DNA of 64,000 nt from Alphaproteobacteria bacterium (lineage in GTDB: Bacteria > Pseudomonadota > Alphaproteobacteria > Bin95). The position numbers and the translations under genes were made by a program. The stretch is from the NCBI GenBank assembly GCA_965205265.1, contig CBDBGH010000003.1, positions 832,001 to 896,000 on the forward strand, given 5' to 3'. The notes below the pieces were generated by a model, which was not told where the DNA came from, did not search any database, and saw only the letters and a list, made by a program, of their open reading frames with translations. Positions 1-64,000 of the stretch are shown in pieces (the first letter of the stretch is position 1; each line of letters begins with the position of its first letter).

Positions 1-776
1 CCCGACCCGTCGGGCCGGACGATGGAGATGCCGGGGTCCATCAGGGTGGCGACACAGATGTTCCCGGCCGCGTCCAGGGCCAGGCTGTCGAGCATGCGGT
101 AGCCGTGCGTCTGGTTCACCAGCCGCCCGCCATGCGGGCTCGGCCAGGGATGCTTCTTCAGCACGCCCGGAGCCTCGATGTCGAAGGCCCAGATGCGCCC
201 GGTCTGCGTCTCGGCGACATAGACCGCGCTGTCGTCGGGCGAGAGGCCGATGCCGTTCGGCGTGATGAGCGGGAAGGCCGCTTCGACGATGAGGGACCCG
301 TCCGCGCGGGCATAGTGGATGCCGGTGCGATCCCAGGTCCGATCCCAGTCGCGAACCTTGCCGAGATCGGTGAACCAGAAGCCGCCCTCGCCGTCGAACA
401 CAAGGTCGTTCGGGCTCTTGAGCCGGCGGCCCCCGCATTCGGTGTAGAGCGTCTCGACAGCGCCGGTGTCGAGGTCCACCGCCTCGATCCGGCCGCCGCT
501 GTAGTTCCGCCCCTGCCCGACGGGGCGCATCAGCCCGCCCGGCTCGTCGAGCCATTCATTGCCGCCATTGTTGCAGATATAAACCCGCCCGTCGGGCCCC
601 AGCGCCGCGCCGTTCGGCCCGCCGCCCGGCTCCGCCACGACCTCCTTGCGCCCGTCGGGATGGACGCGCGTCAACGTGCCGCGACGAATCTCGACAAGCA
701 GCACTGAGCCGTCCGGCATGGCGATCGGCCCTTCGGGAAACATCAGCCCGTCGGTGACGGTCCGCAATTCGGTCAT
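1..776 (-). CDS. SMP-30/gluconolactonase/LRE family protein (3' end runs off the window)
   Basis: Not in the ORF track; manual translation from ATG at 776 gives MTELRTVTDGLMFPEGPIAMPDGSVLLVEI...GGGPNGAALGPDGRVYICNNGG, the FPEGP/PNG beta-propeller motifs. Confidence 0.85.
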   Translation of the reverse strand, partial: MTELRTVTDGLMFPEGPIAMPDGSVLLVEIRRGTLTRVHPDGRKEVVAEPGGGPNGAALGPDGRVYICNNGGNEWLDEPGGLMRPVGQGRNYSGGRIEAVDLDTGAVETLYTECGGRRLKSPNDLVFDGEGGFWFTDLGKVRDWDRTWDRTGIHYARADGSLIVEAAFPLITPNGIGLSPDDSAVYVAETQTGRIWAFDIEAPGVLKKHPWPSPHGGRLVNQTHGYRMLDSLALDAAGNICVATLMDPGISIVRPDGS

Positions 777-819
777 GTCGGCTCCCGTGGCAGCGCGTTG
801 GGCCAATGGCGGCGGGCGC

Positions 820-1617
820 TCAGGCACCCCTGAAGACGGGCCGGCGCTTCTCCAGGAAAGCGTTGACGCCCTCAGCGTGATCGTCCGTCGTCATCGACAC
901 CGCCATATGCTCGCCCTCCCACTGCAATTGCTGCTCCATGGGCGTGTGGAAGGCGGTGTTGAACAACGACTTGGCCTGGGCATAGGCGACCGTCGGTCCG
1001 GCGGCCAGGCGTTCGGCGAGTGTCCGCGTCTCCGTCTCCAGATCGGCTGTCGGCACGACCCGGTTCACGATGCCGAGCTCCAGCGCGCGCTCCGCGCCGA
1101 AACGGTCGCCGAGCAGCGCCAGTTCCATGGCCTGCTTCATCCCGAGCGTCCGGGCGAGGAAATAGGAGGAGCCGCCGTCCGGGCTTGCGCCGATATGGCA
1201 ATAGGCGAGCGTGAAGAAGGCGTCGTCGGCGGCGATCGCCAGGCCGCAGGCCGCAACCAGCCCGAGGCCGAAGCCGGCGGCGGCGCCCTGGACGCTCGCG
1301 ATCACGGGCTTGCGCATCCGGCGGATGGCGAAGATCGGCAGATGGATCGCATGGATGCCCTCGACCACGACGCGCTTGCGGGTCTCCCTGTCGATTTCGA
1401 GGCGCTCCTGCATGGCGCGGATGTCGCCGCCCGCCATGAAATGCCCGCCCGCGCCGCGCAGCACCACGCAGCGCACGGACCCGTCATGCTCCAGGTCGCC
1501 GATGACGTCCCGCATGTCGATGCGCATTTGCGGACTGAGCGCGTTGCGCGCCTTCGGGTTGTTGAGCGTGACCCAGGCGATTCCCTTGTCGATCTCGCAA
1601 AGCACCGTGTCGCCCAT
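820..1617 (-). CDS. Enoyl-CoA hydratase/isomerase family protein
   Basis: TLNNPKARNAL, FMAGGDI, KPVIASVQGAAAGFG, EGVNAFLEKRRPVF crotonase motifs; start reset to MGDTVL. Confidence 0.9.
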   Translation of the reverse strand: MGDTVLCEIDKGIAWVTLNNPKARNALSPQMRIDMRDVIGDLEHDGSVRCVVLRGAGGHFMAGGDIRAMQERLEIDRETRKRVVVEGIHAIHLPIFAIRRMRKPVIASVQGAAAGFGLGLVAACGLAIAADDAFFTLAYCHIGASPDGGSSYFLARTLGMKQAMELALLGDRFGAERALELGIVNRVVPTADLETETRTLAERLAAGPTVAYAQAKSLFNTAFHTPMEQQLQWEGEHMAVSMTTDDHAEGVNAFLEKRRPVFRGA

Positions 1618-1684
1618 TTCGGCTTCTCCTTGTCTCGGGGCGGCCCAGATTGTAAGCGAGGCGGAACGCTTCGGGAAATCAGCG

Positions 1685-2887
1685 ATGCATCGGTACGGCG
1701 TGTTCGTCGTCATCGCCGGCGGCCTCGTGCTGGCATTCACCTTCGGGTCCCGCCAGTCCTTCGGCATCTACCTTGGCCCGATCAGTGCCGACCTCGGATG
1801 GTCGATTGCGGTCATGTCGTTCGCGCTCGCGGTCCAGAGCCTGTTCTGGGGGCTGAGCCAGCCTTTCTTCGGCTGGGTAGCCGACCGGTTCGGCACCGGC
1901 CGGACGCTGGTCATCGGCGCCGCGATCTATGCCGCCGGGCTGTTTTTCGCCAGCCGCATGGCAACCCCCGAAGGCGCTTATCTGTCGCTCGGTCTGCTTG
2001 TCGGCCTCGGCGCGGCCGGCTGCGGTATGCCCATCGTGATGACGGCCGTGGCGCGCACCTTTCCGAAGGAGCGCCATCCACTGGTCATGGCATTGACGGC
2101 AACCGGCGTTTCGCTCGGGCAGTTTTTCGTGACGCCGGCCGCGCCCGTCGTCATCGAGGCGTATGGATGGCGGGTCGGGCTGCTGGGCCTCATGGGCCTT
2201 GTCGGCCTTGTCGTGCTGCTGGCGATCGTGCTGCGGAGCCGGCCGGTGACAGCGGAGCGCGCCATGGAAGCGGAGCAATCGCTGCGCGAAGCGCTGACGG
2301 AGGCCTGGGGGCATTCCGGCTACCTGCTGCTGACCGCGGGCTTCTTCGTTTGCGGCTTCCATGTGCAGTTCATCGTGACGCATCTGCCGACTTTCATTGC
2401 GGAATGCGGACTGCCGGCCACCACCGGCGGCTGGGCAATCTCGGCAATCGGCATTTTCAACCTCATCGGCACGACGGCGGTGGGATTCCTCGGCAGCCGC
2501 TACCGCAAAAAATACCTGCTGAGCATCCTTTACGCCCTGCGCGCGCTCATGTTTGCGGTTTACGCCTTCACGCCCGTCACCACGACAACAACGCTCGTCT
2601 TCGCCGCCGGCCTCGGCTTGGCCTGGCTCAGCACGGTGCCGCTTACCTCGGCACTGGTCGGGCAGATTTTCGGCATCCGTTATCTGGGCACGCTGTTCGG
2701 CATCGTGTTTCTCAGCCACCAGGCCGGCTCGTTTCTCGGCTCCTGGCTCGGCGGCTATATTTTCGAGCTGACGGGCAGCTACGATACGGTCTGGCTCATC
2801 AATATCGCGCTTGCCCTGTTCGCCGCGATCATTCACCTGCCGATTGCCGACAAGCCTATCGAACGCCCGCTGGCCCAGCCGGCATAA
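1685..2887 (+). CDS. MFS transporter
   Basis: About 12 hydrophobic segments; GWVADRFG motif A and GFLGSRY repeat; start MHRYG. Confidence 0.9.
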   Translation: MHRYGVFVVIAGGLVLAFTFGSRQSFGIYLGPISADLGWSIAVMSFALAVQSLFWGLSQPFFGWVADRFGTGRTLVIGAAIYAAGLFFASRMATPEGAYLSLGLLVGLGAAGCGMPIVMTAVARTFPKERHPLVMALTATGVSLGQFFVTPAAPVVIEAYGWRVGLLGLMGLVGLVVLLAIVLRSRPVTAERAMEAEQSLREALTEAWGHSGYLLLTAGFFVCGFHVQFIVTHLPTFIAECGLPATTGGWAISAIGIFNLIGTTAVGFLGSRYRKKYLLSILYALRALMFAVYAFTPVTTTTTLVFAAGLGLAWLSTVPLTSALVGQIFGIRYLGTLFGIVFLSHQAGSFLGSWLGGYIFELTGSYDTVWLINIALALFAAIIHLPIADKPIERPLAQPA

Positions 2888-2959
2888 CAGGAAAGTGATT
2901 GGCGGCCGGGGCGTTTCCTGCGCATTTGTTGCGTCAAGATGTGCAAAGGAGTGCATGGC

Positions 2960-3928
2960 ATGCAGATCCTGAGACGACGGGGCTGGGAACTGCCCGAGAG
3001 CGAGGCGACGCCGGAGGCGGTATTCCGCGACAGGCGCCGCCTGATCCAGGCGGCGGCGCTGGGCAGCATCGCGGCCGCTGCGGGTCCGATAGCGGCGCGG
3101 GCGGCCACGACCGAAGCCGACCCGACCGCCGACCTCTATCCCGGGCCGCGCAACCCGGCCTATACCCTCGACCGGCCGCTGACGCCGGAGAAGGTCGCGA
3201 CGACCTACAACAACTTCTACGAGTTCGGCTCCAGCAAGGGCATCTGGAAGCGCGCGCGCGACAATCTGCGCATCCGCCCCTGGACCGTGCATCTCGACGG
3301 CGATGTGGAAAAGCCCATCGAGATCGGGTTCGACGACCTGGTGCGCAGGATGGGCGTCGAGGAGCGCCTCTACCGCCACCGCTGCGTCGAGGCCTGGGCG
3401 ATGGCGGTGCCGTGGTCCGGTTTCCCGATGGCGAAGCTGGTCGAGTTCGCGAAGCCGCTCGCCAAGGCGAAATATGTCCGCATGGAGACCTTCAACGACC
3501 CGGACATGGCATCGGGCCAGAAGGAGTTCTGGTATCCGTGGCCCTATGTCGAGGGCGTCACAATGGAAGAGGCCACCAACGACCTCGCTTTCATCGTCAC
3601 CGGACTTTACGGCAAGCCGGTGCCGGCCCAGAACGGCGCGCCGCTTCGTCTGGCGCTGCCGTGGAAATACGGCTTCAAGTCGATCAAGTCGATCGTCCGC
3701 TTCACCTTCACGGACGAGCGGCCCAAGAGCTTCTGGGAGAAGGTGCAAGGCCGCGAATACGGCTTCTGGGCCAATGTGAACCCGGAGGTGCCGCACCGGC
3801 GCTGGAGCCAGGCCACGGAACGCATGATCGGCACCGACGAGCGCCGCAAGACGCTGCTCTACAACGGCTATGGCGAGTTCGTGGCCCATCTCTACGAGGG
3901 AATGGACCAAAGGAAGCTCTTCTACTGA
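2960..3928 (+). CDS. msrP: Protein-methionine-sulfoxide reductase catalytic subunit MsrP (YedY)
   Basis: Tat-like RRRLI, YNNFYEFG, YRHRCVEAW (Mo-ligand Cys), QNGAPLRLALPWKYGFKSIKSI. Confidence 0.95.
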   Translation: MQILRRRGWELPESEATPEAVFRDRRRLIQAAALGSIAAAAGPIAARAATTEADPTADLYPGPRNPAYTLDRPLTPEKVATTYNNFYEFGSSKGIWKRARDNLRIRPWTVHLDGDVEKPIEIGFDDLVRRMGVEERLYRHRCVEAWAMAVPWSGFPMAKLVEFAKPLAKAKYVRMETFNDPDMASGQKEFWYPWPYVEGVTMEEATNDLAFIVTGLYGKPVPAQNGAPLRLALPWKYGFKSIKSIVRFTFTDERPKSFWEKVQGREYGFWANVNPEVPHRRWSQATERMIGTDERRKTLLYNGYGEFVAHLYEGMDQRKLFY

Positions 3929-3934
3929 GGACCG

Positions 3935-5314
3935 CTATTTCCCGTAGCGCCGGCGGAGCATGGCCATCGCGCCGCGGATGAACTGCGCTTCGCCGCCGCG
4001 GGGCCGGCCGGGCCGGTTCTCGCGGTTCCACGCCATCATGTCCACATGCGCCCAGGGAACGCCCGGCTCGATGAAGCGTTCCAGGAACAACGCCGCCGTT
4101 ATCGCGCCGGCAAGCGGCCCGTCGGACACATTGTTCATGTCCGCGACATCGCTGGAAAGCAGCTTGCGGTAGGGCTGGAAGAGCGGCATCCGCCAGACCG
4201 GGTCCTGCTCCGCCTCGCAGGATTCCAGCAGCGCGGCGGCCGCAGCGTCGTCATTGCAGAAGAGCGCCGGCAGGTCGGCGCCGAGCGCGGTCCGGGCGGC
4301 GCCCGTCAGGGTCGCGCAGTCGAGGATCAGGTCGGGTGATTCGCCGGAGGCCTCCGCCAGCGCGTCGCAGAGGATGAGCCGGCCCTCGGCATCCGTATTC
4401 CCGATCTCGACCGTCAGCCCCTTGCGCGTGCGGATCACGTCCATGGGCCGCATGGCATTGCCCGAAACGCTGTTTTCGACCGCCGGCACCATCAGCCGCA
4501 GCCGGACCGGCAGGGCAGCTGACATCACCATATGCGCGAGTCCCAGCATGTTCGCCGCGCCGCCCATATCCTTCTTCATCAGCCTCATGCCGGCAGGGGG
4601 TTTGAGGTCTAGGCCGCCCGTGTCGAAGCACACGCCCTTGCCGACGAGGGTGAGTTTCGGCCGGTCCGCTTCCCCCCAGACGAGGTCGATCAGCCTCGGC
4701 GCGACGGCAGCGGCGCGGCCGACGGCGTGGACGGTCGGGTAATTCGCGGCCAGCAGGTCATCGCCGACGATGGAGGAGACCCGCGCGCCGTGGCGGGTGC
4801 CGAGTTCCCGGACGGCGGCTTCCAGCCGCTCCGGCTCCATGTCGTTGGCAGGCGTATTGATGAGGTCGCGCACCATTGCCTGCGCCTCGACCGTCGCCAG
4901 CGCGGCGTTCCGGTCCGCATTCGCGGGCCAGACGAGGCTCGCATGGCCGCGGCCTTTGCTGTCGGAATAGGCATCGAACGCATAGCAGCCGAGTCCCCAG
5001 GCCGTCGCCGCCCGCGTCGCTTCCGCCGCGTCGAGATCGTTTTCGATGCGGAACGCGCCGCTGCGAAGCCTGCGCGGCAGGCCGCCCGGGGCCCACATGT
5101 CACCGGGCCCGTCCGAGCCGGCGAGCACGCGGGTCGGCCTGCCGTTCGCATCCGGGAGCACCAGCGCGCTGCCGGCTTCTGCCTCGAAGCCGTTGGCGGC
5201 CACCCAGTTGCATGCGGCAGGTGCTGCGCTCTCGAGCCAGCCTTGCAGGCTTTCCTTGTCCAGCATGAGGACGGGGATGGCATCGGGCGCATCGGCGAGA
5301 AAGATATCGCTCAC
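3935..5314 (-). CDS. Leucyl aminopeptidase (M17) family protein
   Basis: VGKGVCFDTGG, MKKDMGGAA, NTDAEGRL, ATLTGA; GTG start inferred. Confidence 0.93.
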   Translation of the reverse strand: MSDIFLADAPDAIPVLMLDKESLQGWLESAAPAACNWVAANGFEAEAGSALVLPDANGRPTRVLAGSDGPGDMWAPGGLPRRLRSGAFRIENDLDAAEATRAATAWGLGCYAFDAYSDSKGRGHASLVWPANADRNAALATVEAQAMVRDLINTPANDMEPERLEAAVRELGTRHGARVSSIVGDDLLAANYPTVHAVGRAAAVAPRLIDLVWGEADRPKLTLVGKGVCFDTGGLDLKPPAGMRLMKKDMGGAANMLGLAHMVMSAALPVRLRLMVPAVENSVSGNAMRPMDVIRTRKGLTVEIGNTDAEGRLILCDALAEASGESPDLILDCATLTGAARTALGADLPALFCNDDAAAAALLESCEAEQDPVWRMPLFQPYRKLLSSDVADMNNVSDGPLAGAITAALFLERFIEPGVPWAHVDMMAWNRENRPGRPRGGEAQFIRGAMAMLRRRYGK

Positions 5315-5336
5315 GGGTCGGTCGTCTCCTGCCGGC

Positions 5337-6710
5337 TCAGAATTCGTAGTGCTCGTCAGTGAGCAGGGCGTCGAGTTCCGGGTCGTCTTCGCCCGGCACA
5401 TGGACGACGGTGTAGGTGAAATCGTCGCGGTCGAGCGGCATGGTGGCGTCGAGACCGAGCTTGTCCGAGACGCCGTTGTCCGCCGAGGGGTCGAGCTTCG
5501 AGCCCTGGGCACGCGGAACGACGAACAGGTCGCGCGCGGCCTGGAAGCGCGTTGCCACCGCCCATTCCACCGCCGTCGGGTCGTGGACATCGACATCCTC
5601 GTCCACCACCGTCACCTGCTTCACATCGGCATGGGCGGCGAAGGCGGCCATGATGACATTGCGCCCCTGGCCTTCCTGCGTCTTCCGCAGCTTCACATAG
5701 AGGTGGTAGCGGCACACCCCGCCGCGCGAGAGATGCACGTCGAGCACGGTCGGGCAGGTGCGCTGCAGATGCGCCGCGATGGTGGCCTCGCGCGGGATCG
5801 CGCCAAGCAGAAGATGCTCCATCGCCGCCGGCACGATGGTGTGGAAGATGGGTTTCGCACGCGTCGTGACCGCCTGCACCTCGATGGCCGGGTGCTTGCC
5901 GGCAGGCCCGTAATATTGCGGGAACTCTCCGAACGGCCCTTCGGTCTCGCGCACGCCCGGCAACAGGCGTCCCTCGATGACGATCTCGGCGCCGGCGGGC
6001 ACGCGCACCTCGTTGGTCGCGCATTTCACCACATCCAGCGGTGCGCCGTGCAGCGCGCCCGCGACCTCCAGCTCGTCATGGTCGACAGGCAGGATCGCCT
6101 GGCTGGCGAGCAGGGTCAGCGGGTCGACGCCGACCGCAACGGCTACATCGAGCGGTTCCTCGGCCGCTTCGGCGGCAGCGAAGAAATGATGCAGGTCCCG
6201 CGGCAGGATGAGAATGCCCATCCGCCTCGGCCCCGTGATCTGAAGGCGGTTGATCGAGACGTTCTGGATGCCGGTTGCCGGGTTGCGCGCGATGACGAGC
6301 CCGGCGGAGATATAGGCCCCGGCGTCGAGCGCATTGTGCTTCGGGATCGGAAGCGCGGCGGTGAGGTCGGGGCTGCGGTCGATGCGTTCCTGGCACGCGC
6401 CGTCGGCCACCTCCCGCCAGGGGAGCGGCTGCTCTGCCGCGGCCCGGAACCGGTCGAGCACCGCGCCGGGCTCGACGCCCATCGCCTCGGCAATCCAGCC
6501 CCGGTCCGAGACGAGGCCCGAGACGACCGGGATCTCGTGGCGGCGGCCGTCGAGGCCGAGCGGTTCGGGGAACAGCACTGCCTTGCGCGCGTCCCACCGC
6601 TTGGCGAGCGCGGCGAGGGTGAAGTCCAGCGAAACCCCCGGCCGGGCAACGGCGAGCCGGTCCGTGGCCTGCAGCCGGCCGAGCCAGGAACGGAGGGTGC
6701 GGTAGGTCAT
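5337..6710 (-). CDS. UbiD family prFMN-dependent (de)carboxylase
   Basis: AEIVIEG, EGPFGEFPQYYG, VVDEDVDVHDP, VEWAVATR, LDPS, KLGLDAT. Confidence 0.92.
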   Translation of the reverse strand: MTYRTLRSWLGRLQATDRLAVARPGVSLDFTLAALAKRWDARKAVLFPEPLGLDGRRHEIPVVSGLVSDRGWIAEAMGVEPGAVLDRFRAAAEQPLPWREVADGACQERIDRSPDLTAALPIPKHNALDAGAYISAGLVIARNPATGIQNVSINRLQITGPRRMGILILPRDLHHFFAAAEAAEEPLDVAVAVGVDPLTLLASQAILPVDHDELEVAGALHGAPLDVVKCATNEVRVPAGAEIVIEGRLLPGVRETEGPFGEFPQYYGPAGKHPAIEVQAVTTRAKPIFHTIVPAAMEHLLLGAIPREATIAAHLQRTCPTVLDVHLSRGGVCRYHLYVKLRKTQEGQGRNVIMAAFAAHADVKQVTVVDEDVDVHDPTAVEWAVATRFQAARDLFVVPRAQGSKLDPSADNGVSDKLGLDATMPLDRDDFTYTVVHVPGEDDPELDALLTDEHYEF

Positions 6711-6777
6711 GCGGAAAGGCGTCCTCCAGCCGGATTGCGCATGTTAGCCGACAACGGTTTCATTGCGCTCATACGGG

Positions 6778-7653
6778 TCAGCCCCGGCGCGCGGCGACGG
6801 CTTCGGCGAGCGCGACCGTCCGTTTCGCCATTTCGACATGCAGGTTCTCGATCAGCCGCCCGTCCACCACGACGACGCCCCGGCCGGCCGCCTCCGCTTC
6901 GCCGTGGGCGGCGATGATCCGCTCCGCCTCGGCAAGGGCGTCGGGACCGGGCGAAAAGGCATCATTGCAGGGACCGACCTGTTTCGGGTGAATCAGCGTC
7001 TTGCCGTCGAAACCGAGTTCGGCCCCCTGGCGGCAGGCGGCGGCGAATCCCTCGTCGTCGGCGAAGTCCAGATGGACCCCGTCCAGGACGGCGAGGCCGT
7101 GCGCGCGCGCCGCCAGCAGGCAGAGGCCGAGCCCGGTGATGAAGGGCAGCCGGTCCGGCGTGTGGGCGGCGCCAAGCTCCTTGGCGAGATCGGACGTGCC
7201 CATGACCAGGGCGGCGAGGCGGTGGCCGGCCCCGGCGATGGCGTCCGCGCGGAGCATGGCGAGCGGCGTTTCCATCATGGCCCAGACGGCCATGCCGGCA
7301 GGAGCGCCTTGCCGTTCGAGCAGGGCGGCGGCCTGGCGGACCGTCGCCTCGCTTTCGACCTTCGCCAGCAGCGCCGCATCCGCGCCCGAGCCGGCGATGG
7401 CCGCGAGGTCGTCATGCCCCCAGGGCGTATCGAGGCCGTTGGCGCGAATGACGATCTCGCGCGGGCCGTAGGCTCCCGAACGCGCCGCCGCCACCGCCTG
7501 CGCGCGGGCCGTTTCCTTTGCATCGGGGCTGACGGCGTCTTCGAGGTCGAAGATCAGCACGTCGGCCGGCAGCGTCTTCGCCTTCTCCAGCGCGCCGGCG
7601 CGGGAGGCCGGCATGTAGAGGGCGCTGCGGCGCGGCTTGACGGCTTGGGGCAT
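6778..7653 (-). CDS. CitE/HpcH-HpaI family CoA-ester lyase (malyl-CoA thioesterase-like)
   Basis: PRRSALYMPA, FDLEDAV, METP, GTSDL, LGFDGKTLIHPKQ. Confidence 0.9.
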   Translation of the reverse strand: MPQAVKPRRSALYMPASRAGALEKAKTLPADVLIFDLEDAVSPDAKETARAQAVAAARSGAYGPREIVIRANGLDTPWGHDDLAAIAGSGADAALLAKVESEATVRQAAALLERQGAPAGMAVWAMMETPLAMLRADAIAGAGHRLAALVMGTSDLAKELGAAHTPDRLPFITGLGLCLLAARAHGLAVLDGVHLDFADDEGFAAACRQGAELGFDGKTLIHPKQVGPCNDAFSPGPDALAEAERIIAAHGEAEAAGRGVVVVDGRLIENLHVEMAKRTVALAEAVAARRG

Positions 7654-7702
7654 GAAGGCGGATTCCTTGTGCGGGCGAGTCGTCGGCAACAGGGCGGACA
7701 TC

Positions 7703-8503
7703 ATGCACATTCTATCGATCCAGTCCTCGGTGGCGCGCGGTTTCGTCGGCAACCGCACGGCCGTCTTCGTGCTCCAGCGCCTCGGCCATCGGGTCACCTG
7801 CATCGATACGGTCGCCTATTCCAACCATCCCGCCCATGGCGGCTTCCGGGGCGAGGTGCATCCGGCGGAAAGCATCGACCGCATCGTGAGCGGGCTCGCG
7901 GAGCGCGGTTTCCTGGCGGACATCGATCTCGTCCTTTCCGGCTATCTGGGCTCGGCCGCCAATGCGGAAGCGGTGGCGCGCACGGTGGACCGCGTCGGCG
8001 CGCCCTACCTGCTCGACCCGGTGATGGGGGACGATCCGAAGGGACTGTTCGTGGCCCCCGACCTGCCCGATGCGATCCGGCGCGAACTGCTGCCGAGGGC
8101 CGCGGCCGCAACGCCCAACCGCTTCGAGCTTTCCCTGTTCGGGGCCCGCGAGGTGGACGGGCCGGCGCGAGCCGCCGAGCTTGCCGCCGGGCTCGGGCCC
8201 TCCCTCGTCGTGGCGACGAGCGTGCCGGCGGGGGAAGGGCGGATCGCCTGTGTCGGCGTATCGCAGGGTGAGGCCCGGCAGGCCGCAGTGCCGCGCATCG
8301 CGCATCCTGGTTACGGGGCGGGCGACCTGTTCGCGGCGTTGTTCGCGGCCCGGTGGCGGGAAGGCTGGGCGGAGGCCATGGCGCTCGCCGCCGGCACCGT
8401 CCACGCCACCATAGCCCGCTCGCCGGGGCGCGACCTCGATATCGTGGGAGCGCAGGCCCTTTTCGCCGACCCGCCGCCCCCGCCGCCGCTGGAGGCGGTC
8501 TGA
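7703..8503 (+). CDS. pdxY: Pyridoxal kinase
   Basis: ILSIQSSVARGFVGN, SNHP, LSGYLG, DPVMGD, TPNRFEL, GAGDLF. Confidence 0.88.
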   Translation: MHILSIQSSVARGFVGNRTAVFVLQRLGHRVTCIDTVAYSNHPAHGGFRGEVHPAESIDRIVSGLAERGFLADIDLVLSGYLGSAANAEAVARTVDRVGAPYLLDPVMGDDPKGLFVAPDLPDAIRRELLPRAAAATPNRFELSLFGAREVDGPARAAELAAGLGPSLVVATSVPAGEGRIACVGVSQGEARQAAVPRIAHPGYGAGDLFAALFAARWREGWAEAMALAAGTVHATIARSPGRDLDIVGAQALFADPPPPPPLEAV

Positions 8504-8708
8504 CGCCGCCGGCCGGGTCCCGGAACCGACAAACCGCGGCCCGAATCCGGCAGAGGTGGCGCGGCAGGGCTGCGAAGACCCATCGGGCATGTCATGAGAT
8601 GTCATGTTCGGGGCTCATATAGTCAGGTTGACAACAGGTTTGCGAGGCTTCGCACTTTCTCTCCGGCGCTACGCACGGGTGCCCCCTCCGTCATGCCCGG
8701 ACTTGTTC

Positions 8709-9215
8709 CATTGCTGTCCGGTTCAGCCATTGGGTGAGGCTGAACGGGGGTCCGCCGGGGGTTTCGGGGGCGCGCGGCGTCTGCGATCCGCCCCTTGCCC
8801 GTGAGGCTCGAACGCCCCCCTTCGGCAGGCTCAGGGCAGGCTCTTTCGTCATACCCGGACTTGTTCCACGGCTGTCCGGTTTAGTCATCGGGGGGAGCCG
8901 AACGGGGTGTCGGGAGCGCACTGCGTCTGCGATCCGCCCCTTGCCCGTGAGGCCCCAACGCCCTCCTTCGACAAGCTCAAGACAGGCTTCTCCGTCATAC
9001 CCGGACTTGTTCCGGGTATCCACACGGCCGCCCGGCTGAGCCGCTTGAGAGAGATACCCGGAACAAGTCCGGGTATGACGATATGGGGCGGGTATGACGA
9101 TGTGAGGGTAGGGACGCCGGGCGTCGATCCGGGTCCCGGTCCCGCCGAACCCCTCGAAACCCGGTTGAATTCGAGCCATACGTCCTGTCCATAAAATCTA
9201 AACCGGACAGCAATG
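8709..9215. mobile_element. Non-autonomous TIR element (MITE-like) inserted in a REP-like palindrome
   Basis: 18-bp TIRs CATTGCTGTCCGGTTCAG (8709-8726) and CTAAACCGGACAGCAATG (9198-9215), 1 mismatch; 9-bp direct repeat GACTTGTTC at 8700-8708 and 9216-9224; no transposase ORF inside. Confidence 0.75.
8993..9080. repeat. REP-like palindromic repeat (intact copy)
   Basis: Perfect 28-bp inverted repeat CGTCATACCCGGACTTGTTCCGGGTATC (8993-9020) / GATACCCGGAACAAGTCCGGGTATGACG (9053-9080). Confidence 0.9.
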
Positions 9216-9894
9216 GACTTGTTCCGGGCATCCCTCTCGACCGCTTCCGCCGGGCTGCAGCATGGATGGCTGGAACGAGTCCGGCCATGATGGAAGAAGT
9301 GTTGGCGGCCTCCCCATCCACCTGTCCACACAAGCTCCTCATGTTTTGTCATGAGGTCCGGCGGATGGAGACACTGTGCGATGTGTCATGATCTGCCAGT
9401 AGGAAACATAATTTATTTTGTTTTCAACGAGTTGCAAATGTATGGATTGAATTCGTCTTCATAGCGCAAGCGGATTCGATCAATCTCCGGTCGAGCCTTG
9501 TCAGATCCGGTCTGTCAGCCTGTGACGGCTATCGTGGCCGACTGTCACCAGTATTCGTGCGAGGCCGACAATTGGCAGCCTGCGGCAGTACGCCCTCAGG
9601 CTCGGTGATGCATACCGTGCCTTGCAGGTAGCAATGACCATAACCGAGTTTCTGGTTCGAACGAAGATCGTAGCGGTGCGCCACCCCCAAATTATCTGTC
9701 GCCTCCGTCTCAGGCGCTCCGGTGCCAATCGACGCGCCTTAACTCTTCCGAACAACGACCGTGCCCCTTCAGTCGGCGCCGATCTTGAAAAGCCGTCGAA
9801 CCCGTACCTGCTGCCCATGCGATCGGGAGCGTCCCCGCTGCCGGTTGAGGGGCACAATTCGCTATCGGCAGGCATACCCCTGCGGCTTGAACGG

Positions 9895-10152
9895 CAGGCC
9901 GACCTGCCCGACGATCTGGTGCTCATCCCCGGTGTGATCGACAGCACCACCAACTATGTCGAGCACCCGCGCAACGTCGCCGACCGCATCCTGCGCTTCG
10001 CCGACATCGTCGGACGGGAACGGGTGATCGTCGGAACCGACTGCGGATTCTCGACGTTTGCGGGATACGGCGTTGTGGACCCCGAGATTGTCTTCGCAAA
10101 ACTCCGGGCGCTTGCCGAGGGGGCGGCAATCGCAAGCGAAGAGCTGTTCTGA
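9895..10152 (+). pseudogene. C-terminal remnant of a cobalamin-independent methionine synthase-like (MetE C-terminal family) gene
   Basis: LPDDLVLIPGVIDSTTNYVEHP...RERVIVGTDCGFSTFAG...AKLRALAEGAAIAS; upstream in-frame sequence does not resemble the family; 5' boundary approximate. Confidence 0.8.
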
Positions 10153-10404
10153 AGCGATTTGCCGCTCTGCGAATTGCGGTTGCCGCCGAGCCGTCAGACC
10201 GAACCGGAAGCCGTGTTTCGGTTCCTTATTCCCGTTAACGCGTTCCCGGCGGGCCGTCGCATCGGCGACAGTCCACAAGAGCGTCGCAGAGTAGTTGCCA
10301 TAGCCTGACGCCAGGCTCCACAGGTCTGCCTGGCGCATTCGCCGCTTCGCCCGTTCCTTCTTGTATGCTGAGACTCCATCGGTCACGGAATACGGCAGAT
10401 TGAT

Positions 10405-11346
10405 ATGATTCTGAGCTGTGGCGAGGCGCTCTTCGACCTTTTTCCTTCTACAGCAACGGATACGGGCTTTGTCTTCGATGCGCGCGTCGGCGGCTCGCCC
10501 TTCAACGTCGCCGTCGGTCTCTCGCGCCTGGGCCGCGAGGCTGCGCTCTTTACGGGCCTATCCACGGATCCGCTGGGACGCCGGCTCGAACGGACGCTCC
10601 AGGAAGAGGGCGTGGATACGGCATATATCGTCAGCAAGCAGAACCCGACGACGCTGGCGCTTGTCGGCCTCGATGCCGGGGGCATTCCGCACTACAGCTT
10701 TTACGGCCACGACGCTGCCGATTGCTCGATCAGCGAAACGGATTTGCCCGATCTGCAGCAGTCGGTAACGGCCATCCATTTCGGTTCCTACTCGCTGGTG
10801 GTCGAGCCTACCGGCACCTCACTACTGGAGTTCGCCCGGCGCCATCGTGGCCGGAAGCTCATCTCGCTCGATCCCAATCTCCGCTTGACGGTGGAACCGG
10901 ATATGGGCCGGTGGCACCGACGGGTCGAGGCGTTCTCGGCGATCGCGGACCTTATCAAGGCAAGCGACGAAGAGCTCGAACTGTTGTTCCCCGGCGACGG
11001 GATCGACAGCGCGGTCGGTCGCTGGAGCGCCCGGGGCGTGCAACTTGTCGTGGTTACCCGCGGCGGCGAGGGGGCCCTGGTTTCCCTCCGGGGCGAAGTC
11101 TTCGAGGTGCCGGGCCGCACGGTCGAGGTTGTCGATACGGTTGGTGCCGGCGACAGCTTTCAGGCCGGGCTGCTCTCTGGCCTGGACGGGCTCGGCAAGG
11201 CGACGAAGCAGGGCCTCGCGCAGCTGTCGCTTGAGGAATGCCGCGGGGTTGTCGCCTTCGCCACGGAGGCGGCGGCCGTCACCTGCACGCGCCGCGGCGC
11301 CGACCTGCCCCGTCGCCCCGACCTGCCGGCGCTCCGAACCGGATGA
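10405..11346 (+). CDS. PfkB family carbohydrate kinase (fructokinase-like)
   Basis: CGEALFD, GGSPFNVAVGLSRLG, DPNLR, DTVGAGDSF; next to polyol genes. Confidence 0.92.
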   Translation: MILSCGEALFDLFPSTATDTGFVFDARVGGSPFNVAVGLSRLGREAALFTGLSTDPLGRRLERTLQEEGVDTAYIVSKQNPTTLALVGLDAGGIPHYSFYGHDAADCSISETDLPDLQQSVTAIHFGSYSLVVEPTGTSLLEFARRHRGRKLISLDPNLRLTVEPDMGRWHRRVEAFSAIADLIKASDEELELLFPGDGIDSAVGRWSARGVQLVVVTRGGEGALVSLRGEVFEVPGRTVEVVDTVGAGDSFQAGLLSGLDGLGKATKQGLAQLSLEECRGVVAFATEAAAVTCTRRGADLPRRPDLPALRTG

Positions 11347-11479
11347 CCCGTCCGGGCTGCGGCATGCGCTGCGGGCCGCCCATTGTGTGAAATCGCGCCG
11401 CTATGTGAACTCGCGGGAATATGTTTGAATTTGCGGCTGCATCGGCACGGCCCCATAGTCGCGAGGGAACCAGGACGGG

Positions 11480-12736
11480 ATGGGAGGCGGAGAGTCCACC
11501 GGCCTCAGGGCCTATAACGAGCGTCTGATGATCGCCGCAATCAGGCAGGCGGGCGCCTTGTCGAAGGCGGAAATCGCGCGCACGACCGGGCTCAGCGGCC
11601 AGGCCGCCACGGTAATCGTGAACTCCCTGCTCGACGACGGGCTCCTCGTCAAGCGCGAGAAGGTACGCGGGCGGGTCGGAAAGCCCATCACGCCGGTCGC
11701 GCTCAATCCCGAAGGGGCCTTTTCCCTGGGCGTCAAGATCGGCCGCCGCAGCCTCGAGGCCCTCCTGGTCGATTTCGGCGGCGCTGCTGTCGCGTCCCGG
11801 TCCGTGCCCTATCCGGCCCCGCTTCCGGCGCAGACAATGGAGCTGGCGAAAGAGACGGCCCTGGAGCTCGTCGGCTCCCTGGAACGCCGCCTGCGCGACC
11901 GAATTGTCGGACTCGGCGTTGCCATGCCCTGGGTCATGTACGAATGGTCGGACGTGCTCGGCCTGGAACGCGAGGCAATCGCGGCATGGCGCGAAATCGA
12001 TGTCGCTACCGAGTTCGAATCCGCAACCGATCTGCCGGTGTCGCTCTACAACGATGCTACCGCCGCCTGCGCCGCGGAGATGATCGCCGGTAACGGGATC
12101 GACCGGGGCAGCGCGCTCTACATCTATCTCGGCACCTTCGTCGGCGGCGGGGTCGTCATCGACGGCCGGCTCTACCGGGGCCGGCAGTTCAATGCGGGCG
12201 CGCTCGGCTCAATGCCGATGGACGGGACCGACGGCGACGGGCGGCCCCATCAGCTCATTCACCAGGCATCGGTGATCGATCTGGAACGGGCGCTGGCAGC
12301 GGGCGGATTCGACGCCTCCGAGATGCTGAGTCCGCAGGTCACCGTGAAGGCCGAGGCCATCTTCGACGCCTGGCTGCAGCGCGCGGTCGCCGCCCTTGCC
12401 CGCGCCGTCGTATCGGCCATGAGCGTGGTGGACTTCGAAGAAGTGGTAATTGACGGGCTTCTCCGCCCCGACTGGCGCCGCCGCGTGGTCGAGGGCGTGA
12501 GCCGCGCATACGCCCGGTTCGACCGCACCGGCCTTTCGCCCATCGAAATCGCGACAGGCTCCATCGGGCCGCAGGCGCGGGTCCTCGGCGCTGCGCTGCT
12601 ACCCCTGATCGGACGGTTCTCCCCGGACACGGAGTTGCTGGTGAAGGCCGCGGGAGGCCCAAAAGCGGCCACCCCCCGGTCCCCGGCCGATACGGGAAGA
12701 CCGGAGCCGACAGGAGCAGCGGGAGACGCGGCATGA
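11480..12736 (+). CDS. ROK family transcriptional regulator (SmoC-like)
   Basis: N-terminal wHTH LSKAEIARTTGLSGQ; NDATAACAAE; GTFVGGGVV. Confidence 0.9.
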   Translation: MGGGESTGLRAYNERLMIAAIRQAGALSKAEIARTTGLSGQAATVIVNSLLDDGLLVKREKVRGRVGKPITPVALNPEGAFSLGVKIGRRSLEALLVDFGGAAVASRSVPYPAPLPAQTMELAKETALELVGSLERRLRDRIVGLGVAMPWVMYEWSDVLGLEREAIAAWREIDVATEFESATDLPVSLYNDATAACAAEMIAGNGIDRGSALYIYLGTFVGGGVVIDGRLYRGRQFNAGALGSMPMDGTDGDGRPHQLIHQASVIDLERALAAGGFDASEMLSPQVTVKAEAIFDAWLQRAVAALARAVVSAMSVVDFEEVVIDGLLRPDWRRRVVEGVSRAYARFDRTGLSPIEIATGSIGPQARVLGAALLPLIGRFSPDTELLVKAAGGPKAATPRSPADTGRPEPTGAAGDAA

Positions 12737-12840
12737 GCACTGCGCAGGCGGCCGGCCCAAATTGCTCTTGACTCGCTGGCGCATGCGTCATTTAGTCAAT
12801 CAGATTGGGAAACTTGGGACAATCACGGGAGAGAAACCGG

Positions 12841-14160
12841 ATGCGGTTGAAGACCACAATCTGTGCGGCCGGCGCGGCCGCGCTTCTGGCGGCGACCGGA
12901 GCCTACGCCGACTCGCACGCCACGACCGTCACCATTGCGACCGTCAACAACGGCGACATGATCCGCATGCAGGGGCTGACGGAGGACTTCACGTCCCGGC
13001 ACCCCGATATCGAGCTCGAATGGGTGACGCTGGAAGAAAACGTTCTGCGCCAGCGCGTTACCCAGGACATCGCTGCGAAGGGCGGCCAGTTCGACGTTCT
13101 GACCATCGGCACCTACGAGGTTCCGATCTGGGGCAACAACGGCTGGCTCGTCTCGCTGAACGACCTGCCGGCGGAATGGGATGTCGACGACCTTCTGCCG
13201 GCCATCCGCTCCGGCCTGACCGTCGATGGCGAACTCTATGCCGCGCCGTTCTACGGCGAGAGCTCCATGGTGATGTACCGGACCGACCTGATGGAAAAGG
13301 CCGGCCTGGAGATGCCGGATGCGCCGACCTGGGCCTTCATCAAGGAAGCCGCGGCGGCGATGACCGACAAGGACGGGGAAATCTACGGCGTCTGCCTGCG
13401 CGGCAAGGCCGGCTGGGGCGAGAACATGGCGTTCCTGACCGCCACCTCGAATTCTTTCGGCGCGCGCTGGTTCGACGAGGACTGGAAGCCCCAGTTCGAC
13501 AGCGAGGCCTGGGCTAACACGCTCAACTTCTACATGGACCTTATGACCAACTACGGTCCTCCGGGCGCCTCGACCAACGGGTTCAATGAAAATCTGTCGC
13601 TGTTCCAGCAGGGCAAGTGCGGCATGTGGATCGACGCGACCGTAGCAGCCTCCTTCGTGACCAATCCGAAGGACTCGACCGTGGCCGACAGTGTCGGCTT
13701 CGCTCTGGCGCCGGACAATGGGCTCGGCAAGCGCGGAAACTGGCTCTGGGCGTGGTCGTTGGCGATCCCGGCGGGCTCGGACGCCACGGACGCGGCGAAA
13801 AAGTTCATCGCTTGGGCGACCGGCAAGGGCTACACTGAGCTGGTAGCGTCGAAGGAAGGCTGGGCCAACGTTCCGCCGGGCACGCGGACCTCGCTCTACG
13901 AGAACGCGGCCTATCTCGAGGCGGCACCGTTCGCCCGGATGACGCTAAATTCGATCAACGCGGCCGACCCCAAGCAGCCGACCGTCGATCCGGTGCCCTA
14001 TACCGGCGTGCAGTTTGTCGCGATCCCGGAATTTGCGGGAATCGCCACGCAGGTGGGGCAGGAGTTCTCGGCCGCGCTCGCCGGCCAGCAGACCGTCGCC
14101 GAGGCGCTCGAGAAGGCGCAGGCCCTGACGGCCGACGAAATGGAAGCCGCCGGCTACTAG
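12841..14160 (+). CDS. smoE: Polyol (sorbitol/mannitol) ABC transporter substrate-binding protein
   Basis: Signal peptide; TIATVNNGDMIRMQ, LEENVLRQRVT, APFYGESS, CLRGKAGWGENMA. Confidence 0.9.
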   Translation: MRLKTTICAAGAAALLAATGAYADSHATTVTIATVNNGDMIRMQGLTEDFTSRHPDIELEWVTLEENVLRQRVTQDIAAKGGQFDVLTIGTYEVPIWGNNGWLVSLNDLPAEWDVDDLLPAIRSGLTVDGELYAAPFYGESSMVMYRTDLMEKAGLEMPDAPTWAFIKEAAAAMTDKDGEIYGVCLRGKAGWGENMAFLTATSNSFGARWFDEDWKPQFDSEAWANTLNFYMDLMTNYGPPGASTNGFNENLSLFQQGKCGMWIDATVAASFVTNPKDSTVADSVGFALAPDNGLGKRGNWLWAWSLAIPAGSDATDAAKKFIAWATGKGYTELVASKEGWANVPPGTRTSLYENAAYLEAAPFARMTLNSINAADPKQPTVDPVPYTGVQFVAIPEFAGIATQVGQEFSAALAGQQTVAEALEKAQALTADEMEAAGY

Positions 14161-14340
14161 CGATTCCGCCCACAAATCCCTGTCGACCGAAAGTCGCAGA
14201 GTTCCGCCAACCCGAAAGGCCGAAGACAAGAATAAGCAGGTCTTTCCAGCCAACCGCCGCGCCGGAGGGCGGCACCGGTCTCCCTCCGGCGCGGCAATCG
14301 TCTCCGGTTTATCCCGGTCCGGTCCGGAAGGAGATGCGTC

Positions 14341-15207
14341 GTGGCTACCCAGCATTCCAGATCCGCCGCCCGAGCGATGATGGCGCCCGCGGTCTTCCTG
14401 CTCCTCGTCTGGATGCTGGTGCCGCTTACCATGACGCTCTACTTCTCGTTCAAACGCTACCTGCCACTTCGCGGCGGCGACCTGGGATGGGTCGGCTTCG
14501 ACAATTACATCCGCTTCGTCACGTCGAGCTCCTTCTGGCCGAGCGTGCAGACCACGCTCGTCATCGTGGGCGGCGTGCTCGCGGTCACGGTGGTTCTGGG
14601 AGTGCTGCTGGCGCTCCTGCTGGATCAGCCCATGTGGGGGCAGGGCGTCGTCCGGATCCTGGTTATCGCGCCGTTCTTCGTGATGCCGACGGTTTCCGCG
14701 CTGGTCTGGAAGAACATGTTCATGGACCCCGTAAACGGGCTGTTTGCGCATCTCTGGAAGTTCTTCGGCCTGGCGCCGCTGGAGTGGCTCAGCCAGGCTT
14801 CGCTCCTATCCATCATCCTTATCGTGTCCTGGCAATGGCTGCCCTTCGCGACGCTGATCCTGCTGACGGCAATCCAGTCGCTCGACAGCGAGCAGCTGGA
14901 AGCGGCGGAGATGGACGGCGCCGCTCCGCTGTCACGGTTCGGCCACATCATCCTCCCGCACCTCAGTCAGGCCATCACGATCGTCATTCTGATCCAGACG
15001 ATCTTCCTCCTGTCGATCTTTGCCGAAATCTTCGTCACCACGCAGGGCTCTTTCGGAACCCGTACGCTGACCTACCTGATCTTCCAGCGCGTGCTGGAGA
15101 GCCAGAATGTGGGGCTTGGGTCGGCAGGCGGCGTCTATGCGATCATTCTCGCCAATATCGTGGCGCTCTTCCTCATGCGCATCGTCGGCAAGAACCTGGA
15201 TTCGTGA
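14341..15207 (+). CDS. smoF: Polyol ABC transporter permease
   Basis: MATQHSR start, WQWLPFA, EAAEMDGA EAA motif; operon position. Confidence 0.88.
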   Translation: MATQHSRSAARAMMAPAVFLLLVWMLVPLTMTLYFSFKRYLPLRGGDLGWVGFDNYIRFVTSSSFWPSVQTTLVIVGGVLAVTVVLGVLLALLLDQPMWGQGVVRILVIAPFFVMPTVSALVWKNMFMDPVNGLFAHLWKFFGLAPLEWLSQASLLSIILIVSWQWLPFATLILLTAIQSLDSEQLEAAEMDGAAPLSRFGHIILPHLSQAITIVILIQTIFLLSIFAEIFVTTQGSFGTRTLTYLIFQRVLESQNVGLGSAGGVYAIILANIVALFLMRIVGKNLDS

Positions 15208-15219
15208 GGAGCAATAGCT

Positions 15220-16050
15220 ATGGCACGAGCTGTCACGAACCAGCGCAAGACCGTCAACACCGCCATCGCCTGGGCAATCGGCCTGTTGATCTTCTTCCCG
15301 GTCCTCTGGACGATCCTGACGAGTTTCAAGACCGAGGCCGAGGCGATCGCCGACCCGCCGGTCTTTCTCTTCTTCAACTGGACCCTGGAGAATTACTCGG
15401 TTGTCCAGGAGCGTTCGGACTATATGCGCTTCCTGTGGAATTCGGTGATCATCGCCGGCGTCTCCACGCTTGTCGGAATCGTCGTCGCCGTTCCCGCCGC
15501 ATGGTCCATGGCCTTCGTACCGTCGAGGCGGACCAAGGACGTCCTGCTCTGGATGCTGTCGACCAAAATGCTGCCGGCGGTGGGCGCCCTCTATCCGATC
15601 TACCTGATCTTCATCGAACTCGGGCTCCTCGACACGCGCGCCGGCCTCGTCCTCGTGATGATGCTGATAAACCTGCCGATCATCGTCTGGATGCTCTACA
15701 CCTATTTCAGGGAAATCCCCGGCGAGATCCTGGAAGCGGCGCGGATGGACGGCGCATCGCTCAGGAACGAGATTCTCTACGTGCTGACGCCCATGGCCGT
15801 TCCGGGCATCGCCTCTACCCTTCTTCTGAATTTCATCCTGGCCTGGAACGAGGCATTCTGGACGCTGAACCTGACCGCGGCCAAGGCCGGCCCGCTCACG
15901 GCCTTCATCGCCAGCTATTCAAGCCCCGAGGGTCTGTTCTACGCCAAGCTGAGCGCCGCCTCGACCATGGCCATCGCGCCGATCCTCATCCTTGGATGGT
16001 TCAGCCAGAAACAACTCGTCCGCGGCCTGACCTTCGGCGCGGTGAAGTGA
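15220..16050 (+). CDS. smoG: Polyol ABC transporter permease
   Basis: [26 protein letters not shown]-terminal GLTFGAVK. Confidence 0.88.
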
Positions 16051-16060
16051 GGACAAAGCT

Positions 16061-17065
16061 ATGGGACGCATCGTTCTCGACAAGGTGGAAAAGTCCTTCG
16101 GCGACGTGAAGGTAATTCCACCTCTCGACCTCGAGATCGAAGACGGCGAGTTCGTCGTCTTCGTCGGCCCGTCCGGTTGCGGCAAGTCCACACTCCTTCG
16201 GTTGATTGCGGGGCTTGAGGACGTTACCGGAGGCACGATCCGGATCGATGGGGAGGACGCGACATCGGTGCCACCGGCCCGACGCGGCCTCGCGATGGTG
16301 TTCCAGTCCTACGCGCTCTATCCGCACATGACGGTCCGCAAGAACATCAGCTTTCCTCTGCGGATGGCGAAGCTGGACAAGGCCGAGCAGGACCGGCGCG
16401 TCGAACAGGCGGCCGGGGTCCTGAACCTGACCGACTATCTCGACCGCCGGCCGGGCCAGCTTTCGGGCGGTCAGCGCCAGCGAGTCGCCATCGGTCGCGC
16501 CATAGTTCGCGAGCCGGCGGCCTTCCTCTTCGACGAACCCCTCTCGAACCTGGACGCGGCGCTGCGAGTGGGCATGCGCCTCGAGATCAGCGAGCTGCAC
16601 AAGCGCCTTGAGACCACGATGATCTATGTCACCCACGACCAGGTCGAGGCGATGACCATGGCCGACAAGATCGTCGTCCTGCAGGCCGGGAGGATCGAGC
16701 AGGTCGGCTCACCGCTGGAACTCTATCGTTCGCCCCGGAACAGGTTCGTGGCGGGTTTCATCGGCTCTCCCAAGATGAACTTTCTGGAAGGGCCGGAAGC
16801 GGAGAAACTCGACGCGCAAACGATCGGCATCCGGCCCGAGCACATTGCGCCGTCGCCGGACAAAGGCGCGTGGAAGGGTCGTGTAGGCGTATCGGAGCAT
16901 CTCGGCTCGGACACGTTCTTCCATGTCCACATGGAAGGTTATGCCGACCCGATCACCGTGCGGTCGGGCGGTGAAGTGGATATGCACCACGGCGACACGA
17001 TCTATCTGACCCCGGATGCGGGGCACATCTACCGGTTCGACAGCCAGGGTCTGAGGATCGCCTGA
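16061..17065 (+). CDS. smoK: Polyol ABC transporter ATP-binding protein
   Basis: [34 protein letters not shown]. Confidence 0.9.
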
Positions 17066-17094
17066 GGCGGCTCGAAGGGAAATCGACCCGAGCC

Positions 17095-18597
17095 CTACGG
17101 GGCGATGTAGGTCTGCAAGGCGGCTTCGCAGCCGCCCGACCAGATCTTTTCGAGCCAGCGCCCGAACGCCCCGGCGAAACGCAGCGCCTCTGCCAGGTCG
17201 CCGTAGAACTGGCGTTGCGCCAGCCAAGCGCGCGGATCGGCCCGCGCTGCATTCGCGGCGGAGCGAAGCGCGTCCCAGTGCGGGTCGTTCGGTTCAATTG
17301 CGGAGCCGTCCTCGCGCGTCCCCGCGCACATGCGCGCCCAGAGCGCCTCGACCAGCGCAAGCCCCTCGACCGGCGCGCCGGTCCTGAGACCGTCACGAAT
17401 GCTCGGCAGCACGAAGCCCGGATGGCGTGACGATCCGTCGAAGGCGACGCGCCGCACCGTGTCACCGATGGCGGGGTTCGAAAAGCGGCGGTCGATCAAG
17501 TCCACATATTCGTCCGGGGTAAAGCCGGGAACCGGTTTGACATGAGGCGCAATCTCATAGCGCTGCACCTTGCGAAAGAAAGTGCGAAGCAAGGACTCGG
17601 CCATGCAATCCGATATGGTTTCGATAGACAGGAGTTCGCCCACGTTCGAAACGATCTGGTGTCCCCCGTTGAGGATGCGGATCTTCATCGCCTCGTAATC
17701 GTGGATCCTGTCCGAGAAAGTGGCGCCCACACGCTCCCAGTCCGGACGCCCGACGCGGAAATCGTCCTCGATGACCCACTGGCGGAAGTTCTCGTGCGTG
17801 ACGGGAACCGCGTCGTCGATGCCGAATGCCTGCGAAAGCGCCAGCTCCTCCGGTCCGGTTCGCGGCACGATGCAATCGACCATCGAGTTCGGAAACGAGC
17901 AGTTCGCGTCGATCCACGCGGCAAGGCCGGGATCGGACGCCTGTGCGAGCGAGACCACGGCCTGGCGCAGCGCAGCGCCGTTGCCGACGAGATTGTCGCA
18001 GCTCTGGCCGGTGAACGGGTTAATGCCCTCCTCGCGCCTGAGCCTGAGCGCCGCAACCATCGCGCCGAACGCCGTTCGCGGGCGGTCCGGGAATGCTATG
18101 TCGTGCCGGATGTCGGCATGCGTCTCGTCGAAGCCCTTTGTTGCGGGATCGACATAGTATCCGCTCTCGGTCACCGTCAGTGAGACGATCCGGATTGCGG
18201 GGTCGGCCATTTGGCGGATCAAGGCAGCGTTGCCTGATTCGACTGGCAGATAGTCGATCATCGCGCCGGCCACCTCCGCCGACTTGCCGGACGGGTCGAG
18301 TTCGATCAACGTCGACAGGCAGTCCTGCCTCAAGAGCTTCTCGCGCTGGAGCGCATCGTATTGACGGACTCCGGCCCCGACGATTGCCCAGTCGCGGTCG
18401 AGGCCGAGCTGAAACAGCCGGTGCAGATACCAGGCCTGGTGCGCGCGGTGGAAGTTGCCGAGCCCGATATGGACGATCCCCGGTGTCAGAGCCGCCCGGT
18501 CGTAGATCGGCCGGGCAACCGTTTCCGGCAGGTCATTCAGCGTGGCGTCGGAGAGTTGGATCAAAGTCGGGCTTTCGAATTCCGATCGACCGATCAT
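17095..18597 (-). CDS. mtlK: Mannitol 2-dehydrogenase family protein
   Basis: GIVHIGLGNFHRAHQA, SLTVTESGY, SCDN, FPNSMVDCIVP, KIRILNGGH; exact start uncertain. Confidence 0.88.
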   Translation of the reverse strand: MIGRSEFESPTLIQLSDATLNDLPETVARPIYDRAALTPGIVHIGLGNFHRAHQAWYLHRLFQLGLDRDWAIVGAGVRQYDALQREKLLRQDCLSTLIELDPSGKSAEVAGAMIDYLPVESGNAALIRQMADPAIRIVSLTVTESGYYVDPATKGFDETHADIRHDIAFPDRPRTAFGAMVAALRLRREEGINPFTGQSCDNLVGNGAALRQAVVSLAQASDPGLAAWIDANCSFPNSMVDCIVPRTGPEELALSQAFGIDDAVPVTHENFRQWVIEDDFRVGRPDWERVGATFSDRIHDYEAMKIRILNGGHQIVSNVGELLSIETISDCMAESLLRTFFRKVQRYEIAPHVKPVPGFTPDEYVDLIDRRFSNPAIGDTVRRVAFDGSSRHPGFVLPSIRDGLRTGAPVEGLALVEALWARMCAGTREDGSAIEPNDPHWDALRSAANAARADPRAWLAQRQFYGDLAEALRFAGAFGRWLEKIWSGGCEAALQTYIAP

Positions 18598-19188
18598 GGG
18601 CGCAACGCTGGCTTCTGCTGTCACGTGGGCAACATCGAGATACGACGCGCAGACCACAGGTCGCACATGTCAGGTCAGCGGGTGGCGTAACTTGACATCC
18701 AGGAGCGGGTCAAGATTTCAGATTTGATATCTCGACCCATGGCCGCCCCCTCCGGCCGCCATGTGAATAGCACTCCATAGCGGCCACCTAAAGAAATTCG
18801 CATTTTATGTCATGAGATGTCATGATCTGCATGCGTAAGGCACATATCCCACTGCCTGTTCGGGCATAAGCTGCGGATATTTCATCCGGTTCCGGTAGCA
18901 TTCTGTCTTCGGCACAGATCCGTCCCTTCACTCCAGTTTCGTTCCATTCACCCCGCCGCCGACTGGCCGGCGGCGGGACCCTAATCCGCGCGTATCCCGC
19001 GTGCCGGCGCTCGCGCCCGCGGGCGCGCATTTCGTGGCGGCGCGAATCGCGCGCCTGATTGCCCGGGTGCGCCCGCGCGCGCGAGCCAAACGCAGGGCGC
19101 ACTTCACCCGCTGGCCGAATCGGGGGCTTTTTCGCGCCGGCGCCGACGCGGAGGACGAGGCGGCCTCCGGACACCGCCCATCCAGCCC

Positions 19189-19215
19189 AATATAGGTTCT
19201 GATTATTTTTGTCAA
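19189..19215 (-). promoter_or_regulatory. Putative sigma70-type promoter in an AT-rich patch, overlapping an 8-bp inverted repeat
   Basis: Minus strand TTGACA-N15-TATATT (short spacer); CTGATTAT...ATAATCAG palindrome at about 19199-19225. Confidence 0.35.
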
Positions 19216-19528
19216 CTATAATCAGGAATTATTACTAAAATTTAAGGAACAATACTTCTTGTCCAGTCGCACACGCAATCCTGCCAAAGCGGAGCGCCTG
19301 CGTTTCCCCGCTAGGACGCCAATATCGGGGGCGACTCCGGGGCTGGGCCGTGCCGGAGTGCCGGGCACCGGCGGAAGGCGCGATTTTCCGGTCTTTGCCC
19401 TGACGCTTGCTTTGCGGTCGTTCCGGGATTGGACTACGCTTCCCCGAGACATCCGGTCCGGCGGAACCGGGTTCGGGAGCGCCGTCCAATCGGGGTGCGG
19501 CGGAACCATCGACGGGGAAGGACAAACC

Positions 19529-20527
19529 ATGAAGAAACTTCTGCGTCCGGTCGCGGCCATAGCCGCTTGCGCGCTGGCCGGCATCGCCGCGCATGCACAG
19601 GCGGCCGATGTCACGGTCGGCTACCAGCTCGTTTATGGGCCGTGGAAGGCCAAGATGGAGGAGCTCAAGGCGAACGGCCTCGGCGGCAAGAGCATCGAGT
19701 TCGTGAAATTCACCTCCGGCACCGAAGTCATCAACGCGATGGCGTCGGGCTCGGTGGACATCTCGCTCAACGGTTCGTCGCCGACGGCGGCGGGATACAG
19801 CCGGGGCGTCGATCTCCAGGTCATCTACATCTACGACAACATCAACAATGCCGAAGCGCTGGTCGTGGACGATTCCATCACCGCGCCGCAGGACCTCAAG
19901 GGGAAGACGATCGCGGTTCCGTTCGGCTCCACGACGCATTTCCACATGATGTTCGCGCTGGAGCAGTTCAACATCCCGACCGGGGACCTCGAAGTTCTCG
20001 ACATGTCGCCGCCGGACATGGTCGCGGCCTGGGAACGCGGCGACATCAATGGCGGGTTCGTCTGGGACCCGGCCCTCGGCCGCATGAAGGAAAAAGGCCG
20101 GGTGCTGCTGACCTCCGGCGATCTCAGCAATTGGGGCAAGGCCACCTTCGACGCCATGGTGGCGCGCAAGGGTTTCACGGACGAGAACCCCGAGTTCGCC
20201 TGCCAGTGGGTCAAGATGGTCTCGTCGGCCGACGCGGACTACCGCATGAACCCGGGGGCCTACGGGCCGGGCACGGACAATGCCATGGGGATCGCCAACG
20301 CGGTTTCCGGCAATGCGGACCAGGTGGGCGGCGTGCTGGCGCTCTACGACTATCCGACGCTTGAGGAACAGGTGTCGGCCACCTGGCTCGGCGGCGGGGT
20401 GCAGAACGCGCTGATGGCGGCCTCGGAGTTCCTGGTGTCGCAGGGCAAGCTGGATAGCGTCCTCGACGACTATTCCGCTTCCGCAACGCCCGAATTCGCC
20501 CAAATGGTTCTGGACGGCGGCTGCTGA
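19529..20527 (+). CDS. tauA: Taurine ABC transporter substrate-binding protein
   Basis: Signal peptide; VTVGYQ, FTSGTEVINAMASG, GSSP, DLKGKTIAVPFGSTTHF, AAWERGDI, FVWDPAL. Confidence 0.85.
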   Translation: MKKLLRPVAAIAACALAGIAAHAQAADVTVGYQLVYGPWKAKMEELKANGLGGKSIEFVKFTSGTEVINAMASGSVDISLNGSSPTAAGYSRGVDLQVIYIYDNINNAEALVVDDSITAPQDLKGKTIAVPFGSTTHFHMMFALEQFNIPTGDLEVLDMSPPDMVAAWERGDINGGFVWDPALGRMKEKGRVLLTSGDLSNWGKATFDAMVARKGFTDENPEFACQWVKMVSSADADYRMNPGAYGPGTDNAMGIANAVSGNADQVGGVLALYDYPTLEEQVSATWLGGGVQNALMAASEFLVSQGKLDSVLDDYSASATPEFAQMVLDGGC

Positions 20528-20589
20528 ACGGCCTCGGGCTATCCGGCTTCCGGGCCGGGCAGCCTGCTTCGGCCTTCAGGCGCGCAGAC

Positions 20590-21390
20590 ATGACTGCGAT
20601 CGTCAGCCTCGATCGCGTGACCGTGGAGTTTCCGGCGGTGGAGGGCGAGGGTGTGGTCCGGGCGCTCGACAATGTGAGCCTGGACTTCCGCGACAACGAG
20701 TTCGTCGTCGCCCTCGGCGCGTCGGGCTGCGGCAAGACGACATTACTCAATGTCATAGCGGGCTTCCTGCAGCCGACCTCGGGCGAGGTCCTTCACAAGG
20801 ACACGCCGATCCGCGGCCCGGGACCCGACCGCGGCGTGGTCTTCCAGAAACATGCCCTTCTGCCCTGGCTCAATGTGCTGGAAAACACCGAGTTCGGGCT
20901 GAAGCTCCAGGGCGTTGCGAGGGAGGAACGCCTCTCCAGGGCGCGCGAATATCTGGCCCTGGTGGGCCTGTCGGACTTCGAGCGCTATCCGATCTACCAG
21001 CTTTCCGGAGGCATGCAGCAGCGCGTCGGCCTCGCCCGGGCCCTGACCTGCAATCCGGACATGCTGCTCATGGACGAGCCGCTGGGCGCGCTCGACGCCT
21101 TCACGCGGGAGAACATGCAGGAGCTGGTTCTGGATGCGTGGAGCAAGACCCGGAAGGTGGTGTTCTTCATCACGCACAGCGTCGAGGAAGCCCTGTTCAT
21201 GGCGACACGGCTGATCGTGATGTCGCCCAGGCCGGGCCGGATCACGCACAGCTACGATATCGACTTCTGCAACCGCTTCTTCGAGACCGGCAATGCGAGG
21301 GCGATCAAGTCGTCGCCGGACTTCATCGCGCTTCGCGAAGAGGTGTTGTCGATCATCTACGGCGAAGAGATCGGCGACGGACCGCCATGA
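20590..21390 (+). CDS. tauB: Taurine ABC transporter ATP-binding protein
   Basis: [44 protein letters not shown]. Confidence 0.88.
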
Positions 21391-22280
21391 GGTCCGGAAT
21401 TTTCAGACGGCGCGCGGCGCAAGCGGTGGAGCAATACGGCGCGCCGGGGCGCGGCTCCGCCACCGTCATCAGCGCGGTCACCATCGTCCTGCTTCTCGGC
21501 GGCTGGTGGGCGGTCACGCAGCTCGGGCTGATCCGGCCCCTGTTCCTGCCGGCGCCCGAAATGGTGATCTCGAAATTCGCCAAGATCGCCTGCACCGACC
21601 ACTATTTCGAGCGGCTGCTGGTCACGGTCGGCGGCATGGAGAAGGTCGAGGCAAAGTGCTTCGGCTTCAGCGACCACGCGCTGCACGAGCACATTCTCTG
21701 GAGCCTCTACCGCGTTTTCGGCGCCTTTGCGCTGGCGACAGCGACCGCGGTCCCGATCGGCATCGCGATGGGCATGAACCGTCACGCGCGCGGCATTTTC
21801 GATCCACCCATCGAGTTCTACCGTCCGATCCCGCCGCTCGCCTACCTGCCGCTGACGATCATCTGGTTCGGGATCGGCGAGGGCGGCAAGCTGTTCCTGA
21901 TTTACCTCGCCTGTTTCGCGCCCATCGCCATCAACGCCCGCGCGGGCGTGCGCTCCGTGTCCATCGAGCAGATCCATGCGGCCTATTCGATGGGGGCGAG
22001 CCACCGCCAGGTCCTGCGCCAGGTCGTGCTGAAAGGCGCGCTTCCGGAGATCTTGACGGGCATGCGGGTCGCCATTGCGTTCGGATGGACGACGCTGGTC
22101 GCCGCCGAGATGGTGGCCGCCAAGGCCGGGATCGGCGTGATGGTGCTGAATGCCGCCCGGTTCCTCGCCACCGACATCGTGTTTCTCGGCATTATCGTCA
22201 TCGGCGCCGTGGCCTTCGTCTTCGACCTCATCATGCGCCGGATCGAACGGTCTCTCGTCCCGTGGAAGGGCAAGATATGA
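21387..22280 (+). CDS. tauC: Taurine ABC transporter permease
   Basis: DPPIEFYRPIPPLAYLPL, WFGIGE, GWTTLVAAE, C-terminal LVPWKGK; ATGA overlap with tauB. Confidence 0.88.
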   Translation: MRSGIFRRRAAQAVEQYGAPGRGSATVISAVTIVLLLGGWWAVTQLGLIRPLFLPAPEMVISKFAKIACTDHYFERLLVTVGGMEKVEAKCFGFSDHALHEHILWSLYRVFGAFALATATAVPIGIAMGMNRHARGIFDPPIEFYRPIPPLAYLPLTIIWFGIGEGGKLFLIYLACFAPIAINARAGVRSVSIEQIHAAYSMGASHRQVLRQVVLKGALPEILTGMRVAIAFGWTTLVAAEMVAAKAGIGVMVLNAARFLATDIVFLGIIVIGAVAFVFDLIMRRIERSLVPWKGKI

Positions 22281-22990
22281 AGCTGCTCGTTTTCCAGCAT
22301 GTGGAGTGCGAACACCCCGGGTCGCTGCGCCGGCTACTGGCCCGGGACGGTGTCCAGTGGGATGCGGTCGAACTGGATGAGGGCGACGCCATTCCCGGCC
22401 TGGACGATTATGACGCGCTGTGGGTCATGGGGGGCCCGATGGACGTCTGGGACATCGAGGACAACCCTTGGCTGGTGGCCGAGAAAGCGGCGATCCGCCG
22501 ATGGGTGCAGGAGATGGGGAAGCCGTTTCTCGGCATCTGCCTCGGCCACCAGTTGCTGGCGGACGCGCTCGGCGGCACATGCGGCCCCCAGGCGCCGCCG
22601 GAGATCGGCATTCTGGACATCGAACTGACGGAGGACGGGCGCAACGACCCGCTGATGAAGGGATTGCCGGTCCGGCAGAAATGCCTCCAATGGCACGGCG
22701 TCCGGGTTGCCCAGGCCCCGGAAGGAGCCACGGTTCTCGCACGGTCCCCGCTATGCGCAATCCAGGCCATGCGGGTGAACGGGAACGCTTGGTCGATGCA
22801 GTACCATGTCGAGGTCGAGCGGGACACGGTGGAGAAGTGGGCCGCGATCCCCGATTATCTGGAAGACCTGGTCGAGGTAATGGGCGAAAACGGCGTTGCA
22901 GAGTTGCGCGCGGAGGCGGAGCGGGAAATGCCCGGCTTCCTCAGCGCCTCGGAGACCCTCTACGGGAACTTCATGGAGGCGGCCCGGTAA
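22277..22990 (+). CDS. Type 1 glutamine amidotransferase-like protein
   Basis: QHVECEHPG, MGGPM, GICLGHQ (nucleophile Cys), QYHVE (His-Glu); ATGA overlap with tauC. Confidence 0.9.
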   Translation: MKLLVFQHVECEHPGSLRRLLARDGVQWDAVELDEGDAIPGLDDYDALWVMGGPMDVWDIEDNPWLVAEKAAIRRWVQEMGKPFLGICLGHQLLADALGGTCGPQAPPEIGILDIELTEDGRNDPLMKGLPVRQKCLQWHGVRVAQAPEGATVLARSPLCAIQAMRVNGNAWSMQYHVEVERDTVEKWAAIPDYLEDLVEVMGENGVAELRAEAEREMPGFLSASETLYGNFMEAAR

Positions 22991-22997
22991 GGGGCGG

Positions 22998-23810
22998 TCA
23001 GACCGGCCGGTCGCCCTCCAGGATGATGCGCCAGAGCGTCCGGGAATGCCGGCGGTCGTAATCGCCGTGGGCCCGGTGCATCGCGGCGCGGTTGTCGCAG
23101 ACCACCATGTCGCCCTGCCGCCAGCGATGGCGATAGACGATGCCGTCATGGATCGTGCGGTCCAGCAGGTCCTGCATGAGTGCGCGCGAGGCCTCGGGCG
23201 TCATGTCCTCGATGTAATGCGCCTTGGAGATGTGGAAATAGAGCGCCTTCGAGCCGTGCTCGGGATGGGTGCGCATCATGGGATGGACGGCGGGGATGTC
23301 GTATTTCTCGCGGTCCTCCTTCAGCGTCCGGTCCAGAAGGTGCCGGTCGAGCCGGTTGACGGTCCGCAGGCCCGCCAGGCGCTGCTGCTCTTCGGCATCG
23401 AGGCCGTCTCAGGCCGCGCGCATGTTCGCGAAGCTGGTGTCGCCGCCCTCCGGCGGGATTTCCACGCCGTAGAGGATCGTCGCCTTGGGTGGGCGCTCGC
23501 GGTTGGTGTGGTCGGTGTGCCACATGGCCGCCGGGCGTTGGCCGTTGCGGTGCCAGATGCGCCCGATCATCGGCTGGTCGGGCATGTTGTGCTGGCTGAA
23601 ATGCTGCGCCATCGGCGCGCCGAGCTGCGAGCAGGCGGCCAGATACTCGGCCGGCGTGAAGGTCTGGTCGCGGAACACCAGCACGATGTGCTCGGCAAGC
23701 GCGGCGGCCACCGCGGCCCGGTCCTCCGGAGACAATGTCTCCCGCAGGTCGAGTCCGCGGATTTCCGCGCCGAGCGAGGGATGCAGCGGTTGCGGCGCCG
23801 GGATGGTCAT
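22998..23810 (-). pseudogene. TauD/TfdA family dioxygenase interrupted by an in-frame TGA (23409-23411)
   Basis: ORFs 23409..23810 and 22998..23279 share a frame; LGAEIRGLDL, WHTD, GGDTSFAN, HPMMRTHP, WRQGDMVVCDNRAAMHR. Confidence 0.85.
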
Positions 23811-23843
23811 GCGCGGCTCCTCATGGCTCCGTCCCCCCGGTCC

Positions 23844-25082
23844 TCACTCCGCGGCCTGGGCGGTGCGGGGCGGCCAATCGACCTGGCGGCGCATTTCGAG
23901 CCGCGCGATCTGCTGGCGGTGCACCTCGTCCGGGCCGTCGGCGAAGCGCAGCGCGCGCATCCGCGCCCACATGAAGGAGAGCTTGAAAGCCTGGCTCATC
24001 GCCCCGCCGCCATGGGCCTGCATGGCGTCGTCGATCACCTGCAGCGCCATGTTCGGCGCCGCCACCTTGATCATGGCGATTTCCTGCCGCGCGGCCTTGT
24101 TGCCGACCGTGTCCATCATGTAGGCGGCCTTGAGCGTCAGCAGGCGGCACATCTCGATATTGATGCGCGCATCGGCGACGCGCTCGCGGAAATTGTCGCG
24201 GTCGCCGACCGGCGTGCCCCAGGTCACCCGCTCGGTGCCGCGCCGGCACATCATCTCGAGCGCGCGCTCGGCCACGCCGATGATGCGCATGCAGTGGTGG
24301 ATGCGGCCGGGGCCGAGGCGGCCCTGCGCGATCTCGAAGCCGCGGCCCTCGCCGAGCAGCATGTTCGAGGCCGGCACGCGCACATCCTTGAAATCCACCT
24401 CGCCATGGCCGTGCGGCGCGTCGTCGAAGCCCATCACGTTCAGCATCCGCACGACCTCGATGCCGGGCGCGTCGGTCGGCACCAGAATCATGGACTGCTG
24501 GTTGTAGCGCGGGCCGGTCGGGTCGTTCTTGCCCATGAAGATGAGGATCTTGCAGCGCGGGTCGCCAATGCCGGAGGTCCACCATTTGCGCCCGTTGATG
24601 ACATATTCGTCGCCGTCGCGCTCGATCCGGCTCTCGATATTGGTGGCATCGGAGGAAGCGACGCGCGGCTCGGTCATGGCGAAGGCGGAGCGGATTTCGC
24701 CGGCCAGCAGCGGGTCCAGCCACTGCTTCTTCTGCTCCGGCGTGCCGTAGCGCTCCAGCACTTCCATATTGCCGGTGTCCGGCGCGGAGCAGTTGAACAC
24801 TTCCGGCGCCCAGTTGATCCGCCCCATGACCTCGCAGACCGGGGCGTATTCGAGATTGGTGAGGCCGCCGCCGAGCTCGCTTTCGGGTAGGAAGAGGTTC
24901 CAGAGCCCCTCCTCGCGCGCCTTCTCCTTCAGCTCCTCCAGGACCGGAATGACCTTCCAGCGGTTGTCGCCTTCCTCCAGCTGCTCGTAATAGACCTCCT
25001 CGTTCGGATAGACGTAGCGGTCCATGAAGTCCTGGACGCGGCCGACCAGCTCCTTGGTGCGGTCGTTGTATTCGAAGTCCAT
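23844..25082 (-). CDS. Acyl-CoA dehydrogenase
   Basis: [47 protein letters not shown]. Confidence 0.93.
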
Positions 25083-25158
25083 CGGGCGGGTTCCCTCTCC
25101 GGCGTTCACAGTCGGTCGGACGGACCCTAGCGCAAGACGGCGGGTCCCGGAAGCCGCG

Positions 25159-26169
25159 CTACCCCCTGCCGGCCAGTTCGCAGACGGTGGCGTAGAGCCT
25201 GTCTTCGACCGTAATGCCCTCTTCGGCCGTGCGGGCGCGGTTCGCAAGGCGCCGGTCGCCCGGCAGCCGCGCATCGCCGTCGGCAAGCAGCCGCTCGAAC
25301 AGCGCCTCGACATGCGCGCGGAACCCGGGGCCTGCCAGCCGGACCGGGTCGATGGCGACGAAGGACTGGCAGGTGTTGGCAGGCCCGCCGTCATCGTTGT
25401 AGGCGGCCCTGCTCTCATAGCCGAAGAACCCGCCGGAGAGGCCGCCCGTCATCAGTTCCACCATGAGCGCGATCGCCGAGCCCTTGTAGCCGCCGAACGG
25501 CAGTTGCACGCCTTTCAGGATCTCGGAGGGATCGGTGGTCGGCCGGCCGTCCGGGCCGAGGCCTGCGCCGGGCGGCGCCTCGTGGCCGTCGCGCGCCGCG
25601 ATCTGGAGTTCCCCCCGCGCGGTCGCCGAAGACGCCTGGTCGAAGGCCATCGGCGGCCGGCCGTCGGCGCGCGGACAGGCGAAGGCCATCGGATTGGTGC
25701 CGAACAGGGCCTGGGTGCCGCCAGCGGGCGCCACGAAGCTCTGCGAGTTTACGAAGGTGAACGCCACGAACCCCTCCTCGGCCAGGGGTTCGATATCCGG
25801 CCAGAGCGCAGAGAAATTGAGCGAGTTGCGGATCGTCATGCACGCGATGCCCTGGGAGCGGGCCTTCGCGGCCAGCAGCACGCGCCCACGCGCGACCGAC
25901 AGCGGCGCGAAGCAGCGCCGGCCGTCTATGGCGACGAGGCCCGGAGCGGCGTCCAGGATGTCCGGTTCCGCCTCCGGGTCCGCGCTGCCGCTGCGGACCG
26001 AGGCGATAAAGCCCGGCAGGCGGAAAAGGCCATGGCTCTTGCAGCCGTCGGCTTCCGCGCGGGTGATGTGGTCGGCGGTCTCCTCGGCCTGGGCGCGGCA
26101 GACGCCGGCGTTGGAAAAGGCGTCGAATGCAAGCGCGCGGCACTCCTCCAGCGAAATCGTGGCGGCCAT
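25159..26169 (-). CDS. Ldh_2 (malate/L-lactate/L-sulfolactate dehydrogenase, DpkA-like) family oxidoreductase
   Basis: [40 protein letters not shown]. Confidence 0.88.
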
Positions 26170-26246
26170 GTTCGATCTTCCCCCATATGATTGCGAAGCC
26201 GGTTCCGCAGCATAGACTTGCCGTTTCGCGATGAGGAAGCCGTGAG

Positions 26247-26999
26247 ATGCGCATCCATTCCGAGGACCTTGGCGGGCATGTGGCGCTGGTGCGGATCGAG
26301 AACGAGGCGCGCCGCAACGCCATGACCCGCGCGATGATGGTCCGCCTCGCCGATCTCTGGGACGAGTTGGAGGCGGGGCCTGCGCGCGCCATCGTGCTCA
26401 CCGGCGCAGGCGATAAGGGCTTCTGCAGCGGCGCGGATGTCTCGGGAGACCTGTCGGCCTCGCCGGAGACGGCCGCGGCGGTGGCGCGCGCGCTGCTCAA
26501 GACGAAGCGCTACCGCAAGCCCATCGTGGCGGCCGTCAACGGCGACTGTGTCGCCGGCGGGGTCGAATTGCTGATCTCGACCGACTTGCGCGGCGCCGCG
26601 CCCCACGCCCGCTTCGGGCTGCCCGAGGTCAAATGGGGCATCTATCCCTTCGGCGGCGCGGCGACCAAGCTCGTGCGGCAGATCGGCCATGTGCATCTTA
26701 TGGACATGATCCTGACCGGCCGCCTGCTGGACGCGGAGGAAGCCCGCACCATCGGGTTGGTGAACGCGGTGCTGCCGGCCGGGGAGCTTTTGGACTGGGC
26801 GGTCGGGAAGGCGCGGTCGATCGCCGCCAATAGCCCGGCGGCCGTGCAGGCGGTCAAGGAGCAGATCACCGCCGGGCTGGAGGAATGGACGCTCTCCCAG
26901 GAAGCGCGCGAACAGGCGCTCGGCGACCGGGTGCGCGCCTCTCCCGACTTCCGGGAGGGTGTGGCCGCTTTCCTGGAGAAGCGCCGGCCTGAATATTAG
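26247..26999 (+). CDS. Enoyl-CoA hydratase/isomerase family protein
   Basis: RRNAM, FCSGAD, KPIVAAVNGDCVAGGVE, FGLPEVKWG, EGVAAFLEKRRP. Confidence 0.9.
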   Translation: MRIHSEDLGGHVALVRIENEARRNAMTRAMMVRLADLWDELEAGPARAIVLTGAGDKGFCSGADVSGDLSASPETAAAVARALLKTKRYRKPIVAAVNGDCVAGGVELLISTDLRGAAPHARFGLPEVKWGIYPFGGAATKLVRQIGHVHLMDMILTGRLLDAEEARTIGLVNAVLPAGELLDWAVGKARSIAANSPAAVQAVKEQITAGLEEWTLSQEAREQALGDRVRASPDFREGVAAFLEKRRPEY

Positions 27000-27134
27000 C
27001 CCGCGCCCCATGGACCTCCCGGCCCGCCTGCGCCATATGTTTGCCCCATTCGGCAGTCCGCCGCTAAGAGGCCGTTTGAAAATAGTGTCCATGCAAGGTC
27101 CGGTCCGGTTCCGTCATACCCGAACGCCGCTCCG

Positions 27135-27213
27135 CGTCATGCCCGGACTTGTTCCGGGCATCCATGCGGCCGCCCGGTGGAGAGAGATGCCCGGAACAAG
27201 TCCGGGCATGACG
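27135..27213. repeat. REP-like palindromic repeat (same family as 8993-9080)
   Basis: Perfect 28-bp inverted repeat CGTCATGCCCGGACTTGTTCCGGGCATC / GATGCCCGGAACAAGTCCGGGCATGACG. Confidence 0.9.
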
Positions 27214-27293
27214 GGAAAAGGGACGGGGCAACGCCTCCAGCCCTGCCTTGAGGCACCCGGACGCCAATTCCCGAACGGACACCAGGGTCGCGC

Positions 27294-29717
27294 ATGATGG
27301 AACTCCTGCAATATATCGACCGACGCCCGGAGCCCGGCGAAGCGCTGGCGCTTGCCGGTTGCGGCGACCTCGAAGGCCTGATGGATGCCGCGTCGCAGTT
27401 GCGCGACCGGCTGCACGGGTCGCGCATCAGCTATTCGCGCAAGGTGTTCATCCCGCTGACGCATCTCTGTCGCGACGTCTGCCACTACTGCACCTTCGCC
27501 AAGCCGCCGCGCCGGGGCGAGAGCGCCTATATGACGCCGGAGCAGGTGCTCGAGGTCGCGAGGGCGGGTGCTGCGGCCGGTTGCAAGGAAGCGCTGTTCA
27601 CCTTGGGCGACAAGCCGGAGCGGCGCTACCGCGCGGCGCGGGAGGCGCTCGCCGGACTCGGCTACGAAACGACGCTCGACTATCTGAAGGCCATGGCGCA
27701 ACTGGTCTTCGAAGAGACCGGCCTGCTGCCGCACCTCAATCCCGGCCTGATGACGGCCGACGAACTGGCGGGGCTGCGCGGCGTCTCGGCCTCGATGGGC
27801 ATCATGCTGGAAAGCGCCTCGGACCGGCTATGCGAAAAGGGCATGCCGCATTACGGCTCGCCGGACAAGCTGCCCGCGCGCCGCCTGGAGACCATCCGGC
27901 TCGCCGGCGAGGCGAAGGTGCCGTTCACCTCCGGCATCCTGATCGGCATCGGCGAAACGCGGCAGGAGCGCATCGAGGCGTTGCTGGCGCTGCGCGAGAT
28001 CGACGACGCGACAGGCGCGGTGCAGGAGATCATCGTTCAGAACTTCCGCGCCAAGCCGGACACGAAAATGGCCGATGCGCCGGAGCCCGGCCCGGACGAA
28101 CTGCTCTGGACCATCGCCGTCGCACGGCTGGTCTTCGGCCCGGCCGCCTCGATCCAGGCGCCGCCCAACCTGTCGCCCGGCGCGCTCGGCCCTATCGTGG
28201 CGGCGGGCATCGACGACTGGGGCGGCGTCTCGCCGGTGACGCCGGACTTCGTCAACCCGGAAGCGCCCTGGCCGCATCTGGAAGTGTTGGCGCGCGAAAC
28301 GGCCGCAGCCGGCAAGCAACTGGTCGAGCGGCTGACAGTCTATCCGCCCTATCTGAACGACGAGTGGCTGGCGCCGGCCATGCTGACGCGGGCGCTGCAG
28401 CTTTCCGATTCCGAGGGTCTGGCGCGGCCGGACGACTGGTCGCCGGGCGAGCTGACGGCGCCCGAGCCGATCCTGCGGCGGGGTGCTGCGAGCGCGGATG
28501 TCGCGGCGGTCCTTGCGGACGCCGAAGCGGGCGCGGCGCTGGACGAGGCCGCCATCGTGCGGCTGTTCCAGGCCCGCGACGACGACTTTCACGCCGTAAC
28601 GGAGGCCGCCGACCGGGTCCGGGAGCGGCTCGCGGGCGATACCGTCACCTATGTGGTGAACCGCAACATCAACTACACCAATGTCTGCTACTTCAAATGC
28701 CAGTTCTGCGCGTTCTCGAAGGGCAGGCTCTCCGAGAACCTGCGCGGCCGCCCCTACGACTTGGACCTCGATGAAATCCGCCGCCGCGTCTCCGAGGCCT
28801 GGGATCGGGGCGCGACCGAAGTCTGCATGCAGGGCGGCATCCACCCGGACTACACGGGCCGGACCTATCTCGACATTCTGGATGCGGTGAAGTCGGCGGC
28901 GCCCGATATCCATGTCCACGCCTTCACGCCGCTCGAAGTGTTCCAGGGCGCGCACACGCTCGGCGTCCCGGTCGAATCCTTCCTGCGCGACCTGAAGGCC
29001 GCCGGCCTCGGCACCCTGCCGGGCACGGCGGCGGAAGTGCTGGACGACGAGGTGCGCCGGATCATCTGCCCGGACAAGATCGACACGCAGCAATGGCTGG
29101 ATGTCATGGAGACCGCGCACGGCCTCGGCATCCGGTCCACGGCGACGATCATGTACGGCCATGTCGAGCGGCCGGTCCACTGGGCCCGCCACCTGCTCCG
29201 CTTGCGCGCTCTCCAGGCGCGTACGGGCGGCTTTACCGAATTCGTGCCGCTGCCCTTCGTTCACATGGAGGCGCCGATCTACCTGAAGGGCCGGGCGCGC
29301 AAGGGGCCGACCTTCCGCGAGGCGGTGTTGATGCATGCCGTCGCGCGCCTCGCGCTGGCGCCCCATTTCGTCAATATCCAGACCTCCTGGGTCAAGATGG
29401 GGCCGGACGGCATTGCGGCGGCGCTGGCGGCCGGCGCGAACGACCTAGGCGGCACCTTGATGAACGAGAGCATCACCCGCGCCGCCGGCACGGTCCACGG
29501 GCAGGAAATGGCCCCGCACCGCATGGAAGAGACCATCCGCGCGGCCGGGCGCCGGCCGGTGCAGCGAACCACGGATTACGGCCGTCCGCCGGAAAGGCAG
29601 GTCCTGCGCTCCCGCCAGGCCGCCCCGCTCGCCGATGTGGTGGAAACGCCCGCCCGCAAATACGAACGCGCCGCCCCCCGCGTCCTTTACCGACCGGGTT
29701 TGACCGCGGCGGAGTAG
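27294..29717 (+). CDS. fbiC: Bifunctional FO synthase (CofG-CofH fusion)
   Basis: Two radical SAM motifs, CRDVCHYC and CYFKCQFC; DDWGGVSPVTPD, NRNINYTN, GANDLGGTLMNESI. Confidence 0.93.
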   Translation: MMELLQYIDRRPEPGEALALAGCGDLEGLMDAASQLRDRLHGSRISYSRKVFIPLTHLCRDVCHYCTFAKPPRRGESAYMTPEQVLEVARAGAAAGCKEALFTLGDKPERRYRAAREALAGLGYETTLDYLKAMAQLVFEETGLLPHLNPGLMTADELAGLRGVSASMGIMLESASDRLCEKGMPHYGSPDKLPARRLETIRLAGEAKVPFTSGILIGIGETRQERIEALLALREIDDATGAVQEIIVQNFRAKPDTKMADAPEPGPDELLWTIAVARLVFGPAASIQAPPNLSPGALGPIVAAGIDDWGGVSPVTPDFVNPEAPWPHLEVLARETAAAGKQLVERLTVYPPYLNDEWLAPAMLTRALQLSDSEGLARPDDWSPGELTAPEPILRRGAASADVAAVLADAEAGAALDEAAIVRLFQARDDDFHAVTEAADRVRERLAGDTVTYVVNRNINYTNVCYFKCQFCAFSKGRLSENLRGRPYDLDLDEIRRRVSEAWDRGATEVCMQGGIHPDYTGRTYLDILDAVKSAAPDIHVHAFTPLEVFQGAHTLGVPVESFLRDLKAAGLGTLPGTAAEVLDDEVRRIICPDKIDTQQWLDVMETAHGLGIRSTATIMYGHVERPVHWARHLLRLRALQARTGGFTEFVPLPFVHMEAPIYLKGRARKGPTFREAVLMHAVARLALAPHFVNIQTSWVKMGPDGIAAALAAGANDLGGTLMNESITRAAGTVHGQEMAPHRMEETIRAAGRRPVQRTTDYGRPPERQVLRSRQAAPLADVVETPARKYERAAPRVLYRPGLTAAE

Positions 29718-29750
29718 GCGAGACCGCGTCCCCGATCGGGGAATGCGTCT

Positions 29751-30080
29751 TTAGCTGAGCAACTCCACCGGCTCGTCGAGCGGGTGGCGGCCTTCGCGGT
29801 CTTCTATTTCGAGCACCCAGATGTCGGGGTCGCGGGCGGTTTCGCGGGCGATTTCCTCGTCGGCCTCGGCCTCGGGGCCCGGCGGGCGGGCGAGCCAGCG
29901 GCGATGGTCGCCGTCGGTCCAGGCCGGGCGGAGGAGTTGGGCGGTGCCGTCGAGGCGGTTGAGCTTCAGCAGCACCGCGCCCGCCCCGTCGAAGCCGCGC
30001 CGCGCCACCTGTGCCGCGCAGCCCCGGACCGAAGCCGCGCGGATGCAGGCCTGGATATAGACGCGGGGCGTCAGCGCCAA
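29751..30080 (-). CDS. DUF1491 family protein
   Basis: VARRGFDGAGAVLLK and DPDIWVLEIEDREGR, typical of this alphaproteobacterial family. Confidence 0.8.
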   Translation of the reverse strand: MALTPRVYIQACIRAASVRGCAAQVARRGFDGAGAVLLKLNRLDGTAQLLRPAWTDGDHRRWLARPPGPEAEADEEIARETARDPDIWVLEIEDREGRHPLDEPVELLS

Positions 30081-30094
30081 GGCGGCACCGGAGC

Positions 30095-30961
30095 TCAGGC
30101 GTGGCCGGGCACGATGTGCCGGGCGGGAGACGGCCGGAAGGTCGCGCGCTTCAGCCAGCGGTTTTGCGCCGGGTCGAAATCGTCGCGCTTGTGCAGGAGG
30201 AAGCCGTTATCCCAGAGCACGGTGTCGCCGACCTGCCAGCGGTGCCGGTAGACGAAGCGCGGCTCGGTCGCATGCGCGATCAACCGGTCGAGCAGGGCGC
30301 GGCCCTCTTCCGCCTCCATGCCCTCGATACCGGACATGGTGCCGGGATCGAGATAGAGCGCCTTGCGGCCGGTCACGGGATGGGTGTGCACCAGCGGATG
30401 GGTGACATCCGGCGTGCGCCGGCGGATTTCCTCCTCGGCCATCTTGTCGATCTCGCCATAGCCGGCCACCCGCACGGCGTAGCTGAAGACGCCGCGCCTG
30501 CCGTCGATCCGGGCCTTCGTGTCGTCGTCGAGAGCCGCATAGGCGGCTTCCAGGTTCGCCCAGCTTGTCGGCGCCTGCCCGGCCCGGGACTCGACGCAGT
30601 AGAGCAGCGAGCCGGTCGCCGGATCGGTCATGTAGGACTGGTCGGAATGCCAGGCGAGCTCGCCCTGGCCGATGCCCCCGATGGTGTCGCCGCCGGGGCT
30701 GCGCATGTTGGAGATATAGGTGATCTCCGGCTGGTATTTCGACGCCCAGTCCTCGCGCACGATCAGCTCCAGCGCGCCGAACCAGGAGGCGGCCTCCGCA
30801 ATTTCGGCCTCGGAGAGCGCCTGCCGGCGGAACACCAGCACGCCGTGTTCGGCAAGCGCCAGATCGAGCGCTTCCCGCGTCTTCTCGTCCTGCGGCTCGT
30901 GAAGGGCGATGCCCTCCACGAGTCTCGCAAAGCCGCCGTCGGCAGGCGTGAGTTTCAGCAT
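30095..30961 (-). CDS. TauD/TfdA family dioxygenase
   Basis: HGVLVFRRQ, WHSDQS, HPLVHTHPVTGRKALY, WQVGDTVLWDN..LH. Confidence 0.9.
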   Translation of the reverse strand: MLKLTPADGGFARLVEGIALHEPQDEKTREALDLALAEHGVLVFRRQALSEAEIAEAASWFGALELIVREDWASKYQPEITYISNMRSPGGDTIGGIGQGELAWHSDQSYMTDPATGSLLYCVESRAGQAPTSWANLEAAYAALDDDTKARIDGRRGVFSYAVRVAGYGEIDKMAEEEIRRRTPDVTHPLVHTHPVTGRKALYLDPGTMSGIEGMEAEEGRALLDRLIAHATEPRFVYRHRWQVGDTVLWDNGFLLHKRDDFDPAQNRWLKRATFRPSPARHIVPGHA

Positions 30962-30966
30962 GGCCG

Positions 30967-31908
30967 TCAAAGCTCCTTCAACAGCGCCTCGATATCGTCC
31001 GGACCCTCCACCGCGACGCCCGACATCTCCCTGTCGATACGCCTGACCAGCCCGGAGAGCACCTTGCCCGAGCCCAGCTCGACCACCCGGTCCACGTCAT
31101 TGTCGCGCATGAACGTCATGCTTTCCCGCCAGCGGACCGTCGCCGTGACCTGGCGCACCAGCAGGTTGGGCAGGTCCGCGGCGCTCTCCACCGGCTGCGC
31201 CGTGACATTGGCGACCAGCGGCACCGAGGGATCCTGCATGGCGACGGAATCGAGCGCCTCCGCCATGGCGTCGGCGGCGGGCTGGAGCAGCGAGCAGTGG
31301 AAGGGGGCGCTCACATCCAGCAGGATCGCCCGGCGCGCGCCCCGCGCCTTCGCCAGCTCCACCGCGCGTTCGACGGCGGCGCGGTCGCCGCTCACCACGA
31401 CCTGGCCGGGGGCGTTGTCATTGGCCGGGTCGCAGACCTCGCCCTCCGCGGCTTCGCGCGCGACCTCCGCTACCTGCTCGAAATCGAGGCCGAGCAGCGC
31501 GGCCATGGCGCCGGCGCCGACGGGCACCGCGCCCTGCATCGCCTGTCCGCGCAATTTCAGAAGCCTGGCGGTATCGGCAAGCCGGAAGCCGCCGGCCGCC
31601 GTCAAGGCCGAATATTCTCCGAGCGAGTGCCCCGCCAGATAGAGACAGGAGGCGGGCAGCGAAACGCCGCCTTCGCGCTCCAGCACCCTGAACACCGCCA
31701 TGCTGTGCGCCATCAGCGCCGGCTGCGCGTTCTCGGTCAGGGTGAGTTCGTCGCCGGGGCCTTCGAACATCAGGCGCGAGAGGCTCTGCCCGAGGGCGTC
31801 ATCGACCTCCTCGAAAACCTCGCGCGCCGCCGCCGAGGCCTCCGCCAGCGCGCTGCCCATTCCGACCGCCTGCGATCCCTGTCCCGGAAAGACGAAAGCT
31901 CGTGCCAC
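30967..31908 (-). CDS. fabD: Malonyl-CoA-ACP transacylase
   Basis: FVFPGQGSQ, GHSLGEYSAL, VSAPFHC. Confidence 0.97.
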   Translation of the reverse strand: MARAFVFPGQGSQAVGMGSALAEASAAAREVFEEVDDALGQSLSRLMFEGPGDELTLTENAQPALMAHSMAVFRVLEREGGVSLPASCLYLAGHSLGEYSALTAAGGFRLADTARLLKLRGQAMQGAVPVGAGAMAALLGLDFEQVAEVAREAAEGEVCDPANDNAPGQVVVSGDRAAVERAVELAKARGARRAILLDVSAPFHCSLLQPAADAMAEALDSVAMQDPSVPLVANVTAQPVESAADLPNLLVRQVTATVRWRESMTFMRDNDVDRVVELGSGKVLSGLVRRIDREMSGVAVEGPDDIEALLKEL

Positions 31909-32054
31909 GGCCCCCTCCCGATGCCTCTTCGCGCGAGAGCAATCAAGGCGCGGGGGCGGGGGCTGTCAAGGGCGCATTCCGGCAGCTTGCGCGCATTGCG
32001 GGTTCGTGTATAACCGCGCTCCCAGTGCAACTTGCAGGACGAAACGCATAGGCA

Positions 32055-32525
32055 ATGGCTCTTTACGAGAATGTCTTTATCGCGCGTCAGGACATGTCGC
32101 CCGCACAGGTCGAGACCCTGGCGGATGACTACGGGACCCTCATGGAATCGCTCGGCGGCAAGGTCGAGAAGCGCGAACATTGGGGCCTCAAGACCCTGGC
32201 CTATCGAATCAAGAAGAACCGCAAGGGCCACTATGTCCTCTTCAATTTCGAGGCGTCCGGCGATGCGATTGCCGAGCTCGAACGGCGTATGCGGCTGTCG
32301 GAAGACGTGCTGCGCTACCTGACCGTGCGGATCGAGGCCGTGGACGAACGGCCGTCGGTGATGCTGCAGGCGCGCCCGCGGGACGATCGCGGACGGCGCG
32401 ATGCGCGCCCGCGCCGGGATGCCGCCGAGGCGCGGAATACGGCAGGGACGGCGGATGCCGCAGAGACGAAAGACGAAGGCGCCGCCCGCCCGGCCGCCGC
32501 CGCCGTAACGGAGGCCGCTCAATGA
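32055..32525 (+). CDS. rpsF: 30S ribosomal protein S6
   Basis: [31 protein letters not shown]. Confidence 0.97.
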
Positions 32526-32758
32526 ATGCCGCCCCGCGCCGCCCGTTCTTCCGCCGCCGCAAGAGCTGTCCCTTCTCGGGGCCCAATGCGCCGGAGATCG
32601 ACTACAAGGACGTGAAGCTCATGCAGCGCTTCCTGTCGGAACGCGGCAAGATCGTGCCGAGCCGGATCACCGCCGTTTCGGCGAAAAAGCAGCGCGAGCT
32701 CGCGCAGGCGATCAAGCGCGCGCGCTACATGGCGCTGTTGCCCTACGTCGTAAAGTAG
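32522..32758 (+). CDS. rpsR: 30S ribosomal protein S18
   Basis: [30 protein letters not shown]. Confidence 0.97.
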
Positions 32759-32786
32759 GCCCGGGACCGCTGCCCGCGCGGTTTGG

Positions 32787-33728
32787 ATGGGCAAGGATCT
32801 CATCCTCCTGATTGTTGGCGGGCTCGCCGCCGGCGCGCTTTTCGGCTCCATCGTCACAGGTTCGCTGGGCGCGGCGCTGCTGGCCTATTTCGCCGCGGCG
32901 CCGCTGTTCCTGGTCGGGCTTTCCCTCGGCTGGCTGCCGGCGGCGGCGGCGGCGCTCATCGGCGCCGTCACGGTTGCTGGAATCATCGGGTTTTTCACCG
33001 CAGGCTATTTCGCGCTCATTGTCGGGCTTCCGGTCGCGGTGCTCTGCCGGCAGGCCCTGCTGAACCGCGCCGACGGGCAGGGCGGCGTCGAATGGTATCC
33101 GCCCGGCCGGCTCGTGGCGGTGCTGACGGCCATGGCGGCCGCCGCGCTCGCGGCCATGTTCGCTGTCGCCGTGATGCAGGGTATCGATCCGCGCCTGGAG
33201 GTGCAGCAGACGGTCGAGGCGGTTCTGGACTCCGGCTTGCCGCCGGAGGTCGCCGAGCGCGCCAAAGAGCAGGGCCTGACGGAGCGCGCCGCGAACTTCC
33301 TGCCAGGCATCGCCGCCGCGCTGCTTTTCCTGACGCTCGCGCTGGACGGCGTGCTCGGCCAGGCCATCGCCGCCCGTCTCTCCATCGCGCGGCGGCCGTC
33401 GCCGCCATGGCGGAGCCTGACGCTTCCGGCATGGCCGCTATACGCGCTTGGCCTTTCCTGCCTCGCCGGGATTGCCGCCAGCGGAGCGCTGGAGTATATC
33501 GGCCGCAATCTGGCTATCGTCTTCGCCGTTCCGTTCCTGCTGCAGGGGCTCGCCGTCGTCCATGCCGTGGTGGCCCGGCTTCCGGGGCGGGCGGTCTGGC
33601 TGGTCGGTTTCTATCTGCTGGGGTTCCTGATGGCCTGGCCGTTCGTGCTGGTTGCGGCGCTGGGTCTTGCGGAGCCCTATGTCGGTTTGCGCACCCGTCT
33701 CGGGGGCGGTCCGAAGGAGAATGAGTAA
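32787..33728 (+). CDS. DUF2232 (YybS-like) membrane protein
   Basis: Polytopic, EWYPPG motif, conserved position between rpsR and rplI. Confidence 0.8.
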
Positions 33729-34354
33729 TGGAGCTGGTCCTTCTGGAACGGGTCGAGAGCCTGGGGCTGATGGGCGATATCGTCACGGTCAAGCCGGGCT
33801 ATGCGCGGAACTACCTGCTGCCGCAGAAGAAGGCGCTGCGCGCGACGCCGGAGAACATGGCCGTTTTCGAAGCGCGCCGCGCGGAGCTCGAGGCGCGCAA
33901 CCTGGAGCGCAAGGGCGAGGCCGAACGGGTCGCGGACAAGCTGGAAGGCTTCAGCGTCACGCTGATCCGCCGTGCCGGCGACACGGGCCATCTCTACGGA
34001 TCGGTCACGGTGCGTGACATTGCGGAGGCCGCAAGCGAAGCAGGCGTCGAGATCGACCGCCGGCAACTCCGCCTGCCGCAGCCGATCAAGTCGCTCGGCC
34101 TGCACGACATCACGGTACAGTTGCATCCCGAGGTCCAGGTGCCGATTACCGCCAATGTCGCCCGCACGCTCGATGAGGCGGAAGCGCAGGCGCGCGGCGA
34201 GGACGTGCTGGCGGTGGACGACGAGGACGCCTATCGTTTCGAGGGCGGGCTGTCGGAATTCTTCGATGACGATGGTCCTGACGGCGGTGCGGCCGAAGGC
34301 GGCGAAGCCGCGCCGGAGGAAGCGTCGGAAGAGGAGCCGGCCGAAGAGAACTAG
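33728..34354 (+). CDS. rplI: 50S ribosomal protein L9
   Basis: [22 protein letters not shown]. Confidence 0.97.
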
Positions 34355-34405
34355 CCTTCCGCTTCCCGCCGGCGGCAGGCGTGGAGAAGGGAGAGAGCAG
34401 GACCG

Positions 34406-35608
34406 ATGCTGTTCGTGCCGTTGCTGCGCCGGCTCGTCCAATTCGGTCGGCTGACCGTAATCGACCCGCGCGGAAGCACGCATAGCATAGAGGGCGCGGG
34501 CGGGCCTTCCGCCACTGTCCGCCTGCACGATTCCTCGGTGGGCCGGGCGCTTGTCCGCAACCCGGCGCTTGCGGTGGGCGAAGCCTATATGGACGGGCGG
34601 CTGACCGTCGAGGACGGCACGCTGCTCGACTTCCTGACCATTCTGGTGGTGAACCGGCGCGAGGCGCATCTCGGCCGCTCGACGGGACCTGCGGCGCTTG
34701 CCCGGAACGCTTTGGGCCGCCTCCGCACGCACAACCCTGTGGGGGCGGCGCGGCGGAAGGTTTCGCACCATTACGATCTGAAGCCGGAGCTGTTCGACCT
34801 GTTCCTGGACAGCGACCGGCAATACAGCTGCGCCTATTTCGCGTCCGACAATGACGACATCGAGACGGCGCAGCGCCGGAAGAAGGCGCATCTGGCGGCG
34901 AAGCTTCTGCTGCGCCCGGGGGACCGGGTCCTGGACATCGGCTCGGGCTGGGGCGGTCTGGGTCTATATCTTGCGGAGCAGGCGGATGTGGATGTGACGG
35001 GCGTGACCTTGAGCCACGAGCAGCACGAACTTTCGAACGGGCGCGCGGCGGAGGCGGGGGTGTCGGAGCGTGTGCGTTTCAAGTTGCAGGACTACCGTGA
35101 GGAGACGGGCCGGTATGAGCGGATTGTTTCGGTTGGGATGCTTGAGCATGTGGGTCTGGGGCACTACCGGGAGTTTTTCGGGAAGGTACGGGAGCTGCTG
35201 ACGGATGACGGGGTTGCGGTGGTCCACACCATCGGGCGCTATGACACGCCCGGTCCGGTCAATCCGTGGATCCTGCGCTACATCTTTCCCGGCACTTATG
35301 TGCCGACGCTTTCGGAGCTGACGCCGGCGATAGAGGGGCAGCATTTGCTGGTGACGGACATAGAGGTGTTGAAGCGCCATTATGCGAAGACGCTGCGGGC
35401 GTGGCGGGACCGCTTCGTCTCGAATTGGGACCGGGCGCGGGAGATGTATGACGAACGCTTCTGCCGGATGTGGGAGTTCTACCTCACTGCCTGCGAGGCC
35501 GGGTTCCTGTCGAAGGAGCTCAACGTGTTTCAGATCCAGCTTGCGAAGGACCCGGATGCGGTGCCGGAGACGCGGGACTACATTCACGAATTCGAGGCCG
35601 CGCATTGA
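34406..35608 (+). CDS. cfa: Cyclopropane-fatty-acyl-phospholipid synthase family methyltransferase (copy 1)
   Basis: GEAYMDG, HHYDL, YSCAYF, VLDIGSGWGG, RYIFPG, RMWEFYL. Confidence 0.9.
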   Translation: MLFVPLLRRLVQFGRLTVIDPRGSTHSIEGAGGPSATVRLHDSSVGRALVRNPALAVGEAYMDGRLTVEDGTLLDFLTILVVNRREAHLGRSTGPAALARNALGRLRTHNPVGAARRKVSHHYDLKPELFDLFLDSDRQYSCAYFASDNDDIETAQRRKKAHLAAKLLLRPGDRVLDIGSGWGGLGLYLAEQADVDVTGVTLSHEQHELSNGRAAEAGVSERVRFKLQDYREETGRYERIVSVGMLEHVGLGHYREFFGKVRELLTDDGVAVVHTIGRYDTPGPVNPWILRYIFPGTYVPTLSELTPAIEGQHLLVTDIEVLKRHYAKTLRAWRDRFVSNWDRAREMYDERFCRMWEFYLTACEAGFLSKELNVFQIQLAKDPDAVPETRDYIHEFEAAH

Positions 35609-35662
35609 CCGGCGTCATGCGGATGTGACGCGGTTGGATGGAAGGCGGGGAGAGCACGGCCC

Positions 35663-36865
35663 ATGCTGTATCTGCCGTTTCTGCGCCGGTTCGTCGAAGT
35701 CGGAACGCTGACGGTCATCGACCCGAAGGGAACGGCGCACAGGCTGGAGGGCGCGGACGGCCCGTCGGCAACGGTCCGCCTGCATGACGCCTCTGTGTCG
35801 CGCGCCATGTTCCGCAATCCCGCGCTTGCGGTGGGCGAGGCCTATATGGACGGGCGGCTGACCGTCGAGGACGGCACGCTGCTCGACTTCCTCGCCATCG
35901 CCCTCGTCAACATGCGCCGCGCACGGCTCAGAAACGATTCCGGCCTGTCCGCCCTCGCCCGGACGCTTGCAAGCCGTTTTCGCACGCACAATCCGGTAGG
36001 GGCGGCGCGGCGGAAGGTTTCGCACCATTACGACCTGAAGCCGGAGCTGTTCGATCTGTTCCTGGACAGCGACCGGCAATACAGCTGCGCCTATTTCGCG
36101 TCCGACAATGACGACATCGAGACGGCGCAGCGCCGGAAGAAGGCGCATCTGGCGGCGAAGCTTCTGCTGCGCCCGGGGGACCGGGTCCTGGACATCGGGT
36201 CGGGCTGGGGCGGTCTGGGGCTTTACCTTGCGGAGCAGGCTGACGTGGATGTGACAGGCGTGACCTTGAGCCACGAGCAGCACGAGCTTTCGAACGCGCG
36301 CGCAGCGGAGGCGGGGTTGTCGGGTCGGGTGCGTTTCAAGCTCCAGGACTACCGCGAGGAGGCGGGCCGCTATGAGCGGATCGTTTCGGTGGGGATGCTT
36401 GAGCATGTGGGCCTGGGCCACTACCGGGAGTTTTTCGGGAAGGTGCGTGAGTTGCTGACGGATGACGGGGTTGCGGTGATTCACACCATCGGGCGCTACG
36501 ACACGCCCGGTCCGGTCAATCCGTGGATTACCCGCTATATCTTTCCGGGGGGCTATCTGCCGACGCTTTCGGAGCTGACGCCGGCGATAGAGGGGGAGCA
36601 TTTGCTGGTTACGGACATAGAGGTTCTGAAGCGCCATTATGCGAAGACGCTGCGGGCATGGCGGGACCGCTTCGTCTCGAATTGGGACCGGGCGCGGGCG
36701 ATGTATGACGAACGGTTCTGCCGGATGTGGGAGTTCTACCTCGCCTCCTGCGAGGCCGGGTTCCTCAACAACATCGTGACCGTGTTCCAGATCCAGCTTG
36801 CGAAGGACCCGGACGCGGTGCCGGAGACGCGGGACTACATTCACGAATTCGAAGGCGCGCATTGA
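35663..36865 (+). CDS. cfa: Cyclopropane-fatty-acyl-phospholipid synthase family methyltransferase (copy 2)
   Basis: Same motifs and same length (400 aa) as copy 1; tandem paralogue. Confidence 0.9.
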   Translation: MLYLPFLRRFVEVGTLTVIDPKGTAHRLEGADGPSATVRLHDASVSRAMFRNPALAVGEAYMDGRLTVEDGTLLDFLAIALVNMRRARLRNDSGLSALARTLASRFRTHNPVGAARRKVSHHYDLKPELFDLFLDSDRQYSCAYFASDNDDIETAQRRKKAHLAAKLLLRPGDRVLDIGSGWGGLGLYLAEQADVDVTGVTLSHEQHELSNARAAEAGLSGRVRFKLQDYREEAGRYERIVSVGMLEHVGLGHYREFFGKVRELLTDDGVAVIHTIGRYDTPGPVNPWITRYIFPGGYLPTLSELTPAIEGEHLLVTDIEVLKRHYAKTLRAWRDRFVSNWDRARAMYDERFCRMWEFYLASCEAGFLNNIVTVFQIQLAKDPDAVPETRDYIHEFEGAH

Positions 36866-37308
36866 TGAATGCGGGATCGGAAGCGCGCGCGGCAGACGCG
36901 CTGGCCCGACGCGTTGCCGACGCCATGTACGAGCATGACGATGCGTCGCAGGGTCTCGGCATCAGGCTGGAGGCGGTGGGCGCCGGCTGGGCGCGCATGT
37001 CGATGCCGGTGACCGAGGAGATGCTGAACGGCCACCGCGTCTGTCATGGCGGCTTTATTTTCTCGCTCGCCGATTCCGCCATGGCCTTTGCGAGCAACAG
37101 CGGCAACCGGGTGTCGGTCGCGCAATTCTGCTCGATTACCTTCCTGCGTCCGGGCCGGGCCGGCCGCCTCCTGCTGGCCGAGGCGCGGGAACAGGCGGAT
37201 GCAGGACGCACCGGCATGTATGCGGTCGAGGTGCGCGAGAAGGACGGCGAGGTCGTGGCCGTGTTCTCCGGGGCCGTCCGCCGGCTCGGCGACCGGACTA
37301 TCGTCTGA
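36865..37308 (+). CDS. paaI: PaaI-type acyl-CoA thioesterase
   Basis: MLNGHRVCHGGFIFSLADSAMAFASNS hot-dog motif. Confidence 0.85.
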   Translation: MNAGSEARAADALARRVADAMYEHDDASQGLGIRLEAVGAGWARMSMPVTEEMLNGHRVCHGGFIFSLADSAMAFASNSGNRVSVAQFCSITFLRPGRAGRLLLAEAREQADAGRTGMYAVEVREKDGEVVAVFSGAVRRLGDRTIV

Positions 37309-37329
37309 AAGCGGCGGGAGCCTGGCCCC

Positions 37330-38457
37330 TCAGCCGCTGCCGAGCGCGGGGCCTGCCCCGGGCTTGCGCCGTTCCTCGCCCTTCAGGAAGAGCGGCACGG
37401 CGAGCGCCAGCGAAGCGCCCGCCTCCGGGTCGTCGCAGGGGATGAGCGCGCCGCTTTCCCGCATCTGCTCGTCGTCCGGAATGTCCGCGAGCGTGCCGAT
37501 CTCGCCGAAGCTGACGGCATGGCGGATGAGGATTTCGCGCCATTCCGGCCAGTCGCGGCCGCCAAAGACGGCGTCGAGATCGGCGATGAGCGCGCGGCGG
37601 TTGGCCACCCGCGCCGGCCGATCCCGGTAGCGCGGGTCGTCCAGCCATTCGGGCTTCTCCAGCGCCGCAACCAGCTTCGGCCAGTTGCGGTCCTCCGGCA
37701 GCAGCACGAGATGGAACCAGCGGCCGTCGCGGCAGCGGTAGAGGTTGTGGAGCGCGTTGGCGGCGTCTTCGCGGGCCGGGCGCCGCTTGTGCTCGGCGCC
37801 GCAGAGCATGGCGCTGGTCTGGAAGGCGTTCCACCAGAGGCCGTTCGCCATGAGGTTGGTGGAGACGGCCCCGCCCCTGCCCGTGCGCTCGCGGCGGTAG
37901 AGCGCCATCATCACGGCGGCGAACAGCGTCATCGCGGTCGGATGGTCGCCCATGCCGGGGAGCGAGCGGGCCGGCGGCGAGTCGGGCGCCGGGCGTACCA
38001 TGTCCATCAGGCCGCTGCGGGCCCAGAGCGCGGTCGAGTCGAAGCCGGTGCGCGCGGCTTCGGGGCCGGTCTCTCCATAGGCGGTGACGGACGCGTAGAT
38101 CAGCCGCTCGTTCAGCGGCATGAGGTCTTCGCCGCGGATGCCGAGCCGCGCGCGCGTGCCGAGCGGCGCGTTGGTGATGAAGACATCGGCGTCGCGCACC
38201 ATCGCGTAAAGCCGCCCGCGGTCCGCTTCCTGCTTCAGGTCCAGCACGATGCTCCGCTTGTGCCGGTTATCCATGTTGAAGGGGTAGTTGAAGGCGGTCG
38301 ATGGATTGCCGGGCGCGCCGACGGACTGGCGGAACGGGTCGCCGTCGGGCGGCTCGATCTTCACCACGTCCGCGCCGAACTCGCCCAGAATCATGGCCGC
38401 CGCCGGGCCGGCGATGAAGGTGGCCGCTTCGATAACCCTTATCCCGTCGAGCAGCAC
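37330..38457 (-). CDS. CaiB/BaiF family III CoA transferase
   Basis: LLDGIRVIE, GADVVKIEPPDGDP, NRHKRSIVLDLK, YGETGP; GTG start after a GGAGGAG RBS. Confidence 0.9.
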   Translation of the reverse strand: MLLDGIRVIEAATFIAGPAAAMILGEFGADVVKIEPPDGDPFRQSVGAPGNPSTAFNYPFNMDNRHKRSIVLDLKQEADRGRLYAMVRDADVFITNAPLGTRARLGIRGEDLMPLNERLIYASVTAYGETGPEAARTGFDSTALWARSGLMDMVRPAPDSPPARSLPGMGDHPTAMTLFAAVMMALYRRERTGRGGAVSTNLMANGLWWNAFQTSAMLCGAEHKRRPAREDAANALHNLYRCRDGRWFHLVLLPEDRNWPKLVAALEKPEWLDDPRYRDRPARVANRRALIADLDAVFGGRDWPEWREILIRHAVSFGEIGTLADIPDDEQMRESGALIPCDDPEAGASLALAVPLFLKGEERRKPGAGPALGSG

Positions 38458-38548
38458 GGACTCACTCCTCCGCCAGACACTGCCGACGCCGCCCCGAAGG
38501 ACGGCGCCGGCGTTTCGGCGATTGCCGGGTAATGGAAAGTCCAAGACG

Positions 38549-39919
38549 TTACTTGAATAGCACCGATGGCAGCCACAGCGCGACTTCGGGGATGAAGAAC
38601 ACGATGGCGAGCCCGACGCATTGCAGCATCATGAAGTCGAACATGCCGCCATAGATCTTCAACAGGTCCCATTGAGGCGCCACCGACTTCAGGTAGTACG
38701 CGGCCATGGCTACCGGCGGAGACAGGAATGCTGTCTGCAAATTCACCGCCAGCAATGTCCCGAACCAAACGAGGTGGGGGACCCTCATCTTGTCGGCCCA
38801 GGACTCGTCGATGCCGAGCGCTGGAAGGTCGGAGCCGAGCGATATGATGACCGGCAGGAAGATCGGCACGAAGATGAACACGATCGCCGGCCATTCGAGC
38901 GGCCATCCGAGCAGGAACAGCACCACCATCAGCAGGGCCAGCATCGCCAGCGGCGGCATCGGGATTTCGAGCAGCCAGTTGGCGAGCATGGTGCCCGTGC
39001 CGAGCCGGGTGAAGACCGAGCCGTAAACATTCGATGCGACGGCGAGGAACAGCACCAGGCTGGAAGTTTCCAGCGTGTTGAGCGCGGCCTCCTTCAGCAT
39101 CGTCCAGTTCAGCCGGCGGTAGCCGAGCGCCAGCGCCAGCGAGCCGACGGCCGCCATGGCCGCCGCTTCCGTCGGCGTGGCGAGGCCGGCGATAATGCTG
39201 CCGAGCGCGGCGAAGATGATGACCGCCATCGGCACCACGCCGGAGATGAACTCGCGGAAGATCGCCCAGCCCGAGGTCAGCCGCTGTTCCGGCGGAATGG
39301 GCGGTCCCAGTTCCGGATTGATGAGGCAGCGGACGATCGTGTAGGCGATGTAGAGGCCCGACAGGATGATGCCGGGGATGATCGCCGCGGAGAACAAGTG
39401 GATGACCGACACGCCGAGCACCGGGCCCAGCACGACCAGCAGGACGCTCGGCGGGATCAGGATGCCGAGGCAGCCGCCCGCGGTGATGACGCCTGCGGAG
39501 AGGCGCTGGTCATAGCCGCTCCGGGTCATGGCCGGCGCAGCGAGCAGGCCCATGACCGTGACCGAGGCGCCGATGATGCCCGTGGCGGTGGCGAAGATCG
39601 TGGCCGTGAACAACACGCCCAGATAGAGCGAGCCCCGCAATCCTCCCATGATCGACTGGAAGGAGGTGAATAATCGCTCCATCAGGCCGGCGCGTTCCAG
39701 CACATGGCCCATGAAGATGAACAGCGGGACGGCGGCGAGTACCTCCTCCTTCATCATGCCGATGGTCTGAAAGACCATCTGGTAGAAGACCGTCTCGCCG
39801 AACCCGATCCAGCCGAAGACGATGCCGAGGATGATGAGTGTGAAGGCGATCGGGAAGCCGACGAAGATACCTGTCAGCAGGGCGACCAGCAGGACAAGTC
39901 CGAGAATCTCGCCGCTCAC
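38549..39919 (-). CDS. TRAP transporter large permease (DctM)
   Basis: GFPIAFTL, AVPLFIFMG, LGILIPPS, ATPTEAAA, FLSPP. Confidence 0.92.
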   Translation of the reverse strand: MSGEILGLVLLVALLTGIFVGFPIAFTLIILGIVFGWIGFGETVFYQMVFQTIGMMKEEVLAAVPLFIFMGHVLERAGLMERLFTSFQSIMGGLRGSLYLGVLFTATIFATATGIIGASVTVMGLLAAPAMTRSGYDQRLSAGVITAGGCLGILIPPSVLLVVLGPVLGVSVIHLFSAAIIPGIILSGLYIAYTIVRCLINPELGPPIPPEQRLTSGWAIFREFISGVVPMAVIIFAALGSIIAGLATPTEAAAMAAVGSLALALGYRRLNWTMLKEAALNTLETSSLVLFLAVASNVYGSVFTRLGTGTMLANWLLEIPMPPLAMLALLMVVLFLLGWPLEWPAIVFIFVPIFLPVIISLGSDLPALGIDESWADKMRVPHLVWFGTLLAVNLQTAFLSPPVAMAAYYLKSVAPQWDLLKIYGGMFDFMMLQCVGLAIVFFIPEVALWLPSVLFK

Positions 39920-40503
39920 AGCATTTCCGCCGGTGTATCGGTTTTCGGAAACAGTTCCTTGCCCGTGCGCGCGGCCCAGAAGGCCTTGAGGAACTCGGAG
40001 GTGCCCTGGATGAGGAGCAGGGCGGCGGTGATCGGGACGACCGCCTTGAACGGCCACATGATCGGCTGGAAGGGCGTGAGGTCGGAGCGTTCGCCGATGT
40101 CCCAGGCGTGGTAGGCCTCGTTCCAGCCCCGGGTCGGGAAGAAGAACATGCCGGGGAAGAACAGCAGCAGGTAGAGCGCGGCATCGACCCGGCCCTTCGT
40201 GCGGTCGGACCACTTGCCGTAGAAGATGTCGGTGCGGATATGCCCGCCGCGAAGCAGGCAGTAGGCGGCGCCGAGCATGAAATGCGAGCCGTAGAGCATG
40301 TAGGTGATGTCGTAGGCCCAGATGGTCGGCGCATGGAACAGGTAGCGGGAGAGCACCTCGTAGGTCAGCCCGCCCACCATCGGAATGATGAGCCAACAGA
40401 ACAGGACGCCCGAACCCCGGCCGACATAGCGGTCGATGCCCTTGACGGTGCCCACCAGCCAGACAGGCGGGTCTTCCTCGCGCGAAGGATCGTCGGTTGT
40501 CAT
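39916..40503 (-). CDS. TRAP transporter small permease (DctQ)
   Basis: YEVLSRYLFHAPTIWA, GGHIRTD, four TM segments. Confidence 0.9.
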   Translation of the reverse strand: MTTDDPSREEDPPVWLVGTVKGIDRYVGRGSGVLFCWLIIPMVGGLTYEVLSRYLFHAPTIWAYDITYMLYGSHFMLGAAYCLLRGGHIRTDIFYGKWSDRTKGRVDAALYLLLFFPGMFFFPTRGWNEAYHAWDIGERSDLTPFQPIMWPFKAVVPITAALLLIQGTSEFLKAFWAARTGKELFPKTDTPAEML

Positions 40504-40585
40504 GGGGTCCTGGTTCCGGAGATGCGGGTAAAGGGAAGCAGGCGGCGCCCGTTACAGCGCCGCCTGCCGTCGGGACAGCGACCGG

Positions 40586-41683
40586 TCAGTCGATCTTGTC
40601 CTTCCAGAAGTAGTCGCTCAGATACTCATAGGGCGGGTGCGAGAACCGGCGGTACGGCACGATCTTCTCGGCGTAGGCGCGCTGCGAATCGCGCACCTTC
40701 TTGTACCACTCGTCTTCCTCTTCCCACTGCACGGTGAGTTCGTCGTAAGCCGCCATGAAGGAGTCCAGAATCGCCTGCGGCGTCCGGATCTTCTTCACGC
40801 CATGCTTCGTGACCATCTCTTCGTAGGCGTCGGCATTGTGAATATGCCACTTGGTCTTCCAGACCCAGAAAGTCTGGACCGCGGCCGCCTCGACGATCGC
40901 CTGGAGGTCGGCGGGCAGGGAGTCCCAGCGGTCCTTGTTGATGAGCAGGTCGCCCACCGTGACCTGCTCATGGACGCCCGGCGCCATGGTGTATTTCCAG
41001 ACGGTGTGGAAGCCGAACTCGAGGTCCGCGATGCCGCCGACCCACTCGGCTGCGTCGATGACGCCGCGCTCCGCCGCTGGCAGGATTTCCGCGCCCGGAA
41101 GCTGCACGGCGCTCACGCCCGCGGCGTTGAACACGAGGTTGCCGAGGCCGTAGATGCGCAGCTTGAGGCCCTTGAAGTCCTCCCAGCTCTTGATCTCCTC
41201 CTTGTACCAGCCGAGCGCCTGCGGACCGGACGGCTGGACCGGGAAGGAAACGACATTCGCCTTCAGCTTTTCCTGGTACCACTGGTCGGTGAGCTCGCGC
41301 CCGCCGCCGTGATAGAGCCAGCCGAAGAAGTCGATATAGTCCATGCCGAACAGCGGCCCGTGCGAGAGCGGAATCGCCGCCTTGCTGCGGCCCACCCATT
41401 AGCCCATCGCGGTGTGGGCGCCGTCGATCACCTCGCGGGAGGTGGCGTCGAGCACCTCGAAGGCGGGCACGATGGCGCCGCCGGGAAGCGGCTCGATCTT
41501 GAGGCGGCCGGCGGACATCTTGTCCACCGCATCGACGAACATCACGAAGTTTTCCCACTGGGTCCCCGGTCCGCCCGGAGGCCAGCTGGCCTGCATTTTC
41601 CACTCGAAGTCCGCAGCCTGGACGGTGGTCGCGGCGCCTGCGAGGAAGGCGAGCGCGGCGACCGGACGCAACACAGGTTTCAT
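40586..41683 (-). pseudogene. TRAP substrate-binding protein (DctP/TakP-like) interrupted by an in-frame TAA (41399-41401)
   Basis: N-terminal part (signal peptide, WKMQASW, MSAGRLKIE) and C-terminal part (GLKLR, ERGVIDAAEW) share a frame: ...AHTAMG*WVGRS... Confidence 0.85.
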
Positions 41684-41805
41684 TCCGGATCCTCCCGTAT
41701 TGGCCGAGGCATGGCGGCTCAATTTGCCGCATGCCAAGGTGTTGACGAATGGAAAGTGGATAGTATCGCCGGGGACGAGTCAAGCAATCGGGGAGGAATG
41801 GCGTC

Positions 41806-42699
41806 GTGGCGCGGGCGGAAGCGAACGGGATCGAAATTGAATATGAGTTGCGGGGACCGGCCGACGGAGAGCCGATCCTGATGATCGGCGGGCTGGGGAT
41901 GCAGCTCATCTCCTGGCCCGACGCGCTGATCGACGGGCTCGGCGAGGCCGGCTTCCGGCCGATCCTGTTCGACAACCGCGATTGCGGGCTTTCCACCCGT
42001 TTCGAGGAGGCCGGGCTTGCGAATATCGGGCGCGCCTTCAAGCAGGCGCGGGCAGGCGAGCCGGTCGATGCGCCTTACACAATCGAGGACATGGCCGACG
42101 ACGGGGCCGGCCTGCTGGATGCGCTAGGCATCGGGGCTGCGCACATCTACGGCAGCTCCAATGGCGGGGCGATTGCGCAGCTCGTGGCGATCCGCCATCC
42201 GGCGAAGACGAAATCGCTCGCCTCCGTCATGGCGACCTCCGGCCGGCGCGGCCTGCCGCGGCCGAGCAAAGCCGCCTCCGACTGGCTCAATACGCCCCGC
42301 CCGGCGGATATCGACCGGGAGACCTTCATGGAGCTTGCCTGGGAGCAGAACCGGATCATGGGCTCGCCGGGCTTTCCGCGCGACGAGGCGGGCGTGCGCG
42401 CCCGGGCCGGCGCACTCTACGACCGCGCCTACTATCCCCCCGGCCACGGCCGGCACCTGCTGGCGAGCATCGCTTCGGGCGACAGCCGCTGCGCCGCGCT
42501 CGGCGGCATTGCGGCGCCCACCGTCGTCATCCACGGCGCCGAGGACCCGCTGGTGCCGGTCGGACAGGGCGAGGACGTGAAGAACTCGATCCCCGGCGCG
42601 CGCATGGTCGCGATCGAAGGCATGGGCCATGACGTGCCGGACGGCGCCGCGCCGCAAGTCGTCCGGGCGGTAGCCGAAAACGCCCGCCGCGCGGGCTGA
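41806..42699 (+). CDS. Alpha/beta hydrolase
   Basis: FDNRDCGLS, GSSNGG nucleophile elbow, HGAEDPL, GMGHD. Confidence 0.9.
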   Translation: MARAEANGIEIEYELRGPADGEPILMIGGLGMQLISWPDALIDGLGEAGFRPILFDNRDCGLSTRFEEAGLANIGRAFKQARAGEPVDAPYTIEDMADDGAGLLDALGIGAAHIYGSSNGGAIAQLVAIRHPAKTKSLASVMATSGRRGLPRPSKAASDWLNTPRPADIDRETFMELAWEQNRIMGSPGFPRDEAGVRARAGALYDRAYYPPGHGRHLLASIASGDSRCAALGGIAAPTVVIHGAEDPLVPVGQGEDVKNSIPGARMVAIEGMGHDVPDGAAPQVVRAVAENARRAG

Positions 42700-42703
42700 C
42701 CGC

Positions 42704-43186
42704 TCAGAAAGCGAGCGCCCGGCGCATCAGGTCGAGCGCGGCCTCGGCGAAGCGCCACATATTCGCCTCGCGGTCGGCGTCGCCCGTCTCGAGCGTCTCG
42801 GCGAAGTCGATGGCGCCGGAGACCGCTAGGCAGCTGTGGCCCGGTGCATCGCCGTAGCGGTTGCCGTCCGGGCCGGCGGCCCCCGTCTCCGCGAGGCCCC
42901 AGTCCGTGCCGAAAATGCTGCGGGCCCGACCCGCCAGCAGCTGCGCATAGGGCTCGGAGGAGGAGCGCAGGCCGCGCATGTCGTCCTCGCCGATGCGCGC
43001 CAGCTCGCGCCGCGCCTCCAGCGTGTAGATGACCCCGCCGCCCCGGTAGTAGCGGCTGGCGCCCGGCACGGCCAGCAGCGCCGCCGAGACCAGCCCGCCG
43101 GACGAACTCTCGAACACTGCAATCGTCTGTCCGCGTTCCTTCAGCGCCGCGCCGATATCCGCGGCCATGCTTTCCAGCCTGCTCAT
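42704..43186 (-). CDS. CinA C-terminal domain protein (PncC/NMN deamidase-like)
   Basis: FESSSGGL, PGASRYY, ETGAAGPDG. Confidence 0.85.
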   Translation of the reverse strand: MSRLESMAADIGAALKERGQTIAVFESSSGGLVSAALLAVPGASRYYRGGGVIYTLEARRELARIGEDDMRGLRSSSEPYAQLLAGRARSIFGTDWGLAETGAAGPDGNRYGDAPGHSCLAVSGAIDFAETLETGDADREANMWRFAEAALDLMRRALAF

Positions 43187-43189
43187 GGC

Positions 43190-44578
43190 TCAATATCCCT
43201 CCGGCGTGCGGCGATGCCAGTCCGTCGCCTGCTCATAGGCCCAGCCGATGCGGAGCGCGAGCGCCTCATCGCCGTCGCGGGCGTTGACGAGCAGCGAGGT
43301 CGGCATGCCGGCGTTCGTGAAACCGTTGCGCAGCGCAAGGCCGGTCAGGCCGAGATAGTTGCCCATGCGGGTCACGGTCGCGGGCGTCGTCTTCTGGTCC
43401 ACCTCCGCGACGGGGATCGCGGCGAAGCAGGCGGTCGGCGTCAGCAGCGCGTCGATCCCGTCCATCGCGTCGTCGAAGGCCGCCATGATCGCCTCGCGGT
43501 CCAGCAAGGTCGCGACATAGTCCCGGGCCGGCAGCCGCCCGCCAGCCGCCACGCGCGGGCGCACGTCGGGGTCCAGCTGCTGCTCCTCGTTGTCGATGAT
43601 GTCCTTCAGGTGGGTGTAGCTCTCCGCGCCGATGATGTTGGCGACGAGTTCCGCGAAATCCGCCATCGCGCGCGGCATGTCGATGTCCACGACATGCGCG
43701 CCGAGCTCTTCGAACACGGCGAGCGAAGCGTCGTAGGCCGCGAGGACCTCCGCATCGAAGCCCGGCCTCTCGGAGTCCGGCATCCGCGCCAGGCGTAGGC
43801 CGCGCACGCCCCGGCGCAGCTCCGAAGTCGCGTCAGCGGGCGCCAGCCGGCGGGTCTTCGGGTCGCGCGGGTCGGGGCCCTGCATCGCTTCCAGCAGCCA
43901 GGCGCAGTCCTCGACCGCGCGGGCAAGCGGCCCCGGCGTGTCGAGGGTGTGGGAGAGCGGCAGCACGCCGTGGGTGCTGATCCGCCCGACCGAGGTCTTG
44001 AGGCCGGCCGTGCCGCAGAAGGCCGCCGGCAGCCGCACCGAGCCGCCGGTGTCGGTGCCGATGCCGCAGGGGATGAGCCCGGCGCCGACGCCCGCGCCCG
44101 TGCCGCTCGACGAGCCGCCGGGAATGCGGTGGGTGTCGCGGTCCCAGGGGTTCCAGGGCGTGCCGAGCGAGTTGTTCGTGCCCCAGCCGCCATAGGCGAA
44201 CTCGACCGTGTGGGTCTTGCCGACCACGACCATGCCGGCGGCGCGCAGCCGCTCGACAAGGGTGGCGGTGGTCGGCGAGATGCGCTCCTTCCAGATCGCC
44301 GCGCCGCCGGTCGTGACCCGGCCTTCCATGTCGCAGAGGTCCTTGACGCCGATGGGGATGCCGTGCAGCGGGCCGATGCGGTGCCCGGCCCGGATCGCCC
44401 TGTGCGCGGCCTCCGCCGCCTCGCACGCCTCGTCGGCATAGACGGCGGCGAAGGCATGCAGCTTCGGGTCGAGGCTGGCGATCCGGTCGAGGCAGGTCTC
44501 GGTCACTTCCACGGGTGACAGCCGCCCGGCGGCGATTTCCGGGGCAAGCTCGTGGATCGGGGCGAAGGGGTCCGACAT
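43190..44578 (-). CDS. Amidase signature family protein
   Basis: GVKDL, GKT, PGGSSSG, GTDTGGSVRLPA. Confidence 0.92.
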   Translation of the reverse strand: MSDPFAPIHELAPEIAAGRLSPVEVTETCLDRIASLDPKLHAFAAVYADEACEAAEAAHRAIRAGHRIGPLHGIPIGVKDLCDMEGRVTTGGAAIWKERISPTTATLVERLRAAGMVVVGKTHTVEFAYGGWGTNNSLGTPWNPWDRDTHRIPGGSSSGTGAGVGAGLIPCGIGTDTGGSVRLPAAFCGTAGLKTSVGRISTHGVLPLSHTLDTPGPLARAVEDCAWLLEAMQGPDPRDPKTRRLAPADATSELRRGVRGLRLARMPDSERPGFDAEVLAAYDASLAVFEELGAHVVDIDMPRAMADFAELVANIIGAESYTHLKDIIDNEEQQLDPDVRPRVAAGGRLPARDYVATLLDREAIMAAFDDAMDGIDALLTPTACFAAIPVAEVDQKTTPATVTRMGNYLGLTGLALRNGFTNAGMPTSLLVNARDGDEALALRIGWAYEQATDWHRRTPEGY

Positions 44579-44718
44579 GGGGCACGATCTCCTGAGGGAG
44601 GCGGGAGAGGCGCAGGATAGGGTCATCTCTGCTCCGGGGCGAGCCGCCCGCGGTATGGCGCCGGCGGCGCGGCGGGGATAGCATCGCCGCCGGCGGAGAA
44701 AACCGGGGAGGGGAGGCC

Positions 44719-45876
44719 ATGGCGGCATCCTTGCGGGGCAGGGCGGCGGTCGTCGGCATCGGCGAGACGGCCTATGAGCGCGGCTCGGACAAGAGCGCGC
44801 TCGCGCTGCAATTGGAGGCGTCGCTGAAGGCCGTGGCGGATGCGGGGCTGGAGCCGAAGGACATCGACGGCCTCCTGCCCTATGCCTCGGGCGCGGCCGT
44901 CGCCGAGGACTTCATCACCAATTTCGGGCTGGAGGACGTGACCTTCTCCGCCACCACGCCGATGGGCGGGGCAAGCTGCGTCGCGGCGATACAGGCCGCC
45001 GTGATCGCCGTGGCGACCGGGCTTTGCCGCAATGTGCTGCTGCCGATCGGGCGGCGCGGCTATTCGGACTCGCGGGTGGCGTCCCGGGTGGGCGCCATGC
45101 CGCAATTCCATGTCGTCTCGGAGTTCGAGGCGCCGTCGGGAACGCTCGCCCCGGCGCAGCTCTACGCCCCCATGGCGCGCCGCCACATGGAGCTCTACGG
45201 CACGACGACCGACCAGTTCGCCGAGGTCGCCGTCACCATGCGCCGCCACGCCATGCTGAACGACAACGCCATCATGCAAAAGCCGATGACGGTCGAGGAC
45301 CATCATGCGTCCCGGATGATTTCCGACCCGTTCCGCCTCTTCGACTGCTGCCTGGAGAGCGACGGCGGCGCGGCGGTGGTCATCTCCGGCGCCGAGCGCG
45401 CGGCGGACACGCGCCGCCCGGTGCCGGTCCTGGGCGTCGCCGAGGGCCATCCGGACTCGCCGAGTGTCATCACCCAGCGCCCGGAGATCACGCGCCTCGG
45501 GCTCGCCAAGGCCGCGCCGCGCGCCTTCGGTATGGCGGGCGTGCGCCCCGAAGATGTCGATGTCGCGGAAATCTACGACTGCTTCACCTGGACGGTGATC
45601 TGCGAGCTTGAGGACCTCGGCTTCTGTGCCAAGGGAGAAGGCGGGGCCTTTGTCGAGAACGGGCGCATCGGGCTCGGCGGGGCGCTGCCGGTCAACACGC
45701 ATGGCGGCCTGCTCAGCCAGGCGCATATCGTCGGCATGAACCATGTCTGCGAGCTGGTGAAGCAGATGCGCGGCGAGGCGGGCCGGGCGCAGGTGGCGGA
45801 TGCCGAAATCGGCCTCGTCACCGGCTATGGCGACCTCGGCGACGGCTCGCTCGCCATCATGGGGGCGGCGGCGTGA
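44719..45876 (+). CDS. SCP2-type thiolase-like protein (Ltp2-like aldolase subunit)
   Basis: DCCLESDGG, AEIYDCFT, NTHGGLLS; GGAS where thiolases have CASG. Confidence 0.85.
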   Translation: MAASLRGRAAVVGIGETAYERGSDKSALALQLEASLKAVADAGLEPKDIDGLLPYASGAAVAEDFITNFGLEDVTFSATTPMGGASCVAAIQAAVIAVATGLCRNVLLPIGRRGYSDSRVASRVGAMPQFHVVSEFEAPSGTLAPAQLYAPMARRHMELYGTTTDQFAEVAVTMRRHAMLNDNAIMQKPMTVEDHHASRMISDPFRLFDCCLESDGGAAVVISGAERAADTRRPVPVLGVAEGHPDSPSVITQRPEITRLGLAKAAPRAFGMAGVRPEDVDVAEIYDCFTWTVICELEDLGFCAKGEGGAFVENGRIGLGGALPVNTHGGLLSQAHIVGMNHVCELVKQMRGEAGRAQVADAEIGLVTGYGDLGDGSLAIMGAAA

Positions 45877-46277
45877 CTGCCGCCCGCCCGGCGCCGGAGC
45901 CGACCATCGATTCGAAGCCTTACTGGGACGGGTTGAAGGAGCGCCGCCTGCTGCTCCAGCAATGCGGCGACTGCGGAGCGGTCCGCCACTATCCCCGCCC
46001 GATGTGCGCCGAATGCCATTCGCTGGAGGTCGGCTGGATCGAGTCGTCGAGGCAGGGCCGGCTTTACGCTTGGACGGAGGTCCACCACCCCTTCGTCCCC
46101 GGCTTCCGCGAAGAAATCCCCTATGTCATGGCGACGGTAGAACTGGCCGAAGGCGTCCGCCTCCAATGCCAGATGCTCGGAGCGGAGGCGGACACGCTCC
46201 GGCTGGACCTGCCGGTGGAAATCGTCTTCCGGGAAGTGCAGGATGGTTTGGTCCTGCCGTTTGCGCAGGTCGTTTAG
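45873..46277 (+). CDS. DUF35 Zn-ribbon/OB-fold protein
   Basis: QQCGDCG...YPRPMCAECHS; PYVMATVELAEG; GTGA overlap with the thiolase. Confidence 0.9.
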   Translation: MTAARPAPEPTIDSKPYWDGLKERRLLLQQCGDCGAVRHYPRPMCAECHSLEVGWIESSRQGRLYAWTEVHHPFVPGFREEIPYVMATVELAEGVRLQCQMLGAEADTLRLDLPVEIVFREVQDGLVLPFAQVV

Positions 46278-46287
46278 ACTGCTGACG

Positions 46288-47334
46288 ATGCCTGACCTTT
46301 CGAGACTTGAATCCCTGATCGAGCGACTGGCCGGGATCGACTTCTCGCAAAGCAGCGAGCAGGACACGCGCGAAATAGCGGTGAATACTATCATCGGCGA
46401 GTTGGGTTGGGACACGCTCGACCGCAATGAGGTCGCCCGCGAATATTCGGTCCGGGGCGGGCGGGTGGACTACTGTCTTCGCAGCCAGACACGCAATCTC
46501 GTCCTGATCGAGGTGAAGCGGGCAGGTACGAACCTTGCCGAGCATCAGGAGCAGCTGCTGCGCTATGCTTTCGATGAGGGCGTGCCGCTGGCAGCGCTTA
46601 CGGATGGCCTCGTCTGGTGGCTCTATTTGCCGACGGCTGAAGGAAGCTGGGAGCAGCGGCGCTTCGCCCGCGTGAACTTCCGCGAACAACAGGCCGCCGA
46701 AGCGGCCGCAACGCTTTACCGCTTCCTCAACCGTAGCAGCGTTGTAAGCGGTGAGGCGCAGGAGGAAGCCAGGCGGGAATTCGAAAGTCAGGAGCGCGAG
46801 TGGCTCGTTCGGACCGCTCTACAAGATGCGTGGCAGCGGGTGCTGGGCGATCCGGATAGCCTGTTGCGCGAAGAACTGGCCGACGCGGTGGAGGATATAT
46901 CGGGCCATCGTCCTGACCGGGACACGATTGCTGGCTTTTTACAAAGGATGCTGGGAAACGCTGGCACAGGAGGTGAAACGGCCATTGTCCGAACAACGCA
47001 ATCCGAGGCCGCGATACAGCCGCAAAAGTCATATCGGCGTTCCGATGCTACCGACAACGATGAGGTGATGCCGAGATCGCGAGGCCCCTTGCCCATTGAG
47101 CTCGATCCGCCTCGGCAGGAAGATTTTCTGAGGATGTTGCTCCGAACCAAACGTGCGCGGATAGTCGAATTTTATCATGATGGGCACACTAAGGAGCAGC
47201 CTTGGGATGCTCGCAATATGTCATCATCTTCCAACGTTATAGGCAATATTCGAAGCCGTCCGCGTTACAGGGCGGGGGTATGGCAGCGGTCTGGAATCGT
47301 GTTGTTGCGAGTAAATGTTGAAGGGGCAAGCTAA
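46288..47334 (+). CDS. HsdR N-terminal-type PD-(D/E)xK nuclease domain protein with an uncharacterised C-terminal domain
   Basis: EQDTR...LGWD...EY...RVDY...IEVK...QLLRY...LTDG motif series; no helicase motifs. Confidence 0.8.
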   Translation: MPDLSRLESLIERLAGIDFSQSSEQDTREIAVNTIIGELGWDTLDRNEVAREYSVRGGRVDYCLRSQTRNLVLIEVKRAGTNLAEHQEQLLRYAFDEGVPLAALTDGLVWWLYLPTAEGSWEQRRFARVNFREQQAAEAAATLYRFLNRSSVVSGEAQEEARREFESQEREWLVRTALQDAWQRVLGDPDSLLREELADAVEDISGHRPDRDTIAGFLQRMLGNAGTGGETAIVRTTQSEAAIQPQKSYRRSDATDNDEVMPRSRGPLPIELDPPRQEDFLRMLLRTKRARIVEFYHDGHTKEQPWDARNMSSSSNVIGNIRSRPRYRAGVWQRSGIVLLRVNVEGAS

Positions 47335-47427
47335 TCGGAACGTCAGCGGTTCCGACGACGGCTTTCGCGTCGAACGCGCGGAACCGCCTCCGGGGCTGCA
47401 ATAGTTATGCAGCGTTGGGAACGTGAC

Positions 47428-47652
47428 ATGCTTGAGATCAGCCTGCCCGAAGACATGGAACGCCGTCTTGAACGGCTCGCGAAGGCGACGGGGCGGACCG
47501 AGGCATTTTATGCCCGCGAGGCCATTCTGGCGCATCTCGACGATCTGGAAGACCTGTATCTGGCCGAACAGCGGCTGATCGACAACCGGGCCGGGCGATC
47601 GCGAACCTACACGCTGGAAGAAGTAGAACGCGAGTTCGGTCTGGAGGACTGA
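47428..47652 (+). CDS. RHH antitoxin (RelB/DUF6290-like), no cognate toxin downstream
   Basis: MLEISLPEDMERRLERLAKATGRTEAFYAREAILAHLDDLEDLYLAE...TLEEVE. Confidence 0.85.
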   Translation: MLEISLPEDMERRLERLAKATGRTEAFYAREAILAHLDDLEDLYLAEQRLIDNRAGRSRTYTLEEVEREFGLED

Positions 47653-47720
47653 CGCCGGGTGTCGCGAGGCCCCGGCTCGGGGGCCGGGGCGACGATGTCG
47701 GGCTTGGACCGTTCCCGCGC

Positions 47721-48392
47721 TCAGACGTAAGTCACCACCTCGCCAAGCGACTTGCGGGCGATATCCGGCACCGTCGCGTTCTCGTCGGGATAGCCGGCCA
47801 CCAGCAGCAGGAAGGGGCGCTCGCTGGCCTTCGGGCGGCCCAGTATTTCGTTCAGGAACTTCATCGGGCTCGGCGTGTGCGTCAGCGTCGCCAGACCGGC
47901 CGTGTGCAGGGCCGCGATCAGCATGCCCGTGGCGATCCCGACCGATTCCATCGGGTAGTAGTGCTTGACCCGGCGGCCATCGGCCAGCCGCCCGTATCTC
48001 TGGGCGAAGACCGCGATCAGCCAGGGCGCGGTTTCGAGGAAGGGCTTGCGCTCGTCCGTGCCGAGCGGGGCGAGCGCGTCCAGCCATTCCTGCGGTGCCC
48101 TGTGGCGGTAGAACTCGCGCTCCTCCTCCTCGGCGGCGATCCTTATGCGCCGCTTCGTTTCCGGGTCGCCCACCAGGACGAAATGCCAGGGCTGCAGGTT
48201 GGCGCCGCTGGGCGCGGTCGCGGCGGCGCCCAGGCAGTCGTCGATGACGGCGCGCGGCACGGGCCGGCTGGAGAAGTCGCGCACAGTGCGCCGGCGCTTC
48301 AGCTCCTCGTGGAAGGCGCGCGCCCGCCGCGCCATCTCGTCCTCGGGATATTCCCGGTAGCCGGGCAGCGGTATGAAGGACGCTTCGGTCAT
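47721..48392 (-). CDS. Nitroreductase family, iodotyrosine deiodinase (IYD)-like
   Basis: [54 protein letters not shown]. Confidence 0.85.
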
Positions 48393-48507
48393 GGGGCTGT
48401 CCCCGAAAGCGGAAAGGCGGAGCCCATGACAGTCGCCTGTTCGCCGCCGGCGTCAAGGCGTAAGGTCCGGAACGGGCGGCGATGCGCATTATTCCCGGGG
48501 CGGCAGG

Positions 48508-50478
48508 ATGACCGAGACCTTTCCCAACCTGTTCAGCCCGCTCGCCGTCGGCAGCTACACGCTCCGCAACCGGATCATGAACACCGGACACGCCGCCCAC
48601 CACCAGTTGCCGGACGGCACGCCCTCGGAAGCCTATGTCCACTATCTGCGCGAACGGGCGAAAGGCGGCGCCGGCATCATCGTCACCGGGCATACCGTGC
48701 CGGTGTATGACGGCGAGACGACGCTGGCCTTCACGAATTTCCATGACGGCATCGTTCCGGTCTATCGGCGGATTGCCGACGCCGTGCATGAATTCGATGT
48801 GCCGGTCCTGGCCCAGCTCGGGCATCGCGGGCGGCGCGTATCCGATGTTTCGGCCTTCCTGGGACGGCCCGTCACGGCGCCCTCTGCCGTGCCGCCGCCG
48901 GATTTCTCCGTGCCGGTTTACATGCCGCACGAACTCTCCACCGCCGAGGCCGAAGACCTCGTCGAGAGCTTCGCAAAGGCCGCCCGCCGCGTGCGCGAGG
49001 GCGGTTTCGATGGCGTCGAATTGGCGGTGGGCATGGACTACCTGTTCGCCAACTTCCTCCACCCGCACGGGAACCGGAGAACGGACAAATACGGGGGCGG
49101 GACGATGGAGGAGCGCATGACGTTCCTCGGCGAGACGCTCATGGCGGTCCGCTCCGAACTGGGGGCGGAGCGGCTGCTCGGCGTCCGCCTCTACGACGAT
49201 GTCATGGATTACAGCGTGCAATTGCCGGACCTCGTCGGGCTTGCGCGGATTCTGGACCGGGAAGACCTGGTCGATTACTTCAACATCTGGCACGGGATCG
49301 TGCCGAGCCCGAGGCAGGGCCGCGCGCACTGGCCGAGCCACTATTACCAGCCGGGCGCCTTCACCTATCTGCCGGCTGCGGTGAAGGCCGTCGTCACGCG
49401 GCCCGTGGTCGGCACCGGGAGGATGGACTCGCCGGCCGTCGCCGAGCGCCTTCTTGCCGAGGGCAAGGCCGACATTGCCGGCATGGCGAAGACCCTGATC
49501 GCCGACCCGCACTTCCCGAACAAGGCCCGGCAGGGGCGCGTCGCGGACATCCGCCCCTGCATCGCCTGCACCCAGTCCTGCGTCGGGCATGTCGATCTCG
49601 GGCTCGGCGTCGGCTGCATCTACAATCCGGTCACGGGCCGGGAGAAGGACTGGGCCGAACTCCCGCCGGCCGCGGCGAGAAAGCGGGTCGTCATCGTCGG
49701 CGGGGGCCCGGCGGGCATGGAGGCCGCGCGCGTGGCAGGCGAGCGGGGCCACGAAGTCATCCTTATGGACCGGGGCCGGCGGCTCGGCGGCCAGGTCGGC
49801 CTGATCCTGAAGACGCCGGACCGCGCCAATTTCGAGGAGATCATCCTCTGGTTCGAGCGGCAACTGCCGAAATGCGGCGTCGAAGTGCGCCTGAAGACCG
49901 AGGCAACGGCCGAAACCGTGCTGGCCGCGGAGCCCGACGAGATCGTGCTGGCGACAGGCTCCACCGCCTGGCTGCCGGAAGTCGCGGGAACGGACCTGGC
50001 GCATGTCTTCTCCACCCGCGATGTCCTGTCGGGCAATGCGGCGCCCGGCGAAGCCGTGCTCGTGGTCGATACGCTGGGCCGGGCCGAGGCCGCCACGACC
50101 GCCGACTACCTTGCGAGCCAGGGGCACCGGGTCGAGCTTCTGACGGGGCTGGAGACGATTGCGCCCTTCATGCCCTCCCCGGCGCGCCACCACCTGCTGG
50201 AAAAGCTGATGAAGGCCGGCGTCGCCCTGACCACCCACACGGCGCTCTGGGAAATCGGGGAGGCCGCCGTCGAGACGTATAATGTCGTAACCTGGGAGCC
50301 GAGGACGATAGAGGGGTTCGACAGCGTCGTGTTCGGGTCGGGCGGCAAGGCCGATACAGGGCTCTACAGGGAGCTTTCGGCGCACAGGGAAGGTCTGCGC
50401 CTCATCGGCGACTGCTTTCAGCCCCGCGATATCGAGGTCGCGGTCGTGGACGGGCACCGGGCGGGGCGGGCGCTGTGA
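48508..50478 (+). CDS. NADH:flavin oxidoreductase (OYE TIM barrel + 4Fe-4S + FAD domains)
   Basis: NRRTDKYGG, CIACTQSC...C cluster motif, VGGGPAGMEAA. Confidence 0.9.
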   Translation: MTETFPNLFSPLAVGSYTLRNRIMNTGHAAHHQLPDGTPSEAYVHYLRERAKGGAGIIVTGHTVPVYDGETTLAFTNFHDGIVPVYRRIADAVHEFDVPVLAQLGHRGRRVSDVSAFLGRPVTAPSAVPPPDFSVPVYMPHELSTAEAEDLVESFAKAARRVREGGFDGVELAVGMDYLFANFLHPHGNRRTDKYGGGTMEERMTFLGETLMAVRSELGAERLLGVRLYDDVMDYSVQLPDLVGLARILDREDLVDYFNIWHGIVPSPRQGRAHWPSHYYQPGAFTYLPAAVKAVVTRPVVGTGRMDSPAVAERLLAEGKADIAGMAKTLIADPHFPNKARQGRVADIRPCIACTQSCVGHVDLGLGVGCIYNPVTGREKDWAELPPAAARKRVVIVGGGPAGMEAARVAGERGHEVILMDRGRRLGGQVGLILKTPDRANFEEIILWFERQLPKCGVEVRLKTEATAETVLAAEPDEIVLATGSTAWLPEVAGTDLAHVFSTRDVLSGNAAPGEAVLVVDTLGRAEAATTADYLASQGHRVELLTGLETIAPFMPSPARHHLLEKLMKAGVALTTHTALWEIGEAAVETYNVVTWEPRTIEGFDSVVFGSGGKADTGLYRELSAHREGLRLIGDCFQPRDIEVAVVDGHRAGRAL

Positions 50479-51419
50479 GCCCGCGCCCGCTGATCGTCGA
50501 TTGCGACCCCGGCCAGGACGATGCCGTCGCCCTGCTGATGGCCTTCGCCGCGCCGGAAGAGTTCGACCTTCTGGGCATTACGGCCGTTGCCGGCAATGTC
50601 CCGCTGGCGCTGACCGAGAGCAATGCCCGGCGGATCAGGGACCTCGGGGGCCGGCCGGAGGTGCCGGTCTATGCCGGCTGCCCGCGCCCCCTGGTGCGCG
50701 AGCCGGTCACCGCCGAGCGCATCCACGGGGCCACGGGCATCGACGGCGCCGACCTGCCGGAGCCGGGCCGTCCGGCCGAAGCGGCGCACGCGGTCGATTT
50801 CCTGGTCGAAACGCTCCTCTCGGCGCCGGAACCCGTCACGCTCGCCACGCTTGGGCCCCTTACCAATGTCGCGCTCGCCATCGTCAAGAACCCGGCGGTG
50901 CTCGCGAATCTGCGCGAGATCGTGGCGATGGGCGGGGCCATCGGCACCGGCAATGTCACCGCGTCCGCCGAGTTCAACATCTTCGCCGACCCGCACGCGG
51001 CGCATGTCGTGTTCGAGGCCGGCGCGCCGCTCACCATGATCGGGCTCGACGTGACCCACCAGGCGATTGCGACGCCGCCGAGGCTGGAGGCGATCCGCGC
51101 GCTCGGCACGGCGCCGGCGGCGGCCGTCTGCGGCATGCTCGACCTCTACGGCGCGAAGAACATGGCCGCCTACCATCACGGCGCGCCGCTGCACGACCCC
51201 TGCGTGATCGCTTACCTGCTGGAACCCGGACTTTTCGAAGGCCGGGAGATGCGCGTCGATATCGATATCGCCGACGGCCCCTGTTTCGGGCGCACGGTTT
51301 GCGATGTGCGCGGGTGCAGCGGCCGGCCCGCCAATGCCCGCGTGCTCGAACGGCTCGACGCCGACGGCTTCTTCGCGCTGCTGACGGAGCGCCTGGCGCG
51401 GCTGCCGGCCGGCGCTTAG
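50475..51419 (+). CDS. Nucleoside hydrolase (IU-NH family)
   Basis: DCDPGQDDA, LGPLTN, AEFNIFADPHAA, LHDPC. Confidence 0.95.
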   Translation: MSPRPLIVDCDPGQDDAVALLMAFAAPEEFDLLGITAVAGNVPLALTESNARRIRDLGGRPEVPVYAGCPRPLVREPVTAERIHGATGIDGADLPEPGRPAEAAHAVDFLVETLLSAPEPVTLATLGPLTNVALAIVKNPAVLANLREIVAMGGAIGTGNVTASAEFNIFADPHAAHVVFEAGAPLTMIGLDVTHQAIATPPRLEAIRALGTAPAAAVCGMLDLYGAKNMAAYHHGAPLHDPCVIAYLLEPGLFEGREMRVDIDIADGPCFGRTVCDVRGCSGRPANARVLERLDADGFFALLTERLARLPAGA

Positions 51420-51460
51420 CGGCAGGAACGACTGCTTCCGAAAGACCTGAGAGGGAAACC

Positions 51461-52213
51461 ATGTCCGACAAACCCATAGCCCTGGTGACGGGCGGCGCGC
51501 AGGGGATCGGCTACGCCTGCGCCGAAGCGCTTGCCGAAGACGGCCACCGTCCGATCCTCGCCGACATAAAGGAAGACGGCGTGCGGGACGCCGCCGCAAG
51601 GCTCGGCGACGGGGCCGCGGGCCTCATCTGCGACATGGGCGACCCGGCCGCCATCGCCGCGCTGTTCGACCGGATCGAGAACGACTACGGGCCGGTCTCG
51701 GTGCTGGTGAACAATGCCGGCGTCGCGCTGCCGGGGGACTTCCTCGCCTACGACCTGGGCGATTTCCAGCGGGTTATCGGCGTCAACCTCGTCGGCGTCT
51801 TCGCCGCCACGCAGCGCGCGGCCAGGACGATGGTGGACAAGGGCATCCGGGGCGCCATCGTCAACATGTCCTCCATCAACGCCCAGGTCGCGATCCCGGC
51901 GATCCCCGCCTATTGCGCCTCGAAGGGCGGCGTCATGCAGATCACGAAAGCGGCCGCGCTCGCGCTGGCACCGCACGGCATCAGGGTCAATGCCGTCGGG
52001 CCCGGCTCCATCGACACGGAGATGATGGCGGGCGTGAACGCCAACCCGGAAGCGATGCAGGTGGCTATGTCGCGCACGCCGCTCAAGCGCCTGGGCTCGC
52101 CGCGCGAGATCGGCGATGTCGTGGCCTTCCTCGCCTCGGAAAAGGCGAGCTACATCACCGGCGAAACCATCTATGTCGATGGCGGGCGGCTGGGGCTCAA
52201 CTACACCTGTTGA
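51461..52213 (+). CDS. Short-chain dehydrogenase/reductase
   Basis: TGGAQGIG, NNAG, YCASKG, NAVGPG. Confidence 0.93.
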   Translation: MSDKPIALVTGGAQGIGYACAEALAEDGHRPILADIKEDGVRDAAARLGDGAAGLICDMGDPAAIAALFDRIENDYGPVSVLVNNAGVALPGDFLAYDLGDFQRVIGVNLVGVFAATQRAARTMVDKGIRGAIVNMSSINAQVAIPAIPAYCASKGGVMQITKAAALALAPHGIRVNAVGPGSIDTEMMAGVNANPEAMQVAMSRTPLKRLGSPREIGDVVAFLASEKASYITGETIYVDGGRLGLNYTC

Positions 52214-52224
52214 ACGGTCGGGGG

Positions 52225-52249
52225 CGGGCGGCCCGGAACGGGCCGCCCG
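52225..52249. terminator. GC-rich hairpin between convergent SDR and ilvD
   Basis: CGGGCGGCCC-GGAAC-GGGCCGCCCG, a 10-bp perfect stem; no clear U tract. Confidence 0.5.
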
Positions 52250-52265
52250 TCGTCTCTCGATTCTC

Positions 52266-53999
52266 TCAGATGTCGGCGTATTGCGAGACTTCGCCGCCGC
52301 CGCCCGGATGGGTGACAGCGCCCTTGCGCGCGGAGCCGACGGTCTGGGCGTATTTCCAGATCGACCCCGATCCGAACTCCGGCGGCGGCGAGACCCGGGT
52401 CTTCGCGCGCTCCGCCATTTCGGCCTCGGAGAGGTCCACATCCAGCGTGCCCGCCACGGCGTCGATGCGGATCGTGTCGCCGTCGCGCAAGAGCCCGATG
52501 GGGCCGCCCTCGGCCGCCTCGGGCCCGACATGGCCGATGCAGAAGCCGCGCGTCGCGCCGGAGAAGCGCCCGTCCGTGACCAGCGCCACCGACTCGCCGA
52601 GTCCGCGCCCGTAGATCGCCGAGGTCGTCGCCAGCATCTCGCGCATGCCGGGCCCGCCCTTGGGGCCTTCGTAGCGGATGACGATGACATCGCCCGCCTG
52701 GATGCGCCCGTCGATCACGGCGTCGAAGGCTTCTTCCTCGCGGTCGAAGCAGCGCGCCGGGCCCTCGAACTTCAGCACGTCCATGCCCGCGACCTTCACG
52801 ATCGCGCCGTCCGGGGCGAGGCTGCCCTGGAGGCCGACCACGCCGCCCGTCTCGCTGAGCGGCGTCTTCACCGGATAGACGACCTTCTGGTCGGTCGGGA
52901 AGGCGATGTCCTCGAGGTTCTCGGCCATGGTCTTGCCGGTGACGGTGATGCAGTCGCCGTGCAACAGGCCGTTGTCGAACAGCTCGCGCAGCAGGATCGG
53001 GATGCCGCCGGCGTCGTACATGTCCTTGGCGACATATTGCCCGCCGGGCTGCAGGTCGCAAATATAAGGCGTCGTGCGGAAGATCTCGGCGATCTCCAGC
53101 AGGTCGAAATCGATGCCCGCCTCATGCGCGATGGCCGGCAGGTGCAGGCCGGCATTGGTGGACCCGCCGGAGGCCGCGACCACGCGGGCGGCGTTTTCCA
53201 GCGACTTGCGGGTGACGATGTCGCGCGGGCGCAAGCCCAGCTCGATCAGGTTCATCACCTGCCTGCCGGCCTCCTCGCAATAGGCGTCGCGCGAAAGGTA
53301 GGGAGCGGGCGCAGAGCAGGAATGCGGGAGCGCGAGCCCGATGGCCTCGGCAACGGTCGCCATGGTGTTGGCCGTGAACTGGCCGCCGCAGGCCCCGCCC
53401 GAGGGGCAGGCGCATTCCTCCAGCTCCTTCAGGTCGGCGTCGCTGAACTCGCCGGACGCATGCTTGCCCACGCCCTCGAAGACATTCTGGATGGTGACGT
53501 TCCGGCCGCGGAAATTGCCGGGCAGGATCGCGCCGCCATAGAGGAAGATCGACGGCACGTTGAGGCGCACCTGCGCCATCATCATGCCGGGCAGCGACTT
53601 GTCGCAGCCGGCGAGCCCGACCAGCGCATCGTAGCAATGGCCGCGCATGGTGAGCTCGACCGAGTCCGCAATCACCTCGCGCGACACCAGCGAGGCCTTC
53701 ATGCCCTGGTGGCCCATGGCGATGCCGTCGGTGACGGTGATCGTCGTGAATTCGCGCGGCGTGCCCTCGGCGGCTTTGACGCCGGCCTTCACCGCCTGCG
53801 CCTGGCGGGAAAGCGTGATGTTGCAGGGCGCAGCCTCGTTCCAGCAGGTCGCGACGCCCACGAGCGGGGCGTGGATTTCCTCCTCCGTCATGCCCATGGC
53901 GTAGTAGAAGGAGCGGTGCGGCGCCTTGGACGGCCCTTCGGTAACGTGCCGGCTCGGCAGCCTGGACTTGTCGAAGCGTGACCCTTCGTCGAGTGGCAT
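52266..53999 (-). CDS. ilvD: Dihydroxy-acid dehydratase
   Basis: [45 protein letters not shown]. Confidence 0.95.
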
Positions 54000-54158
54000 G
54001 GGACAGGCGTCTCCCGATGTTGCGGTGCTGTGGAGAAAGGTTGGCCGCACTTTAGACCGGGCCGCGATGAGGCGGAAGGCGCTTGGGGCCGGGTATGCCT
54101 GTTCCGGAGCGAAGGCTATATTCGTTTCGCGGCCCTGCAGCGCAGTGGAGAGGAGATC

Positions 54159-54752
54159 ATGCACGACCACGACCATGAGCCCGGCGCGCTCGAACTCCGG
54201 GTGCAGGCGCTGGAATCGCTGCTGGTGGAGCGGGGCTATGTCGATCCCGAAGCGATGGACCGGCTGATCGAGACCTATGAGCATGAGGTCGGGCCGCATA
54301 ACGGGGCGCAGGTGGTGGCGCGCGCCTGGACCGACCCGGACTACAGGGCGCGCCTGCTTTCCGACGGCTCTGGCGCCATCGCCGAACTCGGCTTCACCGG
54401 CCGGCAGGGCGAGCACATGGTCGTCGTCGAGAACACGGCCGACGTCCACAACCTCGTCGTCTGCACGCTCTGCTCCTGCTACCCGTGGCCGGTGCTGGGG
54501 CTGCCGCCGGTCTGGTACAAGGCGCCGCCCTACCGCGCCCGCGCCGTGATCGAGCCGCGCGCCGTGCTCGCGGAATTCGGCTTGGAGGTGGCCGGGGATG
54601 TCGAGGTCAGGGTCTGGGATTCGACCGCCGAAATCCGCTACCTGGTGCTGCCCGAACGGCCTGCCGGCACGGAAGGCTGGGGCGCGGATGCGCTCGCCGG
54701 TCTGGTCACGCGCGATGCCATGATCGGCACGGCCAGGGTCGCGGCCCCATGA
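54159..54752 (+). CDS. nthA: Cobalt-type nitrile hydratase alpha subunit
   Basis: [10 protein letters not shown] (Thr/Tyr = Co-type), [17 protein letters not shown]. Confidence 0.95.
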
Positions 54753-55375
54753 ACGGCGCGCACGACCTGGGCGGCATGCACGGCTTCGGCCCGGTGGGGC
54801 CGGAGGCGGACGAACCGGTCTTCCATGCGGAGTGGGAGCGGCGCGCCTTCGCCCTCACGCTCGCCATGGGTTTCACCGGGCAATGGAACCTCGACAAGTC
54901 CCGCCATGCGCGCGAGACCATGCCGCCCGCCGACTATCTGGCGACCTCCTATTACGAGCATTGGCTGTTCGGGCTCGAGGCGCTGATGGCCGAGCGCGGC
55001 CTGCTGGAAGGCGCGCCGGCGAAGCTCCGGCGGCTGGATGCGGGGAATGTGGAGAAGGCGCTGAAGACCGGCGGCCCGACGGAGCGCGAGACCGAATCCG
55101 CCCCGGCCTTTGCGCCCGGCGACAGGGTGCGCGCGCTGAACATCCACCCTGTCGGCCACACCCGCCTGCCGCGCTATTGCCGCGGCCGTATCGGCATAGT
55201 CGAGCGGCTTTGGGGGGCGCATGTCTATCCCGACTCCCACGCCGCCACCGGGGACCAGGACCCGCGCCACCTCTACAGCGTGCGCTTCTCCGCGCGCGAA
55301 CTCTGGGGGCCGTCCGCCTCGGCGACGGACACGGTCATGATCGACCTCTGGGAACCCTATCTGGAGCGGGCGTGA
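54749..55375 (+). CDS. nthB: Nitrile hydratase beta subunit
   Basis: [37 protein letters not shown]. Confidence 0.95.
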
Positions 55376-55665
55376 CGCCGGACGCGCCGTTCGAGGAGCC
55401 CTGGCAGGCGCGGGCCTTCGCCATGACGGTGCGCCTGCACGAGGCGGGGCATTTCACCTGGCCCGCCTGGTCGGAGCATCTCGGCCGCGCGCTTCGCGCC
55501 GAACCCGAGCGGCCCTATTGGGAAAGCTGGCTTGCAGCGCTGGAGGAATTGACGGCGGGAAGCGGCCTCGCGGGCGCCGCTGAACTGGACGATCGTCAGG
55601 AGGCCTGGCGCCGCGCCCACGCGGAAACGCCGCACGGGCAAGCCGTCCGCCTCCCGGATCAGTAG
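55372..55665 (+). CDS. Nitrile hydratase accessory protein (P14K/NhlE-like)
   Basis: FEEPWQARAFAMTVRL, FTWPAW, WLAALE, TPHGQ; GTGA overlap with nthB. Confidence 0.88.
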   Translation: MTPDAPFEEPWQARAFAMTVRLHEAGHFTWPAWSEHLGRALRAEPERPYWESWLAALEELTAGSGLAGAAELDDRQEAWRRAHAETPHGQAVRLPDQ

Positions 55666-56849
55666 GAGCGGGGCAGGCCGAGGACGTGCTCGGCGAGATA
55701 GGCCAGCACGAGGTTGGTCGAGATCGGCGCCGTGCGGTAAAGGCGCGCCTCGCGGAATTTGCGCTCGATGTCGTACTCCTCCGCGAAGGCGAAGCCGCCA
55801 TAGGTCTGCATGCACACATCGCCCGCCTTCCAGGAGGCTTCGGCGCAGAGATGCTTGGCCATGTTGGCCTCCGGACCGCAGGGCTCGCCCGCCTCGAACA
55901 GCGCGGCCGCCTTGCGCATCATCAGCTCCGCCGCGGCGGTCTGCGCGTAAGCCTCCGCGATCGGGAACTGGATGCCCTGGTTCTGGCCGATCGGGCGCCC
56001 GAACACGCTGCGGTCGTTGGCGTATGCCACAGCGCGGTCGATGAAGAACCGGGCGTCGCCCAGCGCGTCGGACGCCACCAGGATGCGCTCGGCGTTCATG
56101 CCGTCCAGGATGTAGCGGAAGCCCCGGCCCTCCTCGCCGATCAAGGCGTCGGCCGGAATGCGCATATTGTCGAAGAACAGCTCGTTGGTCTGGTGGTTTA
56201 TCATGGTGCGGATCGGGCGGATCTCCAGCCCGTTGCCGAGCGCCTCGCGCATGTCCACCAGGAAGACCGACAGCCCGTCGGTCCGCTTCGCCACCCGGTC
56301 CTTCGGCGTGGTGCGCGCCAGCAGCAGCATGAGGTCCGAATATTGCGCGCGGCTCGTCCAGATCTTCTGGCCGTTCACGACATAGCCGTTGCCGTCCCGC
56401 ACCGCTGTCGTGCGGAGGCTCAGCGTGTCCGTGCCGCTGCTCGGCTCCGTGACGCCGAACGCTTGGAGCCGCAGTTCGCCCGTTGCGATCTTCGGCAGGT
56501 AGCGCTGCTTCTGCTCGTCGCTGCCGTGGCGGAGCAGGGTGCCCATGATGTACATCTGGGCGTGGCAGGCGCCGGCATTGCAGCCCGAGGCGTTGACTTC
56601 CTCCAGCACCGCGCTGCCGGCCGAGATCGGCAGGCCCGAGCCGCCGTATTCCTCCGGGATCAGCACCGCCAGGTAGCCGGCGTCGGTCAGCGCCTTGACG
56701 AAGGCCTCCGGATATTCGCGGTTGCGGTCGAGCTCCCGCCAGTAGTCGCCCGGATAGTTGGCGCAGAGCCGGCGCACCGCCTCGCGGATTTCGGGCCAGG
56801 TCTCGCCGACCTCCATCGTGATGGGGTGGGCCTCGTTCATCGCATCCAT
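55659..56849 (-). CDS. Acyl-CoA dehydrogenase
   Basis: IPEEYGG, FGVTEP, NGQKIW, GMNAERI, YDIERKFRE. Confidence 0.92.
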   Translation of the reverse strand: MDAMNEAHPITMEVGETWPEIREAVRRLCANYPGDYWRELDRNREYPEAFVKALTDAGYLAVLIPEEYGGSGLPISAGSAVLEEVNASGCNAGACHAQMYIMGTLLRHGSDEQKQRYLPKIATGELRLQAFGVTEPSSGTDTLSLRTTAVRDGNGYVVNGQKIWTSRAQYSDLMLLLARTTPKDRVAKRTDGLSVFLVDMREALGNGLEIRPIRTMINHQTNELFFDNMRIPADALIGEEGRGFRYILDGMNAERILVASDALGDARFFIDRAVAYANDRSVFGRPIGQNQGIQFPIAEAYAQTAAAELMMRKAAALFEAGEPCGPEANMAKHLCAEASWKAGDVCMQTYGGFAFAEEYDIERKFREARLYRTAPISTNLVLAYLAEHVLGLPRSY

Positions 56850-56920
56850 GGGGTCCGCCGCCGCTTCCGTTCCACAGTCGCGCCGGAGTAAACCGGAAGC
56901 GCCCGTGCGAATCCAGCGCG

Positions 56921-58054
56921 CTACCGGCGGCCCCGCGCGTCCACCGGCCAGATCGCTTCCAGCGCCTCGCCGCGCATGGCGTGATAGACGTCGTAGAGAT
57001 TGACCGTCGGGTCGCAATGCGGCGGGTGCAGCTCGACGATCTCCCCGACCTTGAGCCGCGCGGGGTTGTCCTCGGCATAGTGGACGCGGCCGTGCTCGTC
57101 GCCGGCGAAGCTGAAGGTCGCGCCCTCCGGCGCGCCGCGCGCAAACAGCGGCATCGGCCCGTCCGTCGCAAGCGCCTTGAGGCCCGCGTCGATGATGGCG
57201 AACTCGTCTCCCGCCGCGCTCACCACCGTCGCCATCACGAACATGGCGGGCTCGAACGGGCCGGAGCCGTCCTCGGTCAGCGCCACCCTGCCGTAATCCA
57301 CATCCATCACCGCAAAGCTGCCGGCCTGGAGCTCGCCCAGCACGCCGTGGCGGTAGTCGAGATCGTGCGTGCCCGTGCCGCCGCCCGTGACCAGCGGCGG
57401 CGCGAGGCCCGCATCCGCCAGCACCGACGAGACATGCGCGAGGCGCTCCGACACGGCCGCCACCGCCTCGGCGCGCTCGCCGTAGTCATAGACATGCTGG
57501 AGGTGGCCGGCATAGCCCTGGATGCCGGCGAAGACGAGGCCCGGCGCCTCGTCGATCTGACGCGCCAGCGCCACCGCCGCCTGCGCCGAAAGCACGCCGG
57601 TGCGCCGCGTGCCGACATCGATATCGACCAGCAACGAGAGCGGCTTGCCGGTCGCCGCCTCCGCCAGCGCCGCGACCGCGCCCGGGTCGTCGGCGACCGC
57701 CATCAGCCCCTCGGCGGTCTCGTTCAGCGCCACCAGCCGGGCGGTGCGGCCGGGCCCGACCACGGGCGAGGTGACGAGCACGCCCGGAATGCCCGCGCCC
57801 GCCAGCACCTCCGCCTCGCCCAGCGTCGCGCAGCACTGGCCGACCGCGCCCGCCGCGATCTGCCGGCGCGCGACCTCGATGCTCTTGTGGGTCTTGGCAT
57901 GCGGGCGCAGCGCCTGCCCGGTCCGTCGGCAATGCGCCGCCATGCGCGCGATATTGCGGTCGAGCGCGTCGAGGTCGAGCAGCAGGGCCGGCGTATTGAG
58001 CCTGGCGCGCCCTCCGGCCTCACCGATCAGATGTGCATTGGACCCCGGTTCCAT
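56921..58054 (-). CDS. DSD1-family fold-type III PLP enzyme (D-amino acid aldolase/dehydratase)
   Basis: TPALLLD, LRPHAKTHK, GGGTGT, DAGLK, GDEHG, HCDPTVN. Confidence 0.9.
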   Translation of the reverse strand: MEPGSNAHLIGEAGGRARLNTPALLLDLDALDRNIARMAAHCRRTGQALRPHAKTHKSIEVARRQIAAGAVGQCCATLGEAEVLAGAGIPGVLVTSPVVGPGRTARLVALNETAEGLMAVADDPGAVAALAEAATGKPLSLLVDIDVGTRRTGVLSAQAAVALARQIDEAPGLVFAGIQGYAGHLQHVYDYGERAEAVAAVSERLAHVSSVLADAGLAPPLVTGGGTGTHDLDYRHGVLGELQAGSFAVMDVDYGRVALTEDGSGPFEPAMFVMATVVSAAGDEFAIIDAGLKALATDGPMPLFARGAPEGATFSFAGDEHGRVHYAEDNPARLKVGEIVELHPPHCDPTVNLYDVYHAMRGEALEAIWPVDARGRR

Positions 58055-58191
58055 GAGCCGTCTCTCCCTCCCGCTGCAGTGGTCGCCCGACTTTACATGG
58101 TGCCGGCAGTATGCGCAGCGCCCCCGCCTCTTCCTCCGGGGGGCGGGGCATGGCAGCATTGGCGGGAGCCAGAATAGGAGGCGACACGCCC

Positions 58192-58674
58192 ATGTCCCCG
58201 CGCGCTCCGGCGCCGCAGCGCGGCTTCGAGGATTTCCGGGTCGGAGAGACCTTCCACGCGCCTTCGCGCACCCATTCCGAATCGCTGTTCTACGCCTTCC
58301 AGCTTGCGAGCGGCGACAATGCGCCGGTGCATTACGACATCGAGCATTGCCGCTCGCGCGGCTGGCCGGGCCTGATGGCGCACGGCTTCCAGACGCTGAT
58401 CCAGACCGCGCCCGGCGCGACCGGCCTCGCCGCCGAGATGGAGGATGCGCTGGTTGGCTTCCTGGAGCAGTCGAGCCGTTTTCTGAAGCCCGTCTTCTCC
58501 GGCGACACGCTCTATCCCGAGCTCGAGATCGTGGCGCTGGAGCCGCAGCGCACCACCGGCGTGATGACGCTCGCGAGCCGGGTGTGGAACCAGCGCGAAG
58601 AGCTTGTGCTGGAAGGCCGGATGCGCTTCCTGCTGCGCCTGAAGGAGCCGCGGGCGGCGGACGCGGCGGACTGA
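58192..58674 (+). CDS. MaoC family dehydratase
   Basis: FEDFRVG, SGDNAPVHYD, AHG, FLKPVFSGDT. Confidence 0.88.
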   Translation: MSPRAPAPQRGFEDFRVGETFHAPSRTHSESLFYAFQLASGDNAPVHYDIEHCRSRGWPGLMAHGFQTLIQTAPGATGLAAEMEDALVGFLEQSSRFLKPVFSGDTLYPELEIVALEPQRTTGVMTLASRVWNQREELVLEGRMRFLLRLKEPRAADAAD

Positions 58675-58692
58675 CGGGAGGAGACGGGTTCC

Positions 58693-59541
58693 ATGACGCT
58701 GGAGATACGGCCTCTTTGCGACGCGCTGGGCGCAGAGGTCACGGGCCTCGACCTGACGCGGCCGCTGGACGAGGCGGACGCGGCGGCAGTGCGCGAGGCG
58801 TTCCTCGACCGCCACCTGCTCTGCTTCCGCTCCGAGCCGCTTTCGCCCGAGGATTTCCTGCGCGCCGCCCGCCTTTTCGGCGAGCCGCAATTGCAGCTCC
58901 TCCGCCATCGCCGCCACGGCGAGACGCCGGAGGTCTCGATGCTGGAGAGCACCTATAAACGGCCCGAGGACAAGCCGGACGACCTTGCCCTCGTGCGCCT
59001 CTCCGGCTGGCACACGGACGACAGCTATTTCGCCGCGCCCGCCAAGGCGACCATGCTGCAGTCGCTGGCGCTTCCGTCCTCCGGCGGCGAGACCCGCTTC
59101 TGCAACACCCGCCGGGCCTGGGAGGCGCTGGATGAGGACGTGAAGGCGCGGATCGAGGGCGCTGAGGCGGTCCACGGCTACGACACGCCGCGCGCGCCGG
59201 GCCGGGCCGAGACGCGCACGGCCGAGGAGGCCGCCGAGACGCCGGACGTGGTGCATCCGCTCGTCCGCACCCATGAGGACACAGGCAGGAAGGCGATCTA
59301 TTTCAACCCGAACCGCACCGACCGCGTGGTCGGGCTGGAGCGGGCGGAGAGCGACGCGCTGCTCGACGGCCTTTACGCGCATATGACCGCCGACCGCTTC
59401 CGCTACGACCACTCCTGGCGGCTGGGGGATATCCTGCTCTGGGACAATCGTTGCCTGGTGCATTCGGTGAACACGGACTTCCCCGTGGGCGAGGAGCGCC
59501 GGCACCAGCGCATCCTGCTGAAGGGAGGCAAACCGGTATGA
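58693..59541 (+). CDS. TauD/TfdA family dioxygenase
   Basis: LGAEVTGLDL, WHTDDS, HPLVRTH, WDNRCLVH. Confidence 0.92.
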   Translation: MTLEIRPLCDALGAEVTGLDLTRPLDEADAAAVREAFLDRHLLCFRSEPLSPEDFLRAARLFGEPQLQLLRHRRHGETPEVSMLESTYKRPEDKPDDLALVRLSGWHTDDSYFAAPAKATMLQSLALPSSGGETRFCNTRRAWEALDEDVKARIEGAEAVHGYDTPRAPGRAETRTAEEAAETPDVVHPLVRTHEDTGRKAIYFNPNRTDRVVGLERAESDALLDGLYAHMTADRFRYDHSWRLGDILLWDNRCLVHSVNTDFPVGEERRHQRILLKGGKPV

Positions 59542-60404
59542 GCGTACAATTCGAGCCGTTGTCGCCGGCTGTCGGCGCGGAAGTCAGGGGCGTGGACCCG
59601 CGCCGGCCTCTCGACGCGGGAACCGTGGCGGAGGTGGAGGCGGCGTTCGCGGAATACGGCGTGCTGCTGTTCCGCGACGCGCCGATGGACCCGGGCGAGC
59701 TCATGGCGTTCTCCCGCCATTTCGGCCCCCTCCAGCCGCATGTGCAGCGCGCCTACCACCATCCCGATGCGCCGGATGTTGTGGTGATGACCAACCAGCA
59801 TGCCGACGGCAGTTTCGACGAGACCGGCGCCCGGCGCGGCGCCATCGAGAATGTCCGCAACGGCTGGCATTCGGACCTCGCCTATGACGCGATACCCGCC
59901 AAGGCGACGCTCCTGCATGCGACGAACGTGCCGTCCTCGGGCGGCAATACCTGCTTCGCCAGCACCGCCGCCGCCTATGAGGCGCTGCCGGAGGAGACGC
60001 GGGAACGCGCGCGCGGGCTCGAATGCCTGTTCGTCTATGGCATGGACCAGCGCAACAAGAGCCTCGCCATCGCGGCGCAGAGCCTGGACAAGGAGGAGCG
60101 CGCTGTGCATCCGGTCATCAACGCCCATGCGGCGACCGGACGGGCGGCGATCTATGCCAATCCGATGTCCACCGTCGGCATTGTCGGCATGGAGCAGGAG
60201 GAAGCGGACCGGCTGCTGGACGAGTTGTTCGACATGCTGGACCGGCCGGAATTCCGCTGGGAGCATGAGTGGTCTGTCGGCGACACGCTGATGTGGGACA
60301 ATCGCGGCGGCGTCATGCATTGCGGACGCCTCGACTACCCCCGCAACGAACTCCGCCGCTTCCTGCGCACGACGGTCACCGGCGGCCCCATCCTGCCGGC
60401 CTGA
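59538..60404 (+). CDS. TauD/TfdA family dioxygenase
   Basis: VGAEVRGVD, WHSDLA, HPVINAH, WDNRGGVMH; ATGA overlap with the upstream paralogue. Confidence 0.92.
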   Translation: MSVQFEPLSPAVGAEVRGVDPRRPLDAGTVAEVEAAFAEYGVLLFRDAPMDPGELMAFSRHFGPLQPHVQRAYHHPDAPDVVVMTNQHADGSFDETGARRGAIENVRNGWHSDLAYDAIPAKATLLHATNVPSSGGNTCFASTAAAYEALPEETRERARGLECLFVYGMDQRNKSLAIAAQSLDKEERAVHPVINAHAATGRAAIYANPMSTVGIVGMEQEEADRLLDELFDMLDRPEFRWEHEWSVGDTLMWDNRGGVMHCGRLDYPRNELRRFLRTTVTGGPILPA

Positions 60405-60558
60405 GGCACCGGCACAAGGGACTTGCAATGACCTTCCGCACCAGGAAACGGGCGCCGGGCGTCTTCCCGGAAGCCCTGCCGGCATTGGCGGCTGCCGATC
60501 CGAAGGTAGGCCTGCGCGTTCGGATTCGGCCAGCCCGGCCGTTGTCTGGATAGCTGTA

Positions 60559-62325
60559 GTGAGCGACGCCGGGCCCGGGGAACGCGAAAGCGTACGCTAC
60601 CAGCCGGACGAAAGCCCGCCTCTGCCGATTGCGGCTGCCCTGGGCTCTCAGTATGCGATCCTCATCATCGCGCGGATCGTGGTCGTTCCCGTCGTGATCG
60701 TGCGGGCGGCCGGCGGCAGCGAGGCCGATCTTTCCTGGGTCCTGTTCGCCGCGATCGCGGTCTGCGGCGTCACCACCATGATGCAGGCGCTCAGATTCGG
60801 CCGCCTCGGATCCGGTTACGTCGCCGTGATGGGCACATCGCTTGCGGTGGTCGGCGTGGGCGTCACGGCGGTGGCCGAAGGCGGCCTGCCTCTGCTCGCT
60901 ACCCTGGTGCTCTTTGCATCTGCGGTTCCGCTGGCATTGTCCTTCCGGCTTACACTGTTTCGCAAGGTTCTCACTCCGACCGTCTCGGGCACGGTCATCA
61001 TGCTGATCCCGGCCACCCTGATGCCATCGGCCTTCGGGCTGTTGACGGATGTGCCGGCCGGCACGCCGGACGCGGCCGCCCCGCTATGCGCCGGTGCGGC
61101 GCTGCTCGTCATCGTTGTCACCACGCTGGAGGGAACCGCCCGGATGCGTCTCTGGTCTCCGGTGATCGGGGTGATCGCGGGTTGCCTGGTGGCCCTTTAT
61201 TTCGGCCTCTACGACGCGAACGCCGTCTTCGCGGCGTCGTGGATCGGCTTTCCGGTCGCTGGCTGGCCTGGCCTCGATCTGGACTTCGGGACGGCGTTCT
61301 GGGCGCTTCTTCCCGCATTCGTGCTGGTAGCCCTGATCGAGAGCGTGCAGACGATCAGTTGCGCCGTCGCCGTTCAGCGCGCCTCCTGGCGCCGGCCGCG
61401 CGCGGTGGATTTCCGGGCGGTCCAGGGCGCAGCGGCGACCGCCGGCGTCGGCAACATGCTGGCCGGCATCGCAGGCACGGTTCCGAACACCCTGCTTTCG
61501 ACCAGCGCGGCGGTGACGGACCTGACCGGCGCCGCCGCGCGGCGCATCGGCGTTGCCGCCGGTGCGGTGTTCATTGCCATGGCGTTCCTGCCCAAGGTTC
61601 GCGCTGCGGTTCTGGCGATACCGGGTCCGGTCGTCTCGGCCTATCTGTTCGTATTGATGACCGCGCTGTTCGTTCTGGGCATGAAGATGGTCGTCCAGGG
61701 CGGCGTCGATTACCGCAAGGGCCTGATCGCAGGCGCCGGGTTCTGGGCGGGCGTCGGCTTCCAATACGGCGCGATATTCCCGGAGTTCACCCGTGAGTTT
61801 GCGGGCGGCCTGCTGCAAAGCGGCGTCACCGCGGGCGGCCTCGTGGCCATTCTGTTGACCCTGTTCACGGAGGCGACGAAGTCCCGTCCGAGCCGGATAA
61901 GGACAGTTTGCGATATTGAGGCGTTGCCGGAGATCCGGGAATTCCTGGCCGCATTCGCCTCCCGCAGCGGCTGGGGCGAGGCGATGGCGCGCCGTCTCGA
62001 CGCCGTCGCGGAGGAGATGGTGCTGACGCTCCTCGACCGTAGCGAGGACCGCCGGGGCCCCGAGCGCCGGAGCCTGTCGCTGACGGCCCGCAGGGAGGAC
62101 GGCCGGGCGGTCCTGGAGATAGTCGCCGCTCCCGGGGACGGCAATCTCGAGGACCGCATTGCGCTGCTCGGCGAAGCCGAGACCGAAACGCCGACAGAGC
62201 GGGAGATATCGCTCCGGCTACTGCGGCATCTCGCGTCCTCGATTCGCCACGAACAGTATCGCGACGCCGAATTCGTGACCCTCCGCGTCGATGCTCCGGA
62301 CGGGCGTTCCGGCGCCCGGTCCTGA
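60559..62325 (+). CDS. NCS2 (xanthine/uracil permease-like) protein fused to a degenerate RsbW-like HATPase domain
   Basis: N-terminal ~440 aa: YQPDESPP, GRLGSGY, TPTVSGTVIMLI, FLPK, IPGPV; C-terminal ~135 aa with HATPase_c_2-like layout (LPEIREFL...EEMVLTL...LRLLRHLA). Confidence 0.8.
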   Translation: MSDAGPGERESVRYQPDESPPLPIAAALGSQYAILIIARIVVVPVVIVRAAGGSEADLSWVLFAAIAVCGVTTMMQALRFGRLGSGYVAVMGTSLAVVGVGVTAVAEGGLPLLATLVLFASAVPLALSFRLTLFRKVLTPTVSGTVIMLIPATLMPSAFGLLTDVPAGTPDAAAPLCAGAALLVIVVTTLEGTARMRLWSPVIGVIAGCLVALYFGLYDANAVFAASWIGFPVAGWPGLDLDFGTAFWALLPAFVLVALIESVQTISCAVAVQRASWRRPRAVDFRAVQGAAATAGVGNMLAGIAGTVPNTLLSTSAAVTDLTGAAARRIGVAAGAVFIAMAFLPKVRAAVLAIPGPVVSAYLFVLMTALFVLGMKMVVQGGVDYRKGLIAGAGFWAGVGFQYGAIFPEFTREFAGGLLQSGVTAGGLVAILLTLFTEATKSRPSRIRTVCDIEALPEIREFLAAFASRSGWGEAMARRLDAVAEEMVLTLLDRSEDRRGPERRSLSLTARREDGRAVLEIVAAPGDGNLEDRIALLGEAETETPTEREISLRLLRHLASSIRHEQYRDAEFVTLRVDAPDGRSGARS

Positions 62326-62350
62326 ACCGGGGGAGCGACTGTGTTGTCGG

Positions 62351-63583
<1,233 letters not shown>

Positions 63584-63599
63584 CTACAAGGAGCCTGCG

Positions 63600-64000
63600 A
63601 TGACCTTCCGCGCCGAGAACTGGAGCCTGCGCAAGCCCGTTGTGAGGTCCCGGCACGGCCTTGTCGCGGCGCAGGAGAGCGAGGCGGCCGAACAGGGCGC
63701 GGCGGTGCTCAAGGCCGGGGGCAATGCAGTGGATGCCGCGGTCGTCACCGCGCTCTCGCTCGCCACGACCGAGCCCTGGATGAGCGGCATCGGCGGCGGC
63801 GGCGTCATGCTGATCCATCTCGCCGGGGAGCGGCGCACCGTCGGCATCGACTATTCCATGACCGCGCCGGCGTCGCTCGATCCGGACCGCTATGCGCTCA
63901 GCGGCGAAGAGGGGCCGGAGGACGCGCTGTTCGTCTGGCCGCGCGTGGAAGGCGACCGCAACATGATCGGGCCGGAAGCGGTGGCTGTGCCGGGCGCCGT
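63600..64000 (+). CDS. ggt: Gamma-glutamyltransferase (5' part; runs off the window)
   Basis: Manual translation MTFRAENWSLRKPVVRSRHGLVAAQ...VLKAGGNAVDAAV...EPWMSGIGGGG...AVPG. Confidence 0.88.
   Translation, partial: MTFRAENWSLRKPVVRSRHGLVAAQESEAAEQGAAVLKAGGNAVDAAVVTALSLATTEPWMSGIGGGGVMLIHLAGERRTVGIDYSMTAPASLDPDRYALSGEEGPEDALFVWPRVEGDRNMIGPEAVAVPGA

Follow-up and report, generated by a model that had tools for sequence, protein, structure and literature searches.

A widespread NCS2-fold permease of mostly sponge-associated bacteria carries an RsbW-like tail that has lost its ATP boxes

The window, by which we mean the whole 64-kb stretch of DNA that was analysed, contains at positions 60559..62325 (+) a single intact open reading frame that encodes 588 aa, with a GTG start and a stop codon at 62323-62325 (ORF listing). 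According to the ORF listing and the AlphaFold model of the full-length protein (pLDDT 81.4, pTM 0.76), the whole gene encodes an NCS2-fold permease followed by an RsbW-like tail: the NCS2/NAT-fold permease takes up residues ~22-440 and is joined via a linker of four residues (441-444; 61879..61890, +) to a tail of ~135 residues. In the model this linker runs from the last TM helix (422-440) to the first strand of the tail (445-450). The preliminary description of this DNA had seen here an NCS2 membrane region continuing in frame into ~135 RsbW/SpoIIAB-like residues, and both Pfam and fold comparison agree. That the fusion is real and that its tail has the RsbW fold is in our view nearly certain. 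No characterised NCS2-RsbW fusion was known to that description, and our literature search likewise found no published account of an NCS2 permease with an RsbW tail.

The membrane domain (60622..61878, +) is assigned to the 14-helix NCS2/NAT (UraA/UapA) fold on the basis of Pfam and Foldseek. Residues 27-399 match Xan_ur_permease (PF00860) with E 3.2e-35 and 122 bits against a gathering cut-off of 27, and the cut-off of the NCBIfam model NCS2_1 (NF037981) is passed (46.8 vs 40), with pbuX (163.5 vs a cut-off of 414) and ncs2 (142 vs 292) both scoring far below theirs. The Foldseek matches of the full-length model include UapA (5i6c, E 1.8e-16, TM 0.78), UraA (8omz, TM 0.84) and also SVCT1, and the SLC26 carriers prestin, SLC26A6, SLC26Dg and BicA form a second tier. 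The protein shares the Pfam family and the 14-helix elevator fold with NCS2/NAT transporters (UapA, UraA, XanQ/PbuX, SVCT1; TC 2.A.40) and retains Q31 in TM1 and T323 in TM10. However, it differs from characterised members by a cytoplasmic domain of 135 residues which they lack, and the closest unfused relatives in sister genera are just 28% identical to it.

The substrate site is also different. The NAT signature in TM10 reads (Q/E/P)-N-x-G-x4-T-(R/K/G), and we take the other substrate-site positions to be the Gln-His pair of TM1, the TM8 glutamate (UapA E356, UraA E241) and the Asp or His four residues further on. In the alignment to UapA, TM1 'LGLQHA' corresponds to 'LGSQYA' in the window protein, with Q31-Y32 (60649..60654, +) in place of the NAT 'QH'. 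Q31 is invariant among the 139 aligned sequences and position 32 holds L in 94, Y in 20, F in 14, I in 10 and S in one of them, and never H. The TM8 stretch at the substrate site is 'IESVQTISC' (residues 260-268; 61336..61362, +; family alignment), so that the canonical E...GD is missing from the window copy, where Q264 and C268 are found instead; E264 and D268 are both kept in 85/139 relatives. The 'IESVQTIS' subtype of the window copy (Q-type) occurs in 11 of the 139, and the substrate-site subtypes fall into separate groups on the family tree. In TM10, residues 311-324 'TLLSTSAAVTDLTG' (61489..61530, +) lie at the site of the NAT signature, where they are aligned to 'TTFAQNNGVIALTR' of UapA. 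The signature itself, 'FAQNNGVIALTR' in UapA, corresponds to 'LLSTSAAVTDLTG' in the window protein, that is, A-Q-N-N-G-V-I-A-L-T-R to S-T-S-A-A-V-T-D-L-T-G. The family consensus of TM10 is 'TYSTSVSVTELTG' (signature part S-T-S-V-S-V-T-E-L-T-G), which keeps just the T and G at its distal end, T323 in 138/139 and G324 in 131/139 sequences of the family alignment. The change of QH to QY in TM1 and the loss of (Q/E)NxG, both pointed out in the preliminary description, are evident from the alignment to UapA. In the family as a whole (n=139) the TM1 histidine and the TM10 (Q/E)-N-x-G of NCS2/NAT proteins are gone, and the TM8 E...GD is gone in the window subtype. The substrate is presumably not a classical nucleobase but some other solute. 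Automatic labels such as 'xanthine/uracil permease' need correcting, since the nucleobase-binding motifs are gone from these genes. No neighbour family recurs at more than 8 of 60 loci, so the genomic context provides neither a consistent hint to the substrate nor a conserved operon partner.

The C-terminal tail (residues 445-578; 61891..62292, +) has an RsbW/SpoIIAB-type GHKL fold and is predicted to be ATP-blind (model, Foldseek, VIA-align, hhalign). The tail model (62 sequences) has a pLDDT of 76.8 and a pTM of 0.73, and Foldseek matches it to UsfX (8ih8_C, E 2.4e-6), then to RsbW and SpoIIAB. In VIA-align the tail gives Z 14.3 with RsbW (6m37_C, rmsd 2.3 Å, 113/115 residues), 13.7 with UsfX, 12.5-12.9 with SpoIIAB and 10.6 with the kinase SiaB (PDB 6kko), and at most 6.9 with histidine-kinase CA domains. 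The anti-sigma kinases RsbW, SpoIIAB and UsfX agree with the tail in fold and size (Z 12.0-14.3, 105-120 residues aligned, rmsd 2.3-3.4 Å), which places it, as the preliminary description had proposed, among GHKL folds of the RsbW/SpoIIAB branch.

Homology to these kinases is also detectable in sequence. When the tail profile was compared by hhalign with 11 genuine stand-alone RsbW-type kinases, the probability was 91.7% (E 7.8e-7, 119 columns), and BLAST of the tail against stand-alone RsbW-type neighbours gave E 2e-6 to 4e-4 in six of seven cases and 0.62 in the seventh. Residues 443-566 match NCBIfam RsbA_anti_sig with E 7.8e-4. The Pfam family HATPase_c_2 (PF13581) is hit below threshold, at residues 453-566 with E 0.035 and 14.6 bits vs 27.4 for the whole protein, and with 18.3 bits, still under the gathering cut-off of 27.4, for the tail alone; it is matched by 32 of 62 tails at E<=1 (best E 1.1e-6). 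Of the 30 nearest clusters in a protein-atlas look-up, 19 belong to the HATPase_c_2-bearing set. In a sequence search of the PDB with the tail profile no match was significant, the best being to an engineered repeat protein with E 0.2; the relatives of the tail came to light by fold comparison only.

All three ATP-binding boxes are replaced. In the N-box remnant 'EEMVLT' (residues 485-490; 62011..62028, +) hhalign places Thr490 at the site of the Mg-ATP asparagine; among the 139 sequences this position is T in 113, S in 12 and another residue in 14, never N, and E485 and E486 are invariant. In the G1-box region (residues 520-532; 62116..62154, +) Ala523 is aligned with the invariant, adenine-binding Asp of 'DDG'. 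Here A is found in 109 and V in 24 of the 139, D never, E520 is invariant, and N529 and D532 are present in 139/139 and 137/139, respectively. The G2-box remnant 'REISLR' (residues 548-553; 62200..62217, +; hhalign) stands against 'GGLGIH', with 'GGLG' aligned to R548-E549-I550-S551 and with S551 kept in 139/139, L552 in 138/139 and R553 in 137/139. The boxes had been described as eroded from the window copy, and the loss of the N-box Asn (Thr490 in the window protein) and of the G1 Asp (Ala523) proves to be family-wide from hhalign and the family alignment (n=139). The earlier equation of GxGL with EISL points to the right stretch but is one register off, as the alignment gives R548-S551. The ATP boxes are lost in 139/139 full-length relatives, and a new set of polar residues (E485, E486, E520, N529, D532, S551, R553 and H564) is near-invariant in these 139 sequences. 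The lid region (residues 527-551), which in true kinases helps to retain the STAS partner, is remodelled and poorly modelled, which counts against a STAS partner, and the stretch 538-551 around the G2 remnant has low model confidence. With replacements in each of the N, G1 and G2 boxes, kinase activity is not expected, and we are confident that the tail is ATP-blind. It would then represent a pseudo-kinase, retained for binding rather than catalysis, and quite probably serves as a protein-interaction or regulatory module. In contrast to this transporter-fused domain, RsbW, SpoIIAB and UsfX are free-standing; the tail also differs from them in its replaced boxes, in its score under the Pfam gathering cut-off and in having no sigma-factor gene among the neighbours scanned.

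The fusion is found in one frame at 53 of 60 genome loci, the other seven being cut by contig ends (five), split over two frames (one) or given a late start (one), as well as at 73 of 79 metagenome loci and in 15 of 16 other genomes of the window's genus. Among the relatives in the matches listed (n=120), 113 have a length of 575-598 aa and 7 are shorter, with 464-543 aa. A profile search with the tail in 1.84 billion proteins returned 729 cluster representatives at E<=1e-3; the best 150 of the 729 comprise 30 full-length proteins, 71 TM-bearing fragments and 49 C-terminal pieces, and among these 150 the tail is seen only with an NCS2-fold permease, with no clear stand-alone form. The 49 pieces were considered as stand-alone tails, but we interpret them as pieces of the gene on short contigs, as most start at internal Met codons, around residues 433, 459 or 476. 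A few of the C-terminal pieces are divergent (31-35% identity). An artefact joining a permease gene to a separate small gene, be it the chance read-through or assembly error that the preliminary description had itself considered or a frameshift, is practically out of the question given the recurrence of the fusion in the same frame in homologues and the lack of a clear stand-alone tail in the best 150.

The mean top-residue frequency in 139 full-length sequences is 0.69 in the tail vs 0.75 in the membrane domain, and the tail is under purifying selection. The family extends over more than 10 phyla and many of its records are labelled sponge-derived; hundreds of mostly sponge-associated bacteria have a transporter with a dead anti-sigma-kinase tail. 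This large, habitat-linked family was missed by the preliminary description. Its spread across phyla inside a single habitat suggests that life in sponges has selected for the trait.

What could the tail bind? Neighbour genes were called by an ORF heuristic, with which small genes may be missed, and in the flanks examined the permease has RsbW, PP2C or STAS genes nearby at 11 of 139 loci, in three arrangements (stand-alone RsbW-type and receiver-PP2C genes at 10/139, STAS genes at 5/139), the flanks of the other 128 loci containing no partner-switch gene. The Nitrospinota-like arrangement consists of RR, RR-PP2C, RsbW, Peripla_BP_6, HAMP kinase and STAS genes, the Nitrospira one of RsbW, STAS, RR-PP2C, Peripla_BP_6 and HAMP kinase genes with the permease directly adjoining, and the third, at locus L140, of Peripla_BP_6, STAS, GPP34, Amt and a further STAS gene. 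The 11 loci are kin and correspond to about three independent arrangements, with the ancestral events perhaps fewer. The clusters at loci L081 and L142 have the permease as their sole neighbour in common, and no sigma factor, DNA-binding protein or cyclase is found in them within about 10 kb. Five partner-adjacent genomes of 2.5-4.1 Mb have 1, 1, 2, 1 and 1 strong small HATPase_c_2 genes, respectively, and the one adjoining the permease is the best match of its genome in all five. Small RsbW-type genes are present in 11/11 fusion-bearing genomes, and STAS genes in the 6/6 searched for them, but both are common elsewhere (9-12 of 14 well-known control genomes), so this co-occurrence is not discriminating. 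A published fosmid table, in the excerpts of PMC3908369 available to us, lists a 557-aa SupE-like 'Permease' with two flanking 'anti-anti-sigma regulatory factor' genes.

Co-folding of the tail from locus L031 with the neighbouring STAS protein resulted in a score of 0.41 (runs 0.47, 0.38 and 0.41; best of three controls 0.00), which falls into the weak band of scores up to 0.60, where only 7 of 80 solved complexes and both passing mismatches are found. The co-fold mark is reached by 58 of the 80 solved complexes and by 2 of 110 mismatched pairs, counts that are only roughly valid here as custom alignments were used. The runs share at least 62% of contacts and the pLDDT of the partner is at least 87. 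Since the RsbW-RsbV, SpoIIAB-SpoIIAA and UsfX-RsfB complexes have been solved, the score may reflect likeness to these rather than binding. The partner-switching role suggested in the preliminary description finds circumstantial support in the 11 loci with such genes nearby and in the scarcity of RsbW genes in the five genomes, weak support in the co-fold, and none at the other 128 loci or in the window itself.

On this basis we propose, with a probability of roughly 45%, that the protein is a regulated secondary carrier in which the pseudo-kinase tail couples transport to a partner-switch STAS/RsbW protein. The tail would be positioned directly beneath the gate domain, as the STAS domain is in SLC26/SulP, and would couple transport to a cytoplasmic partner. 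The likeliest candidate would be a small STAS protein, or a stand-alone RsbW-type kinase, of a partner-switching module, although we name such a STAS or RsbW protein as the partner only tentatively. An external signal would be relayed from the binding protein via the histidine kinase to the receiver-PP2C phosphatase and so to the phosphorylation state of STAS, which would dock on the tail, being bound but not phosphorylated there, and the carrier would be switched on or off. Partner switching by RsbW, RsbV, RsbU and related proteins is best known for freeing or trapping sigma factors. In a more specific version, about which we are more doubtful, the tail would be the output terminal of a sigma-independent partner switch that gates an NCS2 carrier and was spread by lateral transfer. 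Here the periplasmic binding protein and the HAMP kinase would drive the receiver-PP2C, PP2C would dephosphorylate STAS, and STAS would quit the true RsbW kinase, dock on the pseudo-kinase tail and directly gate the NCS2-fold carrier. If true, the arrangement would mirror that of SLC26-STAS and be the first partner switch with its target built into a transporter, spread laterally in sponge symbionts of more than 10 phyla and controlling the import or export of a solute that derives from the host or from polyketides. The STAS domain on SLC26/SulP has long hinted that this toolkit acts on transport, and the complementary half on an NCS2 fold makes the idea testable.

Alternatively, the tail could be self-contained, dimerising under the NCS2 dimer and stabilising or gating the carrier, like STAS in SLC26/SulP, with no outside partner. 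NCS2 carriers and RsbW/SpoIIAB are homodimers, a linker of just four residues forces the tail into contact with the gate domain, and the membrane domain finds its next-best structural matches in SLC26 carriers. The tail is also invariably present whatever the context, including the 128 loci that have no partner-switch neighbours. However, such a role leaves unexplained both the near-invariant polar cluster at the former nucleotide pocket and the fact that in several genomes the sole small RsbW-type gene adjoins the permease, and we regard it as somewhat unlikely.

The adjacency and co-fold data would serve equally well for a transceptor, in which the membrane domain senses a solute and the tail, by changing conformation, sequesters or releases STAS or RsbW, feeding a partner-switching network in control of gene expression. 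The Q-type copy of the window, devoid of both TM8 acidic residues and of the TM10 Gln/Asn, with which NAT carriers bind substrate and protons, could even mean sensing without transport. Nevertheless, the canonical TM8 E...GD is kept in 85/139, tandem paralogues with differing substrate-site subtypes resemble diversifying transporters, and the adjacent modules possess their own inputs (Peripla_BP_6, HAMP kinase, receiver-PP2C) and no recognisable output except the permease. A regulated carrier fits better than a sensing one for this last reason, and the transceptor or sensing carrier put forward in the preliminary description is not specifically supported; we consider it improbable. Still less probable is a small-molecule sensor, in which the remodelled pocket would take a metabolite or second messenger instead of ATP and exert allosteric control: the invariant E485, E486, E520, N529, D532, S551, R553 and H564 do lie in segments that form the ATP pocket of true kinases, but our searches suggested no ligand and the lid is modelled with low confidence. 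A membrane-anchored anti-sigma factor, whose tail would trap a sigma factor and free it when the carrier binds substrate, is very improbable, because even though the nearest structural relatives RsbW, SpoIIAB and UsfX are anti-sigma factors and one match is the SpoIIAB-sigma F complex, no sigma-factor family was matched among 249 neighbour proteins (E<=1e-5) and 41 further ones, and the family spans more than 10 phyla with very different sigma repertoires.

The regulated carrier that we propose has partial analogues. In SLC26/SulP-STAS proteins, a related membrane fold is likewise followed, right after the last helix, by a fused domain of the partner-switch toolkit; there it is a STAS domain on a SulP membrane domain, whereas here it is a kinase/anti-sigma fold on an NCS2 one, and any functional analogy is tentative. 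SiaB of the SiaB-SiaC system of Pseudomonas aeruginosa, besides its structural match to the tail, recalls the adjacent modules, which combine RsbW, STAS and receiver-PP2C without a sigma factor. The known partner switches of this non-sigma kind, such as SiaB-SiaC, act on a soluble enzyme or regulator, whereas the output proposed here would be a pseudo-kinase domain within a transporter. Transporter-signalling fusions are also represented by the SLC5/STAC histidine kinases CbrA and CrbS, in which, as far as the available part of PMC9100948 describes them, a solute-carrier domain and a GHKL-type signalling domain are linked covalently. These are active histidine kinase sensors according to the same part of that paper (PMC9100948), in contrast to the RsbW-type dead tail and the other carrier fold found here.

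A further comparison concerns polyketide synthesis. Sup-type KS-AT polyketide synthases, free ACPs and PPTases are found near family members at 20 of 139 loci, and in the R-type clade a KS lies nearby for 17 of 24 sequences. Fieseler et al., cited in PMC3908369, reportedly described SupE (ABE03914) in 2007 as the 'permease' encoded in the ubiquitous PKS (sup) cluster of sponge symbionts. On the evidence of the excerpts of PMC3908369 and of gene context, the family probably includes SupE of the sup polyketide cluster: adjacency to Sup-type PKS is common to both, and the published SupE-like permease has a similar length of 557 aa. In those excerpts (PMC3908369) SupE is called just a 'permease', with the tail unmentioned. 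The window copy differs from SupE in being of another subtype (Q-type) and in having no PKS in the 64-kb window, where KS, PPTase and Amt homologues were not found. The structural assignment provides a first handle on SupE-type permeases, the companions of those polyketide synthases that are most abundant in sponge microbiomes.

The window copy is a laterally acquired paralogue with an IS110 transposase adjoining. STAS, PP2C and stand-alone RsbW genes were not found in the 64-kb window, and the RsbW-like genes of the window's genome are scattered singletons at least 134 kb off; partner-switch proteins are present in this genome but encoded elsewhere. Genes for TauD lie upstream of the window copy and recur near only 3/139 other loci. 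Coverage of the TauD gene is seen in the RNA runs X19 and X20; on the permease these give only pieces of 41-56 bases with 1-5 differences, which may derive from relatives, and hence we make no claim of transcription. A promoter/terminator scan of 60200-62600 found no promoter-like site and five terminator-like ones, inside the coding region, vs 2.0 expected by chance, which is uninformative. The genome contains a second copy, in which an apparently internal TAG turned out to be the gene's own stop codon, and this gene is intact, with 580 aa.

The fusion permease is encoded at 60559..62325 (+) by one uninterrupted reading frame, 588 codons long and opening with GTG, and the sequence features listed in the preliminary description are all present, as seen in the open frame, the Pfam and NCBIfam domain assignments and an alignment to UapA. 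Pfam assigns residues 27-399 to Xan_ur_permease (E 3.2e-35) and, below threshold, residues 453-566 to HATPase_c_2 (E 0.035), while the NCBIfam anti-sigma model RsbA matches residues 443-566 weakly (E 7.8e-4). The protein scores far under the cut-offs of the NCBIfam models for xanthine permease (163.5 bits, cut-off 414) and NCS2 (142 bits, cut-off 292) and passes the broad model NCS2_1 (46.8, cut-off 40). In the full-length model (pLDDT 81.4, pTM 0.76) four residues separate the last membrane helix, 422-440, from the first strand of the tail, 445-450; confidence is lowest in the former lid, 527-551.

A chance read-through or assembly artefact can be dismissed, as the fusion is kept as a full-length single-frame gene in 53 of 60 loci from species-representative genomes and at full length in 73 of 79 metagenome loci, the latter retrieved with a profile of the tail alone. 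Five of the seven remaining genome loci are truncated at contig ends, L022 has a late start and L041 is in two frames (5899-7742 (+), a Bryobacterales copy over two overlapping frames, reflecting a frameshift or an assembly error). Among the best 120 homologues listed, 113 have lengths of 575-598 aa and align to 97-100% of the query at identities reaching down to 59%, and seven are shorter (464-543 aa). The tail profile, built from 62 tails and searched against 1.84 billion cluster representatives, matched 729 at E≤1e-3, 521 at E≤1e-10 and 142 at E≤1e-30. The best 150 of these 729 comprise 30 full-length fusions with the tail domain at about 440-585, 71 fragments retaining transmembrane segments and 49 C-terminal pieces, most of which begin at internal Met codons; no other architecture containing the tail appears among them. 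Judged from these sequences, the fusion is real and widespread.

The RsbW/SpoIIAB (GHKL) layout claimed for the tail is borne out by structure prediction. The AlphaFold model of the tail (62-sequence alignment; pLDDT 76.8, pTM 0.73) runs strand, two helices, two strands, helix, helix, two strands, and of its 18 Foldseek matches in the PDB those listed above E 1e-3 are anti-sigma kinases, headed by UsfX (8ih8_C, E 2.4e-6) and followed by RsbW (6m36/6m37) and SpoIIAB (1tid/1th8/1l0o). A second structural aligner superposed 113 of 115 residues on RsbW (Z 14.3, rmsd 2.3 Å), with UsfX at Z 13.7, the RsbW domain of Rv1364c at 13.5, SpoIIAB at 12.5-12.9 and SiaB at 10.6; histidine-kinase domains (Z ≤6.9) are set off by a gap below SiaB. 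At the sequence level HATPase_c_2 is matched by 32 of the 62 tails (best E 1.1e-6), and 19 of the 30 nearest clusters in a protein-atlas look-up lie within the HATPase_c_2-bearing set. The stand-alone RsbW-type proteins encoded near some permeases are colinear with the window's tail in plain BLAST (six of seven at E 2e-6 to 4e-4, the seventh at E 0.62), and a profile of 11 such kinases aligns with that of the tail over 119 columns (probability 91.7%, E 7.8e-7). A sequence-only profile search of the PDB with the tail gave no significant match. The predicted fold of the tail is thus that of RsbW/SpoIIAB.

The ATP-binding boxes, described earlier as eroded, are replaced throughout the family. In the profile alignment the N-box Asn of true kinases becomes Thr490 in the window's tail, the G1 Asp of 'DDG' becomes Ala523 and the G2 'GGLG' becomes R548-E549-I550-S551; across the 139 full-length members position 490 is Thr in 113, Ser in 12 and never Asn, and position 523 is never Asp. 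In the same set E485, E486, N529, S551 and H564 never vary, E520, D532, L552 and R553 hardly do, and the mean top-residue frequency is 0.69 in the tail versus 0.75 in the membrane domain. The tail is therefore predicted to be catalytically dead yet constrained, purifying selection acting on it for a purpose unrelated to ATP.

The membrane domain has diverged in its turn. Whole-model structural matches are led by UapA (E 1.8e-16), UraA and SVCT1, with SLC26/SulP carriers second. The altered transporter signature claimed previously is seen in the alignment to UapA, where TM1 'QH' becomes 'QY' and TM10 'AQNNGVIALTR' becomes 'STSAAVTDLTG'. In contrast to NCS2/NAT carriers, the whole family lacks the TM10 Gln-Asn-x-Gly, and of the TM1 Gln-His it keeps an invariant Q31, with His never next to it. 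Residues of TM8 define three subtypes, which cluster on a midpoint-rooted FastTree tree, the grouping being read from topology alone. The E-type retains the canonical 'E-T-x-G-D', with E264 and D268 together in 85 of 139 sequences; the R-type ('...R-T-x-S-S') has 24 sequences, 17 of them adjoined by a Sup-type ketosynthase; the Q-type comprises the window's copy ('IESVQTISC'), its close relatives in Alphaproteobacteria, Binatia and Thermodesulfobacteriota ('IESVQTISN') and Nitrospira proteins. Tandem sets of two or three paralogues that differ in subtype are frequent, being found at L039, L040, L042, L044, L024 and L079 (Binatia and relatives) and at L021, L035, L049 and L140; in Rhodothermales loci and L140, R-type and E-type copies flank PKS, ACP, PPTase and Amt genes. 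We read the family as probably real carriers with diverging, non-nucleobase substrates.

What, then, would the tail do? We propose that it is a pseudo-kinase retained as a protein-interaction module, which would regulate the carrier from beneath the gate domain. In SLC26 it is a STAS domain that regulates the carrier; here an RsbW-like tail may take that role, and its partner would be a STAS protein or an RsbW-type kinase. The main rival is that the tail is a self-contained dimerising or gating domain. The neighbour survey lends circumstantial support, from a minority of loci, to the previously suggested link to partner switching. Local HMMs, built from sequences collected in this analysis, found a stand-alone RsbW-type gene together with a receiver-PP2C gene in 10 of 139 sets of scanned flanks, and STAS genes in 5 (a flag count of 11 includes L059, a permease fragment), and no such neighbour in the scanned flanks of the other 128. 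The permease within the 64-kb window likewise has no RsbW, PP2C or STAS neighbour; the two RsbW-like genes and the single-domain STAS genes of its genome are scattered singletons at least 134 kb away. One of these STAS genes, at locus L064 (G000:C3:5282568-5285852), has an ankyrin-repeat protein gene on one side and an IS605 OrfB/TnpB-like gene on the other. The loci lacking such neighbours, the window among them, and this scattering speak against the link; every further fusion-bearing genome checked does encode STAS and RsbW proteins, but these are common in bacteria generally.

Where they occur, partner-switching neighbourhoods show three arrangements. Nitrospinota-like loci carry RR, RR-PP2C, RsbW, Peripla_BP_6 and HAMP kinase genes, with STAS further on; in the Nitrospira loci L031 and L142 the permease is directly followed by RsbW, STAS, RR-PP2C, Peripla_BP_6 and HAMP kinase; and L140 holds a Sup-type PKS, two permeases, Peripla_BP_6, STAS, GPP34, Amt, STAS and glutamine synthetase III. 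Five genomes of 2.5-4.1 Mb contain only 1, 1, 2, 1 and 1 strong small HATPase_c_2 genes, the best match in each being the gene adjoining the permease, so that chance adjacency within a few kb is unlikely, with the qualification that the five are related to one another and represent two arrangements. A search of about 10 kb around the L081 and L142 clusters turned up no sigma factor, DNA-binding protein or cyclase; their flanks hold housekeeping genes, different in each, the permease being the sole common neighbour. Since such adjoining modules already hold sensor parts and have no other output, a regulated carrier is favoured over the sensing 'transceptor' of the preliminary description.

Co-folding of the L031 tail with the adjoining STAS protein gave a score of 0.41 (runs 0.47, 0.38 and 0.41), the best of three controls scoring 0.00; at least 62% of contacts are common to the runs, and the pLDDT of the partner does not fall below 87. 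Of 80 solved complexes 58 reach the pass mark, as do 2 of 110 mismatched pairs, and a passing score of 0.60 or less was seen for only 7 of the 80 and for both mismatches, counts that are approximate here because we used our own alignments. As like complexes have already been solved, the score may stem from resemblance to them and not from binding, and it lends weak backing to the predicted tail-STAS interaction.

Beyond these clusters the surroundings vary. Pfam was run on 249 neighbour proteins (247 from a set of 251 ORFs lying no more than two genes from the permease, the four left out being long ones, plus two stand-alone RsbW-like ORFs), and none of the neighbour families turns up in over 8 of the 60 genome loci. 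Contexts are lineage-specific, among them LysR/EamA, MurJ/SDR, TRAP transporters, amidohydrolases and Amt/PKS/PPTase. Toxin-antitoxin-type genes adjoin the permease in several lineages (HigB/HTH at L003 and L011, HipA at L048, L050 and L052, Fic at L048), which fits variable, mobile neighbourhoods. In the Nitrospinota-like loci L004, L006, L008, L009, L010, L018 and L022 a DUF3105 gene is always downstream on the opposite strand; L008 also has a eukaryotic-type carbonic anhydrase gene (7760-8503 (-)). The GPP34 (Golgi phosphoprotein 3 family) gene of bacterial locus L140 (12853-13530 (+)) lies between STAS and ammonium transporter genes downstream of the permeases.

The preliminary description knew of no characterised NCS2-RsbW fusion, and our literature search, thin on subscription journals, likewise found no published account of one. 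In the part of PMC3908369 available, family members are named only 'permease (SupE)', and a fosmid table, an independent case of possible partner-switching neighbours, places a 557-aa 'Permease', best match SupE and a candidate family member, between two 'anti-anti-sigma regulatory factor' genes. The 'xanP xanthine permease' enriched in marine Gemmatimonadota, as stated in the accessible text of PMC11596202, may or may not belong to the family.

By record title, the genome loci belong to Alphaproteobacteria (Defluviicoccus, Rhodospirillaceae), Nitrospinota, Nitrospira, Spirochaetia, Binatia, Gemmatimonadota (Palauibacter), Rhodothermales, Acidimicrobiia, Thermodesulfobacteriota, Bryobacterales and Gammaproteobacteria, several titles indicating a sponge origin; a DNA run labelled 'sponge metagenome' holds pieces of 95-99% identity, one spanning the TauD-permease junction. 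The fusion occurs in 15 of 16 other genomes of the window's genus, none above 57% identity to the window's copy, and is absent from all eight genomes of the two sister genera, two of which have only an unfused NCS2 gene (28% identity). Proteins in records titled Binatia, Bryobacterales and Thermodesulfobacteriota match the window's copy at 66-69% identity, and one in another alphaproteobacterial record does so at 81%. Its own genome carries a second, intact paralogue (G000:C3:1561117-1562871 (-), equal to L062 1519-3261 (-); 580 aa, 55% identity), and it is this one that the genus-mates' permeases resemble. An IS110-family transposase gene (62351-63385 (-); DEDD_Tnp_IS110 and Transposase_20) ends 26 bases past the permease stop codon, in a stretch where GC skew shifts. 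Together with the lack of a close same-genus orthologue, these features suggest that the permease came in on mobile DNA or next to it, and we conclude from such sequence comparisons that the window's copy is an additional paralogue gained by lateral transfer.

Directly upstream of the permease are two tandem TauD/TfdA-family dioxygenase genes (58693-59541 and 59538-60404, both +), the start of the second overlapping the stop of the first (ATGA at 59538-59541). Contigs from two RNA libraries that carry relatives of the second TauD gene diverge from the window at about 60407, right past its stop, so that the organisms behind them apparently have the TauD gene and then no such permease. Two or three more TauD-family ORFs lie in the window, including 30098-31096 (-) and 23001-23843 (-), the latter extending over two frames and possibly a pseudogene.
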